This document shows, in pieces, positions 1 through 64,000 of a stretch of DNA of 64,000 bases. This DNA comes from a virus. Taxonomy: Duplodnaviria > Heunggongvirae > Uroviricota > Caudoviricetes. The notes below the pieces were generated by a model. It had not been told where the DNA came from. It made no database searches and saw only the letters and a list, made by a program, of their open reading frames with translations. The stretch lies in the IMG/VR virus record IMGVR_UViG_2579778660_000001; one strand, written 5' to 3'. Position 1 is the first letter of the stretch. Every line of letters starts with the position of its first letter. A program made the position numbers and the translations under genes.

Positions 1-233
1 CGCAATGGCTGGCAGAGCGCCGGGCGGATGTGGCAACCATTGTTGAAGAATTGGGGTGCGGAGATTACGACCGCAATGGCGAGCGTAAAGCTGGAGAATT
101 CGAGGCCAACGACGAAGAGCTGGATATTGACCCTTCGGCAACGGCTGAAATTTACGGTGATTATGATGCATCTGATGCAGGGTATGACGCCGGAGATGAT
201 GATATCGCGATAGAACCGCCGGAGGATGATTAA
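1..233 (+). CDS. partial CDS (5' end outside window), acidic C-terminus; possible small terminase subunit
   Basis: Frame open to window edge; Asp/Glu-rich tail (DASDAGYDAGDDDIAIEPPEDD); stop overlaps terL start (TAATG at 231-235). Confidence 0.35.
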   Translation, partial: QWLAERRADVATIVEELGCGDYDRNGERKAGEFEANDEELDIDPSATAEIYGDYDASDAGYDAGDDDIAIEPPEDD

Positions 234-1741
234 TGGCTGGCAGGCGCAAGGTTAAATGCGTCACCAGAGATCCACGCTGGCGCGATATGGTAATCAAATA
301 CCGCTACAACTTTACCCAGGCTGTTGTCGATATTTTTGGGATGTTCCCCTCCCACCAGCAGCAGCAGATCATTCAGTCCGTACAGGAAACGGGGAGTAGG
401 ACTACCGTCACGTCCGGACACGGAACGGGGAAGTCGTCCCTTACCGCGATGTTGCTGTTGATTTTTATGATCCTGTTCCCCGATGCCCGTGTCATCATTG
501 TTGCTAACAAGATAGGCCAGGTAAAAACAGGCGTATTCAAATACGTTAAACAGTATTGGGCGAATGCAGTTAAGCGTCATGGGTGGTTGCAGACCTATTT
601 TGTCCTCTCTGACACCATGTTTTATGAGCGCTCCCGTAAGGGGATTTGGGAAGTTCTCTGCAAAGGTTATCGACTCGGCAACGAAGAAGCGCTGGCGGGG
701 GAACACGCGGCACATTTGCTTCTAATTCTGGATGAAGCATCTGGTATATCTGATAAGGCGATCGGCGTAATGACCGGTGCTCTTACTGAAGAAGATAACC
801 GGATGTTGATGCTATCCCAGCCAACAAGGCCAAGTGGTTATTTCTACGATTCGCACCATTCTCGAGCAAAAACCCCAGACAACCCGAAAGGGATCTGGAC
901 AGCAATTGTTCTTAACTCGGAAGAATCACCGTTCGTCACACCACAATTCATCAAGGAGAAGCTTCTGGAATATGGCGGGCGCGATTCTATTGAGTACATG
1001 GTCAAGGTGCTTGGTCAGTTCCCACGAGAAATTAACGGCTATTTGCTTGGTCGTGATGAATGCGATCGCGCTGCTCGCCGCAAGGTGTTGTTGGAGAAAA
1101 ACTGGGGATGGGTGGCAACGGCTGACGTTGGTAATGGGCGAGATAAGTCGGTCCTCAACATCTGCAAGGTATCAGGTCACAGGGATAAGCGGCGCGTTGT
1201 TAACTTTAAGGTAATGGAGATGCCTGGCACTATGGACCCATTGGCCTTTGCTGACTTCATATATAACGAATGTACGCCGGAAAAATACCCGAATATAACA
1301 ATCGCGGTTGATGCTGATGGTTTTGGTTCTGATACGTGTGCGCAGTTGGTGCGTCGTGGTGCGAACCCGGTACGTATTCGGTGGGGAAAACCCATGTTTG
1401 CGAACAAAGACAGGGAGCGATTTGTTAATCAGCGAGCCTACGCAAATATTATGGCGCGTGATGCCATAAAGTCAGGGCGTATGCGGATAGACAGTGACTC
1501 TAAAACGGCAGAGCAAGCGTCAAAAATCCCCTTTTTACTGAATGAAGAAGGGAAAATGGCGATGATGCGCAAAGAGCACATGCGGCAAAAGCTAAACATC
1601 AAATCGCCTGACCGATGGGATACCTACTGCTTCACTATGCTGGTGGACTATGTGCCTGCTAATGAAGATATTGGTGCCGAAATGGCAACTTTCCGAGATC
1701 AGGTTCTGGCGGATATCGAAATGCCGGATCTGGATATATAA
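233..1741 (+). CDS. terL: terminase large subunit (P1 PacB-like)
   Basis: 502 aa; Walker A GHGTGKSS, Walker B LLILDEASG, C-terminal nuclease-type region; coupled to upstream ORF. Confidence 0.85.
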   Translation: MAGRRKVKCVTRDPRWRDMVIKYRYNFTQAVVDIFGMFPSHQQQQIIQSVQETGSRTTVTSGHGTGKSSLTAMLLLIFMILFPDARVIIVANKIGQVKTGVFKYVKQYWANAVKRHGWLQTYFVLSDTMFYERSRKGIWEVLCKGYRLGNEEALAGEHAAHLLLILDEASGISDKAIGVMTGALTEEDNRMLMLSQPTRPSGYFYDSHHSRAKTPDNPKGIWTAIVLNSEESPFVTPQFIKEKLLEYGGRDSIEYMVKVLGQFPREINGYLLGRDECDRAARRKVLLEKNWGWVATADVGNGRDKSVLNICKVSGHRDKRRVVNFKVMEMPGTMDPLAFADFIYNECTPEKYPNITIAVDADGFGSDTCAQLVRRGANPVRIRWGKPMFANKDRERFVNQRAYANIMARDAIKSGRMRIDSDSKTAEQASKIPFLLNEEGKMAMMRKEHMRQKLNIKSPDRWDTYCFTMLVDYVPANEDIGAEMATFRDQVLADIEMPDLDI

Positions 1742-1743
1742 AA

Positions 1744-1760
1744 GCCCCGCAGTGCGGGGC
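1744..1760 (-). terminator. intrinsic terminator hairpin downstream of the 1770-2807 gene
   Basis: GCCCCGCAGTGCGGGGC stem-loop; on minus strand followed by TTTTATATAT. Confidence 0.45.
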
Positions 1761-1769
1761 CGGTGGTGA

Positions 1770-2807
1770 TTACCAGAGCTTTGCGGCGCGCTGCGTTTGG
1801 GGGAATGTGTATCCGTAACGTTCTTCGATTGCTTTGCCGTATTTTTTACGCGCTTCATTCAGTTTGATGCCGGTCAGGTCGTCTCCAGAGGCCATCATTA
1901 CGTCTAACAATTCCAGATCCATTTTATCCAGCCTTGCCATTGCTTCACGCGATGTACGAATCTTACGTTCAATGATATGGCGAATAGCCGGATCGGCATC
2001 CTCCAGCATCTTAGCTGATTTCTGCTTAAGGTTTTCGTTGCGGATATCGATGTTCCTTAAGATATACGACTTCGCAACGTAGCTTGGCTGATGTTTTTCC
2101 AGGTCACGAACACGATATAAGCTAAAGTCGCCGAGAAGGCTGCAAGGCACCGATTCGACGCCAGAATAAATTGTAATGCTACGGCGTTCACCAACATTAT
2201 TGACAACGGGGATCGTTGTCTTCGGTAGTTTTGCGAAAACGAATGCGCCATGTGCGCCAACTCTAAAGCGAGAAAGGGCATTGCTGCCTTCGATGTTTGT
2301 TGTCAGCACAACATCTGTATATGCCTCTTTACGCGCCCGGTAGACCTCGCCTTCAGGCTCAGCTTCAAAGAAGCGCTGTTCTTCTTCAAGAGCACCTACG
2401 ATTTGAGAAAAAACCCTATTTTTCAGGCTTTTCTTTATGATTTTGTCGTATTTTTTGAGCAATTGTTCACGTGTAAATGTACGTGTTGTTGTAGCGCTTT
2501 GCACAACAACATGCGTGCTTTGATTGGTGTCCTCAATGATGAATGGGATCGGAGAATATACAGACTCAACAATGTTAGACGCTTTGCCGTCAGCATTACG
2601 GCACAAGTCAACAAAGGCTTTCCATTCTGCGAGGCACTTTTCAGCTTCTTCTAGTACATTTTGGTCGTGTGTTAGTGCAACGTGGCGGAATTCCTCGCCA
2701 GCATAACTGGTATCATGGAAAACAGAGTTTGCGACCACCAGCTCTTTCCACCGTTCAGCGGTTTGCAGGAACCGTTTGTACTCTTTCTCGATCGACTTCT
2801 TACTCAT
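1770..2807 (-). CDS. hypothetical protein (345 aa), operator motif directly upstream; possible immunity/regulatory function
   Basis: Long ORF convergent with terL; TTTTCTAACAT operator copy 20 bp upstream of start; no recognisable catalytic motif. Confidence 0.6.
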   Translation of the reverse strand: MSKKSIEKEYKRFLQTAERWKELVVANSVFHDTSYAGEEFRHVALTHDQNVLEEAEKCLAEWKAFVDLCRNADGKASNIVESVYSPIPFIIEDTNQSTHVVVQSATTTRTFTREQLLKKYDKIIKKSLKNRVFSQIVGALEEEQRFFEAEPEGEVYRARKEAYTDVVLTTNIEGSNALSRFRVGAHGAFVFAKLPKTTIPVVNNVGERRSITIYSGVESVPCSLLGDFSLYRVRDLEKHQPSYVAKSYILRNIDIRNENLKQKSAKMLEDADPAIRHIIERKIRTSREAMARLDKMDLELLDVMMASGDDLTGIKLNEARKKYGKAIEERYGYTFPQTQRAAKLW

Positions 2808-2821
2808 TATTCCTACTCGAT

Positions 2822-2836
2822 TTAGTTTTCTAACAT
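2822..2836. promoter_or_regulatory. operator-like motif TTAGTTTTCTAACAT (copy 1)
   Basis: Same 15-mer recurs at 20805-20819; core TTTTCTAACAT recurs at 7 loci. Confidence 0.55.
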
Positions 2837-3204
2837 AAAATCCCTATGACAAATCTATGTCGAATAACAGAGTGAGTAAAGGATCGAACTATGATTTTTT
2901 TGTCATCAACTTTAGAAAACCAACCGTTGAAACCACACTTCGCAAATTAAAGACCATGAAGGCAACGTGTTACTGTCCATCATCAATCTATGATGGATTA
3001 CAAAAAAAATCGGCATTTTATAACTTTAAATAATGGGGATTATTTAAAGTTAGGCTATAATCATGTGTAGATGAACAGTATTGACATCACTGAAAATACG
3101 TGCCTCGAATCAAAGGCTTGTATTTTGAAAATTAACTTATAGCTACCCTGTCATTTTTATATTTTTCGCGTAGCGTCATATGTATATAGAGGCGAAATAG
3201 TTTC

Positions 3205-4233
3205 ATGGGAGAATTAATTATCTCTGGCAGTTCCGGTGGTTTTCTGCGCAACATTGGCAAAGAGTACCAGGAAGCCGCAGAAAACTTTATGCGGTTCATG
3301 AATGACCAGGGGGCTTATGCGCCGAATACTCTGCGCGACCTCCGGTTGGTGTTTCATTCCTGGGCGCGCTGGTGTCACGCTCGCCAGCTCGCCTGGTTCC
3401 CGATCTCACCAGAAATGGCCCGCGAGTATTTTCTTCAGCTGCATGATGCCGATCTGGCTTCGACCACCATTGATAAGCACTACGCCATGCTGAACATGCT
3501 GCTTTCGCATTGTGGCCTTCCGCCACTTTCGGATGATAAAAGTGTTTCTCTGGCTATGCGGCGCATCCGGCGCGAAGCGGCAACTGAAAAAGGCGAACGA
3601 ACAGGCCAGGCTATACCGCTGCGGTGGGACGATCTGAAACTGCTCGACGTCCTGTTGTCCAGGTCAGAACGGCTGGTGGACCTGCGCAACCGGGCTTTTC
3701 TCTTTGTTGCATACAATACGCTGATGCGTATGTCGGAAATCTCGCGTATTCGTGTAGGAGATCTGGACCAAACAGGTGACACTGTCACGCTACATATTTC
3801 ACACACGAAGACAATAACGACCGCCGCCGGGCTTGATAAGGTGCTTTCCCGTCGCACTACCGCTGTGCTGAATGACTGGCTGGATGTTTCCGGGCTTCGC
3901 GAACATCGTGACGCAGTGCTGTTCCCGCCGATACACCGTAGCAATAAGGCCAGGATCACGACAACGCCCCTTACTGCACCTGCAATGGAGAAAATATTCA
4001 GCGACGCCTGGGTGTTGCTGAATAAAAGAGATGCTACGCCAAACAAAGGGAGATACCGGACGTGGACCGGGCATAGTGCACGCGTCGGGGCCGCTATTGA
4101 TATGGCTGAAAAGCAGGTGTCTATGGTGGAGATCATGCAGGAAGGAACCTGGAAGAAACCGGAAACACTTATGCGGTATCTGCGCCGTGGCGGTGTGTCT
4201 GTGGGGGCTAATAGCCGCCTGATGGATTCGTAA
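3205..4233 (+). CDS. cre: Cre-type tyrosine site-specific recombinase
   Basis: 342 aa; similar along whole length to P1 Cre as recalled (e.g. LNMLLSHCGLPPLSDDKSVSLAMRRIRRE, NTLMRMSEISRIRVGDL, WTGHSARVGAAIDMA). Confidence 0.9.
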   Translation: MGELIISGSSGGFLRNIGKEYQEAAENFMRFMNDQGAYAPNTLRDLRLVFHSWARWCHARQLAWFPISPEMAREYFLQLHDADLASTTIDKHYAMLNMLLSHCGLPPLSDDKSVSLAMRRIRREAATEKGERTGQAIPLRWDDLKLLDVLLSRSERLVDLRNRAFLFVAYNTLMRMSEISRIRVGDLDQTGDTVTLHISHTKTITTAAGLDKVLSRRTTAVLNDWLDVSGLREHRDAVLFPPIHRSNKARITTTPLTAPAMEKIFSDAWVLLNKRDATPNKGRYRTWTGHSARVGAAIDMAEKQVSMVEIMQEGTWKKPETLMRYLRRGGVSVGANSRLMDS

Positions 4234-4237
4234 ATTA

Positions 4238-4250
4238 AATTTCTAACACA
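4238..4250. promoter_or_regulatory. operator-like motif variant AAATTTCTAACAC (copy 2)
   Basis: Between cre stop and the 4307 operon start; 9/11 match to core motif. Confidence 0.4.
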
Positions 4251-4306
4251 TCTTTTTAGATTAACGCCTTTGATGTAAAGTACCCTCGCCTATTTAGGAG
4301 GGTGCT

Positions 4307-4651
4307 TTGCAGAGTCAAATCACGGAATCAAGACGCTTCAAGGTGGATGGTTACACCGTAACCTTCGCTGCTGGTGTTAAGAACAGTCATGCTGTCGTTG
4401 TGTTCGGCATCATGACCGGGCTTGAGGCCGTCCCTGTGTTTACCCTCGAAAAAAACTGGCGAAATCTGGAGGAAGCAGAAAGCTACGTCCGGAAAGTAAC
4501 CATCATTGCCGCCGAAAAACTCCTGGCCCACTATCAGGAAAATTATCGCACTATGGTCGAGAAGATTAATCTCGCTTTCACTCGCCCCACTACCGGCTTT
4601 ATTGCACCGGATACTAATGCAGGTCGCTATCCTGCAAGGGGGCGTCGGTGA
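4307..4651 (+). CDS. hypothetical protein (114 aa)
   Basis: TTG start with AGGAGG RBS 5 nt upstream; first gene of operon. Confidence 0.55.
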   Translation: MQSQITESRRFKVDGYTVTFAAGVKNSHAVVVFGIMTGLEAVPVFTLEKNWRNLEEAESYVRKVTIIAAEKLLAHYQENYRTMVEKINLAFTRPTTGFIAPDTNAGRYPARGRR

Positions 4652-5124
4652 AAACTTATTACACATCTCTGAATTGTTACCCGTCTTCCTATCCAGAATT
4701 ATCCGGGAAGCTGTTAGCTCTATTAGCTAAAGCACCTACGGAATGGTTTAAGCCAGTCGTTATCAATCCACACTTCCTGGATTACGGATCTGTTCGCACT
4801 CGTAACGAACTCAAAAACCTACTGGCGCATGGATTCATTCGACACCGTGCCGCGAAAGGCTATCAGTTAGCGATTGCGCCAGAAGAGGCTGTGCGGCTAT
4901 TCGCATATCGTGACAGCCAGACAAAAGCTCGGGTAATAGCTCAAATACTTCATAACGGCAGCACCTATGCCCGCCAGTTTGGCGGCGACACGTCGCAGTT
5001 CTTGCGGGCGGTGCGATCGCTGGAGGAGCAAGGAGTTATTGAAAGTTCCTGTCTTCCTGTTCCTACCGTTCCACATATCAAACGTCGGGTTTACACCTTC
5101 ACGCAGAGAGCTAAAAAACAATGA
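4648..5124 (+). CDS. hypothetical protein (158 aa)
   Basis: GTG start after AGGGGG; 4-nt overlap with upstream gene. Confidence 0.55.
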   Translation: MKTYYTSLNCYPSSYPELSGKLLALLAKAPTEWFKPVVINPHFLDYGSVRTRNELKNLLAHGFIRHRAAKGYQLAIAPEEAVRLFAYRDSQTKARVIAQILHNGSTYARQFGGDTSQFLRAVRSLEEQGVIESSCLPVPTVPHIKRRVYTFTQRAKKQ

Positions 5125-5615
5125 TTTACGTAAAAGTGAAACGCCTACATCCGGCAGCAAAACTTCCAGCTTATGCCACCTCCGGATCGGCGGCGATGGA
5201 TTTTGAGGCTGTTGAAATAAAACCATGCGTCGATAGCAATGGTGCAATTTCCTCAAGCTGGTGGGTGTATACCGGACTGGCTATGGAGATCCCGCCCGGC
5301 TGGTGTCTGAAACTCTATCCGCGATCCGGATTGGGCTGCAAAAAACATACTCGCCTGGCTAACTGCGTAGGAATTATCGACTCCGATTATCGCGGCGAAA
5401 TCATGGCAAAACTGATTACTGATCCCGGCGGGGAAGGCGTTTGTCTCAAGCCTGGAATGGCTGTCATGCAAGGAATTTTTGAACGTGTTGAACAAGTCTC
5501 ACTAGTCGAGGTTGAGGAACTCAACGAAACGGAACGTGGTGCTGGTGGCTTTGGTAGCACATCGGAAGGCCACTTTGAAATTAAGCGTTCACCGCTTCAG
5601 TACGAAAAGTTATAA
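5121..5615 (+). CDS. dut: dUTP pyrophosphatase (dUTPase)
   Basis: Motifs YATSGSAAMD, PRSGLG, GIIDSDYRGE, RGAGGFGSTS; overlaps upstream stop (ATGA). Confidence 0.85.
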   Translation: MIYVKVKRLHPAAKLPAYATSGSAAMDFEAVEIKPCVDSNGAISSSWWVYTGLAMEIPPGWCLKLYPRSGLGCKKHTRLANCVGIIDSDYRGEIMAKLITDPGGEGVCLKPGMAVMQGIFERVEQVSLVEVEELNETERGAGGFGSTSEGHFEIKRSPLQYEKL

Positions 5616-5629
5616 GCAGAGAAAAGACT

Positions 5630-6331
5630 ATGAATAACATGGCAACGAAAGAGCTTTTTAAGTTCCTTCCCAAATACAAAGCTCACAAAAACGTTAGTGC
5701 ATCGAAAATCAAAAATGTTGTTATTTTCGGAGTAACTGATGCCCCACTTTGGGGCAGCATCGAACTCGTTGAACCAAAAGGGGCAACAGTTTGTGTTGAC
5801 GCAATGTTTTTACAAAAACACCGACCAAAAACTGGCGGGTATCTGATCGTTTATGAAAACGGTTATCTGTTCTATGCCCCGGAGAAACCATTTGAGGAAC
5901 GCTATGGCCTGGTTAACGACGTCTCCAAAAATGGAACCACGGTCATCATTACGGATGACAACGGCGAGATGATTAATCTTACCGGGAGCGTAACTATTTC
6001 TGCTGGTGGCATCACCACCCAGCAAGAAGAAATCGACCTTGAAGCAGCCGACTTTTCTGACGCGCTGATGTGGCTGAAGGATGGCAAGAAAGTTGCCCGG
6101 CGCGGGTGGAACGGCGAAAACCAATTCTGCTGGCTGGTTCCAGACAAACACGGCGCTTCAAGACTAACCCCTATAAAACATGCCATCAATGGAGAGCTTG
6201 AAATCAATTTCGACTCTCCTCTTGCTCCTTATGGTACGCATTTCGCTTTGAAAAATGCACAAGGTGTAGTTGTTCCGTGGGTGCCTTCTGTAGGCGACTT
6301 ACTGGCATGTGACTGGTTTGTAGTGGAGTGA
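5630..6331 (+). CDS. fusion protein: unknown N-terminal domain + C-terminal DUF2829 (Tad2-like) domain
   Basis: C-terminal FSDALMWLKDGKKVARRGWNG ... VVPWVPSVGDLLACDWFVVE matches DUF2829 hallmarks. Confidence 0.7.
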   Translation: MNNMATKELFKFLPKYKAHKNVSASKIKNVVIFGVTDAPLWGSIELVEPKGATVCVDAMFLQKHRPKTGGYLIVYENGYLFYAPEKPFEERYGLVNDVSKNGTTVIITDDNGEMINLTGSVTISAGGITTQQEEIDLEAADFSDALMWLKDGKKVARRGWNGENQFCWLVPDKHGASRLTPIKHAINGELEINFDSPLAPYGTHFALKNAQGVVVPWVPSVGDLLACDWFVVE

Positions 6332-6337
6332 TTTAAC

Positions 6338-7138
6338 GTGGAAAATACTAAAGCAATTCAATACCGCTTGCGTAATGGCCTGCTGGTGGCTGTTAACGCC
6401 GACATGTCACTGCCGTTTGACACGATTGAACGTACTATCATGACGTATCTCGGCTTTAATGAAGAGCTGAATGAAGAGCATGGCGTAGCTATATGGAGTG
6501 ATGCAGGAAGCGGCGTTCATCGTTACATCACCGCCAGGGGCAAAGACTACTCTCTGGAAGAACTGTTTACCCTTGCACAGTCTTTCGAATGTGTAGCATT
6601 AGACATGTTTAATGATCCTGCTATAGCGCAACGACTTATACGCGAGCTTGGGCTATCCGTTACACCAATTATCTTTAAGAATGGCAGCCTGACTGGCACA
6701 TGGCGCGTAGAACGCATCTCAAACTACCTTCCATATAACCGACAGTTAAATGGAGTAATCTCCGGCGTTAATCAGCCCGTAGCGTGTGAAAATGTAAACC
6801 TGGTTGCCGCTGTTTTGGCAACCGCATGTCGTGTTATCGGTTTGGCTAAACAGGCTTTTATTCATTTCCCAAATGGTGCAGAAGGTAGCGCAGAGATTAT
6901 CGCGTGTGATTTCGAATTTACCTGGATGCTACGCGAATATCTGGACCAAACAGTGTTCCGCGCCGAAGAACTGGATATGTATATCACGTCAACGATTCCT
7001 GATGATGTACGTGCTGAAGCAATCGCCACAGCAAGGGCCAAATGCCGTGCGGCGATTGCAGAGCAGGCCAAAGAAGAACCGTCCGATGAAGCCGTGGCTG
7101 ATGTTGAAGCAGAGGTAGCGGAGGATGCTGACGCCTAA
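6338..7138 (+). CDS. hypothetical protein (266 aa) with acidic C-terminal tail
   Basis: GTG start with GGAGTGA RBS; last gene of operon. Confidence 0.6.
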   Translation: MENTKAIQYRLRNGLLVAVNADMSLPFDTIERTIMTYLGFNEELNEEHGVAIWSDAGSGVHRYITARGKDYSLEELFTLAQSFECVALDMFNDPAIAQRLIRELGLSVTPIIFKNGSLTGTWRVERISNYLPYNRQLNGVISGVNQPVACENVNLVAAVLATACRVIGLAKQAFIHFPNGAEGSAEIIACDFEFTWMLREYLDQTVFRAEELDMYITSTIPDDVRAEAIATARAKCRAAIAEQAKEEPSDEAVADVEAEVAEDADA

Positions 7139-7189
7139 AAACATCACCGAATTAGCTGGCTGACAGCAGAAAAAATCATTGAGTGATAG

Positions 7190-7222
7190 TAGGAAGCCCG
7201 CCTGGTTGAGCGGGCTTCTTTT
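7190..7222. terminator. bidirectional intrinsic terminator
   Basis: AAGCCCGCctggttgaGCGGGCTT followed by CTTTTC; between convergent 6338-7138 (+) and doc (-). Confidence 0.55.
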
Positions 7223-7602
7223 CAAATATTGGGACCAAATAATTCACGTAGTTTTTCCGCTACTGAAGATACGGGGATTTCACCAGTTGCGGCCCCCACC
7301 GCTAGTTCCACCAGCACGGGAGAATCATATACCTGTATGCCGTTACGGCGTAGAAATAGCAGCGCACTGTTTAGCGCGGTACGCTTATTGGCATCATTGA
7401 ATATATGCCCTCTCGCCGTAGCTACCAGGTAGGTGGCGGAGACTTCGAAAAGGTCGGTGATCTCTTCGTAGGCAACTCTGGCCTGAACTCTACCGATAAT
7501 GGCCTCTGCCCTACCCGGATCTGACATTCCCGGCAGGCCGCCGTAGCGGCTTATATTCGCATCATGAAGCGCAATAAGTTCTTCCGGTGATATATGCCTC
7601 AT
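7222..7602 (-). CDS. doc: Doc toxin (Fic-family kinase), P1-type
   Basis: 126 aa; Fic motif HIFNDANKR; close to P1 Doc as recalled. Confidence 0.9.
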
Positions 7603-7823
7603 TATCGGTTAACCAGTTCCTTGTTGGTGGAGTCCAGGGTGTCAAACAGGGATGCAAATTCAGCATCCAGCGCCGCTTTTTTGTAGGCTTCAAAAGTAGC
7701 CTTGCTGACAATTACTGCTGGCTCTCGGCCTCTGCGGGTGATTTCAACCTCTTCCCCGGCTTCAACATTGTTGAGCACTTCAGAAAGGTTGCCGCGCGCG
7801 GTACGGAAGTTAATGGATTGCAT
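7602..7823 (-). CDS. phd: Phd antitoxin, P1-type
   Basis: [49 protein letters not shown]...; ATG at 7823 with GAGGTG RBS; ORF track start (7829) is an upstream GTG. Confidence 0.9.
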
Positions 7824-7830
7824 AAACACC

Positions 7831-7854
7831 TCATGTACTCGTTATGTGTACACA
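7831..7854. promoter_or_regulatory. putative Phd/Doc operator palindromes
   Basis: TGTGTACACA perfect palindrome (7845-7854) plus ATGTAC half-site in phd promoter region. Confidence 0.4.
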
Positions 7855-7895
7855 ACTATAAACTTCACAGGTATAAAGCACCAGCACTTTGCAGC

Positions 7896-8285
7896 TTAAA
7901 TCACCGGACAATCGTCAAATTCCCCACTTCGGACATCATTGATGACATGAGTGATCACACCAAAAACAGCATTACTCCCCGTGCATCCATCGTCATCCAC
8001 TGGTAACGCCTCTTTCCTCCCGGTGCTTAAATCCTCCAGGTGCTGGCGCGGATACTTCCTGTATCTCTTTATGCGATATTCACCCTCCATAGCGCACACA
8101 AGCAGAGAACCATCAACCGGAGTAAGCGAGGAATCAACCACCAGCAAAGCACCCTGCAATATTCCCTCACGGTGATGGCTATCAGCTGCCCGCATGAAGT
8201 AGGTTGCTGATGGATGCCTGATTAGTTGCTGATCAAGAGAAATTCGGCTTTCAACATAATCCGCCGCAGGAGAAGGGAAGCCCAT
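7896..8285 (-). CDS. humD: HumD (UmuD'-like S24 peptidase-fold protein)
   Basis: 129 aa; LexA/UmuD C-terminal-domain-like sequence; LexA box immediately upstream. Confidence 0.75.
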   Translation of the reverse strand: MGFPSPAADYVESRISLDQQLIRHPSATYFMRAADSHHREGILQGALLVVDSSLTPVDGSLLVCAMEGEYRIKRYRKYPRQHLEDLSTGRKEALPVDDDGCTGSNAVFGVITHVINDVRSGEFDDCPVI

Positions 8286-8303
8286 AGCGTTTTACCTCAA
8301 TGA

Positions 8304-8323
8304 TACTGTTTATTCATACAGTA
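8304..8323. promoter_or_regulatory. LexA (SOS) box
   Basis: TACTGTTTATTCATACAGTA = CTGT-N8-ACAG consensus, 19 bp upstream of humD ATG. Confidence 0.7.
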
Positions 8324-8383
8324 TACATTAAAGATGCTTGAAGTGTGCAATAGCGCGATGCTTTGCGCTCGCCTGGTGGTGCG

Positions 8384-8635
8384 TTATTTTTTGGCTATAT
8401 CTTCTTTCTGATACACCGGATCGCTCCCTTTTGGCAACTGGAGGCTTAACTGCCGGTAGTGCCGTAGCCGTTCCATGAAATAGGCGCGCAGGTTTTCCGG
8501 TTGCTCACGGGCCACCTGCTCTGCAATCACAGGTATATTCAGCCGTTCTTTGTAAGCAACGCCGCTGGCGGCAAGGTCTACGTTCACCTTGTCTCGCTCT
8601 TCCTGGCTTTTAGCTGCTATATTTCGATCTGACAC
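8384..8635 (-). CDS. hot: Hot protein, homologue of DNA Pol III theta subunit (HolE-like)
   Basis: 83 aa; [45 protein letters not shown] resembles E. coli HolE as recalled. Confidence 0.7.
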
Positions 8636-8667
8636 AAGAAACCTCCAGGAGTTAGTGGATCAGGCAC

Positions 8668-9018
8668 ATGCACAACAACGTTCTCAATGTTAGCCGTTCA
8701 ATTCAGACAATCAGAGACTGCACCAGTGTGGTGGCATCAATCCCATTGCGAAACAGCATAGACGAACTGCAAATTCGTGTATTGAATCTGAATCAGGCTA
8801 ATAAGCAATTGCGCTTTATTTTGACGCTGAAAAGTGAAACAGAGGGGATAAAGCACAGCGTAAAAGTATTTTCTGAGGCCATTCTGCTTAATGAGAAGCT
8901 CCGGCATCTGGTAAGGCCAGAACGTCAATATCCTGACGTCCTGGCGCGTGAAAAAGACCTTCTTTCTGAAGTTCAGGATAGGGTGATCGATTTCGTCAAA
9001 TGCTATCCCCTGCATTGA
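8668..9018 (+). CDS. hypothetical protein (116 aa), uncertain
   Basis: Only plus-strand ORF inside a minus-strand block; weak/distant RBS. Confidence 0.3.
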   Translation: MHNNVLNVSRSIQTIRDCTSVVASIPLRNSIDELQIRVLNLNQANKQLRFILTLKSETEGIKHSVKVFSEAILLNEKLRHLVRPERQYPDVLAREKDLLSEVQDRVIDFVKCYPLH

Positions 9019-9287
9019 GGGCAGGTGTTCCCTTCCGCAAAGTAGGGAAAACTGCTATCAAGTTCATCACACCATCTGCGATGGTCGTAGCACCAAAACG
9101 CCTCCCACGGTGCACGGAAATACTTCATCCACCAGGACACTCGATCAGGTATATCTGCTGGTGGCAGTTCTTCTGGCAATAATTTGCCTGATAATTCCCT
9201 TTCCGCCCGCGACAGCATTTTTTTGAGGCTCGCGTTCTCTTTTTCAAGCTCATCTACGCGCACCTGTAATTCAGCTTTCGTTGGCAT
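9003..9287 (-). CDS. hypothetical coiled-coil/Cys-rich protein
   Basis: ATG at 9287 (MPTKAELQ...) with GAGG RBS; C-terminal CYDHRRWC...CPQC. Confidence 0.45.
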   Translation of the reverse strand: MPTKAELQVRVDELEKENASLKKMLSRAERELSGKLLPEELPPADIPDRVSWWMKYFRAPWEAFWCYDHRRWCDELDSSFPYFAEGNTCPQCRG

Positions 9288-10209
9288 GGCCCGCCTCATG
9301 CTTTTCAGCCACCAGCGGCAATAAAGCCCTGGCCATCTTATGAACCAATAGTGCATCAATAATGCCAAGCGTATGCCCCGGCTTAATGTTTAATGCCGCC
9401 TCAAGGTGACACCTTTCCAGGCCACTTTTCTCGGCTTGTTTATGATGATCTGGTGTAATAACGTCGCCCAAAACACGGCTAATTCTTTCTCGTAATTGCT
9501 GGGTGCCAGCACACTTGATCGCTGTATCGTGGAGACGGTTAACCAGTTCGCGATAAACATGCGGCTTAATTCGGATACGTTCACCGGTGACGCCCTTTCC
9601 TGGCGCTGGCACCGAACTATCCGGAATATCCGGATAGTTGCCAGCCTCGTAAGCTACCCGCAGCCAGTGCATGAATGTTTCAGTGGACACACAACCACAG
9701 TCCACATCGATTTTCCCGCGTTGCTGTTCCAGCCATTGCCCAAAATCCAACCTGTAAGTCTTACTTTCAAGTTCATCACCATTGAACTCGACTTTCTGCG
9801 ACGCTATGAGAGCTGATTCGTATTGTTCGCGAGTGACAACTGACTGGTATTCATCGCTATCAAGGTCACCAATTGGAAGCTCAATCTCACAACAAAAATT
9901 GCGCCCAAAGAAAGTGTCTTTTTTGTGGTCTGAGCCAAAAGCAAAAGTCGCGCATGGTGCCATTAAATTGACACTGGGTAGGTAACAATAACTCATTCCA
10001 TCAGGCCACCCGCCGCACTTAGGCAGCTCCTTCACTAACAAGTCGATAAGCTTCATTTTTTTATCATCTTTGCAAGCCGCCAAAGCCATTTGGGCAAGTG
10101 CCAATACTTCATCTGCCGTATATCCAGCACCGTGACCATACATTTCGATACGGGAAATAATCTCTGATATACGCTCTTCAGTGATTCTGGTCATTTCTTT
10201 TTGCGCCAT
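9271..10209 (-). CDS. hypothetical protein (312 aa); C-terminal region shared with 19350-19959 product
   Basis: HVYRELVNRLHDTAIKCAGTQQLRERI here vs HIYRELVNALRDIAAVYHGTEQLRERL in the DUF4406 protein. Confidence 0.6.
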   Translation of the reverse strand: MAQKEMTRITEERISEIISRIEMYGHGAGYTADEVLALAQMALAACKDDKKMKLIDLLVKELPKCGGWPDGMSYCYLPSVNLMAPCATFAFGSDHKKDTFFGRNFCCEIELPIGDLDSDEYQSVVTREQYESALIASQKVEFNGDELESKTYRLDFGQWLEQQRGKIDVDCGCVSTETFMHWLRVAYEAGNYPDIPDSSVPAPGKGVTGERIRIKPHVYRELVNRLHDTAIKCAGTQQLRERISRVLGDVITPDHHKQAEKSGLERCHLEAALNIKPGHTLGIIDALLVHKMARALLPLVAEKHEAGHANES

Positions 10210-10565
10210 TTCTTTTCACATTCCTTAGTCCATTTTTCAATGTTCATTTTGGCAATATCAGTCATTCCATCACCTAAGAAATACTTTCTCCGGTATGTCT
10301 TGCACTTAAACCACACTACAACAGCCACCAGCCAGAAAATAAAAGGCCATACAGCAATACCAACGACAGCCGCGATAAAGCCCAATATCCATAAATGAAG
10401 CTCTCCAACTTCTGTTTCCGGCAATATTCTTAAAGAATTAAACAGCAGGCTGAACGAATGGTCGTATGCATTGGCAGTATAAGACATGCAATCCATATAA
10501 TTAAAGTCATAGCCTGCGGCTGCCGCCCATAATGGGCGGTCAAGAAAATGTTTTAGTGTCATCAT
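10191..10565 (-). CDS. hypothetical membrane protein
   Basis: Two hydrophobic helices (WILGFIAAVVGIAVWPFIFWLVAVVVWF), basic C-terminus. Confidence 0.5.
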   Translation of the reverse strand: MMTLKHFLDRPLWAAAAGYDFNYMDCMSYTANAYDHSFSLLFNSLRILPETEVGELHLWILGFIAAVVGIAVWPFIFWLVAVVVWFKCKTYRRKYFLGDGMTDIAKMNIEKWTKECEKKWRKKK

Positions 10566-10571
10566 ATTAAT

Positions 10572-10961
10572 TTAAGGTTCAGACCAGTTATCTTCAATAG
10601 CAATGCTTAATCTTTGTAGCCATTCTGCTAATTTCAGCATTGCTTCTCTTTCGCTTAAACCACGAGGAAAATCATCAAGCGATATTGTTGGCTTGAAGCC
10701 CCCGTAATTATCCATTTCAACGGTCAGATTTTGCTCCAGTACGGTATTCCTTACGCGGCTATTGTGGCGAAGCAAATATACTGAACGTGATTTATTGGTT
10801 TTGTGGTCGAGCTGATGTTCGGTAAGTATCATCTGGCTTTTGCCATGACTATTACCTCTCCACATACTTACCTCACTTAATAAAACAACTCCATACGTAG
10901 TTGATGATTTTTTCCCACGTAATATAAATCTGCACTCCGGCAGTAAAACCAAAGCCAACAA
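10572..10961 (-). CDS. hypothetical protein (start uncertain, possibly internal Met near 10865)
   Basis: ORF track; N-terminal 32 aa overlap a 41-aa hydrophobic ORF in another frame. Confidence 0.4.
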   Translation of the reverse strand: MLALVLLPECRFILRGKKSSTTYGVVLLSEVSMWRGNSHGKSQMILTEHQLDHKTNKSRSVYLLRHNSRVRNTVLEQNLTVEMDNYGGFKPTISLDDFPRGLSEREAMLKLAEWLQRLSIAIEDNWSEP

Positions 10962-10995
10962 TTGCTGAAAAAATCAAAACATTTACTTTTGACAT
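10872..10995 (-). CDS. small hydrophobic peptide (41 aa), candidate
   Basis: MSKVNVLIFSAIVGFGFTAGVQIYITWEKIINYVWSCFIK; below ORF-track size cut-off. Confidence 0.25.
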
Positions 10996-11043
10996 TATAA
11001 ATTTTCTCTCGGTGTCGTAGGTGATAGCACCATAATTGATAAT

Positions 11044-11295
11044 TTAGTGAGTTAGCAGTTCCATTTTTTGGATGATTTCCGCATGAGCATCATCGTTATC
11101 AACACTTAACTCGTTTAATGCCTCTCGCACCACATCAACTTCTTCTGGTTGGAAGAAATCATCTCGGTAGTCACCAAATAGAACCGAAACAAGCCTGCCA
11201 CCAGCAACATCAAGATTGGCGCTAACAGGTGGCTCTTTACCATCCTCAAATTCGACTACAAAAGTTATTTTTCCCATCGTTACCACCAGCGACAA
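11044..11295 (-). CDS. hypothetical protein (83 aa)
   Basis: ORF in co-directional early block. Confidence 0.45.
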   Translation of the reverse strand: MSLVVTMGKITFVVEFEDGKEPPVSANLDVAGGRLVSVLFGDYRDDFFQPEEVDVVREALNELSVDNDDAHAEIIQKMELLTH

Positions 11296-11359
11296 ATTGA
11301 ATACAAACCCAGTGCTGCCGCCATCACAATTCCTACCGTGGTGAATGCTTCAGGCCAGC

Positions 11360-12202
11360 TCATTGATTCACCTCCTGCGGCGGTTCTGGTAGCGGCATCC
11401 AGTGGGTTACCTCTTTGAGATGCAGGTCTTCGCCGTCGCCGTCATCCCACGTTGGATTGCCATCATCAAACCAGTCGCCATATACGCCAACCTGAGTGTT
11501 TGGTATGTTGGGCCAATAGTTATTTTTGAAATCAGCAGCTAATACATAGCGCTGCTTTTCACCCATTTCCGGCATCCGCTCGCTTACCGGAATCCATTTA
11601 CCCGGCACGGTAGCGGGTTCACTGCCGGGTAGTTGCGGCGCGGCTGCGAGCATGGCCTCGGTTTCCGCAATCAGGTTGTGAGGTAGTTGGCATCCTGCAT
11701 TTTGCATGCCGTGGCCAAATGCCAGCCAGCGCCGAAGCATGTCCGCTGAACCATCCGGAATTACCGGAGAGTTGCCAGCCAGCGCGTTCAACTTGTAAGC
11801 CTGGCTTACAGGTTCGGCACTATGAAGCATGGCAGCTCGGCAGGCGTTCCAGCCAGATGTTCGCCCAAGCGCGTAAACTTCAGATGGCTCAAGATAATCA
11901 ATGTCATGCCCGTCCTCATCGTCGTTCTCAGGTAATGCAGCAGGTACTACCGGTACTGGCGGGGCGGCATAAACAGGAATAACGTCCGATTGCTCTTTAT
12001 TGCTTTCATCCGTTAAAGCCCAGAATAATTTTCCAGCCGGATGTTTGAAAATATAAGCAACTGGTTCTGCTTCCAGCGATGCCAGAGCAATTCGTGCCAG
12101 TTCTTCCGCTTCTTCTGCTGGCAGTACAACGTTGCTACCAGGTCCGTATGTTTCGCGCCACTGCTTGATTGTCAGCAGTCGCTCTTTGGTAATAGTGGTC
12201 AT
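11360..12202 (-). CDS. hypothetical protein with DUF551-like C-terminus
   Basis: C-terminal WIPVSERMP...THWMPLPEPP pattern typical of lambdoid DUF551 proteins. Confidence 0.55.
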   Translation of the reverse strand: MTTITKERLLTIKQWRETYGPGSNVVLPAEEAEELARIALASLEAEPVAYIFKHPAGKLFWALTDESNKEQSDVIPVYAAPPVPVVPAALPENDDEDGHDIDYLEPSEVYALGRTSGWNACRAAMLHSAEPVSQAYKLNALAGNSPVIPDGSADMLRRWLAFGHGMQNAGCQLPHNLIAETEAMLAAAPQLPGSEPATVPGKWIPVSERMPEMGEKQRYVLAADFKNNYWPNIPNTQVGVYGDWFDDGNPTWDDGDGEDLHLKEVTHWMPLPEPPQEVNQ

Positions 12203-12540
12203 TTGTTAATCCTCAAAACTTTATGCCCGGGCGCAAAAGCACGCGTTTTGTCTTTGCTTATTCGCCAGCCATCCTTGCGCGCCTCTTTTGCACAGCCAGC
12301 CCATGACGTACCTATATACTCACCGAAGTCTGGCGACTTATATTTGCCATCTGTACACTGGAGGCAGTCACAATAGAGATGCATGGTGTAACTTGCGGCA
12401 ATAGCCATATCACTCTCCTTTAGTGCGCAAATGGTTTTTTCCAGCGGTTTTGCGCCGCGCTGGGCTTTTTGCAAAAACCACAATCCATCATCCCGTAATA
12501 TTTCATCAACCCCATCCGTCGGTTGCTGAGTCTCACCCAC
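12199..12540 (-). CDS. hypothetical Cys-rich protein (113 aa)
   Basis: CDCLQC motif; 4-nt overlap with downstream gene. Confidence 0.5.
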   Translation of the reverse strand: MGETQQPTDGVDEILRDDGLWFLQKAQRGAKPLEKTICALKESDMAIAASYTMHLYCDCLQCTDGKYKSPDFGEYIGTSWAGCAKEARKDGWRISKDKTRAFAPGHKVLRINK

Positions 12541-12771
12541 TGCCAGACGCCAGGAGCGTTTCTACGAACTAACAGAATCTTTGCTTTACGGTTTTTCATC
12601 GCTTTGCTCTCCTGCGTCTCTTTGCTGCTCGTCGTGCCGCTGCAATACCGGTATGGCGGCGCTTTGGTGCCGGGATGATGTTGTCAGCCATCAGGACATG
12701 TGGCTTTGCAATTAGCGCAGAAGCCCAAAAACGAGTCGGGTACGGTAACAAGCCGATACATGCCACACGCA

Positions 12772-13029
12772 TTACTCACCTCCTTTAATGCGAATGCCAG
12801 CGGCGCGGATGGCGTCAGCGCAATAATCGATAGCGCAGTTGTGTCCTTTGCCGAAATCATCCTCAGCCATCACTTTGTCATCGAGTTTTATCTCGATAGC
12901 TGCGCGAGATGCCTGCCATGCCCTCCATGCCATTTCCGTGGATGAATAAACATACCCGCAATCACCATATACAAGGCTTAAATTTTGCTTTTTCGCGAAC
13001 TCCAAAAACTGCTTTCTTGATTCGTCCAT
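12772..13029 (-). CDS. Ea22-like C-terminal-domain paralogue (85 aa)
   Basis: Ends ...AIRAAGIRIKGGE; ATG at 13029 one nt after upstream stop. Confidence 0.45.
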   Translation of the reverse strand: MDESRKQFLEFAKKQNLSLVYGDCGYVYSSTEMAWRAWQASRAAIEIKLDDKVMAEDDFGKGHNCAIDYCADAIRAAGIRIKGGE

Positions 13030-13030
13030 A

Positions 13031-13933
13031 TCACTCTCCTTTGATGCGAATACCAGCAAGCCAGTTTCTTATGCCGATATATTCAGCATTCCTGAAACCG
13101 CTTTTTACATATATAAATGGCAAGCGAAGATTGTGACCATTGGCTGCCAGGTAGTCTTTACAACCCTGTTCGGTGAAACAGCAGGTAACGAATTCATCAA
13201 TATCTTTCACAGCAACGCGCCGCCATTTTTCTGGTGGCTCTCGAAAGTTTTCGTGAAGTAGTTCGAGACGACGACTTTGGCGTTTATTGGCTTCATTGCC
13301 ATCTTCATCAACCCAGACAATCCGGTCATAGTCATAATCAGCATCAACAACGATTTCGCGCTTTTGATACACACAAAACATAGGGTCTGACGTTATTCGA
13401 TTATCCTGTGTTCGAATATTTTCACCGATGATGCCAAACGAATCTGGTGCAGATTTTGTCTGCAACTCTTCGATACGTTCAGCCATCGCAGCACACTCTT
13501 CAAAGTTGCTTAATGCTTTTCGCTCCGATTCAGCGCATTGTTTTTCCAGTTCTGCTATGCGCTTACCTCCATCCGCGATTACTCCCTCGTAATGCTCGCG
13601 CTGCTCGTTGAGTTTTGATTTTGCCGACTCCAGTTGTTTTGTTAGTTCCACAATACGGCAAACATCGTTGATACGCGTTTCCTCTAATGCGTTGATCTCA
13701 TCCAGTAGTGCCAGTGCAACTTTTGGTGGGATAGCCGCGATATAACGGGCATTGGCACTAGCGTTCCTCTGTCCATCAATGCCAGGCCAGTCAATAAAGT
13801 ATCCGCAATGCCTACCCTCAGACGTGCGCGCAGGATAAATGCCGTTATGTCCCGGCAAAATATATGCTACCCATTCATCTTGCGTTGCCTGCTCCGCTGC
13901 CTCGCGCAACTCCTGATAGTTAGTTTCACTCAC
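13031..13933 (-). CDS. Ead/Ea22-like protein (300 aa)
   Basis: Coiled-coil centre; C-terminus ...NWLAGIRIKGE. Confidence 0.6.
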   Translation of the reverse strand: MSETNYQELREAAEQATQDEWVAYILPGHNGIYPARTSEGRHCGYFIDWPGIDGQRNASANARYIAAIPPKVALALLDEINALEETRINDVCRIVELTKQLESAKSKLNEQREHYEGVIADGGKRIAELEKQCAESERKALSNFEECAAMAERIEELQTKSAPDSFGIIGENIRTQDNRITSDPMFCVYQKREIVVDADYDYDRIVWVDEDGNEANKRQSRRLELLHENFREPPEKWRRVAVKDIDEFVTCCFTEQGCKDYLAANGHNLRLPFIYVKSGFRNAEYIGIRNWLAGIRIKGE

Positions 13934-14120
13934 TATCTGCTCCTTCCGCTTTCTCTGCTTTATCCGCCATGATTTCCAGCTTTTGTGCTGCTGATGCCGC
14001 TAACATTTGAAATTCTTCATCTGTTTCAACTGGAATTGGTACAAACCTGACTCCAATTTGAGCAAGGCTATGCGCCATCTCTAGACTTGCTCTTAACTCT
14101 GCTGGTGAGGCTTTATTCAT
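13926..14120 (-). CDS. hypothetical protein (64 aa)
   Basis: GAAGGAGGAAG RBS upstream of ATG at 14120. Confidence 0.5.
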   Translation of the reverse strand: MNKASPAELRASLEMAHSLAQIGVRFVPIPVETDEEFQMLAASAAQKLEIMADKAEKAEGADSE

Positions 14121-14216
14121 TTGGCTTCCTCCTTCCGATACATCATGATTGCCAGACCTCCCTTTGTAGTAATGCGGATGGTGCTGCCTGGCTCCATGCT
14201 CATGCCTTTATCCCAA

Positions 14217-15212
14217 TCAGTTATTAAACGTGATTACTCCGCGCTCGATGGCGAAGTCAAAAAGCTGGTTAGCGGCTACGTAAAGGCGTATGCCATGTGC
14301 TTTTTCCCATGCCCGGACATCGTTTTCTGCGCTTCTGGCGCAGTCATCGCAAAGAGGAACAGCCCAGCGGTCGTGTTCGTTTAACGAGCGGGCGCGGTAC
14401 ATGAACGGGTGGTTAACTTTGCCACCGCATCCGATGCACGGACGAGAAACCACAAACCGGAGATAAGCCGGGCTTTTACCGAGGACCGCTTTTGGTCGGC
14501 GCATATAAAGCAGGCCGGAATCCTCATCTACAGACAGGTTGACGATCTGCTCTGCGGTTATGTCCACCAGCTCGCGGGTACTGTGCTCCCAGGTGATATC
14601 TGATTCTTTCAGCGTACCGGTAGGGATTTCAGTTTTTGGCTGACAAAATGCAATGCGACCGGCTTCATCTGGCAGCTCATCTTTCAGATTCCGGCGAATG
14701 GCCCAAAAAGTGAGTTCAACCATACTCAGATCGCGTTCTGGCGGTAGTTTTAACTCGCTCGCAGCCCAGTTCATAACCCAGTTGGCACGATTCAGGGATA
14801 ACTGGTCGTCCAGCTTGCTGTACCCCTTCATCATGTATTCCGCATCATGCTTCCAGCACAGGCGAACGGCAGAGCCGTTATAGAAATGAGTGGTTAGCTG
14901 GTGGCTGCAATCGCGCTTATCGTGCGCCTGGCAATCGTGGATATTGGAACTTACCCAATGAACAAGCGAATCTTCACCGCCCAACGCGTTAAATACGCGC
15001 TCGCTTTGAAAAAACGGTTTCAGAGACTGGTTGGCAACCAGCGAATAATTCAGATCCACTACGCCATCTGGAGTGTTTTCAGCCTGTTCACGCGGAAGTG
15101 GGGAGATAATGAAACGGCGACCTGCGCCAATGTAGTTACTGGTGGGCTTGTCTACCGGAAAGACAGCCACACCAGCTCCGTTTACGAAATGAGGTGTGAT
15201 TATTGCACTCAT
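14217..15212 (-). CDS. hypothetical protein (331 aa), DUF968-like Cys-rich C-terminus
   Basis: C-terminal CIGCGG...CDDCARS cluster. Confidence 0.55.
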   Translation of the reverse strand: MSAIITPHFVNGAGVAVFPVDKPTSNYIGAGRRFIISPLPREQAENTPDGVVDLNYSLVANQSLKPFFQSERVFNALGGEDSLVHWVSSNIHDCQAHDKRDCSHQLTTHFYNGSAVRLCWKHDAEYMMKGYSKLDDQLSLNRANWVMNWAASELKLPPERDLSMVELTFWAIRRNLKDELPDEAGRIAFCQPKTEIPTGTLKESDITWEHSTRELVDITAEQIVNLSVDEDSGLLYMRRPKAVLGKSPAYLRFVVSRPCIGCGGKVNHPFMYRARSLNEHDRWAVPLCDDCARSAENDVRAWEKAHGIRLYVAANQLFDFAIERGVITFNN

Positions 15213-15253
15213 AATGTATACCGACTCTGTTTTGTTCCGAGCGGTAAAATAAT

Positions 15254-15285
15254 ATGTTAGAAAACTAAAATCAACGTTCTAACGT
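15254..15285. promoter_or_regulatory. operator-like motifs (copy 3: ATGTTAGAAAA plus variant CGTTCTAACGT)
   Basis: Perfect reverse-complement of core motif at 15254-15264; second half-site 15275-15285. Confidence 0.5.
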
Positions 15286-15310
15286 AATTTTGAGTGCGTA
15301 AATGATTTGA

Positions 15311-16003
15311 TCAGACTTTAAGCTGCCCTCCCTTCACCTGCATTAGCGTCAGATTTCCGCAAAAAACCGCGCCCGTGTCTATGTAGTGCTGATTCCAGTA
15401 TGCTTTTGGTCTTCGTACCGGTGTGTGCCCAAAGATAAAGCGATCTGCGCCTGTGATTTCTCCACCAATGCCATCTATCGAATCACCGACGCGACTGCGC
15501 GACCAGACAACATCAAAAAGCGACACATCCTTACCGAACTGGTACTCTCCACCTGGATAGTCGGCATGGGCTATAACGATAGTTTCATGCCCGGTGTTCA
15601 GCTCAATGATATAGGGCAGACGCTTTACCAGCTCCACCAGCGCCCAGGCTAATATTTCCTGATCAGTGTCCAGCATGAAGAACCATTGTCCGCCATTCAT
15701 TAGCCAGTTATTCACGTTGCCATCAGGACTTAACGCATCAAGCATCAACCGCTCATGGTTCCCCATTACTGCCCTGAACCAGGGCATCTGCAATAGTTCC
15801 AGACATTCGACATTTTCAGTACCGCGATCGATAAGGTCGCCAACCGATATCAGTAAATCCTGCGCCGGGTCAAAATCCACACGATGGAGTTCGGACATCA
15901 GTCTGGTGTAGCAACCATGCAGATCACCAACAACCCATATGTTTCTATAGCCAGAACCATCAATACGGCTATATAAATTCACTTCATGCAGAGCCTGGGT
16001 CAT
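15311..16003 (-). CDS. Ser/Thr protein phosphatase (lambda-type calcineurin-like)
   Basis: GDLHGC, GDLIDRG, GNHE metallophosphoesterase motifs. Confidence 0.85.
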
Positions 16004-16311
16004 GCGGCAACCTTCTCACGCAGCCAGATACAAACCGGACCATCTTCAGTGTCATGAATAGAGCCAACAAACCAGCCTTCACCCTCTGGTCGCTCCGGTT
16101 CCCAGGCGGCAATATCGGGACCAGCTGCGTCCAGATCAAAATCATCTTCATCCATACTGCGAATAGTCCACTGAAGATTATTTTCCTTCATCCAGGCGTC
16201 AAATTCCTCAGTGGAAATATATTCACGGCCTGCGCAAAACTTTTCATACTCCGGATGTGTCCAGCAGCCATATTCATCACGTTCTACCGGCATTTCTTTA
16301 ATTGTGCTCAC
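16000..16311 (-). CDS. hypothetical protein (103 aa)
   Basis: 4-nt overlap coupling with neighbours. Confidence 0.5.
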
Positions 16312-16532
16312 TCTTCATCCTCCAAGTCGGCAACGGCCTCCATCACATCAGAACCGCGAATAAACTCAAAAGCACGGCAAGCCATTTCAAACACCTGTTG
16401 TTCTTGCGGATGCGGTGACTCCCAATACTTAAAACCAGGTCGATGCTCGTAACCCATCATGGAATAAAAATCGCCAGCAAGTTCAATCGCGGCATCAACA
16501 AGTTCGCGATTTGTCATCGTTTGTTCTGTCAT
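16308..16532 (-). CDS. hypothetical protein (74 aa)
   Basis: ORF in operon. Confidence 0.5.
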   Translation of the reverse strand: MTEQTMTNRELVDAAIELAGDFYSMMGYEHRPGFKYWESPHPQEQQVFEMACRAFEFIRGSDVMEAVADLEDEE

Positions 16533-16837
16533 TTTGTTTTCTCCTGTCTGAACATCACTATCATCAGGTCGCCTTTTGTCGCTATCCTCGCTGTTGTGCC
16601 TGGTTCAATGCTGCCAAGTTCAAATGCGTCATAGAACGCTTCTAATGCCTTCTGGCGTAGTTCCTGTTTGCGCCGTTTTTTCCACTGTTTCAGGAAAATG
16701 GAACCCAGCCATCGCCATGTACGGGACATGATGAAAAACCAACCGAGAAGTGCCAGACCGGTATTCAGGAGCGTATCGATCGTTATTGTCGTGTCGATAT
16801 TCACTGGCTGCTTCCGTTGCGAATCTGTTCCGCCCAT
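16529..16837 (-). CDS. hypothetical membrane protein (102 aa)
   Basis: One TM segment (LLNTGLALLGWFFIM) then basic stretch. Confidence 0.45.
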   Translation of the reverse strand: MGGTDSQRKQPVNIDTTITIDTLLNTGLALLGWFFIMSRTWRWLGSIFLKQWKKRRKQELRQKALEAFYDAFELGSIEPGTTARIATKGDLMIVMFRQEKTK

Positions 16838-17733
16838 TCTTCAAGGGATTTCTCCGCATATTCACCGGACAGGCCATCAAGCGGATGCGGTTCATTAGCC
16901 AACTCTTCTTTCGCTGACAAAATCATGCGTGTAACGTCGAAAACTTCACGCAAAGACTTATTGATAAATCCGTGATTGAACGCAGCAGCAAGACGGCTTG
17001 CGGTGTAGTTAATCCCCTCGTTGCGTGCCTCCGCACGTACTTCAGCCAGGAAAGCGTCGGTTGCTGGGGTGTCGATATTAGGCAGAAGCGCATAATCGCA
17101 AATCGTATCGATCGCAGGATCACAACAGTCATCCTCGTTGCGTGGTCGTTCGCCAACCTTCGTTGACGATTGCATGATGATTCCCCAGCAAATACTATCG
17201 ACCTCTTCGCTCCATCCATCGCAAGCATCACCGCGATAGTCGTCGATTGCAGCCTCAGCCGATTCGATAGCTTCCTCAGCAGTTTTGTGCCATTCGAAAT
17301 TATGCTCAGAGCCATATGAGAAATATGAATGTCCCGCCTTCAGCCCCGCATTCTCCGCCGCCAGCGCCGCGCAATTACCCTCCAGCTCTGCAATGCGCTG
17401 TTTTGCGGCATCAAGTTCAATCGATAATTTTTCCAACTGCTCTTTATGCTTCTTGTATTCCTGATATGCGTGCCAGGACTGACCTTTGCGCACACTATCA
17501 GTAATATCAGTAATCTGTTCTGGTGTTAGCGTGGTCAGTGGCTGTGCTGGGAAAATCAGCACTTTCCCGGAATCCCAATCAAAACCAGCGTGAATTGACT
17601 GAACCTCAACTGAAGGTGTTGAACCAATGCTGCCAGGCGAATGAACAACGATCGTTACATCCATATCGCGACGATGGCTGTGGTTGTTGGACAAAATACG
17701 ATTCACCAACTCAGAAAATTTGGAAAATTTCAT
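16801..17733 (-). CDS. hypothetical protein (310 aa); C-terminal domain paralogous to 18537-19046 product
   Basis: ATG at 17733 overlaps upstream stop (ATGA); shared [11 protein letters not shown]...[10 protein letters not shown] domain. Confidence 0.55.
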
Positions 17734-18053
17734 GCTGATTCCCTTTGATCTTCCTGGATAATGTTGTTGCAATCTTTCACGCACTCGTTGCAGATGAAAG
17801 CGTTGTCCCCAGCAATTAACTTTTTAACGGTGTGCTGGGATTTGTTGCAGAAGCTGCAATAAAGCGTTGGACTGGCTGATACGGATGGTGCGCCAGATGT
17901 CAGCCGCGCGATGTCGTTCTTGCGACGCAATATCACACGGCTGCACTCAACCAGCATCTCCGGGGATATACCCTCCTCCGTGGCGAGCGCCTCCAGACGT
18001 TCGAGCAAGCGAAATACTTTTTCCTGGGTGATTGCATAATGCGATGTGGTCAT
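17730..18053 (-). CDS. ClpX N-terminal zinc-binding-domain-like protein (no AAA+ module)
   Basis: [39 protein letters not shown] vs ClpX ZBD (LYCSFCGKSQHEVRKLIAG...ICDECV, as recalled); ATG at 18053. Confidence 0.65.
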
Positions 18054-18054
18054 C

Positions 18055-18540
18055 TCACTCTCCTTTGATGCGAATGCCTGTTGCAATGCTGTTTATGATG
18101 CTGTCAGTGCATGGGGTAGAAAGCTGGGCATCTCCAGCAATTTTCATGACATCAACATCTGCATATCGAATACCGAGGTGTATCAGACCGGCTATACCTG
18201 ACTTAAGCCGAGCATTTTCCATAAACAGATCCTTTGCCCGCTGTTTTTCTGCCTCAAGCTCAACGCGCAACTTCCCTACCGTTAGCGCAATATCCTCGTT
18301 CTCCTGGTCGCGGCGTTTGATGTACTGCTGGTTTCTTTCCCGTTCATCCAGTAGTGCCAGCACGGTTTCTGGTCCGGCCAGAAATTTGAAGGCGTTGAGC
18401 GCATCAATATCCACACCGTAATCTTTAAGTTCCTGTTCACTTAACAAATCATCATCAGCTGGCAACATTAACAGGCGTTCCATTGCTGGAATTGCACGTT
18501 CCGCCGCCTCACGCAGTGCCTGATAATCAATCTTGCTCAT
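18055..18540 (-). CDS. Ea22-like protein (161 aa)
   Basis: Ends ...[10 protein letters not shown]; conserved 24-bp junction sequence at 3' end. Confidence 0.6.
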
Positions 18541-19046
18541 TGGATGACTCCTTTACGAAGCTGTTCGGCGATATCTTCGAGAACGCCATCAGAGAATGAG
18601 CGGTCAAAATCGCCTTCCGGCGCATTAGCCATAAACTCAGTAGAGGTAAGAATCATCCGGGCAATATCCGCGGCGTTCTTCGCAGTATCATCAATAAAAC
18701 CAGCTACCCAGGCAGCCAGCATTCTGTTCGCCACAAAGTAAGCGCCCTCCTTGCGTGCTTCAGTCTTCACTTCATCCAGGAAAGTGTCGGTCGCAGGAGT
18801 AGTTTTTTGTGGTGATAGGGCGATACGAATTGTTTCAAGAGCTGGATCTATTTCCACTGTTGGCACCTTGATAAAACCAAGCTGCACGCCATTCATAATG
18901 AACGTGCGGCGATCCTCACATATCGCCTTCAGTCTCGCATTCTCCGCAGCCAGCGCCGCGCGCTCTTTCTCAAGTCGGGAAATTTCCGTTACATACTCAG
19001 CGTTACGCTCTGCCAGTTGTGCGGGCGTTAAACCTTCAGACTTCAT
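18537..19046 (-). CDS. hypothetical protein (169 aa), paralogue of 16801-17733 C-terminal domain
   Basis: Shared C-terminal domain; N-terminal coiled coil. Confidence 0.55.
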   Translation of the reverse strand: MKSEGLTPAQLAERNAEYVTEISRLEKERAALAAENARLKAICEDRRTFIMNGVQLGFIKVPTVEIDPALETIRIALSPQKTTPATDTFLDEVKTEARKEGAYFVANRMLAAWVAGFIDDTAKNAADIARMILTSTEFMANAPEGDFDRSFSDGVLEDIAEQLRKGVIQ

Positions 19047-19353
19047 ACACTCTCCTTTCGAAATAAACGTACTGATTAATCATGCCCAGGGGCATTTCGA
19101 GTTTTTCTGCGATCTCACGGCGGGGAACACCACACCGATGAAGCTGCCGTGCCAGTTCTATATCGCCCTGCCGGTATTTGGCTGACGGGTGAAAGTCTCC
19201 TTTCAGAATCATGCAGATCCGCAGTTGCCGCGCTTTGGTTCTGACAGCACTACCGGTACGCCCGATCAGCCTCCCAATACTCTCGACTGTCATAGTCCCG
19301 GCGCACTGGCGGAGTATCATGATTTCTGCCCTTCCCCATCCCCGCCAGCTCAC
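19036..19353 (-). CDS. putative HTH DNA-binding protein (105 aa)
   Basis: Helix-turn-helix-like ARQLHRCGVPRREIAEKLEMPLGMINQYV. Confidence 0.5.
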   Translation of the reverse strand: MSWRGWGRAEIMILRQCAGTMTVESIGRLIGRTGSAVRTKARQLRICMILKGDFHPSAKYRQGDIELARQLHRCGVPRREIAEKLEMPLGMINQYVYFERRVYEV

Positions 19354-19959
19354 ACAGAACTCCTTCTAACCAAAAGAACGCCATCTTCAGAAACAACGTT
19401 GCAGGACTTCAGGTAATTCATTGCCTCTTTCGGTAATGGATTCTTTGGATCGGCGTTTGCCAGGGATTTCGATAACCTCATGATAAATTTGATCATTACC
19501 TTCTGGCGGAGCTTGTGCTCATGAGATAAAGACAGGTAATAGGAAATGGTATGGGCTAAACGCTCACGAAGCTGTTCTGTGCCGTGATATACAGCAGCGA
19601 TATCACGCAGTGCATTGACCAGTTCCCGGTAAATATGCGGAGCAACCTGGCATTCAATGTTGGTTGGTGACTCATAAATTACATTCAGCCCCAGCTTTTT
19701 AGCCAGCTCGTGCTCTGCACGAGCGCCAACTGATTCCTCCCACCCCTTGAGCAAATAGACCGCATTAGCCGAACGCACCATTGCAAGGCAAATATCCATG
19801 TATTCGCTCTGGCAGAGGCCAGCAGGTAACAGCGCCGGATTCATAACAATATGCCCTACCTCCATCAGCTCTTTTGCTTTCGAAAAAAACGCTGTGCGGT
19901 TGTAGTCGGGATAACCAGTCATCGGACCCGCGATGTAAATTTTCATAATGCGTTTTGAC
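19350..19959 (-). CDS. DUF4406 (nucleoside 2-deoxyribosyltransferase-like) protein
   Basis: N-terminal IYIAGPMTGYPDYNRTAF; ATG at 19959 overlapping upstream stop (TGATG); track start 19988 is upstream. Confidence 0.6.
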
Positions 19960-19960
19960 A

Positions 19961-20116
19961 TCAAAGTTTCCCCAGGAACGTTACGCAAAAGTTGATGAGA
20001 GCAAAGAGTTCAATGCCCAGCTCAAACAACGCCAGGACAGTGAAAAACAGGACATATAGCAACCCAATTTCTGTATCGGATTGCTGGTGGATTGCACTAA
20101 TTGCGACAAGCATCAT
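19961..20116 (-). CDS. small hydrophobic membrane peptide (51 aa), first gene of leftward operon
   Basis: MMLVAISAIHQQSDTEIGLLYVLFFTVLALFELGIELFALINFCVTFLGKL; stop overlaps next ATG. Confidence 0.4.
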   Translation of the reverse strand: MMLVAISAIHQQSDTEIGLLYVLFFTVLALFELGIELFALINFCVTFLGKL

Positions 20117-20157
20117 GACCTCCTGATATAGCGTCTGAAAAAAGTATCTTCATTTTG

Positions 20158-20187
20158 TGTTAGAAAATCAATTTTGATTTTCTAACA
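20158..20187. promoter_or_regulatory. 30-bp perfect palindromic operator between divergent operons
   Basis: TGTTAGAAAATCAATTTTGATTTTCTAACA, two inverted copies of core motif. Confidence 0.65.
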
Positions 20188-20190
20188 TGT

Positions 20191-20808
20191 TTGATCAACC
20201 ATAGCGGCTATGTAGACAAACCGGGTATTTCTATGAAGCAAAGCTATTGGGAGAAACAGACACAAAAAGCCCTGCAAAAACTGGCTGATCCGAAATGGCG
20301 GGAGGAACAAAGGGCAAAGCGTCTTCAGCAAGCTCAACGCCAGCAGCAGCGTGCGCGAGAAAAAGCCGCATCGCCTGAATATCGGCAAAAGAAAATTGAA
20401 AAAGCGAAGCAATATGAACAGCGAAGAAAAGAGAAGGCCGCTTCTGCTCCTGTCAAAAAAACTCGCGCGTCACGCGGCCTGAAAGGCAGAACACTCACAG
20501 CAGATGAGCGCCGGATACAAACTGCCATCGGTGCTCTCCCCTGCATTGCCTGCCATATGCACGGACAGCATAGCCCTGTGGTATCCCTGCACCACATCTT
20601 CGGAAGAACAGCAGAGAACGCGCATAAATACGTCCTCCCTTTGTGTAAATGGCACCATCAACACGCAGCGCCAGCAGAGATCCGCGAGCAATACCCCTGG
20701 TTGGTTCCTGTTCATGCTGATGGAAAAATAGGCGGTAAAGCAGATTTCAGGCGGCACAATGCTGATGAAATGACGTTGTATCAGATGGCGATTGAATTGA
20801 CGAATTAG
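20191..20808 (+). CDS. ref: Ref-like HNH endonuclease (recombination enhancement function)
   Basis: Basic low-complexity N-terminus then Cys/His HNH core (CIACHMHGQHSP...LCKWHHQH); likely ATG at 20233. Confidence 0.65.
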   Translation: MINHSGYVDKPGISMKQSYWEKQTQKALQKLADPKWREEQRAKRLQQAQRQQQRAREKAASPEYRQKKIEKAKQYEQRRKEKAASAPVKKTRASRGLKGRTLTADERRIQTAIGALPCIACHMHGQHSPVVSLHHIFGRTAENAHKYVLPLCKWHHQHAAPAEIREQYPWLVPVHADGKIGGKADFRRHNADEMTLYQMAIELTN

Positions 20809-20819
20809 TTTTCTAACAT
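20805..20819. promoter_or_regulatory. operator-like motif TTAGTTTTCTAACAT (copy 5)
   Basis: Identical 15-mer to copy 1; overlaps ref stop codon. Confidence 0.55.
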
Positions 20820-20822
20820 TTT

Positions 20823-21139
20823 AAGTTGAATTATAAATTTCTCCGATGTACATTCACTACCGATTGGCACACCGGTCAACTTTTTGAGACAAACTGTATA
20901 GTTTTTCGTATTATTGCCGCCGCCATACCTATGGCGGTGCAATATAGGTGGCTGAAAAGCCCCCGTTGACTCACGGTGTTCCAGCCTTTATTGCGCCGCC
21001 ACCAGACCGTGGAACAGTCGATGGCGGCTCCGAAAGCAAGGAGTCACTACACTATGAACAGCTACTGTCTTTTCCCGTCACTCGTTGTCCGCCACTCACG
21101 CGATAATCTGCATTCTTTACTCGCGCTGGGGGTGTCAAA
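20823..21139 (+). ncRNA. candidate structured regulatory RNA region (antisense-type), speculative
   Basis: No ORF; paired hairpins CCGCCATacctATGGCGG and GCCGCCA-N19-TGGCGGC with shared 7-nt words; follows an operator. Confidence 0.2.
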
Positions 21140-21307
21140 ATGACCGTTCGCTACCTCAACTTTCAAATCCAGAACATCACTGGCGGTTGCTATGACTGGT
21201 TTGTCACTCTCGGAAAAGAAGTGATCACCGGGAAGCTGGATGAAGTGAAAGCTAAAGCAATGGCCTACGCCTGCAAGCAAGCCCGGAAGAAATCCGCCAA
21301 AGCATAA
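21140..21307 (+). CDS. small protein (55 aa), candidate
   Basis: ATG after GGGGG; MTVRYLNFQIQNITGGCYDWFVTLGKEVITGKLDEVKAKAMAYACKQARKKSAKA. Confidence 0.3.
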   Translation: MTVRYLNFQIQNITGGCYDWFVTLGKEVITGKLDEVKAKAMAYACKQARKKSAKA

Positions 21308-21694
21308 AATACTGACTTTTGCGCCCTGGCATTATCGTGGGGTATATTTCTACGGCACCTTAGAAAAACGGGTGCCGGGATTGGAACCTCACGCGGTAGC
21401 TCCTTAACTTAGTCAAAGGAGGCTGCCAATATCGCTACTATCCCCACCCCAACTCATTCTGAATTTATCTGGCGTTTCTATTCCTGCCAAAAACACCTGT
21501 ATATCTGCGTCATGGCTGCAACCGAAGCAGAAGCTCGTTCATACCTTCCCCTGGCGGAACGGGGCGTAATTGGTGATAAACAGATACTGGGAAACAGTGG
21601 AACTACATGAGGCGGGAGTAATTCGTGACCTGATGGAGAATTCCGTTCCCCGCCGCTATCGTGCAGGGAACGGCATCTCCGTGGTTAAAGGTGT

Positions 21695-22087
21695 TTAAAG
21701 CTCACCTGCGCGCTGTTTTTCAAGCACAGATTTAACATTTGGCGCTTTCCCTTTAAAAGAATGGAAAGTGCCACATTTTTCTGTTTTAACCTCGCGCAGA
21801 GCTTCGCCGTCGGCGTTCTGCCATTGATGGGATAATGTCATATCACCGCGAGAAGGAACATCCAGCGAGTACAGCGTGTAAGTTCCCCCCATCTCCGCAT
21901 ACTCCTGGAACACATAGCTCATTACGTCAGATTCAGTTTTTCGGTGTGCGTTATCAACCTTATTCCCATTCAGAAATATGGCATCTGGATAGATTTTTAT
22001 ATCAAACCGACCGCACTTAACTTGTAAATCTCCGGCGCTCGCGATCAAAGGGAAAGACGCCAGTAAAGCAATAGCCAATCTTTTCAA
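21695..22087 (-). CDS. exported protein with signal peptide (130 aa)
   Basis: N-terminal MKRLAIALLASFPLIASA signal sequence. Confidence 0.6.
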   Translation of the reverse strand: MKRLAIALLASFPLIASAGDLQVKCGRFDIKIYPDAIFLNGNKVDNAHRKTESDVMSYVFQEYAEMGGTYTLYSLDVPSRGDMTLSHQWQNADGEALREVKTEKCGTFHSFKGKAPNVKSVLEKQRAGEL

Positions 22088-22107
22088 TTCTGCCTCCGCT
22101 GCGTAAC

Positions 22108-22731
22108 TTATTGCCCGTATTTTTTACACCATTGCTCTGCCATTTGTTTGGCTAAAGGCCCGGCTACTGCACTGTATTCTGCTGTTTTACTTTGCACACA
22201 TGAAGCAGATGGTTTTTTATTTCGCTGCTCGGTTAGTTTGCGCTCATAAGCCATCATGCTATCGAACCCGGCAATATCACTTTGGCGAAGCATTCCCTTT
22301 TTAACCAAAAATTGCTGCCCCTCTGGCACCAACGCAAGCATAAAAAGAGGTTGCAATAACTCACCTAATCCTTGCTGGCGATACACTTCGAATTGCTGCC
22401 ATCCCTGACTTAATCTGGAAAGAGTATCTTTGGTTGAATAACCTGTTTTTGTTATAGCTTTGTCCGTCAGATATGCTGTATATGCAAAAACGCAAAAGTC
22501 AGTTTTACCAATAAACTGAGTTCCAACAGGCCGTAATGGAATGCCCTCCCTCTTGCAAAAGTCCATAATGGCCGCTTGTGAATGAACTCCACCAGCGTTA
22601 TTCATAACCTGCTGCCCTGCCCTGAATTGTGCAGGTAACGCAGTTGCATTGGCAGTATTAGCAGATACGCATCCCAACATAGCCGCGAGCGCGGCCCCTA
22701 AAGCCCTTAACTTCACTACACCATCCTTCAT
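22108..22731 (-). CDS. putative lipoprotein (207 aa)
   Basis: Signal peptide with lipobox-like AAMLGC. Confidence 0.6.
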   Translation of the reverse strand: MKDGVVKLRALGAALAAMLGCVSANTANATALPAQFRAGQQVMNNAGGVHSQAAIMDFCKREGIPLRPVGTQFIGKTDFCVFAYTAYLTDKAITKTGYSTKDTLSRLSQGWQQFEVYRQQGLGELLQPLFMLALVPEGQQFLVKKGMLRQSDIAGFDSMMAYERKLTEQRNKKPSASCVQSKTAEYSAVAGPLAKQMAEQWCKKYGQ

Positions 22732-22935
22732 GCAAACAAAATGAAGTTTTATGTTATAAAAACAATTAACTACATAAACATGATTTAGGCCAAATTTCGG
22801 TTAAAAAATAAAATCCACCAAAAGTGGTTGACACTATTTTGGAAATCACAAACTGCACATAATCCATCGCGCTAACGGCTCCCGTTGAAGGTTCTTTTGA
22901 CGATTAACTTTCAGCCGAAGCGCGGTAGGGAGTCA

Positions 22936-22962
22936 TAACGCCAAAGCAGGCCGCCATGTGCG
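22936..22962 (+). terminator. intrinsic terminator in divergent intergenic region
   Basis: AGGCCGCcatgtGCGGCCT followed by TTTTTTT. Confidence 0.5.
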
Positions 22963-22996
22963 GCCTTTTTTTGTATCCGTCATCCGTGGAGGAAGG

Positions 22997-23653
22997 ACAA
23001 TGGAAAAGATCGCAATATTCAGCCTGACCACCAGCAAGCCTCAAATGCTCACTGCAATACTGAAAGACGGTGCTCTCATTATTAACGAAGTAAAACCCCT
23101 TCCCGCGTCAGCATTGGAGCAAAAGCAAAAAATTCCTCCAGCTATAGCAGCCCTGCGGAAAAGCAAATTTAAGGTACTGGTAGACGAAATTACGCCAACG
23201 ATCTCCGCTGGCACCGGAGCAAGCCAGGTGACTCTCAAGACCCGTCATGCCGATGGCAGAGCAGCAATCATCGTCGGGATGGAAAGATACAGAGAGTTAA
23301 AACTCCAGAAGCTATTATCCCTGCCGCAAAATAACAAAGGTGCTTTCGAAATCCCTGACTCCATCGTTGACACCGAATACAACGGTAACGGAGAAGAAGT
23401 CTACCGGGTGAACTGGCAGGATATCAGGCCGGAGCATATTTTGATGATCCTGTGTTGCTACGCGACCGTATACCACAATGTAGCCAGTGCGGATTACGTA
23501 GAGCAGATGACCGGTACAGTCGAGAAAGAGCAAAAAACAGGCATACTCGCTTCGTTCCTGTCCATTATTGGGCATGAAAAAGTTAAAGCAGGCACCTCCC
23601 AGCCAAAGGCACTGACTGGGAAAGAAGTTGATGAAGATACCGTGATACTTTGA
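22997..23653 (+). CDS. hypothetical protein (218 aa)
   Basis: ATG at 22997 with GGAGGAAGG RBS; track start 22958 is a GTG inside the terminator. Confidence 0.6.
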   Translation, partial: TMEKIAIFSLTTSKPQMLTAILKDGALIINEVKPLPASALEQKQKIPPAIAALRKSKFKVLVDEITPTISAGTGASQVTLKTRHADGRAAIIVGMERYRELKLQKLLSLPQNNKGAFEIPDSIVDTEYNGNGEEVYRVNWQDIRPEHILMILCCYATVYHNVASADYVEQMTGTVEKEQKTGILASFLSIIGHEKVKAGTSQPKALTGKEVDEDTVIL

Positions 23654-23788
23654 TCACATTAGTAGCTTTGTTAACTCCCTCAATACCAGGTAGAAGAGTA
23701 ACAAAAATATTGACGCCAGTATTTGCGTGGTCAATGAAGCGTTCATAAACAGATCAATTAGCATTAATAATTCGAAGATAACATCCAT
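23654..23788 (-). CDS. small hydrophobic peptide (44 aa), candidate
   Basis: MDVIFELLMLIDLFMNASLTTQILASIFLLLFYLVLRELTKLLM; GGAGTG RBS. Confidence 0.3.
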   Translation of the reverse strand: MDVIFELLMLIDLFMNASLTTQILASIFLLLFYLVLRELTKLLM

Positions 23789-23886
23789 GTCATTCACTCC
23801 GTTTAATTTTTAATCTAATGCCAGCAAATGAAGCTGGCCCCCGCATAAAGATTAATGAAAGTCACTTGTCACCAGTGAGGGGATTT

Positions 23887-23970
23887 ATGAACCACATCCC
23901 CCTGAACTGGTGTCCTGTCTGTTTCTCGCATTTCACACCCTGCATACAGTTTCCCCCAGGTTATGACTGA
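23887..23970 (+). CDS. small Cys-containing peptide (27 aa), candidate
   Basis: MNHIPLNWCPVCFSHFTPCIQFPPGYD; GAGGGG RBS 5 nt upstream; sits inside a long imperfect hairpin. Confidence 0.25.
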   Translation: MNHIPLNWCPVCFSHFTPCIQFPPGYD

Positions 23971-23981
23971 GAGGCTTTGTT

Positions 23982-24311
23982 ATGGGCTATAGCAGACTCG
24001 ACGATAGGTACATTGAAGACGATATTTTTCGTGCGCTGTTTCACCAGGAAATGATTAAGCGGGTATCGGAGTATCACTCTGATAATTTCCAGTACACGAT
24101 AAAGATTGATGAAGTATATCGTTCAGACCTTGCAGCCTACAGGGCGTATGGCAATGCAGATTTGCGCTGGGTATTCCGGGTGCTGGTGGGCCATGAGTCA
24201 GAAATGGAAGAAATGCCCGCCGGGACCACGTTAACTCTTCCTGATGTGGCATGGCTGAGGAACAAGATCCGTGATTACGCGAGCGCGGAACCGGAGATAG
24301 AAAATGCCTGA
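23982..24311 (+). CDS. hypothetical protein (109 aa)
   Basis: GAGG RBS; 8-nt overlap with downstream gene. Confidence 0.55.
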   Translation: MGYSRLDDRYIEDDIFRALFHQEMIKRVSEYHSDNFQYTIKIDEVYRSDLAAYRAYGNADLRWVFRVLVGHESEMEEMPAGTTLTLPDVAWLRNKIRDYASAEPEIENA

Positions 24312-25497
24312 TTTCCTGAAAAAACAGGACGGGCGCTATATCACTGACGGCCTGTCCTCTAAGGACTTCACGCGTTTATTCGAGATTATCAGGAAAGAAC
24401 AAACCCGTAAGCGCCGACAAGCTCACCGGACGCTGACGCCAGGTAGACTGAGGAACAAATCCGCCGAAGATATTCTCAAGTTAGGGAAGAAAAAAGGCGG
24501 CACGTTCTTCACGCGAGACGACCTGAAAGGTTTCGAAAAGCTACGGAGTAAAACGCGCGAAAAATATGACAGCAAGACGGCTGGCATCACATACGCCCAG
24601 CTGGTGGCATCCAGCCAGGCAATCGATATTAAGCGTGCAAATAACGCCGTGGATGACGGATCTGGTATCAAAAGAGCTACCCCCGTATCTCTTCGCCACA
24701 ATGTGATTAATATCCGCGTAGAAGCATCGGATATATCCGTCCACCAGCACCATATCGTCCGGATACGCTTTGAAGAATGGGATCAGATGGTTGATGACAT
24801 CGCAGAAGACGATAAATCAGCTCTCAAAATCACTAAATCACTGTGCGCCGGGCGAGTGTCTTTCGATTGTGACTGTGGTCGTCATCAATACTGGTATCGT
24901 TACATCGCCACTGCGGGTAACTTTGCCCTGGCACCGCCAAAAGAATACGCCTATCCAAAAGTTCGCAACCCGAACCTGCAAGGCGTCGCCTGTAAACACG
25001 TGATCCACTCAATGACGCGGTTACAGTCCGCCAGTTGGCAAATGAGTATTGCTCGTGCGCTACAAAAGGCTGCAACGCAAATTGCATTTGGTGACGATCG
25101 CCGCCGTACAACCAAACACTTCTCAAAAGAAGACGAGAAGGAGTTTAATCGCAATCGTAGCAGTAAAACGAACGTTGAAGCCGCCAAACGCGAATGGAGA
25201 CTCTATCAGAAGCGCCAGGCAGCTTTAAGTTCAAAACTGGCAAAGGACAACGGCAAGATCGACAAGCTACGTGACCAATTGACCAGGGCCAGAAAGTTGT
25301 CAGACGCACAGAAAAAACGGGCGGCTGCAAAAGAAGCGGCCTTGCAACGAGAGAAGCAGAAAAACAAGGAGCTTCAGCAACGCCTTGCCGATCAGTTCGC
25401 ACTGAAGAAGCAGGCGTTCATTGATGCGCTTGTCATGGCAGGAACGTCACCTGAGCAAGCTGAAAAAATGTTTATAGAGTACGTGAAAAAAGCATAA
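24304..25497 (+). CDS. hypothetical protein with SWIM-like zinc-finger motif and basic coiled-coil C-terminus
   Basis: FDCDCGRH...VACKHVIH (CxC...CxH); Lys/Arg/Glu-rich C-terminal third. Confidence 0.55.
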   Translation: MPDFLKKQDGRYITDGLSSKDFTRLFEIIRKEQTRKRRQAHRTLTPGRLRNKSAEDILKLGKKKGGTFFTRDDLKGFEKLRSKTREKYDSKTAGITYAQLVASSQAIDIKRANNAVDDGSGIKRATPVSLRHNVINIRVEASDISVHQHHIVRIRFEEWDQMVDDIAEDDKSALKITKSLCAGRVSFDCDCGRHQYWYRYIATAGNFALAPPKEYAYPKVRNPNLQGVACKHVIHSMTRLQSASWQMSIARALQKAATQIAFGDDRRRTTKHFSKEDEKEFNRNRSSKTNVEAAKREWRLYQKRQAALSSKLAKDNGKIDKLRDQLTRARKLSDAQKKRAAAKEAALQREKQKNKELQQRLADQFALKKQAFIDALVMAGTSPEQAEKMFIEYVKKA

Positions 25498-25530
25498 ACC
25501 ACACATAGCCTAGTAGTTTATGCTGGGCTT

Positions 25531-26259
25531 TCATTTTTTTGAAAGATCAATTCCAGTATTATCAAATAAACTGGAAATATCAGACACCAATTTATTAAAA
25601 TGCTTGTCATCATTATAGAATGATGTGCTTTTTATAGCGACTATAAAATCACATAAATCTTGCGGAGATTCAATGCTAACACCCTTATTTTTATATAGTT
25701 CAATAATACTGCCAACATCAGTATGCAATAGTTTTATCGCACCACAAATTTCTCGCTGTTTCGTAGCTAGGTCATTAAGTTTATTTTCATTTTCATCTAA
25801 TATTTGTTTTGAATATTTAGCGTCATTGGTTGCTTGATTTAACTTTGTTTTCTTTCTTTGCAATTCTATTCTTTTATCATAATCAGCAACTTCATCTAAA
25901 TATCTTATTTCAGTGTATAATTTACTTGTTAGCTTAGATATCGTCAGTGTGAGAATAGGAGCTAATACAGATGCAAATACTCCATAAATAAATGGGATTA
26001 CAACGTGACAAACCCACGGGGGTACAATCCAATTATCAAAGAACGGTACATTACCACCAACAAAAACAATAGATAATGTATATAGGATGTCGTCCTTTGA
26101 CTTTAATATAATTAAAATATCCTTCCAGTTAAGGATTAGAAAAGAAATGACAACATATGCAAAAACCTTGTTAAATATTTTATCTTTTATTATTTCAGAA
26201 AATGATTTTAGTTCTGTTTCATTTATAGACGGATTATCTTTAACTTTTTCTGACATCAT
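25531..26259 (-). CDS. AT-rich hypothetical membrane protein (242 aa); candidate exclusion/abortive-infection-type cargo
   Basis: Visibly lower GC than flanks; 2-3 N-terminal TM helices, helical C-terminus; AGGAT RBS. Confidence 0.65.
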   Translation of the reverse strand: MMSEKVKDNPSINETELKSFSEIIKDKIFNKVFAYVVISFLILNWKDILIILKSKDDILYTLSIVFVGGNVPFFDNWIVPPWVCHVVIPFIYGVFASVLAPILTLTISKLTSKLYTEIRYLDEVADYDKRIELQRKKTKLNQATNDAKYSKQILDENENKLNDLATKQREICGAIKLLHTDVGSIIELYKNKGVSIESPQDLCDFIVAIKSTSFYNDDKHFNKLVSDISSLFDNTGIDLSKK

Positions 26260-26280
26260 AGCTTATCCTGATTACTTTTA

Positions 26281-26481
26281 TTATGGATAGTTAAAAGATT
26301 CAACAGGTGATGGTGGCTGAATTGGGTAATGTTTCTTCTCGTACTCCTCAATGAGAAGACTCATAACCTCAAAGAAATCACCTTCCGGAGTATTCATTTC
26401 CGGTTCGTTATCGAACATCGGTTCGACCGCACGCAGTGCGGCCTCATAATCTTGTTCTGTACGGATAGGTTTAATGTTCAT
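26281..26481 (-). CDS. antitoxin-like N-terminal domain ORF lacking HTH (possible truncated HigA-type antitoxin)
   Basis: IRTEQDYEAALRAVEPMFDNEPEMNTPEGDFFEVMSLLIEEYEKKH resembles antitoxin N-domain; ends where an HTH would start; 21 nt upstream of AT-rich gene. Confidence 0.45.
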   Translation of the reverse strand: MNIKPIRTEQDYEAALRAVEPMFDNEPEMNTPEGDFFEVMSLLIEEYEKKHYPIQPPSPVESFNYP

Positions 26482-26491
26482 TAATTACAAA

Positions 26492-26518
26492 GGAAAGCCC
26501 ACTTGCTAAGTGGGCTTT
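26492..26518. terminator. stem-loop between higA and downstream ORF
   Basis: AAAGCCCACTtgctAAGTGGGCTTT; T-run on plus side. Confidence 0.4.
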
Positions 26519-26537
26519 TTGTATGTGTTTTACTATA

Positions 26538-26876
26538 TCAGGCTGCTTTTTTATTCATGTTCCGCTGAGAAATAAATTTTTCAGCAGTATTGATACGACT
26601 TAACTCTTCCTGAACGCGCATATCATTTTCGACTTCCCACAGATCTACTGCGGTCTGAAGATTAATCCAAAAATCTACAGAAGTATCGAATGCTTTTGCC
26701 AGGCGATATGCCATATCCATCGTTAGCTTACGATTATTATTAACAAGAGCACTTACGGTGTTACGATGAACATGAAGTATTTCTGCTAACTCGTTGATCT
26801 TCAGCTCTAACGGCTCCAGGTATTCGTACAGCAGGATATCACCTACGGTCGTCGGTTTTCTGGTTGCCTGTTTCAT
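26538..26876 (-). CDS. higA: HigA-family antitoxin (XRE HTH)
   Basis: VGDILLYEYLEPLELKINELAEILHVHRNTVSALVNNNRKLTMDMAYRLAKAFDTSVDFWINLQ. Confidence 0.8.
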   Translation of the reverse strand: MKQATRKPTTVGDILLYEYLEPLELKINELAEILHVHRNTVSALVNNNRKLTMDMAYRLAKAFDTSVDFWINLQTAVDLWEVENDMRVQEELSRINTAEKFISQRNMNKKAA

Positions 26877-26947
26877 TTTTTTGCCCTTACTAGCGTGCGT
26901 ATTAAGTGGACTCTGGTCAGAACCCGGTCCGTAACCGGGTATCTGTT

Positions 26948-27250
26948 TTAGTATTTGTGAGGGTCGAGATACAAGTCCTCGGCCTTTCCGTTAACCCACT
27001 TAAAAATTAACCTATATTGCTTATTCACCCTTACTGATGAATAGCCATTTAGCTTCCCTGACAGTTCCTCATACCGATTACCTGGTGGTGATCTTAAATC
27101 CTTACAGGTAGTTGCGGCATTGATAATGTCCAACTTCCGTGACAATGTCATATGAATATCAGGAGGTATCTTTCTATGTGGTGTTGAAAATTCAAAAAAA
27201 TCATCAAGCCACGCATCCCTGAAATCCTTTATGTTAATTTTTTTGGTCAT
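26948..27250 (-). CDS. higB: HigB-family toxin (RelE/ParE superfamily)
   Basis: 100 aa; ...LRSPPGNRYEELSGKLNGYSSVRVNKQYRLIFKWVNG...; toxin-first order. Confidence 0.8.
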   Translation of the reverse strand: MTKKINIKDFRDAWLDDFFEFSTPHRKIPPDIHMTLSRKLDIINAATTCKDLRSPPGNRYEELSGKLNGYSSVRVNKQYRLIFKWVNGKAEDLYLDPHKY

Positions 27251-27296
27251 TAGTCATTTGATCCTCCGTGATGATTACCGAATGCCATAACTATAG

Positions 27297-27324
27297 CGCA
27301 CCGTTGCACTGTGCGCAAGTGCAT
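27297..27324. promoter_or_regulatory. putative higBA operator (overlapping inverted repeats)
   Basis: GCGCAC-N9-GTGCGC and TGCACT-N7-AGTGCA, 45-75 bp upstream of higB. Confidence 0.4.
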
Positions 27325-27412
27325 TTTATGAATTCCCCCTCCTTCATCCAAAATCACAATCTCCCGAAAATCTTCCTTTCGATACCTGACAGATCGACCT
27401 TTGAGGATGCTT

Positions 27413-28204
27413 ATGGGCCGTTTTGACGAATGGTTTGCTGACGATGCAAACCTGGCAAGTAAGGAGTCAGAACATGACAGCACGCAGAGAGAAACGCCAG
27501 CGCCGATTGAAGCGAATGCAGGAGGCGCGCCGGAACATGGCAATACCGGTTCGGATTCATTCAGCATTCTGGAAGAGCAACCCGCCGCCAAAGCTGATAG
27601 CCATGATAATTTTGCTGATAGCAACGGTGGCCTTACTCCGGATGCTGGCGAATCAGATATAGCCATACTTCCACCTTCCCTGGCTGGCAGAGAACCAACT
27701 CCACAGCTAAAAGCACGCTATAACGGGCATAAAGCCTTTAACGACCAAATCCGCGCAGACTGGATGCTGATTATTGAATCCAGCCCAGACGCGTTTCAGG
27801 CTCTCTTATATCGACCAGATGTTGGCACATATGGGGTAGTCAGCGACGAAACAGGAGAAGAGTCATTCACTGAACTGGATAACAACCAACGCGAACTGAC
27901 TTACCAGGAACCTGAAATCGTTTATGTGCTGGATAACCCTGACGGACGTGACTCTTTCCATGCGATTGACGCAGACGGTGAGCAGGATGGCTTAACCGAT
28001 GATGTTCTGATTCTGCGTATTGCAGCAAATAACGTCCCCGTCGGCTCAATTCTTGAATGGAATGAAGAGATGGTAAACGGCGTAGCCCGCCGCTGGTGGT
28101 ACGTGCACCGTATTTTTAGCTACGGCACACAGCATGTTGGTTCGCTTTACTACTGCATACCTGCCAGGAATTTTGATACGACTCAAAACGGAGTGATCGA
28201 ATGA
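27413..28204 (+). CDS. virion/baseplate-module protein (about 263 aa)
   Basis: First gene of a 4-gene coupled block ending in a spike-like protein; ATG at 27413 after GAGG. Confidence 0.5.
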   Translation: MGRFDEWFADDANLASKESEHDSTQRETPAPIEANAGGAPEHGNTGSDSFSILEEQPAAKADSHDNFADSNGGLTPDAGESDIAILPPSLAGREPTPQLKARYNGHKAFNDQIRADWMLIIESSPDAFQALLYRPDVGTYGVVSDETGEESFTELDNNQRELTYQEPEIVYVLDNPDGRDSFHAIDADGEQDGLTDDVLILRIAANNVPVGSILEWNEEMVNGVARRWWYVHRIFSYGTQHVGSLYYCIPARNFDTTQNGVIE

Positions 28205-28968
28205 CTTCAAATAAAACCCTCCTGGCGCGAACAGGTGAATGGCAAACCTCACGCACAGGAAAATTCCAGACCACGGGCTTTGAAAACGTGGATAACGCGT
28301 TTGCGACGCTAATCAGCAACATTTTTTCTGATATCTTACTGGTGGCCCCCGCGCCGGAAGAAAAACGCTTTGCGTCATTCCTGAATCGTCCACCAGCAGA
28401 GCGTGTCTATGTGGCCCGTTTCGACAATGCGATCGAGTTTCTTAAAGCAGTTCGTCGCGCAAATGCCGGGCAAGGGAGAAAACCTGAAAACCAGAACATT
28501 AACCGGGATGCTCTCCCCCTGGTCAATATCTCACGCACTATGGATATCAATTATATCAACGATGATCAGCAGATTGACCGCAAAAAAGTAGCCAGTTTTT
28601 GCGAACCAGATACCGGAATGCCTTTAGCAGAACTGGAATACACCCAGGCCATTCTGACGTATGACGTTACGTTAATGGCAACTGATAAAGCGACCATGAG
28701 TCTGATGTGTAATTCGCTGGGCGCACGGCTTCGCCTGATGACAGGTACACAATTTGAAGCAACCACTCACCTTGTTCGTGTCCCGGTCCCGCTGATTTGC
28801 TCGATACAGGATGCCAAAGAAGTCGGCTTTACGGATGTTTCAGCACCAATTGGAGAAGAGCGTATTTATGCCACACAAGCGCCGATAAGTGTGATTGCAG
28901 ACGTGATCACAGCATGGGAGTTGGACGCAAAACGTATTATTACCGAAACCTCGATATCTATGGGGTGA
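28201..28968 (+). CDS. virion/baseplate-module protein (255 aa)
   Basis: ATGA overlap with upstream gene. Confidence 0.5.
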   Translation: MTSNKTLLARTGEWQTSRTGKFQTTGFENVDNAFATLISNIFSDILLVAPAPEEKRFASFLNRPPAERVYVARFDNAIEFLKAVRRANAGQGRKPENQNINRDALPLVNISRTMDINYINDDQQIDRKKVASFCEPDTGMPLAELEYTQAILTYDVTLMATDKATMSLMCNSLGARLRLMTGTQFEATTHLVRVPVPLICSIQDAKEVGFTDVSAPIGEERIYATQAPISVIADVITAWELDAKRIITETSISMG

Positions 28969-28971
28969 TAA

Positions 28972-29952
28972 GTGGCCCAGGAGTTACAACAATATTTTCT
29001 ACAGTCAGTGCTCATTAACGATAACAAAGTGCCACGAGACTGGATTTTTACCGCAGTATATGTAGAAAAAACCAGCCTCAAAGCCCCTTTGCTAAAACTG
29101 GAAATTCATGACGCTACCGGCACCGTAATTGATGACTGGAAAGCCAAATACGGTGCATCGCTGGTGGCTGAAATGGGCGATCCAAACGGTAATGCAGGCA
29201 CTTTTAAAACAGATTTCTTTGTTACGTCTGCAATGCTGGCTGGTGATGTTGTTACCGTTATTGCTGTCAGTGAAGACGTGCGCAGGTTTAAGATCCCCTC
29301 CCCGCGCACAAATTTACATACCAACAAAACACCAGACGCTATATTCAAGGCATATTCCGGCAAACTTAAAATTACCAGCAGCGTGCTAAAACGCGCAGTT
29401 ACATATCATCTGAATGCTGGTGACAAACCGTCAAAAATGCTTTCGGAGATAGCGCGAGACAAAGGTGCATTGTGTTGGGTATGTCGGGGGGAATTTAACT
29501 TTTACACCCTGGCTGATCTGATGAAGCAAACGCCATCATTTACCTACGAGGGGAATAACCCTAAAGCAGAATACACTTTGTCCAAAATGCGCCTACTCCA
29601 ACAGGAACATGCGACAACAGCAAAGAATCAATATCGTTTTGTTGGGTATTCCATGACCGATGGCTACGTCGAATATGGCGATAGCTCACTCCCAGTGCGT
29701 TATATATCCGACTCTGATATGGAAACTCTTCGCAATATGCAGCTGTCTCTCGTCCCCAAAATGGATATAGAAGTCGCAGGCAATCCTGATATAAAACCGG
29801 GGATGGTAATAGAGATTATCGTATACCGCTATGACCAGGAAAACCGCATTGATGAATCAATGCCCCGTAAGCTGATAGTAAAAAATGTTGCGCACTTTGA
29901 GGACCGCGTAGGCTACACAACACGAATGATATTGGGAGTGCCTAACAAATGA
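28972..29952 (+). CDS. virion/baseplate-module protein (326 aa)
   Basis: GTG start after GGGGTGA. Confidence 0.5.
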   Translation: MAQELQQYFLQSVLINDNKVPRDWIFTAVYVEKTSLKAPLLKLEIHDATGTVIDDWKAKYGASLVAEMGDPNGNAGTFKTDFFVTSAMLAGDVVTVIAVSEDVRRFKIPSPRTNLHTNKTPDAIFKAYSGKLKITSSVLKRAVTYHLNAGDKPSKMLSEIARDKGALCWVCRGEFNFYTLADLMKQTPSFTYEGNNPKAEYTLSKMRLLQQEHATTAKNQYRFVGYSMTDGYVEYGDSSLPVRYISDSDMETLRNMQLSLVPKMDIEVAGNPDIKPGMVIEIIVYRYDQENRIDESMPRKLIVKNVAHFEDRVGYTTRMILGVPNK

Positions 29953-30602
29953 AGCGTAGAGCGCAAATTGTTGGAACTGTGCACCCGGCAGGGCTTATGC
30001 GTGCTCAAGTCCGTGTTTTACCTGACTGGAATGGCGTTCCTGATGACGATCTACCCTGGGCGGAATACCAGTTACCCATCGGGAACGCTTTTGTACCTAC
30101 AGTCAAAGGTGACCTGGTCTGGGTAGAGTTTCCTTATTTAGATGTTAACGGTCGAATAGACACCAGACGCCCAATGATAGTTGGTGCCGCTCAGGATGCG
30201 CCAGGCGGAGTTCCAAACGTCGCGCCGGAGGCGTCAGGCAATGGTAGCGGCTGGACGCCGCCTGAAGTAGACGGAGCGCCTCCCCGCCCGCAATTTTCGG
30301 CGACAAAAGATTTCGTTATTCACCGCAATAATGTGCTAGAAGTGCGAACGGCTGGCGGTGGATATGAAATAGCCAATACGGCAGCAGGTTCAAGGATTGG
30401 CATGAATGAGTCCGGGCAGATATATATCATTGGTCCGGCTGATGTAATCGTGAATGCAGGAGGGAGTGTTAACGTCAAATCAGCCAACAACATCAATGTT
30501 AATGGGGAAAATATTGCTGTCACCGCTAACGGGGACATAGCTTTCAAGGCAGGGGGAACCTTTCAGGCCACTGCTGGCAACTTCGATTTCAAGAAAGGAT
30601 AG
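29949..30602 (+). CDS. baseplate central spike protein (gpV-like)
   Basis: 217 aa; Gly/Asn-rich beta-repeat C-terminus (VIVNAGGSVNVKSANNINVNGENIAVTANGDIAFKAGG). Confidence 0.6.
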   Translation: MKRRAQIVGTVHPAGLMRAQVRVLPDWNGVPDDDLPWAEYQLPIGNAFVPTVKGDLVWVEFPYLDVNGRIDTRRPMIVGAAQDAPGGVPNVAPEASGNGSGWTPPEVDGAPPRPQFSATKDFVIHRNNVLEVRTAGGGYEIANTAAGSRIGMNESGQIYIIGPADVIVNAGGSVNVKSANNINVNGENIAVTANGDIAFKAGGTFQATAGNFDFKKG

Positions 30603-30616
30603 AAAATGCACCCATT

Positions 30617-30649
30617 TGTGTTAGATAATTAACGCGTATTTTCTAACAT
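30617..30649. promoter_or_regulatory. operator-like motif pair (copy 6)
   Basis: TGTGTTAGATAA (variant, inverted) and TATTTTCTAACAT directly upstream of rdgC. Confidence 0.5.
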
Positions 30650-30661
30650 AAATGGTGAGAA

Positions 30662-31567
30662 ATGAGATCAGTCGCTTTCAAAAATATCTTCATCTATCGT
30701 CTTTCACGCGAAGTTAACTGGGATACCGCAGAAGTAAATGCAGCCCTTAGCAAGTTTGTGTTTACCCCATGCGGTTCTCAGGATATGGCTAAAGCTGGTT
30801 GGACCCCAATTCTTGGCGACAACCTCACCCATGAATACCAGGGTTTTCTTCTGATGCAGCATAAACGAGAGGAAAAAATCCTGCCTTCTCAAGTACTCAA
30901 AGAAGAGTTACAGAAAAAAATCCTGAAACTTGAAGAAGAGCAAGACAGAAAGCTGAAGAAGACCGAAAAAGATTCGCTGAAGGATGAAGTGCTTCACTCT
31001 CTTCTTCCTCGCGCTTTCACGAGAAAATCAGTCGCTAAAATCCTGATAGACCGAAGCAATCATCTGGTTTTTGTCGAGGCCAGCAGTGCTAAAAAAGCAG
31101 AGGATCAGCTGGCTTTGTTACGGAAATCGCTTGGCAGCTTGCCCGTTGTCCCCTTCTCTCCGAAAGACCCATTAGAACTGACCATCACTGGCTGGATTAA
31201 AGATGGCTTCCCGAACGGTTTCCGTGCTGGTGAGGAAGCGACTTTAAAAGCATTGCTTGATGATGGCGGCGCGGTCCGCTGCAAAAAAGTGGACCTGCTA
31301 TCCGACGAGATCATGAGTCATATAGAAGCTGGTAAGGTTGCAACCACAGTTGCGGTTAACTGGCAAGACCGTGCATTTTTCAGACTGAATGACGATATGA
31401 GTATCAAGGCTTTGTCGTTCAGCGACGAATTGTACGACCAAAACGACGATATTGATCGAGAGGATGTAGCGCAACGATTTGACGCTGACTTTATCCTGTT
31501 TACTGCTGAATTATCAGCCATGTTCACTTCGCTAGTGGAGGCCGTTGGTGGTGAAGCAGAACGTTAA
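30662..31567 (+). CDS. rdgC: RdgC-family recombination-associated protein (divergent from host copy)
   Basis: 301 aa; [66 protein letters not shown]. Confidence 0.75.
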
Positions 31568-33839
31568 CCTTAGATATGGTTCTGTTTGCAGTGGAATTGA
31601 AGCAGCGAGCATTGCCTGGGAACCGTTGGGTATGCGTCCGGCGTGGTTTGCTGAAATCGAGCCTTTTCCATCTGCCGTTCTTGCGCACCGCTGGCCCCAT
31701 GTCGCCAACCTTGGCGATATGACAAAACTTGCCAAAAAAGTCCTGGCTGGGGAAATCGAATCCCCTGATGTGCTCGTCGGGGGAACACCTTGTCAGGCAT
31801 TCAGTATCGCGGGATTACGTGGTGGGCTTGATGATGAGCGTGGCGCGCTAACTTTAAAGTATGTGGAGCTTGCAAATGCAATTGACGACAAACGGGCTGA
31901 GTCATTTCTCAAACCAGCCGTTATCGTCTGGGAAAATGTCCCAGGAGTCTTGTCATCGGCAGATAACGCCTTCGGATGTTTCCTTGCCGGATTGGCTGGA
32001 GAAGATGCGCCATTCGAACCAGGTGCTCGACCTGAATCACGAAAAAGTAACGCGTTCTGGCGGTGGGATGTCAAAACCAGTTGCCATGCTCCAAAGTGGC
32101 CGCAGTGTGGTTGTATTTATGGACCGCAGCGAAAAGTGGCCTGGAGAATCCTTGATGCCCAATACTTCGGAGTGGCACAACGACGCCGACGCGTGTTTGT
32201 TGTCGCAAGTGCTCGAACAGACCTCGATCCCGCAACGATACTTTTTGAGTTCGAAGGCGTGCGCCGGAATATTGCGCCGAGCCGAAAAAAGAAGGAAATC
32301 GCTTCCGCCATTATTGCAAATGGCGCTGCAATCAGTGGCGAAAGTCTAAATCCATGCCTACACGCTGACATGCCCCCCGGTATGAAATCGACGAAAGCCG
32401 TAAACGCTTTCAGGATGGCGGCATTTGGGGAATATATTGACGATGAAACCGCATCGACAGTAAAGGCAAGAGACTTTAAAGATGCCACTGACCTTGCCGT
32501 TTTTAGCAGCACAGGAGCAGGTTTTTGGTCAGAGGGGCATGGTACATTGCGGGCGCGTGAGCAAGAAAGCCATGAGCATCTTGTTACATTAGCTTTTCCT
32601 GAGCATATGAGCGGTACACAACATGCTGCAACTAAGAATACTTCACCATCTCTAATGGCTCAAAATCCAACAGCCGTTTGCTATGAAGCAAGAAACGCAA
32701 AAGTAGCTGTTCGCCGTCTTACCCCTGTCGAATGTGAAAGGCTGCAAGGTTTTCCTGATGGGCATACGTTGATCCCTACGGAAAAGCGTAAAACAATTTC
32801 CTCAGATGAACTGGCATACCTTCGCAATCACTATCCAGATTTAAGCGAAGAAGAGGCCGCGATGCTCGCTGCTGACGGGCCGCGTTACAAAGCGATTGGC
32901 AACAGCATGGCAGTTCCTGTTATGCAATGGATTGGGTGTTGCATTCTTGCGACTGTGGAAGCTAAACAGCCAAAAACAATAAATACCATTACCTACACAA
33001 GAATACTCCGGACTCCGGATGAATATGAGCGTCCGATCTTCAAATGGGTAGGAGGTAAATTCTCAGAGTTACCTACAGTGCTTGAGCATCTACCACACGG
33101 CAAGCGGTTAATAGAACCATTCGTTGGTGGCGGTTCCGTATTTACGAATGCAGGATTTCGCCACAACCTGCTTAATGATATTAACGGTGACCTGATTAAC
33201 TTCTATCAGACATTGCAGCGAGAAGGACATTCGCTCGTCACGCTGTCATATAGTTTTTTCCAAAATTACAACAACGCTGACGCTTACCTCGAAGTGCGTG
33301 AGGCATTTAACAGAGGAAAGTATGACCAGCTACATCATGCTGCCGCCTTTTTGTACCTTAATCGGCACTGTTTTAATGGCGTAACGCGGTACAACCAAAA
33401 TGGCGAGTTCAACGTGGGGTATGGCAAATACAAAGCGCCCTACTTCCCACATGCAGAGATGGAGGCATTTTTGGCTGATGACGTACTCAAAAACACGTCC
33501 TTTGTATCAGGTGACTTTGCTGGCGTCATCGAGGCGGCTGGTGAAGGCGATGTGATTTTTTGCGATCCGCCGTATGAACCGCTGCCGGATACAGAAGGGT
33601 TTACCAGTTATTCAGGAAATAGCTTCCGTTTCGACGAACAGAAACGGCTGGTATCTCTATTGGTGGAAGCCCACCAGCGCGGCGCTAAGGTAGTGATTAC
33701 AAATAGTGGTGCGCCAAACATCCGTGAACTATATGAAGGAAACGGGTTTAAAGTACATCATATGGCAGCCAGACGGTCGGTTTCCTGCAAGGCGTCAACA
33801 CGTGTAGTTGCTAACGATATAATTGCAATAATGAAGTAA
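31548..33839 (+). CDS. dmt: bifunctional DNA methyltransferase (N-terminal C5-cytosine MTase + C-terminal Dam-like N6-adenine MTase), P1 Dmt-like
   Basis: [12 protein letters not shown] and ENV in N-half; Dam-like [14 protein letters not shown] and DPPY in C-half; GTG start after GGAGG. Confidence 0.85.
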
Positions 33840-33842
33840 AAA

Positions 33843-33872
33843 ACGCCGCAGTAGCGGCGTTTACTTTTTTAT
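33843..33872. terminator. bidirectional intrinsic terminator (dmt / glnS)
   Basis: ACGCCGCagtaGCGGCGT flanked by A-run and T-run. Confidence 0.6.
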
Positions 33873-33887
33873 GTGGCGAAATACCTA

Positions 33888-35549
33888 TTAACCTAACTTC
33901 GCCCAGGTATCACGCAGCCCAACGGTGCGGTTAAATACCGGTTTTTCCGCCGTAGAATGGCGGCTGTCGAGGCAGAAATAACCTTCACGCTCAAACTGGA
34001 ATGCTTTACCAGCTACCGCTTCTTTCAGCGACGGTTCAGCAAAGCCCTGTTTGATCACCAGCGATTCCGGGTTAATCACCGACAGAAAATCATCCGCAGC
34101 ACCTGGGTTCGGTACACTGAACAGACGGTCGTACAGGCGAATTTCAACCGGCAGCGCATGGGCCGCGCTTACCCAGTGGATAACGCCTTTCACTTTACGA
34201 CCATCTGCCGGATCTTTGCTTAAAGTATCGGCATCGTAGGTACAGAAGATGGTGGTGATATTGCCTTCGGCATCTTTCTCCACGCGTTCAGCCTTAATGA
34301 CGTAAGCATTACGCAGACGCACTTCTTTACCCAGCACCAGACGTTTGTACTGCTTGTTAGCTTCTTCGCGGAAATCGGCGCGGTCGATCCAAATCTCACC
34401 GCTAAACGGCACCTGACGGCTACCCATTTCCGGTTTGTTCGGATGGTTCGGCATGGTGACCATTTCGCCTTCGCCCTGGTAGTTTTCGATAACCAGTTTC
34501 ACCGGATCGATAACCGCCATTGCGCGCGGCGCATTTTCGTTGAGATCTTCACGGATGCAGGATTCCAGCGACGCCATCTCAATGGTGTTGTCCTGCTTGG
34601 TCACGCCGATGCGTTTGCAGAACTCACGAATAGAAGCCGCAGTGTAACCACGACGACGCAGACCGGAAATGGTCGGCATACGCGGGTCATCCCAGCCTTC
34701 AACGTGCTTGTCGGTCACCAGCAGGTTCAGCTTACGCTTGGACATCACAGTGTATTCCAGATTCAGGCGCGAGAATTCGTACTGGCGCGGGTGAACAGGA
34801 ATGGTGATGTTGTCCAGCACCCAGTCGTACAGGCGACGGTTGTCCTGGAACTCAAGCGTACACAGAGAGTGCGTAATACCTTCCAGCGCATCGCTGATGC
34901 AGTGGGTGAAGTCGTACATCGGGTAGATGCACCACTTGTTGCCAGTCTGGTGGTGTTCAGCAAACTTAATGCGGTACAGCACCGGATCGCGCATCACGAT
35001 AAACGGCGACGCCATGTCGATTTTCGCACGCAGGCAGGCTTTACCTTCTTCAAAACCACCGGCACGCATTTTTTCGAACAGCGCCAGGTTCTCTTCAACG
35101 CTGCGATCGCGGTACGGGCTGTTTTTACCCGGCTGCGTCAGGGTGCCGCGGTATTCGCGGATCTGTTCCGGCGTCAGTTCGTCAACATACGCCAGGCCTT
35201 TGTTGATCAGTTCAACAGCATAGGCGTGGAGCTGATCAAAATAATCGGAGGAGTAACGGACGTTACCAGACCAGTGAAAACCTAACCATTCAACGTCGTT
35301 TTTAATCGACTCGACGTACTCGATATCTTCTTTTACCGGGTTAGTGTCGTCGAAACGCAGGTTGCACTGGCCTTTATAGTCCTGGGCGATCCCGAAGTTC
35401 AGGCAGATAGATTTCGCATGACCAATATGCAGATAGCCATTCGGTTCCGGCGGGAAACGGGTATGTACTGTGGTGTGCTTACCACTTGCCAGATCTTCAT
35501 CGATGATCTGACGAATAAAGTTAGTCGGGCGGGCTTCTGCCTCACTCAT
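33888..35549 (-). CDS. glnS: glutaminyl-tRNA synthetase, host-type
   Basis: 553 aa; essentially E. coli GlnS as recalled ([20 protein letters not shown]..., HIGH, VMSKR); higher GC than flanks. Confidence 0.9.
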
Positions 35550-35708
35550 TGTGGATTCCTCAAAGCGTAAAAAACGTATAACAGCGTATGATCTTATAAG
35601 CCGAATAGGCTGACAACCACTAGTTGATTAGAAATTGCTTTCTATCGTTATTTCAATAATGAGCTTTTTCATGAAGCCCACTTTTGCGCATAAGTAAATT
35701 AATGACAA

Positions 35709-35784
35709 ATGGTACACAATTGGAACCAAAAAGGATGTAAAGGTGCACCAAATTAGTGGTGTATTGGTGCATCTTTGGTTCAAG
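35709..35784. repeat. cluster of short GGTGCACC/TGGAACCA-type repeats downstream of parG
   Basis: TGGTACAC, TTGGAACCA, GGTGCACCA, TGGTGTATTGGTGCATC, TGGTTCAAG within 76 bp. Confidence 0.4.
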
Positions 35785-35817
35785 ATTTTTTAAGTTCTAA
35801 AACCACCCTGAAAGACT

Positions 35818-36105
35818 TTATTTTGCTTCCTCAGACTCCGCTAACATGAGGATAGCATGGCGGATCATATTCAATTTGCTGCGATTATGCTTTTTACTTA
35901 ACGCATCAAGTACCTGGTACTCGTATTCATTGAAACCAACACGAATAGATTTAAAATCACGTGGAGCGTCCTTATCGAGCACTTTGTTGTCTTCTGGTTG
36001 CTCACCCGGCACCAAATCAGCCTTACTTGCAAAATCCTCAATTCGGCGTTCAAGATCGGGGTCTTTTACTTCGGGGGCTTTTACCGATTTACGAGGTTTA
36101 ATCAC
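35818..36105 (-). CDS. ParG-like partition DNA-binding protein
   Basis: 95 aa; directly downstream of and overlapping parA; C-terminal ribbon-helix-helix assumed from size and position. Confidence 0.55.
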   Translation of the reverse strand: MIKPRKSVKAPEVKDPDLERRIEDFASKADLVPGEQPEDNKVLDKDAPRDFKSIRVGFNEYEYQVLDALSKKHNRSKLNMIRHAILMLAESEEAK

Positions 36106-36739
36106 TTAATAACTCCTTAACCAACATCTGGATTTCACCTTTAGCTTTCCCGTTGTCCATCTCAACAACGCCCTTCCCTTCAGCCATGCAATCGCGGTAA
36201 ACCTTACGATCACGAATGATGGTTTTCAGCAACTTCAGTTGCGGATATTCAGCCAGGTACTCTTTGGCCTCATTGGTTTCATTCACAACCGGATTGGATG
36301 GGGCCATTGTTAAGACTGCGAACGCCTTAATGCTAGGATTAGGCATCAGGTCCAAAGCCTCTTCAAACACTTCAACAAAGTGTGCCAGCGTGTCTAAATC
36401 TGGTTGAGATGGTCTGAATGGGACCAACACAATATCTGCAGCGGTTATGCCTGTACGCATCTCTTTGCTATCGCGCCCGGCTGTATCAACAACTACAAAT
36501 TCATAACGCTTATCCAGATCGAGAAGTGTTTCTCGAATATTACCAAACTTCTGGACACAATGAATTACAGGAGAAACCTCTGCCGTGTTACGGTCAGCGG
36601 CCCAGCGGGCAGCTGTTCCTTGCTTGTCTGCATCTAGTAACACTACATCCTTATTTTCGCGGGCAAGCTCCGCACAGATGTTTACGCTTGTGGTTGATTT
36701 TCCACAGCCACCTTTTTGGCTGACTACCAATATAATCAT
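36098..36739 (-). CDS. parA: ParA/ParF-type small partition ATPase
   Basis: 213 aa; deviant Walker A KGGCGKS. Confidence 0.85.
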   Translation of the reverse strand: MIILVVSQKGGCGKSTTSVNICAELARENKDVVLLDADKQGTAARWAADRNTAEVSPVIHCVQKFGNIRETLLDLDKRYEFVVVDTAGRDSKEMRTGITAADIVLVPFRPSQPDLDTLAHFVEVFEEALDLMPNPSIKAFAVLTMAPSNPVVNETNEAKEYLAEYPQLKLLKTIIRDRKVYRDCMAEGKGVVEMDNGKAKGEIQMLVKELLSD

Positions 36740-36760
36740 ATCCGTTCCTCGGTGTTATTT

Positions 36761-36976
36761 TGGTATCAAACTGGTTCCAAACAGAAGCCTTATTGATGCA
36801 GTTTTGGCTCTATAGTGGAGTCATTATGCTTTGCAAAAGTATAACACTAATCATTCTAAATTTGCCCTCTGTTGCATCCTGTTTAACACGAAATCAGCCC
36901 TAAATTGGAACCAGATACAAAACTGCACCATAACAGCACCTAACCGGTGCCAGATTAACACCAATTAGGCACCATT
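36761..36976. repeat. repeated (G/A)CACCA / GGAACCA motifs upstream of parA (putative centromere/operator)
   Basis: TGGTTCCA, TTGGAACCAG, CTGCACCAT, CGGTGCCAG, ACACCAATT, GGCACCATT. Confidence 0.4.
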
Positions 36977-37026
36977 AAGGCATAAAAAAGGCTGCAATTT
37001 GCAGCCTTAAACCAGCACATCTTCTG

Positions 37027-37371
37027 TCAATCAGGTAGAGAGTCAGCCAGATTGCGCGCCGACGCGCTTTTGGCAACAACTTGCTCCTTCACTGGCTCAA
37101 TGGAGGCAGGGCGCTCCTCAACCGCAGCTGGTAGTTCCAGGAAGGATGCCAGCATTTTTCGGATCAGCTCCGGATTATTATCTTCGGTCAGCAGGGAAGC
37201 CAGTAATCCTGGAAGCCTGCTATCGACTTCTCCCAGCGCAAGCCCTGCCAACAATGCGGTTCTTGCCATATCGCTATGTTTTTTTATCTTCTCGCTCGCC
37301 GCCTTTTCATTGGCATAAGCCTCTGGGCGAAGATAAATCATCACTTTCTTACGTTCCTGAGACATGGACAT
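37027..37371 (-). CDS. parR: ParR-like partition adaptor
   Basis: 114 aa, immediately downstream of parM. Confidence 0.55.
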   Translation of the reverse strand: MSMSQERKKVMIYLRPEAYANEKAASEKIKKHSDMARTALLAGLALGEVDSRLPGLLASLLTEDNNPELIRKMLASFLELPAAVEERPASIEPVKEQVVAKSASARNLADSLPD

Positions 37372-37378
37372 TACCTCG

Positions 37379-38359
37379 TTAACCGATTGCTTTCAGGCCA
37401 TGAACAAGAGCAAGTTGCGGGTCATCCGCCACGAAGAAACGGTCATCACGAATATTAACTTGCTCGCGAATTGCATCTGCCACCAGCGGTGCGCCACCAC
37501 CGATCACCATGACATGCGTATATCCTTTAAAGTCGCCAATCACATCAAGAACGCGGGTACGCAGACGGTCAATGCTTGCGGCAATGGCCTTTTTCACATC
37601 ACCAATCGCTGATGGGTCATTGATATTGTCGTTCAGATAATCTTCATCGTGGCGGTTAATAATGAGCTGATCGACATTGTAATTTGACGTTTCGGTATTG
37701 GCCCTTGCAAGTGCTTGCCTTACTTCCCTGGTGACCAGTGATACACCAAGATTCGAATCGCCAAAAACACGGGAAACTGCCGTCATTTGCCCGGCGACCA
37801 TTGAAACATCAAGGGTAGTTCCACCCAAATCGACGATAAGAACAGAATGGGCAGGGTTCAGATTGTCGCACAGGCCAATTCCTGCCGGAATAGACTCCGG
37901 TCGTACCGTAACTTTCTTAATCGTGAACACATTGCCTTTATTCAGCGTGACGGGGCGCATAAGACTGGCTTTCTTGCGCTCGATGTTATCGAGATTGTAT
38001 TGCGCGTCGTCGTCGTAAAACTCCGCCAGAGGCAGCGTGACCACAATTTCTACTTCCTGCGGCTCAATGCCACTTGTCAGCAGGGCATGGTGAACAGCCA
38101 GGACGTTAAGCGGGCTGTATTGCCATTCCACGTTATTCGTCGGCAGAACATCTGGCGAGATCAAATCATACGAATACTTTTCGTCGTCAATGACATAGTT
38201 AAACGGCTTGCCCGCACCAAATGTTGCTGACCATCCGCGCTTAAAGCTGTTAGGGCTGATGTGAGTGCGAGTTTCCCCGTCGTGCTCCCACAGCATTTTG
38301 ATATTGGTTGAACCATCATCGATAAAAATGCGCATCTTCTTGCTCCACTTCTGAGACAC
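37379..38359 (-). CDS. parM: ParM/StbA actin-like partition ATPase
   Basis: MRIFIDDGSTNIKMLWEHDGETRTHISPNSFKRGW... close to R1 ParM/StbA N-terminus as recalled. Confidence 0.8.
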   Translation of the reverse strand: MSQKWSKKMRIFIDDGSTNIKMLWEHDGETRTHISPNSFKRGWSATFGAGKPFNYVIDDEKYSYDLISPDVLPTNNVEWQYSPLNVLAVHHALLTSGIEPQEVEIVVTLPLAEFYDDDAQYNLDNIERKKASLMRPVTLNKGNVFTIKKVTVRPESIPAGIGLCDNLNPAHSVLIVDLGGTTLDVSMVAGQMTAVSRVFGDSNLGVSLVTREVRQALARANTETSNYNVDQLIINRHDEDYLNDNINDPSAIGDVKKAIAASIDRLRTRVLDVIGDFKGYTHVMVIGGGAPLVADAIREQVNIRDDRFFVADDPQLALVHGLKAIG

Positions 38360-38360
38360 A

Positions 38361-38520
38361 TTTGAGAATCATAATGCAATTTTAAAAGAGAAGCCCCCAA
38401 AAATCCACACCAAAAGAGATAAAAAAAGAGTGATTATTGAGTTCATTTTGAGAATACCTTAATCACCCAATGAATTATGGTCTGACAGTGAGATTTATTT
38501 GAGAATGAAGTGAGAATACA
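38361..38520. repeat. parC-like centromere repeats (TGAGAAT units)
   Basis: TTTGAGAAT at 38371, 38447, 38498 and GTGAGAATA at 38510, upstream of parM. Confidence 0.5.
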
Positions 38521-38602
38521 GAAATATTCCGAAATTTAACTCTCAGTTTGAATGATGAAATAACAAAGTGATGACAATAGGAGGATAACCCGGAGGTGAA
38601 GA

Positions 38603-38887
38603 ATGAGCGCAATAGCCACCAGCGACACCCTTTGTTCTGGTCACGGAGGATTTCCGCCGCGACTGGTAGCTGAAACTGTTCCCTGGTTCACCGTTAACGG
38701 TAAGCCAATTGTTGTAGATGGTGCCATGTTTCCCAGTCACACTGACGGTAACAGTGCACATCCAGGGGCAGCTGTATCGACGCGAGTATGGTTTTCGATA
38801 GGTGGAAAGGGAGTTGTCTGTGTAGGCGATCCGCTTTCTTGTGGTTCTGTTATCGCCAACGGCGAGGATATTTTTCAGGTTGCATAA
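38603..38887 (+). CDS. PAAR-like spike-tip protein
   Basis: 94 aa; Gly/Cys pattern (CSGHGG, VNGKPIVVDGAM, GGKGVVCVGDPLSCG). Confidence 0.55.
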   Translation: MSAIATSDTLCSGHGGFPPRLVAETVPWFTVNGKPIVVDGAMFPSHTDGNSAHPGAAVSTRVWFSIGGKGVVCVGDPLSCGSVIANGEDIFQVA

Positions 38888-39690
38888 TGCTTGATTCAAT
38901 AGGTGAAGTTAAAGCCTTCAAAATTCTGTCAGATGCCGGTATCTCTACACCAGAATCTATAACCATAAGCCGGGCAGCGTCTGTAAAAGCCTCATCACTC
39001 GCCAGCGCCATACAGGGAATAGTTCACGCCGATAAAACCTATCCTGATTCTGTTTCGGCCTGGACTACTCAATTGCTTGGCTTTTCTGAACAGCTCAATG
39101 AGGCCAGCAAAGCGTCTTCATTACTGGCTGATTCTCTTTCCCCATACACCAAGCCATCAGAGCTGTTACAGATGAAGATTGGCTGGGAATGCTACGTAAA
39201 AGGTAACGAGCTGACCCCCATACCTGCTTTCGCCCTTGTTGAGGGGATGGGGAATGTTTCCATTCCGCAATCTCTAACGGACGCATTGACGGCGCTAAAA
39301 CTTGATGCTCTGAAAACCGCCATGAACGCCATTAACGCAAAAATAGAAGCTGCTGGAAGTGCTGGTGGTGATAGCAATGGTGGACAGGGTGGTGCTGGGG
39401 GCGCTCAGGCTCCAGTCATTACTCAGGATGAAATTGATGCTCTACGGGAAGCAGTGACAGCCGCCGAAGTTTTACTCTCCGAAATTAACTCAGCAAGTGA
39501 GAGTGTCGTAGCCCTTACAGGTCGCATTAAAACGTCAACCACTCAGGCAACCAAAGGTTTAGAGAACGCTGTCGCCATCACGTTAACTGGTTCTCTACTG
39601 GATGATGCAGTAATGAGTCCGGCAATCAGTTTAATCATGCCACAAGGCGTTATCGATGCGCTCCAAAAGAACACCAAAAAGGAACAATAG
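38887..39690 (+). CDS. hypothetical protein (268 aa), coupled to PAAR-like gene
   Basis: TAATG overlap; helical with Gly-rich linker GSAGGDSNGGQGGAGGAQ. Confidence 0.55.
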   Translation: MLDSIGEVKAFKILSDAGISTPESITISRAASVKASSLASAIQGIVHADKTYPDSVSAWTTQLLGFSEQLNEASKASSLLADSLSPYTKPSELLQMKIGWECYVKGNELTPIPAFALVEGMGNVSIPQSLTDALTALKLDALKTAMNAINAKIEAAGSAGGDSNGGQGGAGGAQAPVITQDEIDALREAVTAAEVLLSEINSASESVVALTGRIKTSTTQATKGLENAVAITLTGSLLDDAVMSPAISLIMPQGVIDALQKNTKKEQ

Positions 39691-39760
39691 CAACACCACT
39701 TAGGAACACAAAAGGATGTAAATTGGTACATGTTTAACACCAATAGTAAACCTGAAGAGG

Positions 39761-40219
39761 ATGGTTTTGAAAAAGATAATTTTGATTGTAATTGCTCTTT
39801 TAGCCATTTCTGGAATTTACCGAACAACGACGGCAGTTATCGAACACATCAGGTATGTCCGATCGCTTGAAGACTCAAAATCACAACTGGAAAGCACGAA
39901 CAACACGCTTTCTACCGCATTACAGTTAAGTGAGAACGCTCGCTCAGCCATGCTGACCGAAAACGAAAGAATTAAAGCACTGGAAAAGGAGTACCAACGC
40001 AAAACAGCAGAACTGAATGCCAACCTAATCAAACAACGGGAGGAAAGCCAGAATGAAATCACTCGTCTTGAAAATGCGTTACGCCGTGCTGGGATTAACG
40101 ATGTACGTGTGCCTGATGACGTTATCAGGATGCAGCGGGAACGGGCAAAAGCCATCAACCAGCGTGCCAGTGAAAATTACCGTAGAAGCCACCAGCAGGC
40201 CGCAGGCAAATCTGATTGA
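39761..40219 (+). CDS. i-spanin (Rz-like)
   Basis: N-terminal TM anchor then coiled coil; contains start of o-spanin in +1 frame. Confidence 0.65.
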   Translation: MVLKKIILIVIALLAISGIYRTTTAVIEHIRYVRSLEDSKSQLESTNNTLSTALQLSENARSAMLTENERIKALEKEYQRKTAELNANLIKQREESQNEITRLENALRRAGINDVRVPDDVIRMQRERAKAINQRASENYRRSHQQAAGKSD

Positions 40220-40385
40220 CTACTCCCCTTGTTTAGTGCCAGAAGACACGCCAGTGCTGTTAAACAAGTATCCGACATACGCTGAACAGTTATTCAGCAC
40301 GATCGACGAATGCAACCAACGAAACGCACTGAATAACCAAAAAAACAGGGAGATTTGGGAAGGGAAGGGGGATCAAGGCTCCTGA
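40053..40385 (+). CDS. o-spanin (Rz1-like lipoprotein)
   Basis: Lipobox LSGC after signal peptide; starts inside i-spanin and extends beyond it. Confidence 0.65.
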   Translation: MKSLVLKMRYAVLGLTMYVCLMTLSGCSGNGQKPSTSVPVKITVEATSRPQANLIDYSPCLVPEDTPVLLNKYPTYAEQLFSTIDECNQRNALNNQKNREIWEGKGDQGS

Positions 40386-40831
40386 AGCCAGATGTCCTGG
40401 CTGTCAGCTTCTTCGAAACCGTGACAGACGTTAAAGTCACTCAAACGATACTGACGCTGACGGCCCCTATTTCGCTCATGCCAATGCATATATCCACCAG
40501 CAAATGCCAGCGGACAATCGCTATAGTCTATGTAACCAATACCATTCCCCAAACGTGCTTCGCGCGCACCAGCTTTCCAGGACAGTAGAAAAGAGTCACG
40601 ATCCGCCAGCATAACAACAAAATCGTCCGGTTCTCCGATACAGTGAAGAATACCTGCCTTACATAACTGCTTGAGCGCTTTTGACTGGCTCAGGATGTCT
40701 TCTCCGTAATACTGAAAACAATCATCAACAACAGCGGGATAGCCTGTCGGGGGATTCAGGCTGGTTGGTATAGCTGACGCGATCGCCAGCATTAAGCGAT
40801 ATTGTGTTTTTGAGGGGTTAACGTGACTCAT
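40373..40831 (-). CDS. hypothetical protein (152 aa)
   Basis: Second gene of operator-controlled leftward pair. Confidence 0.5.
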   Translation of the reverse strand: MSHVNPSKTQYRLMLAIASAIPTSLNPPTGYPAVVDDCFQYYGEDILSQSKALKQLCKAGILHCIGEPDDFVVMLADRDSFLLSWKAGAREARLGNGIGYIDYSDCPLAFAGGYMHWHERNRGRQRQYRLSDFNVCHGFEEADSQDIWLQEP

Positions 40832-40847
40832 TTTGTCCCTTGTTTAC

Positions 40848-41240
40848 TCATTGTCGCCATGCATTTTTTAACTCAGGAATATCTGCCATTTCAATTAACT
40901 TGCGAAGTCCAGCACTGACTTTCCCATTGCCAACCATAGCAAGCCAATCTCTTACAGCTTTCGGCATGTAGAGCGTTGCAGTTACCGGCTCTTCAACCCT
41001 GGCAGGACATCCGCATACAGGCCATTTAATTGATTCCATAACTTCGGATGCCGGGGTGAGGGTGGGGACATTGAGTATATCTCTACCAGAAAACTGGATA
41101 ACGATCCGTTCAGCGAGCGAGAGTATCTCACTTTCGGCAAGAATTGATGCCAACTGCGCCTCAACAAGAAAGCGACTTGTTGTGTTCAGAGAGTGGCTCT
41201 TAGCGCCATTTTTATATGAAACAAAGATTCGATACGCCAT
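40848..41240 (-). CDS. hypothetical protein (about 130 aa)
   Basis: ATG at 41240 (MAYRIF...); operator copy overlaps 5' region. Confidence 0.5.
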   Translation of the reverse strand: MAYRIFVSYKNGAKSHSLNTTSRFLVEAQLASILAESEILSLAERIVIQFSGRDILNVPTLTPASEVMESIKWPVCGCPARVEEPVTATLYMPKAVRDWLAMVGNGKVSAGLRKLIEMADIPELKNAWRQ

Positions 41241-41253
41241 AACTCTAATGTTT

Positions 41254-41266
41254 TGTGTTAGAAAAT
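41254..41266. promoter_or_regulatory. operator-like motif TGTGTTAGAAAAT (copy 7)
   Basis: Shares TTTTGTGTTAGAAAAT with left arm of the 20158 palindrome. Confidence 0.5.
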
Positions 41267-41398
41267 TAAAATTAAAACACATAACAACATGACTGTTAAT
41301 AGATTTTATTTTACTAAAACTATTGACTAAATCACAAAGTAGGTATTGTTAGCCCGTCAAAAGAACCTTCACGCCGCGCCCGAATTTAGGGCTTAACC

Positions 41399-43096
41399 GT
41401 GAATAAAAACATTCAGCCAGCTCGTGATCGCGAGCGCGAGATTATGAATCGGGCGGCAAGCGTCATGGCTATGACCGTCGATCCGACCACCGATGCAGCA
41501 GGCAACATGATTGCTGACCAGGCAGTAATGATGGAAAACCTGGATAAAGCAATCCAGAAAGTGCCTATGTTTGAAGGCGTAAATCCAGAGGTCGCTCGTC
41601 AGATCACTGGTGGGTGGGCTATGTCTCTGCATGAGTATAAACGTCAACATGGTCATTACCCGGCAAGTGACATCCTGGCGAACGCACACATGGCTCTTGA
41701 ACGCCTGATGACTGAATGTGCCAGTGATACCCATGAAGGCACGGGTAAGGCAATGTTTGAGTCTGTCGCGCAATCAATGCGTAGCTCTGACGGCGTAATG
41801 AAAGTTGCTCAATATGCTGCTCTAATTCTGCCTGCTTCTCTGGGCGCTGCTACCAGTGATGCCTGTACTTTTGTTCCTTGTGATCGTGACGAGTCAAATA
41901 TTTATGAACTGGTCAACGTAGCAGGCACAAAATTCGGCACCTTCAACCAAGGTGACGAACTGAATATGCAGTCAGCTGGTGTTTATTCTCAAATGAAGCG
42001 CCTGTATACCCTTACCACTAAAGGGGATGGCAGCACCAAAACCTTCCAGTTCAACATCCAAAATTTTGAGGGGCAATCCTGCCCGCTTCGCGCTGGTTAT
42101 AACAAACTGCTGATCAACCGCAAACCGTCCAAAGTTGACGACGGCGATGGCAACCTTTATTTCAATGCTAAAGACAGCAAAGGTAATGCTTTCTCAGCGA
42201 CTGCCAAAGTTGCTTATGACACTGGTGTCATTGACATTACATTTACCCAGGCTCCGCCAGAAGGTACTGAAATTGCTGTTCAGGTCGAAATTAACATCGA
42301 GCGCAATCCAAGCCTGATTCCGGTGATCAACCAGGCTATGCGTAAGTACGAAGTTCGTCCGTCCCAGTACGTACTTGCTTCCGAACACACGGTAATGTCC
42401 GCATCCGATTTAAGCCGTGAGCACGGCCTTGAATTAGCGGCACTTCAGTTCTCCGCGATGCGTAACTGGATCTCCCATGAAACCGACATCATGCGTCTGC
42501 GCACCCTGGTATTCCATACCGTTTATGGTCGTGAATTTGATGTGGCTCTGCCGGAAGCTCAAAACTATGAGTCCTGGGTCGGCCTCCTGCGTCACGTAGT
42601 AAACGCTCTGTCTCAAGAAATGGCAAATCGTACCCTGACAACGGGTATTCGTGGCGGCTTTGCTGGTAGTGACGCCGCGAACTTCCTGCGCTCTTTGCCT
42701 CCACAGCACTTCCAGATCGCACCAGGTTACGTTCAGTCGCCGTATGTACAGTACATCGGCACCCTGTTTGGCACGATTCGTATTTACGAAGTGCCGCAAC
42801 CTGTCTGTGAGCAATTCAAGGCACAGGGATATGACTTCGGGCTGGATGACATCTTCTTCTATGGGCGTGGCGAAGGCATCGGTAAAGCCGGGCTGATTGC
42901 TGGTGATGCAGTCCCAGCAATCCCTTACGTTCACGAAACCAATCCGTCTCTCGTTAACCGTACCACTCTCTGGGGCAGTGCCATCAACGAAGTACATCCT
43001 CGCAACGGTGAAAACTACTTCACCCGCCTGCGTCTGACTCGTGCCAAAGAAGGTGCTATCGACATGCTGACAGGCAAGGTTAACGAAAAAAAGTGA
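41399..43096 (+). CDS. major virion structural protein, putatively major capsid protein
   Basis: 565 aa at head of late structural block; assignment by size/position only. Confidence 0.45.
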   Translation: MNKNIQPARDREREIMNRAASVMAMTVDPTTDAAGNMIADQAVMMENLDKAIQKVPMFEGVNPEVARQITGGWAMSLHEYKRQHGHYPASDILANAHMALERLMTECASDTHEGTGKAMFESVAQSMRSSDGVMKVAQYAALILPASLGAATSDACTFVPCDRDESNIYELVNVAGTKFGTFNQGDELNMQSAGVYSQMKRLYTLTTKGDGSTKTFQFNIQNFEGQSCPLRAGYNKLLINRKPSKVDDGDGNLYFNAKDSKGNAFSATAKVAYDTGVIDITFTQAPPEGTEIAVQVEINIERNPSLIPVINQAMRKYEVRPSQYVLASEHTVMSASDLSREHGLELAALQFSAMRNWISHETDIMRLRTLVFHTVYGREFDVALPEAQNYESWVGLLRHVVNALSQEMANRTLTTGIRGGFAGSDAANFLRSLPPQHFQIAPGYVQSPYVQYIGTLFGTIRIYEVPQPVCEQFKAQGYDFGLDDIFFYGRGEGIGKAGLIAGDAVPAIPYVHETNPSLVNRTTLWGSAINEVHPRNGENYFTRLRLTRAKEGAIDMLTGKVNEKK

Positions 43097-43243
43097 TGGT
43101 GGCGAACGTGTCGGTATCACCAACATCACTTGACGTAGATGAAGGTGAAACTATCGCCGCGAACACTTCAAAGGCACAGAAAAAAACAAAGCAGAAGTAA
43201 GGCAAAAACACGCCCCTGATTAAGGGGCGTTCAGGAGAAAAAA

Positions 43244-43522
43244 ATGGCAAACATTCAAGTAACTATCACGCCATCTGACGCAACAGACAAATCTTTCACT
43301 GTTGAGTCAGATCACCCTGATATTGTCCAGGTTGATGGCACTACATGTACCGCTCTTAAGGCCGGGCAGGCAGTGCTGACAATCAAAACAAATGACGGCA
43401 ATAAAACCGCACAGTGCACAGTCACTGTTAGGGAGGCACATAAAAGCGTAAGCGCCGTCAGTGTTGAACCAACTACGAAAGAAGTAACCGTAGGCGATAA
43501 CTTCACGGTAAGCGAATCCTGA
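43244..43522 (+). CDS. Ig-like (Big_2-type) domain protein, possible decoration protein
   Basis: 92 aa beta-rich (VTITPSDATDKSFTVESDHPDIVQVDG...ALKAGQAVLTIKT). Confidence 0.5.
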   Translation: MANIQVTITPSDATDKSFTVESDHPDIVQVDGTTCTALKAGQAVLTIKTNDGNKTAQCTVTVREAHKSVSAVSVEPTTKEVTVGDNFTVSES

Positions 43523-43589
43523 TCAGAGGCTGCCCATTAACCGTGGGTAGCCTTGCCTCGTTCTCTCGCTTTAGAGGATAAGAACCAGC

Positions 43590-45248
43590 ATGAATAAGAT
43601 TAGTTTTTCGGTAGGGCAGGCAGCTGGCGTTGCTGTAATGTCAGTAAATGCTGACGCTAACCTCACCAATACCAGCGGTGGCGCATCCGTCTTTGCTGGG
43701 CTTGTAATATCGCGTCGTGGCGCACCGGGTAAGGTACTGAAAGTTGACGATACGACTTATCAAAGCGTATTAGGTTCACCGATTCACCCTCGCCTGGGCG
43801 CGGCTTTTGAACCATATCGCCACGTGGAGCGTGCAGTAAAAGGCGGCTCTGGATATGTCGTTCGAGTTTGCGCTAAAGACATGAAGGTGCCGGGTATTTC
43901 TGTTTCCGTTGTGGGCAAAGTAAAAGCGGCAAAGGCGAGTAAAGAACTTTCCGTTGAACCAACTGAAACCACAGTAAATCCAGGTGTCACATTAAGCGTT
44001 GGTGTTGCTTCAACTGCAACGACTCAATCAGTGACCTTCACACCCAAAGAGACGCCCCAGATTAAAGGTGAAGAGAAGGCATTATTCTTCATCAAAGATG
44101 GTGATGCATCTCAAAATCGCACGTTATCACTAACTCGCGATGATGAAGAAAGCGAACTCTTTACGCTGACGCTGAAAGAAAAACAAACCGATGGGTCCAT
44201 TGAGGTGCTGGAAAGCCACCAGGTGTCTTTCAATCCAGAAGGCACTAACGACATGGGCCAACCAGCATGGATTCCGACACTGCTTGAAAGCCAGTCCACT
44301 CGCATTGGTGCCGTACTGGCAGATAATGCAGAAGCATCCGCTGCTCAACTCATTTTTGAGGATGTAGCTTTTGAAGGTGGTACTGATGGAAATCTGTCCG
44401 AAATTGGCGCTGCAGACTATCTGGAAGCATTAAAGGTTCTCGAAGCTTCAGAGGTTAATTACACCGCATTGCTGTCATTGGGTTGTTATGACGCATCCGC
44501 CTTAGCCGCAATCAAAAAGCTGGCTGAAGATGTTCGCGTAGACATGTTCTATGACCTGAAGGGCAACCAGACACCTGAAAACGCTATTTCAGAAGCGAAA
44601 AGCCATAATTTTGGCGGCTCACATCAACCAAGCCGTTACTACTTCCCGCTCTCCTGCCGAGATACTTTCACTGGAATGAATGTCGTCTATGGCATTAGCT
44701 GCGACGCATTCGTAGCGAAGGCAAAAGGAGTGGCGCTGGTACCGGATGTTGGTGGTTGGCATTACGCACCGGCAGGTATATCACGCGCGATTATTGATCG
44801 ACAGAACATTGCCCGAATTCCAAATATCGGTGCAGTTGATCGTGAAGCGTTCGTTCTTGCGCGCATTAATCCAGTTTCAGTTGCTGCTGACGGGTCCGTT
44901 TACATTGACGACTCTTTAACAACTTACAGCAAAAACAACTATCTGCGATTCCAGCATGTGTCTTCCTTGATGAACGCCATCGCCAGAGATTTCTATGAAG
45001 TAGCTCAGGCGATTAAGCACGAACCGGATGGCATTACCAAAGAAGCGCTAATGAAAGCAATGACTGAATTGCTTGACCGTTACGTTGCAGCCGGTGCGCT
45101 GGTTACTCCACGTGACAAGTCCCAGGGTGAAGATCCATATGTTGTTCAGGTTGCCCAAAAGGACATCGATCTGTGGGAAGTGGCCTGGTCTGTTTGTCCG
45201 ACCGGTACAGCTCGCCGAATCGTCGGTAAGCCAATTCTGATGCGCTGA
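43590..45248 (+). CDS. putative tail sheath protein
   Basis: 552 aa, upstream of tube-like genes; by size/position. Confidence 0.45.
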   Translation: MNKISFSVGQAAGVAVMSVNADANLTNTSGGASVFAGLVISRRGAPGKVLKVDDTTYQSVLGSPIHPRLGAAFEPYRHVERAVKGGSGYVVRVCAKDMKVPGISVSVVGKVKAAKASKELSVEPTETTVNPGVTLSVGVASTATTQSVTFTPKETPQIKGEEKALFFIKDGDASQNRTLSLTRDDEESELFTLTLKEKQTDGSIEVLESHQVSFNPEGTNDMGQPAWIPTLLESQSTRIGAVLADNAEASAAQLIFEDVAFEGGTDGNLSEIGAADYLEALKVLEASEVNYTALLSLGCYDASALAAIKKLAEDVRVDMFYDLKGNQTPENAISEAKSHNFGGSHQPSRYYFPLSCRDTFTGMNVVYGISCDAFVAKAKGVALVPDVGGWHYAPAGISRAIIDRQNIARIPNIGAVDREAFVLARINPVSVAADGSVYIDDSLTTYSKNNYLRFQHVSSLMNAIARDFYEVAQAIKHEPDGITKEALMKAMTELLDRYVAAGALVTPRDKSQGEDPYVVQVAQKDIDLWEVAWSVCPTGTARRIVGKPILMR

Positions 45249-45291
45249 TTTATAACCCCCGCTAAATGATGCGGGGGAGAGAGGTTTGAAT

Positions 45292-46026
45292 ATGAAAAAT
45301 TATACTGCTGATCCTTTTATGCGTGCGATTTTCGGTTCTGGCTGCTTTGAAAGCGGTGATAAATCCACTCAGGACAATAATGATAACGCCATGCTGGAAA
45401 GCGCAGGACAGAAAGGAAAGGACACTCAACCAAAGCCCAAAGACGACATTGAAACCGCGATGATGGAAGCGGTTGAATCCCGTGCACAAGGTGATATGCG
45501 CAGCCTGGCAGCGTCCATGCTTGCTGGTTGGGTTGAAGATGGTGATCCGGAGGCTGACTCATTTGATGCATTAGCAATCACTATGGCTGGCCTGGCTGAT
45601 ATCGATGAAGGCACCGATTTCACCGATGAACAAATCGATGCTTATAACGATGCTCTCGCAGCTCTTGCTGATGCAGCTGTTGCGCTTGGCGCTGATCAGG
45701 ACGATGTAACCGAAATGATCGACGATGAAGATGACTCAGCTGCCGAACGTGTTTTTGACGCTCTTTCCGAAAGCGACACCGACATGATGGAAACAGCTAT
45801 TGCCATTTACACCGTTGCTGGTGGTGATAGCGCAATGCTGGAAGCGGTACGTAAAAAAGTGGTTCGTGATGGCAAGGTTACCATCATCCGTAAACGCCCG
45901 CGTCCTCGCCGCATGACGTCATTGCAAAAACAGGCGCTGAAAAAAGCACGCCGCAAAGCGCATACATCCGTAGCGAATATCAACCGCAAAAAATCAATGC
46001 GCATTCGCAAAAAACGCGGTTTGTAA
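45292..46026 (+). CDS. acidic protein with strongly basic C-terminal tail
   Basis: Asp/Glu-rich body then RKRPRPRRMTSLQKQALKKARRKAH...RKKRGL; ATG at 45292 after GAGAGG. Confidence 0.5.
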   Translation: MKNYTADPFMRAIFGSGCFESGDKSTQDNNDNAMLESAGQKGKDTQPKPKDDIETAMMEAVESRAQGDMRSLAASMLAGWVEDGDPEADSFDALAITMAGLADIDEGTDFTDEQIDAYNDALAALADAAVALGADQDDVTEMIDDEDDSAAERVFDALSESDTDMMETAIAIYTVAGGDSAMLEAVRKKVVRDGKVTIIRKRPRPRRMTSLQKQALKKARRKAHTSVANINRKKSMRIRKKRGL

Positions 46027-46075
46027 GTGACATAGGCCGCCTGCAAAGGTGGCCTCTACCTGGGAGAAATAGCGT

Positions 46076-46666
46076 TTGATTTGCGGCGCGATAATGCCTG
46101 ACGGAATAAGTCCGTTAATGAAGGTTTATATCCTCTCTTCAGAGGATATGGTCGTCGGTTATATCGGTGAAGGATCTACCGCAGAGCTATCATCAATGTG
46201 GCAATCACCATTTGAAAACCAGTCAGTAGGAGGTTTGCTTGGTGGTATTAGCGCTGCGGCTGGCTCTCTTGCAGATACGCTTCAGACCGCAACCGGCGTA
46301 ACAACAAAAACCCTCTTCAACTCAATGCTTGTTTGGGAAGGTCAGCAACCGCCTGAATTTAATCTGGTAATTGATTTCATGGCGACAACGAACGCGCAAC
46401 TTGAAGTGAACGCAGCCATTACAGCATTGCTGAAGATGGAATCGCCGGAACTGAACAATGTAGCGCCATTCGGTCGTCGCCCGGAGACAGTAACGTTAAA
46501 CATAGGTAGGAACATAGCCCTTACCGACGTTGTTATCAAAAGCGTGAGTTACCAACTGGACGCCCCGCGCACACCAGAAGGCTATTTCACTCATAACACG
46601 GTAACCCTGCAATGCAGCGGTAATACATCGATCAACCGTAGCAATATCTCATCTGTTTTTGTGTAG
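46076..46666 (+). CDS. virion structural protein (196 aa), start uncertain
   Basis: TTG start in track; alternative internal ATGs. Confidence 0.45.
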   Translation: MICGAIMPDGISPLMKVYILSSEDMVVGYIGEGSTAELSSMWQSPFENQSVGGLLGGISAAAGSLADTLQTATGVTTKTLFNSMLVWEGQQPPEFNLVIDFMATTNAQLEVNAAITALLKMESPELNNVAPFGRRPETVTLNIGRNIALTDVVIKSVSYQLDAPRTPEGYFTHNTVTLQCSGNTSINRSNISSVFV

Positions 46667-46674
46667 GAGTATTT

Positions 46675-47166
46675 ATGTCCGGTTTTGCAAATACAAAAGC
46701 CGATATGGCCTTTCTAAAATCCCGGTTTAATAAAAACCTGGCTGCAGGCGAAAAACTTATTGGTTCTGAATATTGGATGACCATTAAGGGTTACGAACAT
46801 CTGTCTGTACTTGTTCGTTCCACTCAGTTACCAGAAATGACACGCGAAGATGTGGAGGATTACGCCCCTGGCGGCATGAAATTCAACCAGCACGGACCAT
46901 TACGCAACTCTGGTGAATTTCAGGTCACATGCGCGGAAACTATCGAAGGCGCAGTTCTCGCCGCTGTAAAACAGATGGTATACGGAAAAGAATATCTGGA
47001 AATTACCTTACAGGCGGCGGCGGAATCGAATAGCGGTAACCATAAAGGTCTGATCCGCACATATTCTCATTGCAAAGTGTATTCCGACGCCGTGGACTTC
47101 TCATCCGAAGACGTAACAGCGGTCGTTAAGCCTTCCCTGCGTATTGTTTACAACTGGGTAGAGTGA
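46675..47166 (+). CDS. putative tail tube protein
   Basis: 163 aa; size and C-terminus resemble myovirus tube proteins. Confidence 0.45.
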   Translation: MSGFANTKADMAFLKSRFNKNLAAGEKLIGSEYWMTIKGYEHLSVLVRSTQLPEMTREDVEDYAPGGMKFNQHGPLRNSGEFQVTCAETIEGAVLAAVKQMVYGKEYLEITLQAAAESNSGNHKGLIRTYSHCKVYSDAVDFSSEDVTAVVKPSLRIVYNWVE

Positions 47167-47218
47167 TCTTTTTCCCGCCCTTGTGGCGGGAATTCCTTGT
47201 ATTTGAGTTGTAGGTACG

Positions 47219-47770
47219 ATGACACCAACCGAATTATTAGAAAGCGTTAAAGCACGATTTAATCCACTGCTTGTGCGTGAAGAAGAAACGCTGAAAGCCT
47301 TCCTGATCAAAGCTCTGACCACGTATCAGGACAGGGCAGGGGTAGTGAAAACGTTAAAACTTGAAAAAGCTGGTGGTACTGCAATCCCGTTGCCAGAAGA
47401 TTATCTCTCTCTGGTTCATGTTACCGACAACAATGGCTTGTTGGTCTATTCGGATGAATTATCCGGATTTATTGAATTAGAGCTAACAGGTTCAGAACGC
47501 TGGCCTTTTCGAATGCTGTATCTGGTTAATCTACGCGACAGAAAGCTGGATGAATGGCAAGTGCCTCCTGCAATCATTGGAATGCTGGAGGAATATCTGG
47601 AGGCGCTTATCAATGTAAGAAATGTCGCCCGGCAGCGTAGAGCGTCCATCGACGGGAAATTTGACTACTCCGATCTGCCCGATGAAGCCACGCTATATGC
47701 CCGCGTGCAGGAGATTGAGGAAAAAATGTCCTCAAACCGGGCCATTATTCCGGGGGCTACCATTTTTTAA
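47219..47770 (+). CDS. virion structural/assembly protein (183 aa)
   Basis: ORF in late block. Confidence 0.5.
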   Translation: MTPTELLESVKARFNPLLVREEETLKAFLIKALTTYQDRAGVVKTLKLEKAGGTAIPLPEDYLSLVHVTDNNGLLVYSDELSGFIELELTGSERWPFRMLYLVNLRDRKLDEWQVPPAIIGMLEEYLEALINVRNVARQRRASIDGKFDYSDLPDEATLYARVQEIEEKMSSNRAIIPGATIF

Positions 47771-47785
47771 CGCTGGAGGCGCAGA

Positions 47786-48493
47786 GTGAGTATTTTCAGC
47801 AGCGTTGGTAGAACGTTGACCACCGCATTGTCATTTAACACGAAATCATTCACCAGCAACCTCATTAGCGACATTCTTGATAAAGCCATATCAGGCGGCG
47901 GGGTAAGCGGGAATTACAGTAGCGATATTGCCTACGGGAAAAATATTGTTGCTGCCGCTATGCGTATCCGTTACGCCCAGGGGTGGCAGTGGACCGTTGA
48001 AGTGGATGGTCTGAACGGCTTCGATATGTTCGTGAAGGATATCACCTACAGCAGTGGGAACATCGAGACAGAAAGCAAGGTGATCGGCAGCGTAGAATTC
48101 AGCAAGCCAACCTATGTTAGCGCCGGACCGGTCACTATGACCGTGAGGGATACCGAAGATGGCAAGATCATGGACTGGTTCAAAGAGCGTCGTTCTCGTG
48201 TAACAAATCCTGATGGAACAATAAACCTTCCTCCGGAATATCTGATGAAAATCCGTGTCTACCGGGTAACTCAGGACGGCGGAAAAGAACTGGAAGAAGA
48301 AATGCGCGTATTTCCTACTCAACTTGGGGAAATCACTCGCTCACGTGATCAGGTGTCAGAGTTCTTGTCATACCCAATCACTTTCCAGAAATACACATCC
48401 GCAGGCTCAGGTGTTTCTGCTTTGGTCAACGGTGCCGCTGGCATGGCTACAAGTGCGTTAAAGGGGGCTGTGAGTGGAGTGATCAAATTCTGA
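47786..48493 (+). CDS. virion structural protein (235 aa)
   Basis: GTG start after GGAGG. Confidence 0.5.
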   Translation: MSIFSSVGRTLTTALSFNTKSFTSNLISDILDKAISGGGVSGNYSSDIAYGKNIVAAAMRIRYAQGWQWTVEVDGLNGFDMFVKDITYSSGNIETESKVIGSVEFSKPTYVSAGPVTMTVRDTEDGKIMDWFKERRSRVTNPDGTINLPPEYLMKIRVYRVTQDGGKELEEEMRVFPTQLGEITRSRDQVSEFLSYPITFQKYTSAGSGVSALVNGAAGMATSALKGAVSGVIKF

Positions 48494-48583
48494 ATAGCTT
48501 TAATTATGTGTGCTGGAGGGTTGCTCATTTCCCGTCAGCACCCACGACCTCAACGATAGCGGGTAGGGAAGGTAGCGCAATGT

Positions 48584-48878
48584 TGAGGGCATTTTTTACA
48601 TCATCAATCCATCAGCAATGAAGGCATTCTTTACATATTTCAATAATATCAATCAGTTAACACAGTGAATGATAATAAAAAAGCGCAATAAGAATGCACG
48701 ATACGCACGATATTGGTTGAGGGCGATTTTTACATAATCCTTACATATCAATATGTTATATAAAAACACAACTTGCTAATAACGAGATACATGCAATTAA
48801 GATGTAAAAATTGCCCTCAATTGCCGATCGTTAAGGGCAAATTCTACACCTTGAGAGGGGTGTAAAAATTGCCCTTAA
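48584..48878. repeat. iteron cluster downstream of repA (incA-like), both orientations
   Basis: TGAGGGC-N-TTTTTACA copies at 48584, 48717, inverted 48801; near-perfect 20+20 bp inverted pair 48832-48878 overlapping repA stop. Confidence 0.6.
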
Positions 48879-49630
48879 GACTGCTGATAGGTAAATTTTA
48901 TCCTGGTAACTTTGCCGCCTTCCGTCACCTCTGAGAAGACTATTTTCATTTTTGTATTTTTTTCAATCTCTGCTACAGCCTTCGTTAAAAAACTTCTCTT
49001 AAATTCGGCATACCGCTGATAACTTTTTGGTAACCCATAACGCTCCCGCATCCATTCGACGCCAAGTATGGCAAAGCCGCTTCCATCATCCTTCCTGTAC
49101 TGGCATAAGGACTCATAAAGCCGCATAGAATAAGGATTTGTAAGGCGAGATACTTCGGTAAAATTCAGCCTTGTGAATCTCTTATCAAGCAGAGTAAAAA
49201 ACGGCATGAGATATGGATTAAGATGAATAATGTAAGTCCCGCGCCGTGGTGAATAGGCATCCTTAATCATCCAGGGATAAGACTCATAACTGTCTTCTGA
49301 TTCGGTCGATTCATCAGGGTTATATATCGTAACTTTCTTCTCGCTAAGACCTGAAATGGCCTTACGAATATCCTTGCTGGCTTCAGCAGAGGGCAAATTA
49401 TACATCTCTGCATATTCGTTGACCGTCAACTCACAGGCACCTGAACCAAGAACGCCATCCTTAGAAGCATAGCGAAGTCTTCCCACCACAATAAACAACA
49501 GTCGCTTTTGGTCGCGAGTCAGGTGATAAGCAGCCTCCGTGATCTCATTGGCTTGTGCCAGACTACGACTAATAGGTGTCGCTGACTCAATCAGGCTGAC
49601 GGCTTTTGCTGTTAATTCCGCTCTGTTCAT
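48875..49630 (-). CDS. repA: RepA iteron-binding replication initiator
   Basis: Iterons on both sides; ATG at 49630 (MNRAELTAK...); track start 49663 is a TTG inside iteron 1. Confidence 0.8.
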   Translation of the reverse strand: MNRAELTAKAVSLIESATPISRSLAQANEITEAAYHLTRDQKRLLFIVVGRLRYASKDGVLGSGACELTVNEYAEMYNLPSAEASKDIRKAISGLSEKKVTIYNPDESTESEDSYESYPWMIKDAYSPRRGTYIIHLNPYLMPFFTLLDKRFTRLNFTEVSRLTNPYSMRLYESLCQYRKDDGSGFAILGVEWMRERYGLPKSYQRYAEFKRSFLTKAVAEIEKNTKMKIVFSEVTEGGKVTRIKFTYQQS

Positions 49631-49654
49631 AACCCTGTGTGATCCTTCAAATGG

Positions 49655-49772
49655 TGAGGGCAATTTTTACACCACTTTGAGGGCAATTACTACACCTTTT
49701 GAGGGCAAATCTTACACCTTCTGAGGGCAAATCTTACACCGATCGTATTTAATTGAGGGCAAATCTTACACC
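49655..49772. repeat. origin iterons, 5 direct repeats TGAGGGCAA(A/T)TNTTACACC
   Basis: Copies at 49655, 49678, 49700, 49722, 49754 (22-23 bp phasing); inverted degenerate copy at 49895-49914. Confidence 0.75.
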
Positions 49773-49865
49773 AGCCTCCTCTACAGCCCGCGCCACTACT
49801 GGCCCCAGCGACGCCTAAAAAGGATCTAAAAAGGATTAAAAATGGAAAAAGGTTTATAAAAATAC

Positions 49866-49874
49866 TCTGTGGAT
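49866..49874. promoter_or_regulatory. DnaA-box-like site in origin region
   Basis: TGTGGATAT = reverse complement ATATCCACA, 8/9 match to TTATCCACA; adjacent A-tract repeats 49815-49860. Confidence 0.35.
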
Positions 49875-50018
49875 ATGTGAGTAGCGTCACTTAAGGTGTA
49901 AAAATCACCCTCAATAATCGCTTCTCGACCGGCAAAGATCTTCATTCAATCCCCATCGCAAATCACACACTCCCTATCCTCTGGAAAATGAACAGATACC
50001 TGCTTTTCGGAGGAATAA

Positions 50019-50840
50019 TTGAACATTCCAAAATTCCCATTGCCTTCCCGTCCTGAGACAGAAATTCAGTTCCACGCCCCTACCGTGAAGGATGCGCTGA
50101 AATATTCTGACCTGAACCCGGCAGAAGATGAGGCAACGACTACAGAGTACCTTAACTCTATGCAGGATGGTGAAATTAACGACAGTGCTAACTGGACAGT
50201 TCAGGATCGCAGAACTGCTCTTTGGTGGATATTTGTTAATTCGCGCCCCGATGCTGTAATGACCTACTCCTATGAGTGCAGTCACTGCGGTAATACGCAT
50301 CATGCCGATATTAACCTGAGCGACCTGGCCCAAACAGTAGAAATACTCACTGTACCTCCTTACGTGAAAACCAACGTACCAGTAAATGGAGTACCAACTG
50401 ACTGGATACTTAAACCATTAACCGGGAAAGGCGCGGAACTCCTTGAACGAATGCGAGCGTCACTTCCTGATATGAAAAGTCCCGAATACAGTGCTGGCGT
50501 AGCACGGATGCGAATTGCTGAACTCGCTTTATGCACGGCGCTTAAAGACGATCCGGAGGACTTCACGCAGGCCGCTAACCGACGCTTTGACATCATTGAA
50601 AGCATGGCGCTTGAAACCGAATTTACCCCGCTTGTGGCTCGCATACAGCTTATGCAAAAAGACCTACGCCACGGCCTGAAAATGTCTATTGAGAGAGGCT
50701 CAAGCCGACTGATCCTGCCTCCGCAACATTGCAAAAACGCTAAGGAGGGTGCAGATGTGACAACCACACTGTACGTCCCCTTTCTCAATAGAGAGTTTAT
50801 CCCATCAATTAGATCTGAATGGATGGCTAACCATTATTAA
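50019..50840 (+). CDS. hypothetical protein (273 aa)
   Basis: TTG start 5 nt after GGAGGA; Cys/His cluster YSYECSHCGNTHH. Confidence 0.55.
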   Translation: MNIPKFPLPSRPETEIQFHAPTVKDALKYSDLNPAEDEATTTEYLNSMQDGEINDSANWTVQDRRTALWWIFVNSRPDAVMTYSYECSHCGNTHHADINLSDLAQTVEILTVPPYVKTNVPVNGVPTDWILKPLTGKGAELLERMRASLPDMKSPEYSAGVARMRIAELALCTALKDDPEDFTQAANRRFDIIESMALETEFTPLVARIQLMQKDLRHGLKMSIERGSSRLILPPQHCKNAKEGADVTTTLYVPFLNREFIPSIRSEWMANHY

Positions 50841-50894
50841 CAACCTGACTCTGTATGGATATCAGCCCGTTAGTGACGTTGAACAATTGCCACA

Positions 50895-53800
50895 ATGGCG
50901 AGCACTCCATATGTCAAAAGCCCTGGAAGAAAAATACAAAGCTCAAGCCGGGAAACGTTGATCGCCGCTGGCAAAAGAGAGGTTATTTTGAAAGAGAATA
51001 AAGACCGTATCGCAATAATTGACGCTATTCAGGGGGCGAGCACAAACGAACTTAACGCTCTTGCTGAGATCAAAGACGCCATTCTCTCTGGTAGAGGGTC
51101 TATAACTCAACTTGGTGAAAATCAAGGTAAAGTAAGTCAAAGACTATCCCGTAGACTCATAGCAAGCGAACCCTATGTCTCTGATGATGCCAAGAATACC
51201 CAAGCTAACCCATATATAAAACGCCTTCCGATGAAAAAAGGGAGGACGCAGATCAACAACGGAGAAGAACGTCTCATTGTTGCAACCAACACATCAGAGC
51301 GCGTTCATTTTTCGTCATCACGCCAATCCGCCCAAAAGTTGAAAGGTTCTGTGCCAGTAGCCGCTAATTCTGCTCCTCTTGAACCACAATCCCCCCAAAG
51401 CCAAAAAGGACCGCTTCGGGATAGTAACGGACGCTTTGTATCCCAGAAAAACAACGAAGATATAGCCAGAAAAAAAGAATGGCAGAAAGCACGTAAGGCT
51501 GACGCCAAACTACAAGAAGGCTTCCTCCGAAAATTAGGCTCCATTATAGGGGTAGATGGCAATCAGTCTTCCAGTGAAGAGTCTTTAACAGATGCCGCAG
51601 GTGTTGGCGCTGGTGGTCCGTTGTGGATGGCTGCTCGCGGCATGTACGACATTACTAAAGAGATCACAGGTAAAGCAGTATCTCTTAAAGAATGGGTAGA
51701 AAAGGGGAAAGGTGAGGCTTCACCTTCGAAAGCGACATCTCCAGCTATCGCTTATCCGGCGGTGGTGAACACTCAAAAAGCAACCTCTGCAACAGCATTT
51801 AATAATGCTGTTGAGACAAAATCAGCACAAGCAGTAGAAGAGCAAACAAAAATTCTTCAGACCAATGACAACAAAATCATTGATGGTCTGGAAAATGTCT
51901 CCGACGAAGTAGTTAAGCTACGCAAATCAGTATCTTCTGGGAATAAGTTCGGCTTAAGTGATCTCTGGAAAAATCGAGCAAGCAGAAGAAATAAAATCAA
52001 TATTGGCGATCAGGCTGGTAAAAATAAACGGAACAAACCGAAAAGGAAAGGTCGCAATCTGGGGAAAAAAGCCCTTTCTGTTGGTGAAAAAGCCGCTGCC
52101 GGAACCGCTGCTGCTGGAGCTGGTGCCGTAGCTGCAAAGACTGTTAAAACAAAGGTTAGTAAAGCCAAAGACATCAGCACCACAAGCGACGCATCTAAGG
52201 GTATTGCTAAAGAAACAAAAAACACAACAAAGGCAGTTAAGTCAGCAGGTGTTGTTGCCGAAGAGGCCACAATTAAAACAGGTGAAACTGTTGCAAAGAA
52301 AAAAACCGAATCCTTAGCACTCAAAAGTGCTGCAAAAATAGGTGTTAAATCAGCTGCTTCTACAGCTGCAAGAGCTATCCCGATCATCGGCTCAGTGGCT
52401 ATGGCGGGATATGACGCTATAGATGGTTACACTGATACAGATGCGCAAAAGGCAGCCTTTGGATTAAGTGACGATGATGCTGTATCCGAACAGCAAAAAA
52501 CGGCTTACGCAACAGCTAATGTGCTCGATATGGGGGGCTTGGTGTCGGGCGCAACTAACTTGATAGGGAAAGGAATTTCTGCGCTAGGATTTGAAAGAGC
52601 AGGTGAAAAACTTCAGGATTTTGATACCGGAGATATTGCTCGTGGTGTTAACGGCGCGGTAGATATCACCAAATCTGTTTTTGGTAGCCTTAAGGATACA
52701 TTTTTATCCACTGACGAAAACACGAAACAAGTAAAAAAAGCTGTTGAAGACGGCACCAAAAAAACTGTCGATGCGATTCATTCTCTAGGTGAACAATTAC
52801 AAGGTGGGCGTAATGGCGAGGATGGAGTTGGTGAGCACGGGTATACTTCTCCAACTGAATTTAGTGCACCTGCCAACAACACCATTGCAGCGGATCTGAA
52901 TATTGGCGGCAGCAACGCTAAAAACCGCAATTACCGAAATAATAATCTCGGCAATCTTGTTTTTGCCAACCAGGAAGGGGCGACACTGGAATCGCCAAAT
53001 GCAAAAGGTGAACAACGTTTTGCGCGATTTAACACACCTGAAGAAGGGATCAGGGCACTGGCAAACCAGGTTTCCAGCTATTACAACGGCACCAGTGCCG
53101 CAGCGGGATATCAGAAGTTGCAGACGGTATCCAGCATCATTTCAAAATGGGCACCGCCAAATGAAAACAATACTAACCAATATATTGATAACGTCAGTAA
53201 ATATCTTGGTGTATCGCCTAATGAAAAAATAGATGTCAGCAAACCAGAGGTTATGACGCAATTAGTTCGTGCAATTGCGACGAAAGAAGGCGGAAATCCG
53301 GCAGTTAATAATGAGTTCATTAAGAACGCACTTGGAGCATTTAACACAAACACTGGTCGATGGGAGGGACAATTCTCTGACGAAACATTGGCGCGGATTA
53401 ATAAAATTCAGAAAGAAAATGGTGGTCAGCTAATTGCCCGCGATTCGCAATATAGTGTTGGTCGCAAGGTAAAATATGCTAATGGAAAATCTCCAGCTCA
53501 ACCAGTTTTGAATGCCGTTCCGACAGCAACACAACAGCCAATTGAGGTTGCACAACATGCCCAGGCAGTCAAAAAGCCACAAAAAACAGGTAACCAACCA
53601 CAACCGATTAATCCAGAGAACGCTGATGTTAATACCGGCTCTCCATCGAGTTTGCTTGAGCGGTTAATCGCAATAAATGAAAGCGGAATCAGTGGTGCAA
53701 GTAATTTATTTGGCGGCGCGGCTACCAGCCTTGCTGGAACAAGTCTGGATCTGGTAAAGGATTTTGCGTTGGCTACTTCGTTTGGTTCTATATCTTCGCT

Positions 53801-55100
53801 TTCCGAAAAAGCGAAAGGAATGGATCAGGCTCTTACTGAAAAGATATCCGGCTTAACCGGTAAATCTTTTGGATTTAAAAAAGCTTCTCAAGTGGCTGAT
53901 ATCGCAACAGCCATACAACAAAAACGCACTGTTAATCACGATACAGAAATCATTGATCTACTTCCGGGAGATCAAGTATCCCCTTTTACTCCGAAAACCC
54001 CACAGCAGGAGCAGGCTATAGCAATCAGCCAGGCTATGGCGGGCTTTTCGTCTGCAGCGCCAGCACCGAAAACCCCACAGCAGGAGCAGGCTATAGCAAT
54101 CAGCCAGGCTATGGAGGGCTTTTCGTCTGTAGCGCCAGCACCGAAAACCCCACAGCAGGAGCTGGCTCTAGCAATCAACCAGGCTATGGCGGGCTTTTCG
54201 TCTGCAGCGCCAGCACCGAAAACCCCACAGCAGGAGCAGGCTATAGCAATCAGCCAGGCTATGGAGGGCTTTTCGTCTGCAGCACCAGCACCGAAAACCC
54301 CACAGCAGGAGCAGGCTCTAGCAATCAACCAGGCTATGGCGGGCTTTTCATCTGCAGCACCAGCACCGAAAACCCCACAGCAGGAGCAGGCTCTAGCAAT
54401 CAACCAGGCTATGGCGGGAGCTGCGCCAGTAGTTACCTCTGGAAAACGAACTGTCACGGCACCAAGTGATGTGCAGATTTATGACAACGGCTACAAGGTG
54501 GTTACAGGTGAGGATAAGAGCTTCTTTGGTTCGCTATTTGATTCCACGGTGTCAGGGCTTAAACAGGCAGCAACCGCAGTAATTCCTGCCGTTGGCGATA
54601 ACCTTTCACGACTTGTTGGGGGGATTGATAGTACAGGGATATTGAACGATCTTGTAATGCAGTCTACTGGGCAGAATAGTGCGATTGCGCGAGCTATTAG
54701 CCCATTAACAAGAAATGTTGGAGACTGGCTGAATGGGGGGATTCAACAAACCGCTAATAGCATTAGGGGAATAGCAACTGGTGCCAATAACGCCATATTT
54801 GGCTCTGCTTCAGCTGTGCAAGAACCTTTTCTTGCTATGCCGCCACAACTCCCTACTGTAACCGATCTCGCACGAAGCGGAATAAGACAACCATTAACTA
54901 CTGACACTATAAATAACGATCCTGCTATGTTGAAGGCGCTGGATAACATCTGCTCTATCCTGAACGATCTGCTGAATGTGAACAAGAACAATACAAAAGG
55001 CGATCCGGATAATGTTGTCAAAACATCGCAGCCGCAGCCGCGACCACGTGCGAGCGCAACTATTAATGACCAGTCGCTGGATGCTCTGCTTGAGGATTAA
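50895..55100 (+). CDS. giant Sit/tape-measure-like protein with internal tandem repeats
   Basis: 1401 aa; Ala/Gly/Lys-rich helical N-part; central conserved region (NRNYRNNNLGNL...ATKEGGNP); six 25-aa repeats. Confidence 0.7.
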   Translation: MASTPYVKSPGRKIQSSSRETLIAAGKREVILKENKDRIAIIDAIQGASTNELNALAEIKDAILSGRGSITQLGENQGKVSQRLSRRLIASEPYVSDDAKNTQANPYIKRLPMKKGRTQINNGEERLIVATNTSERVHFSSSRQSAQKLKGSVPVAANSAPLEPQSPQSQKGPLRDSNGRFVSQKNNEDIARKKEWQKARKADAKLQEGFLRKLGSIIGVDGNQSSSEESLTDAAGVGAGGPLWMAARGMYDITKEITGKAVSLKEWVEKGKGEASPSKATSPAIAYPAVVNTQKATSATAFNNAVETKSAQAVEEQTKILQTNDNKIIDGLENVSDEVVKLRKSVSSGNKFGLSDLWKNRASRRNKINIGDQAGKNKRNKPKRKGRNLGKKALSVGEKAAAGTAAAGAGAVAAKTVKTKVSKAKDISTTSDASKGIAKETKNTTKAVKSAGVVAEEATIKTGETVAKKKTESLALKSAAKIGVKSAASTAARAIPIIGSVAMAGYDAIDGYTDTDAQKAAFGLSDDDAVSEQQKTAYATANVLDMGGLVSGATNLIGKGISALGFERAGEKLQDFDTGDIARGVNGAVDITKSVFGSLKDTFLSTDENTKQVKKAVEDGTKKTVDAIHSLGEQLQGGRNGEDGVGEHGYTSPTEFSAPANNTIAADLNIGGSNAKNRNYRNNNLGNLVFANQEGATLESPNAKGEQRFARFNTPEEGIRALANQVSSYYNGTSAAAGYQKLQTVSSIISKWAPPNENNTNQYIDNVSKYLGVSPNEKIDVSKPEVMTQLVRAIATKEGGNPAVNNEFIKNALGAFNTNTGRWEGQFSDETLARINKIQKENGGQLIARDSQYSVGRKVKYANGKSPAQPVLNAVPTATQQPIEVAQHAQAVKKPQKTGNQPQPINPENADVNTGSPSSLLERLIAINESGISGASNLFGGAATSLAGTSLDLVKDFALATSFGSISSLSEKAKGMDQALTEKISGLTGKSFGFKKASQVADIATAIQQKRTVNHDTEIIDLLPGDQVSPFTPKTPQQEQAIAISQAMAGFSSAAPAPKTPQQEQAIAISQAMEGFSSVAPAPKTPQQELALAINQAMAGFSSAAPAPKTPQQEQAIAISQAMEGFSSAAPAPKTPQQEQALAINQAMAGFSSAAPAPKTPQQEQALAINQAMAGAAPVVTSGKRTVTAPSDVQIYDNGYKVVTGEDKSFFGSLFDSTVSGLKQAATAVIPAVGDNLSRLVGGIDSTGILNDLVMQSTGQNSAIARAISPLTRNVGDWLNGGIQQTANSIRGIATGANNAIFGSASAVQEPFLAMPPQLPTVTDLARSGIRQPLTTDTINNDPAMLKALDNICSILNDLLNVNKNNTKGDPDNVVKTSQPQPRPRASATINDQSLDALLED
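53991..54425 (+). repeat. 75-bp tandem repeat, about 5.8 copies, in frame
   Basis: Unit CCGAAAACCCCACAGCAGGAGCAGGCT...; encodes PKTPQQEQAIAISQAMAGFSSAAPA. Confidence 0.85.
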
Positions 55101-55105
55101 TACTG

Positions 55106-55480
55106 ATGCTTTACGAAATAGACGCAAGACTTCAAACGAATGAGAGCGGTGTCATTATTGCAGAAGGAAGTACCGCAGCATGGATGGCCCGACTTGACGA
55201 GTGGCTACGAACCCCTGAAGGGAGTGTTTATGGTTTACCCTCCTGGGGGAGTCCAATGGAAGAATTTAAGCACGAACCATTCGGTTCTGAAACTTCGCAT
55301 ATAGTTGAAGTGGCTATCGAAGGGAGAATGATGACAAAACTACGACAAGACCTACCCGGTTTAGATGTTCAGGGGATTCGCTGTACATCCATTTCTGAAG
55401 ATTCTTTATTAATCAGTTTTTATGCGAAAGGTGGGAGCATGGATATTGTTATGCAGAAATCAAGCGAGGTGGGTGCGTGA
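55106..55480 (+). CDS. putative baseplate wedge protein (gp25/W-like)
   Basis: 124 aa directly after tape-measure-like gene. Confidence 0.45.
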   Translation: MLYEIDARLQTNESGVIIAEGSTAAWMARLDEWLRTPEGSVYGLPSWGSPMEEFKHEPFGSETSHIVEVAIEGRMMTKLRQDLPGLDVQGIRCTSISEDSLLISFYAKGGSMDIVMQKSSEVGA

Positions 55481-56907
55481 CGATTACCGAATTACTCGAC
55501 AAATTTAATACCAAGCTGAATGAAAATTCCTGGTGGTCACGGTTTGTAAACAGTCAGTTTGTACAGATGCAGGCGGTGTTCGGTGCGCAGGTGATTTATA
55601 TTGCACGTACATTTGCAAGTCGTGCTCTGACCGAGGGATTTATTTCAACTGCCACACGGAGAGCAAGCATTTTAGCGGGAGCTGAAGACCGCAGTTACGT
55701 CGGGAGATTTGTGAGTGCTTCATACGGAACAACTTCGATAACGAATAAAACAGATCGGGATGTAACGCTGCCTGCAGGAGCTGAGTTGCTTGCCAGCGAC
55801 CAAACGCCACTTGCAATTATTAACAGTGTTGTTGTTCCAGCCGGGGGGACTGTACACGGTGTCGAAACCAAACAGCATGAAGCTGTGAGCGTGGCATTTG
55901 ATATTGAAAAAGAAACCCCCTTTCTTACGCTGTTGCTTTCCAGGGAACTGACAAAAGAAGTGTCCAGCCTCGATGTTACTGTGATTATTAATGGTGCAGA
56001 AGAGAAATGGACCTACAACCCATTATTTCGAATGTCAAGGGACAAGAGCAAACACTATGTATTGGCATATAAGCCAACGGAACAACTTGGCGTTAAATTT
56101 GGCGATGGTTCTATGGGGATGATGCCGCCAGCTGGGTGCCAGGTGCGAATTGATGTAATGGCAAGCCTCGGTGACTACACTTTGGCTGAAGGTCAAAAGT
56201 TAGAACCTGCTGGAAATATTGCGCAATATGTGGAGTCACTGGAATTTAAAACCGATTCGATTATTACCGGAGGCGGTGGAATGGAAACCACAGAAGAAAC
56301 CCGAAACCGTGCACAGTATTATGTTGCCTACGATGAACAAGTCGTATGGGGAGGTGATTATCGTCAATTCATTCAGAACGCGGTACACGGTACGTCATGG
56401 CTTAACGTTTGGGGTGAAGCGTTACAAGAAAAAATAACCGGATTTGATGTGCGCAACATCAATAAGATTTTCTTTTGTGGGCATAAGCCGGGCGTAAGCC
56501 AGGAACAATTAAAGTCAGAAATACTTAAAGCCCTGGAGAATGTGCCCAATGAATTGAACAAGCGGTTCGAATATGTGGACACAAATGAACAGCCATTTAC
56601 TATAAATTTCACAGGTATTGCACGTAAAAACGTTCTGATAGATGACGCCAAAAACACCATTAGAAAGGCGTTAGAGGATAATTTTGGTCGTGATTCATCT
56701 TCATTTAGTTTGTTGTTACAGAGTGATGATGATTCCCAGCAATGCTATGCGCAGGTAAAAGTTAAAGATATTTGGCGTGTTATAGAGTCACTGGATATGT
56801 TTCTCTCTTACGATATTACAACACAGAATATGAAGGATGCTGTTTACTTCAATGACTTTATTTATCTTGACGTAAATTCATCTGTATTCAATATTTCCTA
56901 TCCGTAA
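55477..56907 (+). CDS. putative baseplate J-like protein
   Basis: 476 aa; GTGA overlap with upstream gene. Confidence 0.5.
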   Translation: MTITELLDKFNTKLNENSWWSRFVNSQFVQMQAVFGAQVIYIARTFASRALTEGFISTATRRASILAGAEDRSYVGRFVSASYGTTSITNKTDRDVTLPAGAELLASDQTPLAIINSVVVPAGGTVHGVETKQHEAVSVAFDIEKETPFLTLLLSRELTKEVSSLDVTVIINGAEEKWTYNPLFRMSRDKSKHYVLAYKPTEQLGVKFGDGSMGMMPPAGCQVRIDVMASLGDYTLAEGQKLEPAGNIAQYVESLEFKTDSIITGGGGMETTEETRNRAQYYVAYDEQVVWGGDYRQFIQNAVHGTSWLNVWGEALQEKITGFDVRNINKIFFCGHKPGVSQEQLKSEILKALENVPNELNKRFEYVDTNEQPFTINFTGIARKNVLIDDAKNTIRKALEDNFGRDSSSFSLLLQSDDDSQQCYAQVKVKDIWRVIESLDMFLSYDITTQNMKDAVYFNDFIYLDVNSSVFNISYP

Positions 56908-56917
56908 TGAGGCTGAA

Positions 56918-57763
56918 ATGAAAGAGAATTGGTTTAAGGAGCGGTTAACTAAAGCAAAACAGGATTCTAAGCTCTGGAGCGCCTTTATAGGCGCTTTACA
57001 TGACGTCTGGGATGAAGCTGTAGAACCAATATTAACAAGAATAAGTAACAGAAAATCCTTCTTCACTATGGACAGTGAGGATATGGATGCCCGCATTGCT
57101 GAATACGGGCGTTTTTTCGTTATCACTGAAAAAGATAAGGCCCGTAGGCCAATGCTTCTGGCACAACGTTTAGATGAAGTGCACTTTAAAGGCACTATCC
57201 TGCCTATTGAGCAGACATTCTGGCGTGAATTCGGTTGTATTCCTGTAAGTTGGGAACCGCTGTATGCTCCTGTAAATTTAGAAAAACACCCCTATGGTTC
57301 ATATTTTGCGACCGAAATAGAGATACCTACAGCACAGTCTCAATTCGGTGAGTTCTTCCTGACATCAAGGGGGCTGGTCGTTGTTGATCAGAACAAGCTA
57401 TATCGCTCATATGGAGAGCAGGATCGAGAAGCTGCTGTGCAGAAATTGTTATCTGACTTCGAAACAGTAATAGCCCCATTGTTGCCATTGCATATTGTTT
57501 TTGATGGCGCCTCGTTTCGGCTTAGTGCAGTATTCCCTGAAGTGGCAGAAATACTAAATTGCTTGTCTACGGATATTTCGGTAATTGAAGGTGTTTATGT
57601 TACTGAGAGTATGGCTGATATGCTATCCCATAGTGATACCTCCAGCCAGGTAGACAATATTCCTCTTAACGCCATACCGAACCGAACGGCAGAAAAGCAA
57701 TTACATCTTGATGTAACCCCACTCGATGCGTGGCCTTTGGATTACCACCTTCAACCTGTTTAA
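56918..57763 (+). CDS. putative baseplate/tail-fibre attachment protein
   Basis: 281 aa between baseplate and fibre genes. Confidence 0.4.
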   Translation: MKENWFKERLTKAKQDSKLWSAFIGALHDVWDEAVEPILTRISNRKSFFTMDSEDMDARIAEYGRFFVITEKDKARRPMLLAQRLDEVHFKGTILPIEQTFWREFGCIPVSWEPLYAPVNLEKHPYGSYFATEIEIPTAQSQFGEFFLTSRGLVVVDQNKLYRSYGEQDREAAVQKLLSDFETVIAPLLPLHIVFDGASFRLSAVFPEVAEILNCLSTDISVIEGVYVTESMADMLSHSDTSSQVDNIPLNAIPNRTAEKQLHLDVTPLDAWPLDYHLQPV

Positions 57764-57857
57764 TAATTCTTCCCCCGCATTTGGGGGAAGAACAACGGAA
57801 ATCACAAACTGAGCATACTCTCCTTTGGTTCATTGCTTATGAAGGGGCTATGTTCGT

Positions 57858-58304
57858 ATGGCTGAAAATTTAAAGGTAAGAGATGGTAACCGCCTGTATA
57901 AGGCGCAATTGCTTTCCTACTATTATTCACGCCGCGCTGAGTCGGCGATCGGCAAAGGTGCGCGTTTTGTTATCTCTAAGGCGTATTGGTGCAAATCTAG
58001 TCTGGTAACTGCTAATGGTGCAGGAGGCTGGAATATAGCGGACATTCCACTCAATTTTAAATTGAGTAACGCTCAACAGTTTGCTGTGTCCGATCTGATA
58101 TTGTCCAGTGTGGATGGGATTATCACTATCAATGCAGCCTTCCCTCAAGAAAGAATGCCGGAGAACACGCCTTACGCCTTTAACACGCTTGTGCTTGTTG
58201 ATGCTGAGGAACAGGCTTTTGCTGTGCTTTGCACCCAGCAAGACACCCTCTATAAAGGTAAACGTTACAGTATTCTCATGACAATCGAGCAAGTTGAGGG
58301 TTGA
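57858..58304 (+). CDS. hypothetical virion protein (148 aa)
   Basis: Precedes fibre gene; GGGG RBS. Confidence 0.45.
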   Translation: MAENLKVRDGNRLYKAQLLSYYYSRRAESAIGKGARFVISKAYWCKSSLVTANGAGGWNIADIPLNFKLSNAQQFAVSDLILSSVDGIITINAAFPQERMPENTPYAFNTLVLVDAEEQAFAVLCTQQDTLYKGKRYSILMTIEQVEG

Positions 58305-58306
58305 TT

Positions 58307-61300
58307 ATGGGTGCTGATAAAACGAACAACATAATGACACTATCCTCTGGTGTCTCACAGCCGTTGCTTGCTGATGTTCAATATTTCGAACTCTATAGTA
58401 GTTCTGCTCTTAACAGAAAACTTAAAAATATTGTTTTGCCGGGCTTTTACTGTGGATTTGAACCAGTTCCCGGCACAGGGTTGAGCGTCCGTATAACTTC
58501 TGAAAACTCAGAAGGTAAAGGGGCTGCTTCAGTAGATGTAAATAATGTTCAGATATCCATTCAGCAAATAGAAGATGTGACTGTCTCGGTAAAGGCTGGG
58601 GCTACCAACATTATTGTGCTGGAAGCCAATTTTGAACATGGTGTAAAAACGACACAGGTAGAGAGCGCATCTTCTGTCAGTGCTGCAAGAATTTACGCGC
58701 GTAGGGACAATACTATTGGGCAGAATCAAATTGAATTATGTCGAGTTATCGTGCCTAGCGGCGCAACGGCTGTGACTAAAGAAATGATTGTGCTTAAATA
58801 CCGAGTTAACCGTGCTGTTGGTGTCGAATTCTCTAATGAAATAAGCAGTACAGAAGAAAGAAAAGCGGCTACACCTCTGGCTGTCAAAACTCTTCATGAT
58901 TTGGTTGATACAAAAGCTCCGCTCAATAGTCCGCATCTGTCAGGTACGCCGACAGTGCCTACGGCCTCACAAGGCACAAATAGCACGCAGATCGCAAATA
59001 CAGCCTTTGTTAAGGCAGCTATAACGGCACTTATCAACGGTGCACCTGGCACACTGGATACGCTTAAAGAAATAGCGGCTGCGATCAATAACGACCCGAA
59101 TTTCAGCACAACTATCAACAATGCTCTGGCTCTTAAAGCTCCTTTGGCAAGCCCGGCGTTCACCGGTACGCCGACAGTGCCTACGGCCTCACAAGGCACA
59201 AATAGCACGCAGATTGCAAATACAGCCTTTGTTAAGGCAGCTATAACGGCACTTATCAACGGTGCACCTGGCACACTGGATACGCTTAAAGAAATAGCGG
59301 CTGCGATCAATAACGACCCGAATTTCAGCACAACTATCAACAATGCTCTGGCTCTTAAAGCTCCTTTGGCAAGCCCGGCGTTCACCGGTACGCCGACAGT
59401 GCCTACGGCCTCACAAGGCACAAATAGCACGCAGATTGCAAATACAGCCTTTGTTAAGGCAGCTATAACGGCACTTATCAACGGTGCACCTGGCACACTG
59501 GATACGCTTAAAGAAATAGCGGCTGCGATCAATAACGACCCGAATTTCAGCAAAACTATCAACAATGCTCTGGCTCTTAAAGCTCCTTTAGCAAGTCCTG
59601 CATTAACGGGAATACCTACTGCGCCTACCGCTGCACAGGGTACGAATAACACGCAGATTGCTACGACCGCTTATGTAAGAGCTGCTATCTCTGCATTGGT
59701 CGGCTCATCACCTGAAGCTCTTGATACCCTGAATGAGCTTGCAGCAGCACTGGGCAATGACCCGAACTTTGCGACAACAATGACAAATGCGCTGGCAGGC
59801 AAACAGCCACTTGATGCAACTTTAACCGCGCTTGCTGGGCTTGCGACAGGCGCAAATAAATTGCCGTACTTTACCGGTACAGACACTGTTTCCCAGACTG
59901 ATTTAACGTCAGTCGGTCGCGATATCCTGGCTAAAACAAGCACACTGGCTGTTATCCAATACCTTGGTTTAAGAGAAATCGGAACCAGCGGCGAAAAGAT
60001 CCCCCTGTTGAGCACAGCTAATACCTGGAGTTCTCAACAGACTTTCAAAGGTAAGACAGCGTTTTCAGCCGCTGCTACATTCAGTGCCGGGATAGCAGGA
60101 GCCATCGATCCGGAAGACATTGGCGGCCAGACGGTTGATCTTAACAACCTGACCATCATCTCAGATGTCGGGGCAATTAAATATTATTGTTGTCCAACCT
60201 TTGGAGGTGGTGCAAATATCACCAACAAGCCTGACGGTGTAACCGGTAACTTTTTGCTCCGTGTAGAGTCGACTCGCAAAGTTTCTGCTTCGGATTATGC
60301 GAACATGCAAACGCTGATCAGCAACGACACAAAACGTATATACGTTCGCTTTGTTGTTAATGGAAGCTGGGCAGCGTGGAGTCAGGTTGTTGTTTCCGGA
60401 TGGGGTCAGGATGTAAGTGTTAAGTCTCTTCGTGCCGTGGCTCTTAGTGGATCTTTGACAGGTAATGCATCCACCGCCACAAAACTGCAAACAGCACGCA
60501 CAATCGGCGGAGTGTCGTTCGATGGTAGTGCCAATATCGACCTGCCGGGCGTGAATAAAGCAGGTAATCAGAGCACTACCGGCAATGCTGCAACCGCTAC
60601 GAAACTGCAAACAGCACGCACAATAGGTGGAGTGTCATTCGATGGTAGTGCCAATATCGACCTGCCGGGCGTGAATAAAGCAGGTAATCAGAGCACTACC
60701 GGTAATGCTGCAACCGCTACAAAACTGCAAACAGCCCGCACAATCAACGGTGTTAAGTTTGATGGTTCTGCGAACATTTCGATACCAACAATCACGTCCA
60801 GAGGGCGTGTTACTGCGCTCACCGATACAACACAAGGTGCTGCTACTGGATTGCAGATGTATGAGGCGTACAACAATAGCTACCCGACCGCGTATGGCAA
60901 CGTATTGCACATGAAAGGTGCGAGTGCTGCTGGTGAGGGCGAGTTGCTTATTGGCTGGAGTGGTACGAGCGGTGCACATGCGCCGGTTTTCATTCGCTCC
61001 CGAAGAGATTACGCTGATGCGGCATGGTCAGCGTGGGCGCAGGTATATACATCAAGGGACTCCATTCCTGGTGTGAATGCCACTGGCAATCAGAATACAA
61101 CTGGCAATGCAGCAACTGCTACAAAACTACAGACGGCAAGAACTATCGGCGGAGTTAGCTTTGATGGTACTGCGAATATTAATTTACCTGGTGTTAACGT
61201 TGCGGGTAATCAGAATACATCCGGTAACGCGGCTACAGCGACCAAGTTACAAACCGCGAGAACTATAAATGGGGTGTCGTTTGACGGTTCTAAAAACATT

Positions 61301-64000
61301 GAGCTAACTCCAAGGTCTATAGGCACGATCAACTCAACAACAATGTCTTTTAGTGGTGGTGCTGGATGGTTCAAGCTGGCAACTGTAACCATGCCACAGG
61401 CCAGTTCTATGGTTTACATAAGCCTGATTGGTGGTGCTGGATATAATGTTAACTCCCCTATGCAGGCTGGTATATCTGAACTTGTTCTTCGTGCGGGAAA
61501 TGGGAATCCAAAAGGTCTTACCGGTGCGTTATGGCGACGGACATCGGTTGGATTTACTAATTTTGCATGGGTGAATACATCCGGTGATACCTATGATGTT
61601 TATGTTGAAATAGGTAATTACGCCACGGGTGTAAATATCCAGTGGGATTATACCAGGAACGCCAGCGTAACGATTCATACATCACCATCTTATACAGCGG
61701 ATAAACCAACAGGCCTGACAGATGGAACTGTATATGTCATTTACAGTTCGCACATTAAACCGACCGCCACGGATGTCGGCGCATTCCCAATAACCGGAGG
61801 AAATCTCAAAGGCGGTTTAACGGCTACTGGTGAGATCATTTCAAAATCGGCGAATGGTCAGCGCATTGCCTACGGAAACTACGGATTCTTTATCCGAAAC
61901 GATGGTTCACACACATTTTTCATGTTGACCGATTCGGGTAACAGCCTGGGAACCTATAATAATTTAAGGCCGCTTATTATTAACAACGCCAATGGTACTG
62001 TTACGATCGGTAATGGACTCAATGTTACTGGCGGCATCAATGGTAGTTTGAACGGTAATGCTGCAACTGCAACAAAACTGCAAACAGCACGCACAATCGG
62101 CGGAGTGTCATTCGATGGTAGTGCCAATATCGACCTGCCGGGCGTGAATAAAGCAGGTAATCAGAGCACTACCGGCAATGCTGCAACCGCTACGAAACTG
62201 CAAACAGCACGCACAATAGGTGGAGTGTCATTCGATGGTAGTGCCAATATCGACCTGCCGGGCGTGAATAAAGCAGGTAATCAGAGCACTACCGGTAATG
62301 CCGCAACCGCAACGAAACTACAGACTGCACGCACAATCGGCGGCGTGTCGTTCGATGGTAGTGCCAATATCGACCTGCCGGGCGTGAATAAAGCAGGTAA
62401 TCAGAGCACTACCGGCAATGCTGCAACCGCAACAAAACTGCAAACAGCACGCACAATAGGCGGAGTGTCATTCGATGGTAGTGCCAATATCGACCTGCCG
62501 GGCGTGAATAAAGCAGGTAATCAGAGCACTACCGGTAATGCTGCAACCGCTACAAAACTGCAAACAGCCCGCACAATCAACGGTGTTAAGTTTGATGGTT
62601 CTGCGAACATTTCGATACCAACAATCACGTCCAGAGGGCGTGTTACTGCGCTCACCGATACAACACAAGGTGCTGCTACTGGATTGCAGATGTATGAGGC
62701 GTACAACAATAGCTACCCGACCGCGTATGGCAACGTATTGCACATGAAAGGTGCGAGTGCTGCTGGTGAGGGCGAGTTGCTTATTGGCTGGAGTGGTACG
62801 AGCGGTGCACATGCGCCGGTTTTCATTCGCTCCCGAAGAGATTACGCTGATGCGGCATGGTCAGCGTGGGCGCAGGTATATACATCAAGGGACTCCATTC
62901 CTGGTGTGAATGCCACTGGCAATCAGAATACAACTGGCAATGCAGCAACTGCTACAAAACTACAGACGGCAAGAACTATCGGCGGAGTTAGCTTTGATGG
63001 TACTGCGAATATTAATTTACCTGGTGTTAACGTTGCGGGTAATCAGAATACATCCGGTAACGCGGCTACAGCGACCAAGTTACAAACCGCGAGAACTATA
63101 AATGGGGTGTCGTTTGACGGTTCTAAAAACATTGAGCTAACTCCAAGGTCTATAGGCACGATCAACTCAACAACAATGTCTTTTAGTGGTGGTGCTGGAT
63201 GGTTCAAGCTGGCAACTGTAACCATGCCACAGGCCAGTTCTATGGTTTACATAAGCCTGATTGGTGGTGCTGGATATAATGTTAACTCCCCTATGCAGGC
63301 TGGTATATCTGAACTTGTTCTTCGTGCGGGAAATGGGAATCCAAAAGGTCTTACCGGTGCGTTATGGCGACGGACATCGGTTGGATTTACTAATTTTGCA
63401 TGGGTGAATACATCCGGTGATACCTATGATGTTTATGTTGAAATAGGTAATTACGCCACGGGTGTAAATATCCAGTGGGATTATACCAGGAACGCCAGCG
63501 TAACGATTCATACATCACCATCTTATACAGCGGATAAACCAACAGGCCTGACAGATGGAACTGTATATGTCATTTACAGTTCGCACATTAAACCGACCGC
63601 CACGGATGTCGGCGCATTCCCAATAACCGGAGGAAATCTCAAAGGCGGTTTAACGGCTACTGGTGAGATCATTTCAAAATCGGCGAATGGTCAGCGCATT
63701 GCCTACGGAAACTACGGATTCTTTATCCGAAACGATGGTTCACACACATTTTTCATGTTGACCGATTCGGGTAACAGCCTGGGAACCTATAATAATTTAA
63801 GGCCGCTTATTATTAACAACGCCAATGGTACTGTTACGATCGGTAATGGACTCAATGTTACTGGCGGCATCAATGGTAGTTTGAACGGTAATGCTGCAAC
63901 TGCAACAAAACTGCAAACAGCACGCACAATCGGCGGAGTGTCATTCGATGGTAGTGCCAATATCGACCTGCCGGGCGTGAATAAAGCAGGTAATCAGAGC
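58307..64000 (+). CDS. tail fibre protein, 3'-truncated by window edge (at least 1898 codons)
   Basis: ATG at 58307 after GAGGG; first ~600 codons checked stop-free by hand, rest inferred from in-frame repeat translation; phage tail fibre repeat motifs; absent from ORF track because no stop in window. Confidence 0.8.
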   Translation, partial: MGADKTNNIMTLSSGVSQPLLADVQYFELYSSSALNRKLKNIVLPGFYCGFEPVPGTGLSVRITSENSEGKGAASVDVNNVQISIQQIEDVTVSVKAGATNIIVLEANFEHGVKTTQVESASSVSAARIYARRDNTIGQNQIELCRVIVPSGATAVTKEMIVLKYRVNRAVGVEFSNEISSTEERKAATPLAVKTLHDLVDTKAPLNSPHLSGTPTVPTASQGTNSTQIANTAFVKAAITALINGAPGTLDTLKEIAAAINNDPNFSTTINNALALKAPLASPAFTGTPTVPTASQGTNSTQIANTAFVKAAITALINGAPGTLDTLKEIAAAINNDPNFSTTINNALALKAPLASPAFTGTPTVPTASQGTNSTQIANTAFVKAAITALINGAPGTLDTLKEIAAAINNDPNFSKTINNALALKAPLASPALTGIPTAPTAAQGTNNTQIATTAYVRAAISALVGSSPEALDTLNELAAALGNDPNFATTMTNALAGKQPLDATLTALAGLATGANKLPYFTGTDTVSQTDLTSVGRDILAKTSTLAVIQYLGLREIGTSGEKIPLLSTANTWSSQQTFKGKTAFSAAATFSAGIAGAIDPEDIGGQTVDLNNLTIISDVGAIKYYCCPTFGGGANITNKPDGVTGNFLLRVESTRKVSASDYANMQTLISNDTKRIYVRFVVNGSWAAWSQVVVSGWGQDVSVKSLRAVALSGSLTGNASTATKLQTARTIGGVSFDGSANIDLPGVNKAGNQSTTGNAATATKLQTARTIGGVSFDGSANIDLPGVNKAGNQSTTGNAATATKLQTARTINGVKFDGSANISIPTITSRGRVTALTDTTQGAATGLQMYEAYNNSYPTAYGNVLHMKGASAAGEGELLIGWSGTSGAHAPVFIRSRRDYADAAWSAWAQVYTSRDSIPGVNATGNQNTTGNAATATKLQTARTIGGVSFDGTANINLPGVNVAGNQNTSGNAATATKLQTARTINGVSFDGSKNIELTPRSIGTINSTTMSFSGGAGWFKLATVTMPQASSMVYISLIGGAGYNVNSPMQAGISELVLRAGNGNPKGLTGALWRRTSVGFTNFAWVNTSGDTYDVYVEIGNYATGVNIQWDYTRNASVTIHTSPSYTADKPTGLTDGTVYVIYSSHIKPTATDVGAFPITGGNLKGGLTATGEIISKSANGQRIAYGNYGFFIRNDGSHTFFMLTDSGNSLGTYNNLRPLIINNANGTVTIGNGLNVTGGINGSLNGNAATATKLQTARTIGGVSFDGSANIDLPGVNKAGNQSTTGNAATATKLQTARTIGGVSFDGSANIDLPGVNKAGNQSTTGNAATATKLQTARTIGGVSFDGSANIDLPGVNKAGNQSTTGNAATATKLQTARTIGGVSFDGSANIDLPGVNKAGNQSTTGNAATATKLQTARTINGVKFDGSANISIPTITSRGRVTALTDTTQGAATGLQMYEAYNNSYPTAYGNVLHMKGASAAGEGELLIGWSGTSGAHAPVFIRSRRDYADAAWSAWAQVYTSRDSIPGVNATGNQNTTGNAATATKLQTARTIGGVSFDGTANINLPGVNVAGNQNTSGNAATATKLQTARTINGVSFDGSKNIELTPRSIGTINSTTMSFSGGAGWFKLATVTMPQASSMVYISLIGGAGYNVNSPMQAGISELVLRAGNGNPKGLTGALWRRTSVGFTNFAWVNTSGDTYDVYVEIGNYATGVNIQWDYTRNASVTIHTSPSYTADKPTGLTDGTVYVIYSSHIKPTATDVGAFPITGGNLKGGLTATGEIISKSANGQRIAYGNYGFFIRNDGSHTFFMLTDSGNSLGTYNNLRPLIINNANGTVTIGNGLNVTGGINGSLNGNAATATKLQTARTIGGVSFDGSANIDLPGVNKAGNQS
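58943..59608 (+). repeat. 3 near-identical tandem copies of a 222-bp (74-aa) unit inside tail fibre gene
   Basis: Unit starts GGTACGCCGACAGTGCCTACGGCC at 58943, 59165, 59387; a diverged 4th copy follows. Confidence 0.85.
60461..64000 (+). repeat. 1833-bp tandem duplication containing 120-bp sub-repeats, inside tail fibre gene
   Basis: 60635-60979 = 62468-62812 and 62054-62167 = 63887-64000 (offset 1833); 120-bp units at 60461, 60581, 62054, 62174, 62294, 62414. Confidence 0.85.

What the first reader, a model, noticed from the sequence alone, without database searches (positions are those of the whole stretch)
60461..64000. 1833-bp in-frame tandem duplication inside the tail-fibre gene
Segments offset by exactly 1833 bp are identical (60635-60979 vs 62468-62812; 62054-62167 vs 63887-64000), and the junction contains four consecutive 120-bp sub-repeats encoding GNAATATKLQTARTIGGVSFDGSANIDLPGVNKAGNQSTT. 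Recombination between sub-repeats would generate copy-number variation in the fibre, but an assembly artefact is also possible; the gene runs off the window.
Basis: seen in the sequence. Interest (0 to 1): 0.5.

Follow-up and report, generated by a model that had tools for sequence, protein, structure and literature searches.

The report
Tail-fibre duplication is probably assembly artefact
The repeated 1,833-base stretch is really in the deposited sequence, but it lies at the end of a short-read contig of a circular phage-plasmid whose end repeats its own start, so the doubled tail-fibre segment is most likely an assembly product rather than biology.

Summary
Positions 60629-62167 and 62462-64000 are identical (1,539 nt), the offset of 1,833 nt is in frame, and four full 120-nt units sit at the junction.

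The window is the last 64 kb of contig JJMD01000056.1 (E. coli 1-182-04_S1_C1; 100-nt reads, MaSuRCA). Position 64000 is the contig end. The gene is tail-fibre gene S of a D6/P1-like plasmid prophage.

The contig head begins with the same module. It then continues into the true 3' end of S: a glycine-rich domain, a stop codon, and a fibre-assembly gene. The last 1,528 nt of the contig equal its first 1,528 nt. The contig is therefore a circle written with redundant ends, and it holds the module three times.

Only a 360-nt stretch of near-identical units (62171-62530) separates the two tail copies. The order of those units conflicts with two sibling colonies from the same stool. One sibling reads straight through a single module. 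The closest closed plasmid (CP181648.1) and all other assemblies I examined also have one module.

I put an assembly artefact at about 0.8 and a real recent duplication at about 0.15-0.2. Unit-number variation and module loss at these repeats are real among relatives. Interest is low.

The parts
57858..58304 (+). Gene R (P1 tail-fibre structure protein, 148 aa), immediately upstream of S
   Evidence: ORF. Pfam PF26881 Phage_P1_tail_fiber_R on the identical protein.
58307..64000 (+). Tail-fibre gene S: 1,898 codons, cut by the contig end. The remaining codons are at the head of the same contig.
   Evidence: Open frame. P1/P7/D6 gene S similarity. NCBI name 'putative s protein, partial', EZK32501.1. 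3' end at contig positions 2-2509.
58943..59661 (+). 222-nt (74-aa) tandem repeat, 3.2 copies, inside the P1-like constant part of S
   Evidence: Matches P1 'repeated element b1/b2' annotation. Relatives have 1-3 copies.
59959..59970 (+). cix-like core ATACCTTGGTTT (encodes YLGL). It is probably a relic recombination site, because this plasmid has no invertase gene after S.
   Evidence: P1 homology with the cixR annotation ends near 60051. No resolvase gene downstream of S at the contig head.
60458..60697 (+). First array: two full 120-nt units (t01, t02)
   Evidence: Unit typing. The same two units occur in siblings C2 and C3 and in closed plasmid CP181648.1.
60698..62170 (+). Module copy 1, made of opening degenerate unit t03, a knob-like segment, internal units t04 and t05, a segment with the Gp34_trimer domain, and closing unit t06
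   Evidence: Pfam PF21446. PDB matches 5yvq (Mu S) and 4uxe (T4 gp34). PHROGs tail-fibre families. This 1,473-nt block is 100% identical in siblings C2 and C3.
62171..62530 (+). The only sequence separating the two copies: units t02, t07, t08. The crossing t06->t02 (62110-62176) and unit t08 (62411-62530) are found in no other assembly examined.
   Evidence: At columns 18/21/24/51, t08 reads C/A/A/C against t02 C/T/G/T and t08' T/A/A/C.
62531..64000 (+). Module copy 2 (t03 ... t06, cut at column 117 of t06 by the contig end)
   Evidence: Identical to 60698-62167.
62473..64000 (+). Terminal redundancy: identical to the first 1,528 nt of the same contig
   Evidence: longest suffix equal to a prefix is 1,528 nt. 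Contig head is L029.
60640..62175 (+). Copy 1 also equals contig positions 1-1536. After that point the head continues with t07 and the window continues with t02.

Best explanation
The window is the tail of a linear short-read contig that represents a circular D6/P1-like plasmid prophage of about 91 kb. Its tail-fibre gene S contains a 1.35-kb shaft module, made of a knob-like segment plus a T4-gp34-type trimerisation domain. Arrays of 120-nt units flank the module on both sides. The last 60 nt of every full unit are invariant, and among units that follow another unit the first 5 nt are also invariant.

With 100-nt reads this invariant core acts as a hub that the assembler cannot thread reliably. 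The contig starts in the core just before the module and ends in the core just after it. The module is written three times:
- once at the contig head, where it runs on into the true 3' end of S (t06-t07-t08'-tX, glycine-rich receptor-binding domain, stop, fibre-assembly gene);

At least one of the three copies is plain wrap-around redundancy of a circle; this is shown. I infer that the other extra copy is also not physical. On this reading the tail segment t02-t07-t08-t03-module-t06 is a second rendering of the upstream array and module. Sibling colony C3 assembled that region as t02-t07-t02-t03-module. In C1 the segment was glued through the invariant core onto the end of the first rendering. 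The real gene would then have one module and encode about 1,613 aa.

The biology underneath is ordinary for this family. Homologous recombination and slippage between the 120-nt units change unit number and can delete the module.
For: Source and method:
- The window is the last 64,000 nt of JJMD01000056.1 (94,580 nt), E. coli 1-182-04_S1_C1.
- Sequencing was HiSeq 100-nt reads, assembled with MaSuRCA 2.3.2. Three colonies came from one stool sample, all ST23/B1/O8:H9.

Contig anatomy:
- The contig head is core-t03-module-t06-t07-t08'-tX-Gly_rich_2-stop, followed by Caudo_TAP.
- The last 1,528 nt of the contig equal the first 1,528 nt. Copy 1 equals the head for 1,536 nt.
- Both C1 and C3 contigs end at the same column of the unit...AATCAGAGC.
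- The invariant core spans columns 61-120. A 183-nt exact repeat is shared by the first and junction arrays, which is longer than a read.

Siblings:
- C2 reads t01 t02 t03-module-t06 t07 t08' tX into the C-terminal domain, with one module.
- C3 reads t01 t02 t07 t02 t03-module-t06 t07 t08', with one module.
- The 5' part of S and the module are 100% identical in all three, yet the three arrays are mutually incompatible.

Relatives:
- Closed plasmid CP181648.1 (99.3-99.8% identical) has the same unit types and one module: t01 t02 t03-M-t06 t07 t07 tX.
- All other assemblies fetched that carry the module have it once.
- The best 120 of 1,284 homologous proteins are at most 1,556 aa, and none has two full modules.
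- No record among 5,426 complete E. coli genomes or 72,556 plasmids holds the module-end to module-start junction in one colinear piece.
- Assemblers commonly break here: other drafts carry the module on 1.6-2.7-kb contigs or have N-gaps in the arrays.
Against: - Read at face value, the contig is a self-consistent 93,052-bp circle with two modules and a clean suffix-equals-prefix overlap. This needs no assembler error in C1.
- A single-copy truth requires the assembler to have made a join through the core alone (t06->t02) and to have produced unit t08, a mosaic that cannot arise from shared k-mers.
- The adjacency t02->t07 occurs in both the C1 and C3 contigs. The true arrays in this clone are therefore probably more complex than sibling C2's version.
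- The siblings are not physically identical. C2 carries a 19.5-kb deletion with 2-nt microhomology, so real differences in the arrays cannot be excluded.
- My account of how MaSuRCA produced the tail is inference. No reads or coverage were available.
Confidence: 0.8

Rival explanations
1. The duplication is real and recent. Unequal homologous recombination between the downstream and upstream arrays of 120-nt units on sister plasmid copies duplicated one 1,833-nt period in frame. The result is a 93,052-bp plasmid whose S gene encodes a 2,224-aa fibre with two knob-plus-Gp34-trimer modules. The contig is then a correct linearisation with a 1,528-nt terminal overlap, and the sibling assemblies collapsed the repeat.
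For: - The suffix-equals-prefix overlap closes the contig into a coherent two-copy circle.
- Every unit adjacency in the C1 contig would then be genuine, including t06->t02 and t08->t03, which are hard to obtain from a single-copy template.
- A deletion product that such recombination can also give exists in nature: L019 has S of 969 aa with t01 t02 tX and no module.
- Module shuffling occurs in the family: P0094 has two diverged knob sub-modules and P0099 has reordered modules.
- Collapse of perfect tandem repeats is the usual short-read outcome, which would explain C2 and C3.
Against: - No two-module gene was found in any closed plasmid, complete genome, or top-scoring homolog.
- The junction array t06 t02 t07 t08 t03 cannot be produced by a single crossover between the parental arrays t06 t07 t08' tX and t01 t02 t03. 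At least two or three events are needed.
- C3 has t02 where C1 has t08, a difference at 3 columns, so one of the two assemblies is wrong in any case.
- The two copies show zero divergence, and a 1.5-kb perfect tandem repeat is unstable in RecA+ cells (general knowledge).
- 100-nt reads cannot span the repeat.
Confidence: 0.17
2. The culture or clone is a mixed population. Plasmid molecules with different upstream arrays (2 versus 4 full units) coexisted, and the assembler strung the two alleles one after the other.
For: - C2 and C1 show a 2-unit upstream array, and C3 shows a 4-unit one.
- The C1 tail matches the C3 upstream path t02 t07 (t02/t08) t03.
- Siblings differ physically elsewhere: a 19.5-kb deletion in C2, and a Sit protein of 1,401 versus 1,451 aa.
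Against: - Each genome came from a single purified colony.
- P1-like plasmids are low-copy (general knowledge).
- There is no direct evidence of heteroplasmy.
- With respect to the duplication, this hypothesis is still an artefact.
Confidence: 0.03

Closest known systems
Tail-fibre gene S of phage P1 / P7 / D6 and D6-like plasmid prophages
   Same: - Gene order gp16-R-S followed by a fibre-assembly chaperone.
- The N-terminal constant part is 82-90% identical in DNA to P1/D6 S, including the b1/b2 74-aa repeats.
- The backbone is a RepB-iteron plasmid with glnS, as in D6-like elements (PMC6799933).
   Different: - This plasmid has the long variant with the knob/Gp34-trimer module and a glycine-rich C-terminal domain.
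- It has no Cin invertase or alternative Sv' cassettes after S.
- P1 itself lacks the module. P1 homology stops near 60051.
T4 gp34 proximal long-tail-fibre subunit and phage Mu fibre S (PDB 4uxe/5nxf, 5yvq)
   Same: Module residues about 445-533 match the Gp34 C-terminal trimerisation domain. Pfam PF21446 scores 7.8e-52 over the two copies. PDB matches are 5yvq at 1.8e-28 and 4uxe at 1e-18.
   Different: Only this roughly 90-aa domain is shared. The 40-aa units and the knob segment have no solved homolog by sequence.
Terminal redundancy and loop over-traversal in short-read assemblies of circular replicons
   Same: - The contig end equals the contig start (1,528 nt).
- Both ends lie at repeat-core boundaries.
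- The repeats are longer than the reads.
- Sibling assemblies disagree with each other.
   Different: The redundancy is not a simple wrap-around. A further 1,833-nt period lies between the first return to the module and the contig end.
Mosaic, repeat-mediated evolution of phage tail fibres (P1/p15B/Mu/P2/T-even; Sandmeier, Haggard-Ljungquist and others; cited from memory, not read here)
   Same: Short conserved motifs inside fibre genes serve as recombination points. Here, unit number and module content vary between plasmids that are about 99% identical.
   Different: Nothing new is added to that picture.

Membership tests
P1/D6-type tail-fibre gene S | Lies directly downstream of gp16 and R in the baseplate/tail-fibre operon | tested here: met
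   PF26903 and PF26881 on the two upstream genes.
P1/D6-type tail-fibre gene S | N-terminal constant part homologous to P1 Sc, including the b1/b2 repeats | tested here: met
   Megablast to P1, P7 and D6 at 82-90% identity over 58898-60051, with Sc and b1/b2 annotation.
P1/D6-type tail-fibre gene S | Followed by a tail-fibre assembly (U / Caudo_TAP) gene | tested here: met
   Contig head 2509-2919 matches PF02413 at 7.6e-22.
P1/D6-type tail-fibre gene S | C-terminal part carried on a Cin-invertible segment with alternative Sv'/U' cassettes (the P1, P7 and D6 arrangement) | tested here: not met
   No resolvase gene or inverted cassettes were called after S at the contig head. Only a cix-like core remains at 59959-59970. 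Relatives such as pB20159_2 do have the invertible segment.
Genuine intragenic tandem duplication | Both copies and the novel junction lie on one physical molecule, shown independently of the assembler | not testable with these tools
   No reads, coverage or long reads were available. The assembly used 100-nt reads only.
Genuine intragenic tandem duplication | Junction explicable by one unequal crossover between the flanking repeats | tested here: not met
   The junction is t06 t02 t07 t08 t03, and the parental arrays are t01 t02 t03 and t06 t07 t08' tX. No single crossover yields this order, and t08 has the wrong polarity for a crossover hybrid.
Genuine intragenic tandem duplication | Seen in clonal siblings or other isolates | tested here: not met
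   C2 and C3 have one module. The other assemblies fetched, the complete genomes and plasmids and the top homologs also show none.
Assembly redundancy of a circular replicon | Contig suffix identical to contig prefix | tested here: met
   1,528 nt are identical.
Assembly redundancy of a circular replicon | Contig ends coincide with boundaries of repeats that exceed the read length | tested here: met
   The head starts at column 63 and the tail ends at column 117 of the invariant core. There are a 183-nt exact repeat and a 1.5-kb module, against 100-nt reads.
Assembly redundancy of a circular replicon | Trimming the overlap leaves a single-copy sequence | tested here: inconclusive
   Trimming the terminal 1,528 nt still leaves two modules (93,052 bp). 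Using the internal 1,536-nt match instead gives one module (91,219 bp) and a 1,825-nt overhang.

The most novel reading that the evidence does not exclude
Isolate 1-182-04_S1_C1 really carries a freshly formed, perfect, in-frame 611-codon tandem duplication in the shaft of a D6-like tail fibre, giving a 2,224-aa protein. It would have been caught before recombination removed it, and would show fibre-length change by unequal crossover at 40-aa linker repeats happening within one child's gut E. coli population. Sibling colonies carry other array variants and a 19.5-kb deletion.
Probability: 0.17. Interest if true: 0.35.

Novelty: not a real feature. Interest (0 to 1): 0.1.

Why it matters
As a biological claim it matters little. 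Repeat-mediated length variation and mosaicism of phage tail fibres are well established, and the duplication itself is probably not physical.

The practical value is a caution. Tandem copies at the end of a draft contig from a circular phage-plasmid should be checked against the contig's own start and against sibling or closed genomes before being read as biology.

The deposited protein EZK32501.1 (1,889 aa, partial) probably misrepresents the gene. The most likely real product is about 1,613 aa.

Tried and rejected
1. Invertible-segment idea. I first thought the duplication lay inside a Cin-invertible Sv segment. The reasons were the P1 cixR homology ending near 60051, the cix-like cores found, and a relative (pB20159_2) with cin and Sv'/U' cassettes. 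The contig head shows that this plasmid has the glycine-rich C-terminus type with no invertase, so I dropped the idea.

2. Contig start estimated from pB20159_2. Colinearity with pB20159_2 suggested that the contig started about 1.3 kb past the S repeats. That was wrong, because the plasmid has a different S 3' end. The real head was obtained.

3. A two-copy structure meant to explain all three siblings with no false adjacency. I predicted that C3 would read t01 t02 t07 t08 t03. The C3 DNA reads t01 t02 t07 t02 t03, so that version fails.

4. Sequence search of the 40-aa units and knob segment against the PDB. Nothing significant was found.

5. Look-ups that failed: the exact protein P0001, a hand-built sequence, and accession NZ_CP181648.1 in the annotated collections.

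6. A tblastn search for closed plasmids carrying the P0094-type knob duplication. All records found have a single copy.

7. tRNA scan of the window: none.

Full report
**1. Checking the observation.**
An offset-1,833 comparison gives perfect identity from 60629 to 62167, which equals 62462-64000 (1,539 nt). There are 12 mismatches in 60461-60628 and background similarity before that. Repeat finders report 120-nt units at 60454-60814, 62047-62647 and from 63880. Frame 2 is open from 58298 to the window end, and 1,833 is a multiple of 3. Four full 120-nt units plus a degenerate fifth lie at the junction.

**2. What the locus is.**
- The ORF follows genes with the Pfam families Phage_P1_Gp16 and Phage_P1_tail_fiber_R.
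- Its 5' part is 82-90% identical in DNA to gene S of P1, P7 and D6, including the annotated b1/b2 repeats.
- The duplicated unit contains a Gp34_trimer domain (PF21446). It matches the solved fibres of Mu (5yvq) and T4 gp34 (4uxe) only in that domain, and it hits many PHROGs tail-fibre families.
- The backbone is a D6-like plasmid prophage. It has a Rep3/RepB gene with 22-nt iterons, glnS, a C1 repressor, and doc/phd. PMC6799933 describes glnS in all D6-like elements.

**3. Where the window comes from.**
An exact-protein look-up places the window as the last 64,000 nt of JJMD01000056.1 (94,580 nt) of GCA_000627855.1. NCBI names the organism E. coli 1-182-04_S1_C1 and the protein 'putative s protein, partial'. 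Position 64000 is therefore the contig end.

The source paper states HiSeq 2000 100-bp reads assembled with MaSuRCA 2.3.2. Up to three colonies were taken per stool sample. Table S1 lists C1, C2 and C3 of subject 1-182-04, sample S1, all ST23, phylogroup B1, O8:H9.

**4. Anatomy of the repeats.**
In all full units, columns 61-120 are invariant. Variable columns are confined to 2-60. The first array and the junction array share a 183-nt exact stretch, which is longer than a read.

The window reads:

t01 t02 t03-M-t06 t02 t07 t08 t03-M-t06|end

Here M is the 1.35-kb module, opened by degenerate unit t03 and closed by t06.

**5. Relatives.**
- pB20159_2 is 98.6% identical over 58000-62328 and has one module with an S protein of 1,556 aa.
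- The closest closed plasmid with the same unit types is CP181648.1 (91,266 bp, 99.3-99.8% identical). It reads t01 t02 t03-M-t06 t07 t07 tX, followed by a glycine-rich C-terminus.
- Among the best 120 of 1,284 homologous proteins, complete S proteins are 1,245-1,556 aa. None has two full modules.
- A query spanning module end, array and module start finds no colinear single-piece match in 5,426 complete E. coli genomes or 72,556 plasmids.
- Unit numbers vary naturally, with 1-4 full units upstream and 0-4 downstream.
- Some relatives lack the module altogether. L019 has S of 969 aa reading t01 t02 tX, and L021 and L023 have 1,100 aa.
- Many drafts break here, carrying the module on 1.6-2.7-kb contigs or having N-gaps in the arrays.

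**6. The sibling colonies.**
I recovered the DNA of both siblings.
- C2 (JMGS01000074.1) reads t01 t02 t03-M-t06 t07 t08' tX and continues into the glycine-rich domain, with one module.
- C3 (JJLX01000061.1, 8,554 nt) reads t01 t02 t07 t02 t03-M-t06 t07 t08'|end, with one module. It ends at the same column of the unit as the C1 contig.

The 5' part of S (58307-60577) and the 1,473-nt block t03..t06 are 100% identical in all three. Despite this, the three arrays are mutually incompatible. At least two of the three assemblies must be wrong in the arrays, or the arrays differ physically between colonies.

**7. The head of the same contig.**
A DdrA-like protein with accession EZK32400.1 led to contig positions 1-16983. 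The contig starts at column 63 of a unit, inside the invariant core. It then reads t03-M-t06-t07-t08'-tX, a Gly_rich_2 domain and a stop (835 codons). A Caudo_TAP gene, holin, LydB and DarA follow.

The last 1,528 nt of the contig (window 62473-64000) are identical to its first 1,528 nt. Window 60640-62175 is identical to contig positions 1-1536. The contig is thus a circular replicon written with redundant ends, and the module occurs three times in it.
- Closing on the internal match gives a 91,219-bp circle with one module and an S protein of 1,613 aa.
- Closing on the terminal overlap gives 93,052 bp with two modules and an S protein of 2,224 aa.

Only 62171-62530 (t02 t07 t08) decides between these two closures. 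The crossing t06->t02 occurs in no other assembly examined. Unit t08 is unique to this contig, reading C/A/A/C at columns 18/21/24/51 against t02 C/T/G/T and t08' T/A/A/C.

**8. Weighing the two readings.**

For an artefact:
- The reads are far shorter than the repeats.
- The second copy is the contig head.
- Siblings and all relatives have one module.
- The junction array cannot come from one crossover between the parental arrays.
- The C1 tail (t02 t07 t0x t03-M-t06) matches the way C3 assembled the upstream array. It therefore looks like a second rendering of the same locus appended through the invariant core.

For a real duplication:
- The contig is a coherent two-copy circle.
- A single-copy template does not easily yield t06->t02 or t08.
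- t02->t07 recurs in C3.
- The siblings are not physically identical, since C2 has a 19.5-kb deletion with 2-nt microhomology.
- Deletion of the module, an outcome the same kind of repeat-to-repeat recombination can give, exists in nature.

The base rate of a fixed, perfect 1.8-kb tandem duplication in a colony is low. None appears among many hundreds of closed relatives. Weighing that against a locus where this assembler demonstrably gave three different answers for one clone, I put an artefact at about 0.8 and a real duplication at about 0.17. The mechanism I propose for how MaSuRCA produced the tail is inference. No reads were available.

**9. Comparison with what is known, and novelty.**
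The gene is a member of the P1/D6 S tail-fibre family. Its position, N-terminal homology and chaperone gene all fit. The Cin-invertible arrangement is absent in this plasmid. Repeat-mediated variation of fibre genes is established knowledge. The duplication as such is best filed as not a real feature, and interest is low.

Noticed in passing
window 50895-55100 (repeat array 53991-54418): The 1,401-aa transglycosylase/Sit-like gene holds a 75-nt (25-aa) tandem repeat of 5.7 copies. The protein is 1,451 aa in sibling C2, and the C3 contig starts inside this array. Close relatives range from 1,125 to 1,601 aa. This is either real copy-number variation or a second place where assemblies are unreliable.
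   Followed up: partly
L016 5364-5365 (sibling C2) versus contig JJMD01000056.1 positions about 2106 and about 21601: Sibling colony C2 joins S (truncated at ...TPTQNS*) directly to the region upstream of the VRR-NUC gene, with only 2 nt (TA) of microhomology. About 19.5 kb is removed, including the fibre chaperone, lysis genes, DarA/DarB, portal and RepL. The contig wraps as a circle of about 72 kb. It looks like a real deletion that makes the prophage defective.
   Followed up: partly
window 59959-59970; L001 9960-9971, 12498-12509, 14422-14433, 14861-14872: In relatives with a Cin invertase, cix-like cores (ATACCTTGGTTT / AAACCAACGTTT) flank the whole module-bearing segment in direct orientation and also precede the two inverted Sv' cassettes. 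The window keeps only the first core and has no invertase. The module region may once have been a cassette bounded by recombination sites.
   Followed up: partly
L019 12831-15740; L021 12831-16133; L023 9400-12702: Close relatives have S genes of 969 and 1,100 aa with no Gp34_trimer hit. L019 lacks the module outright, reading t01 t02 tX. This is consistent with deletion by recombination between the upstream and downstream unit arrays.
   Followed up: partly
proteins P0094 and P0099: P0094 is a complete 1,467-aa S protein from a draft assembly. It has two tandem, slightly diverged copies of the knob sub-module. P0099 has the modules in a different order, with two different Gp34_trimer segments. 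No PLSDB plasmid shows the P0094 arrangement.
   Followed up: partly
window 49655-49740 and 48875-49630 (- strand): A 22-nt repeat of 3.9 copies lies next to the Rep3/RepB gene. These are presumably the plasmid iterons.
   Followed up: no
window 33888-35549 (- strand) and 31545-33839 (+ strand): A full glutaminyl-tRNA synthetase gene lies on the plasmid prophage, which is already known for D6-like elements. Next to it is a 764-aa fusion of C5-cytosine and N6-adenine methyltransferase domains, resembling P1 Dmt. The latter lies in a stretch that does not align with pB20159_2.
   Followed up: partly
L004, L007, L010 (contigs of about 4.69 Mb, GCA_0195841xx-0195850xx): The same gp16-R-S block appears on chromosome-sized records, next to Rhs, IS and housekeeping genes, and with N-gaps in the S arrays. 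This could be integration of the plasmid prophage or reference-guided scaffolding. I did not examine it.
   Followed up: no
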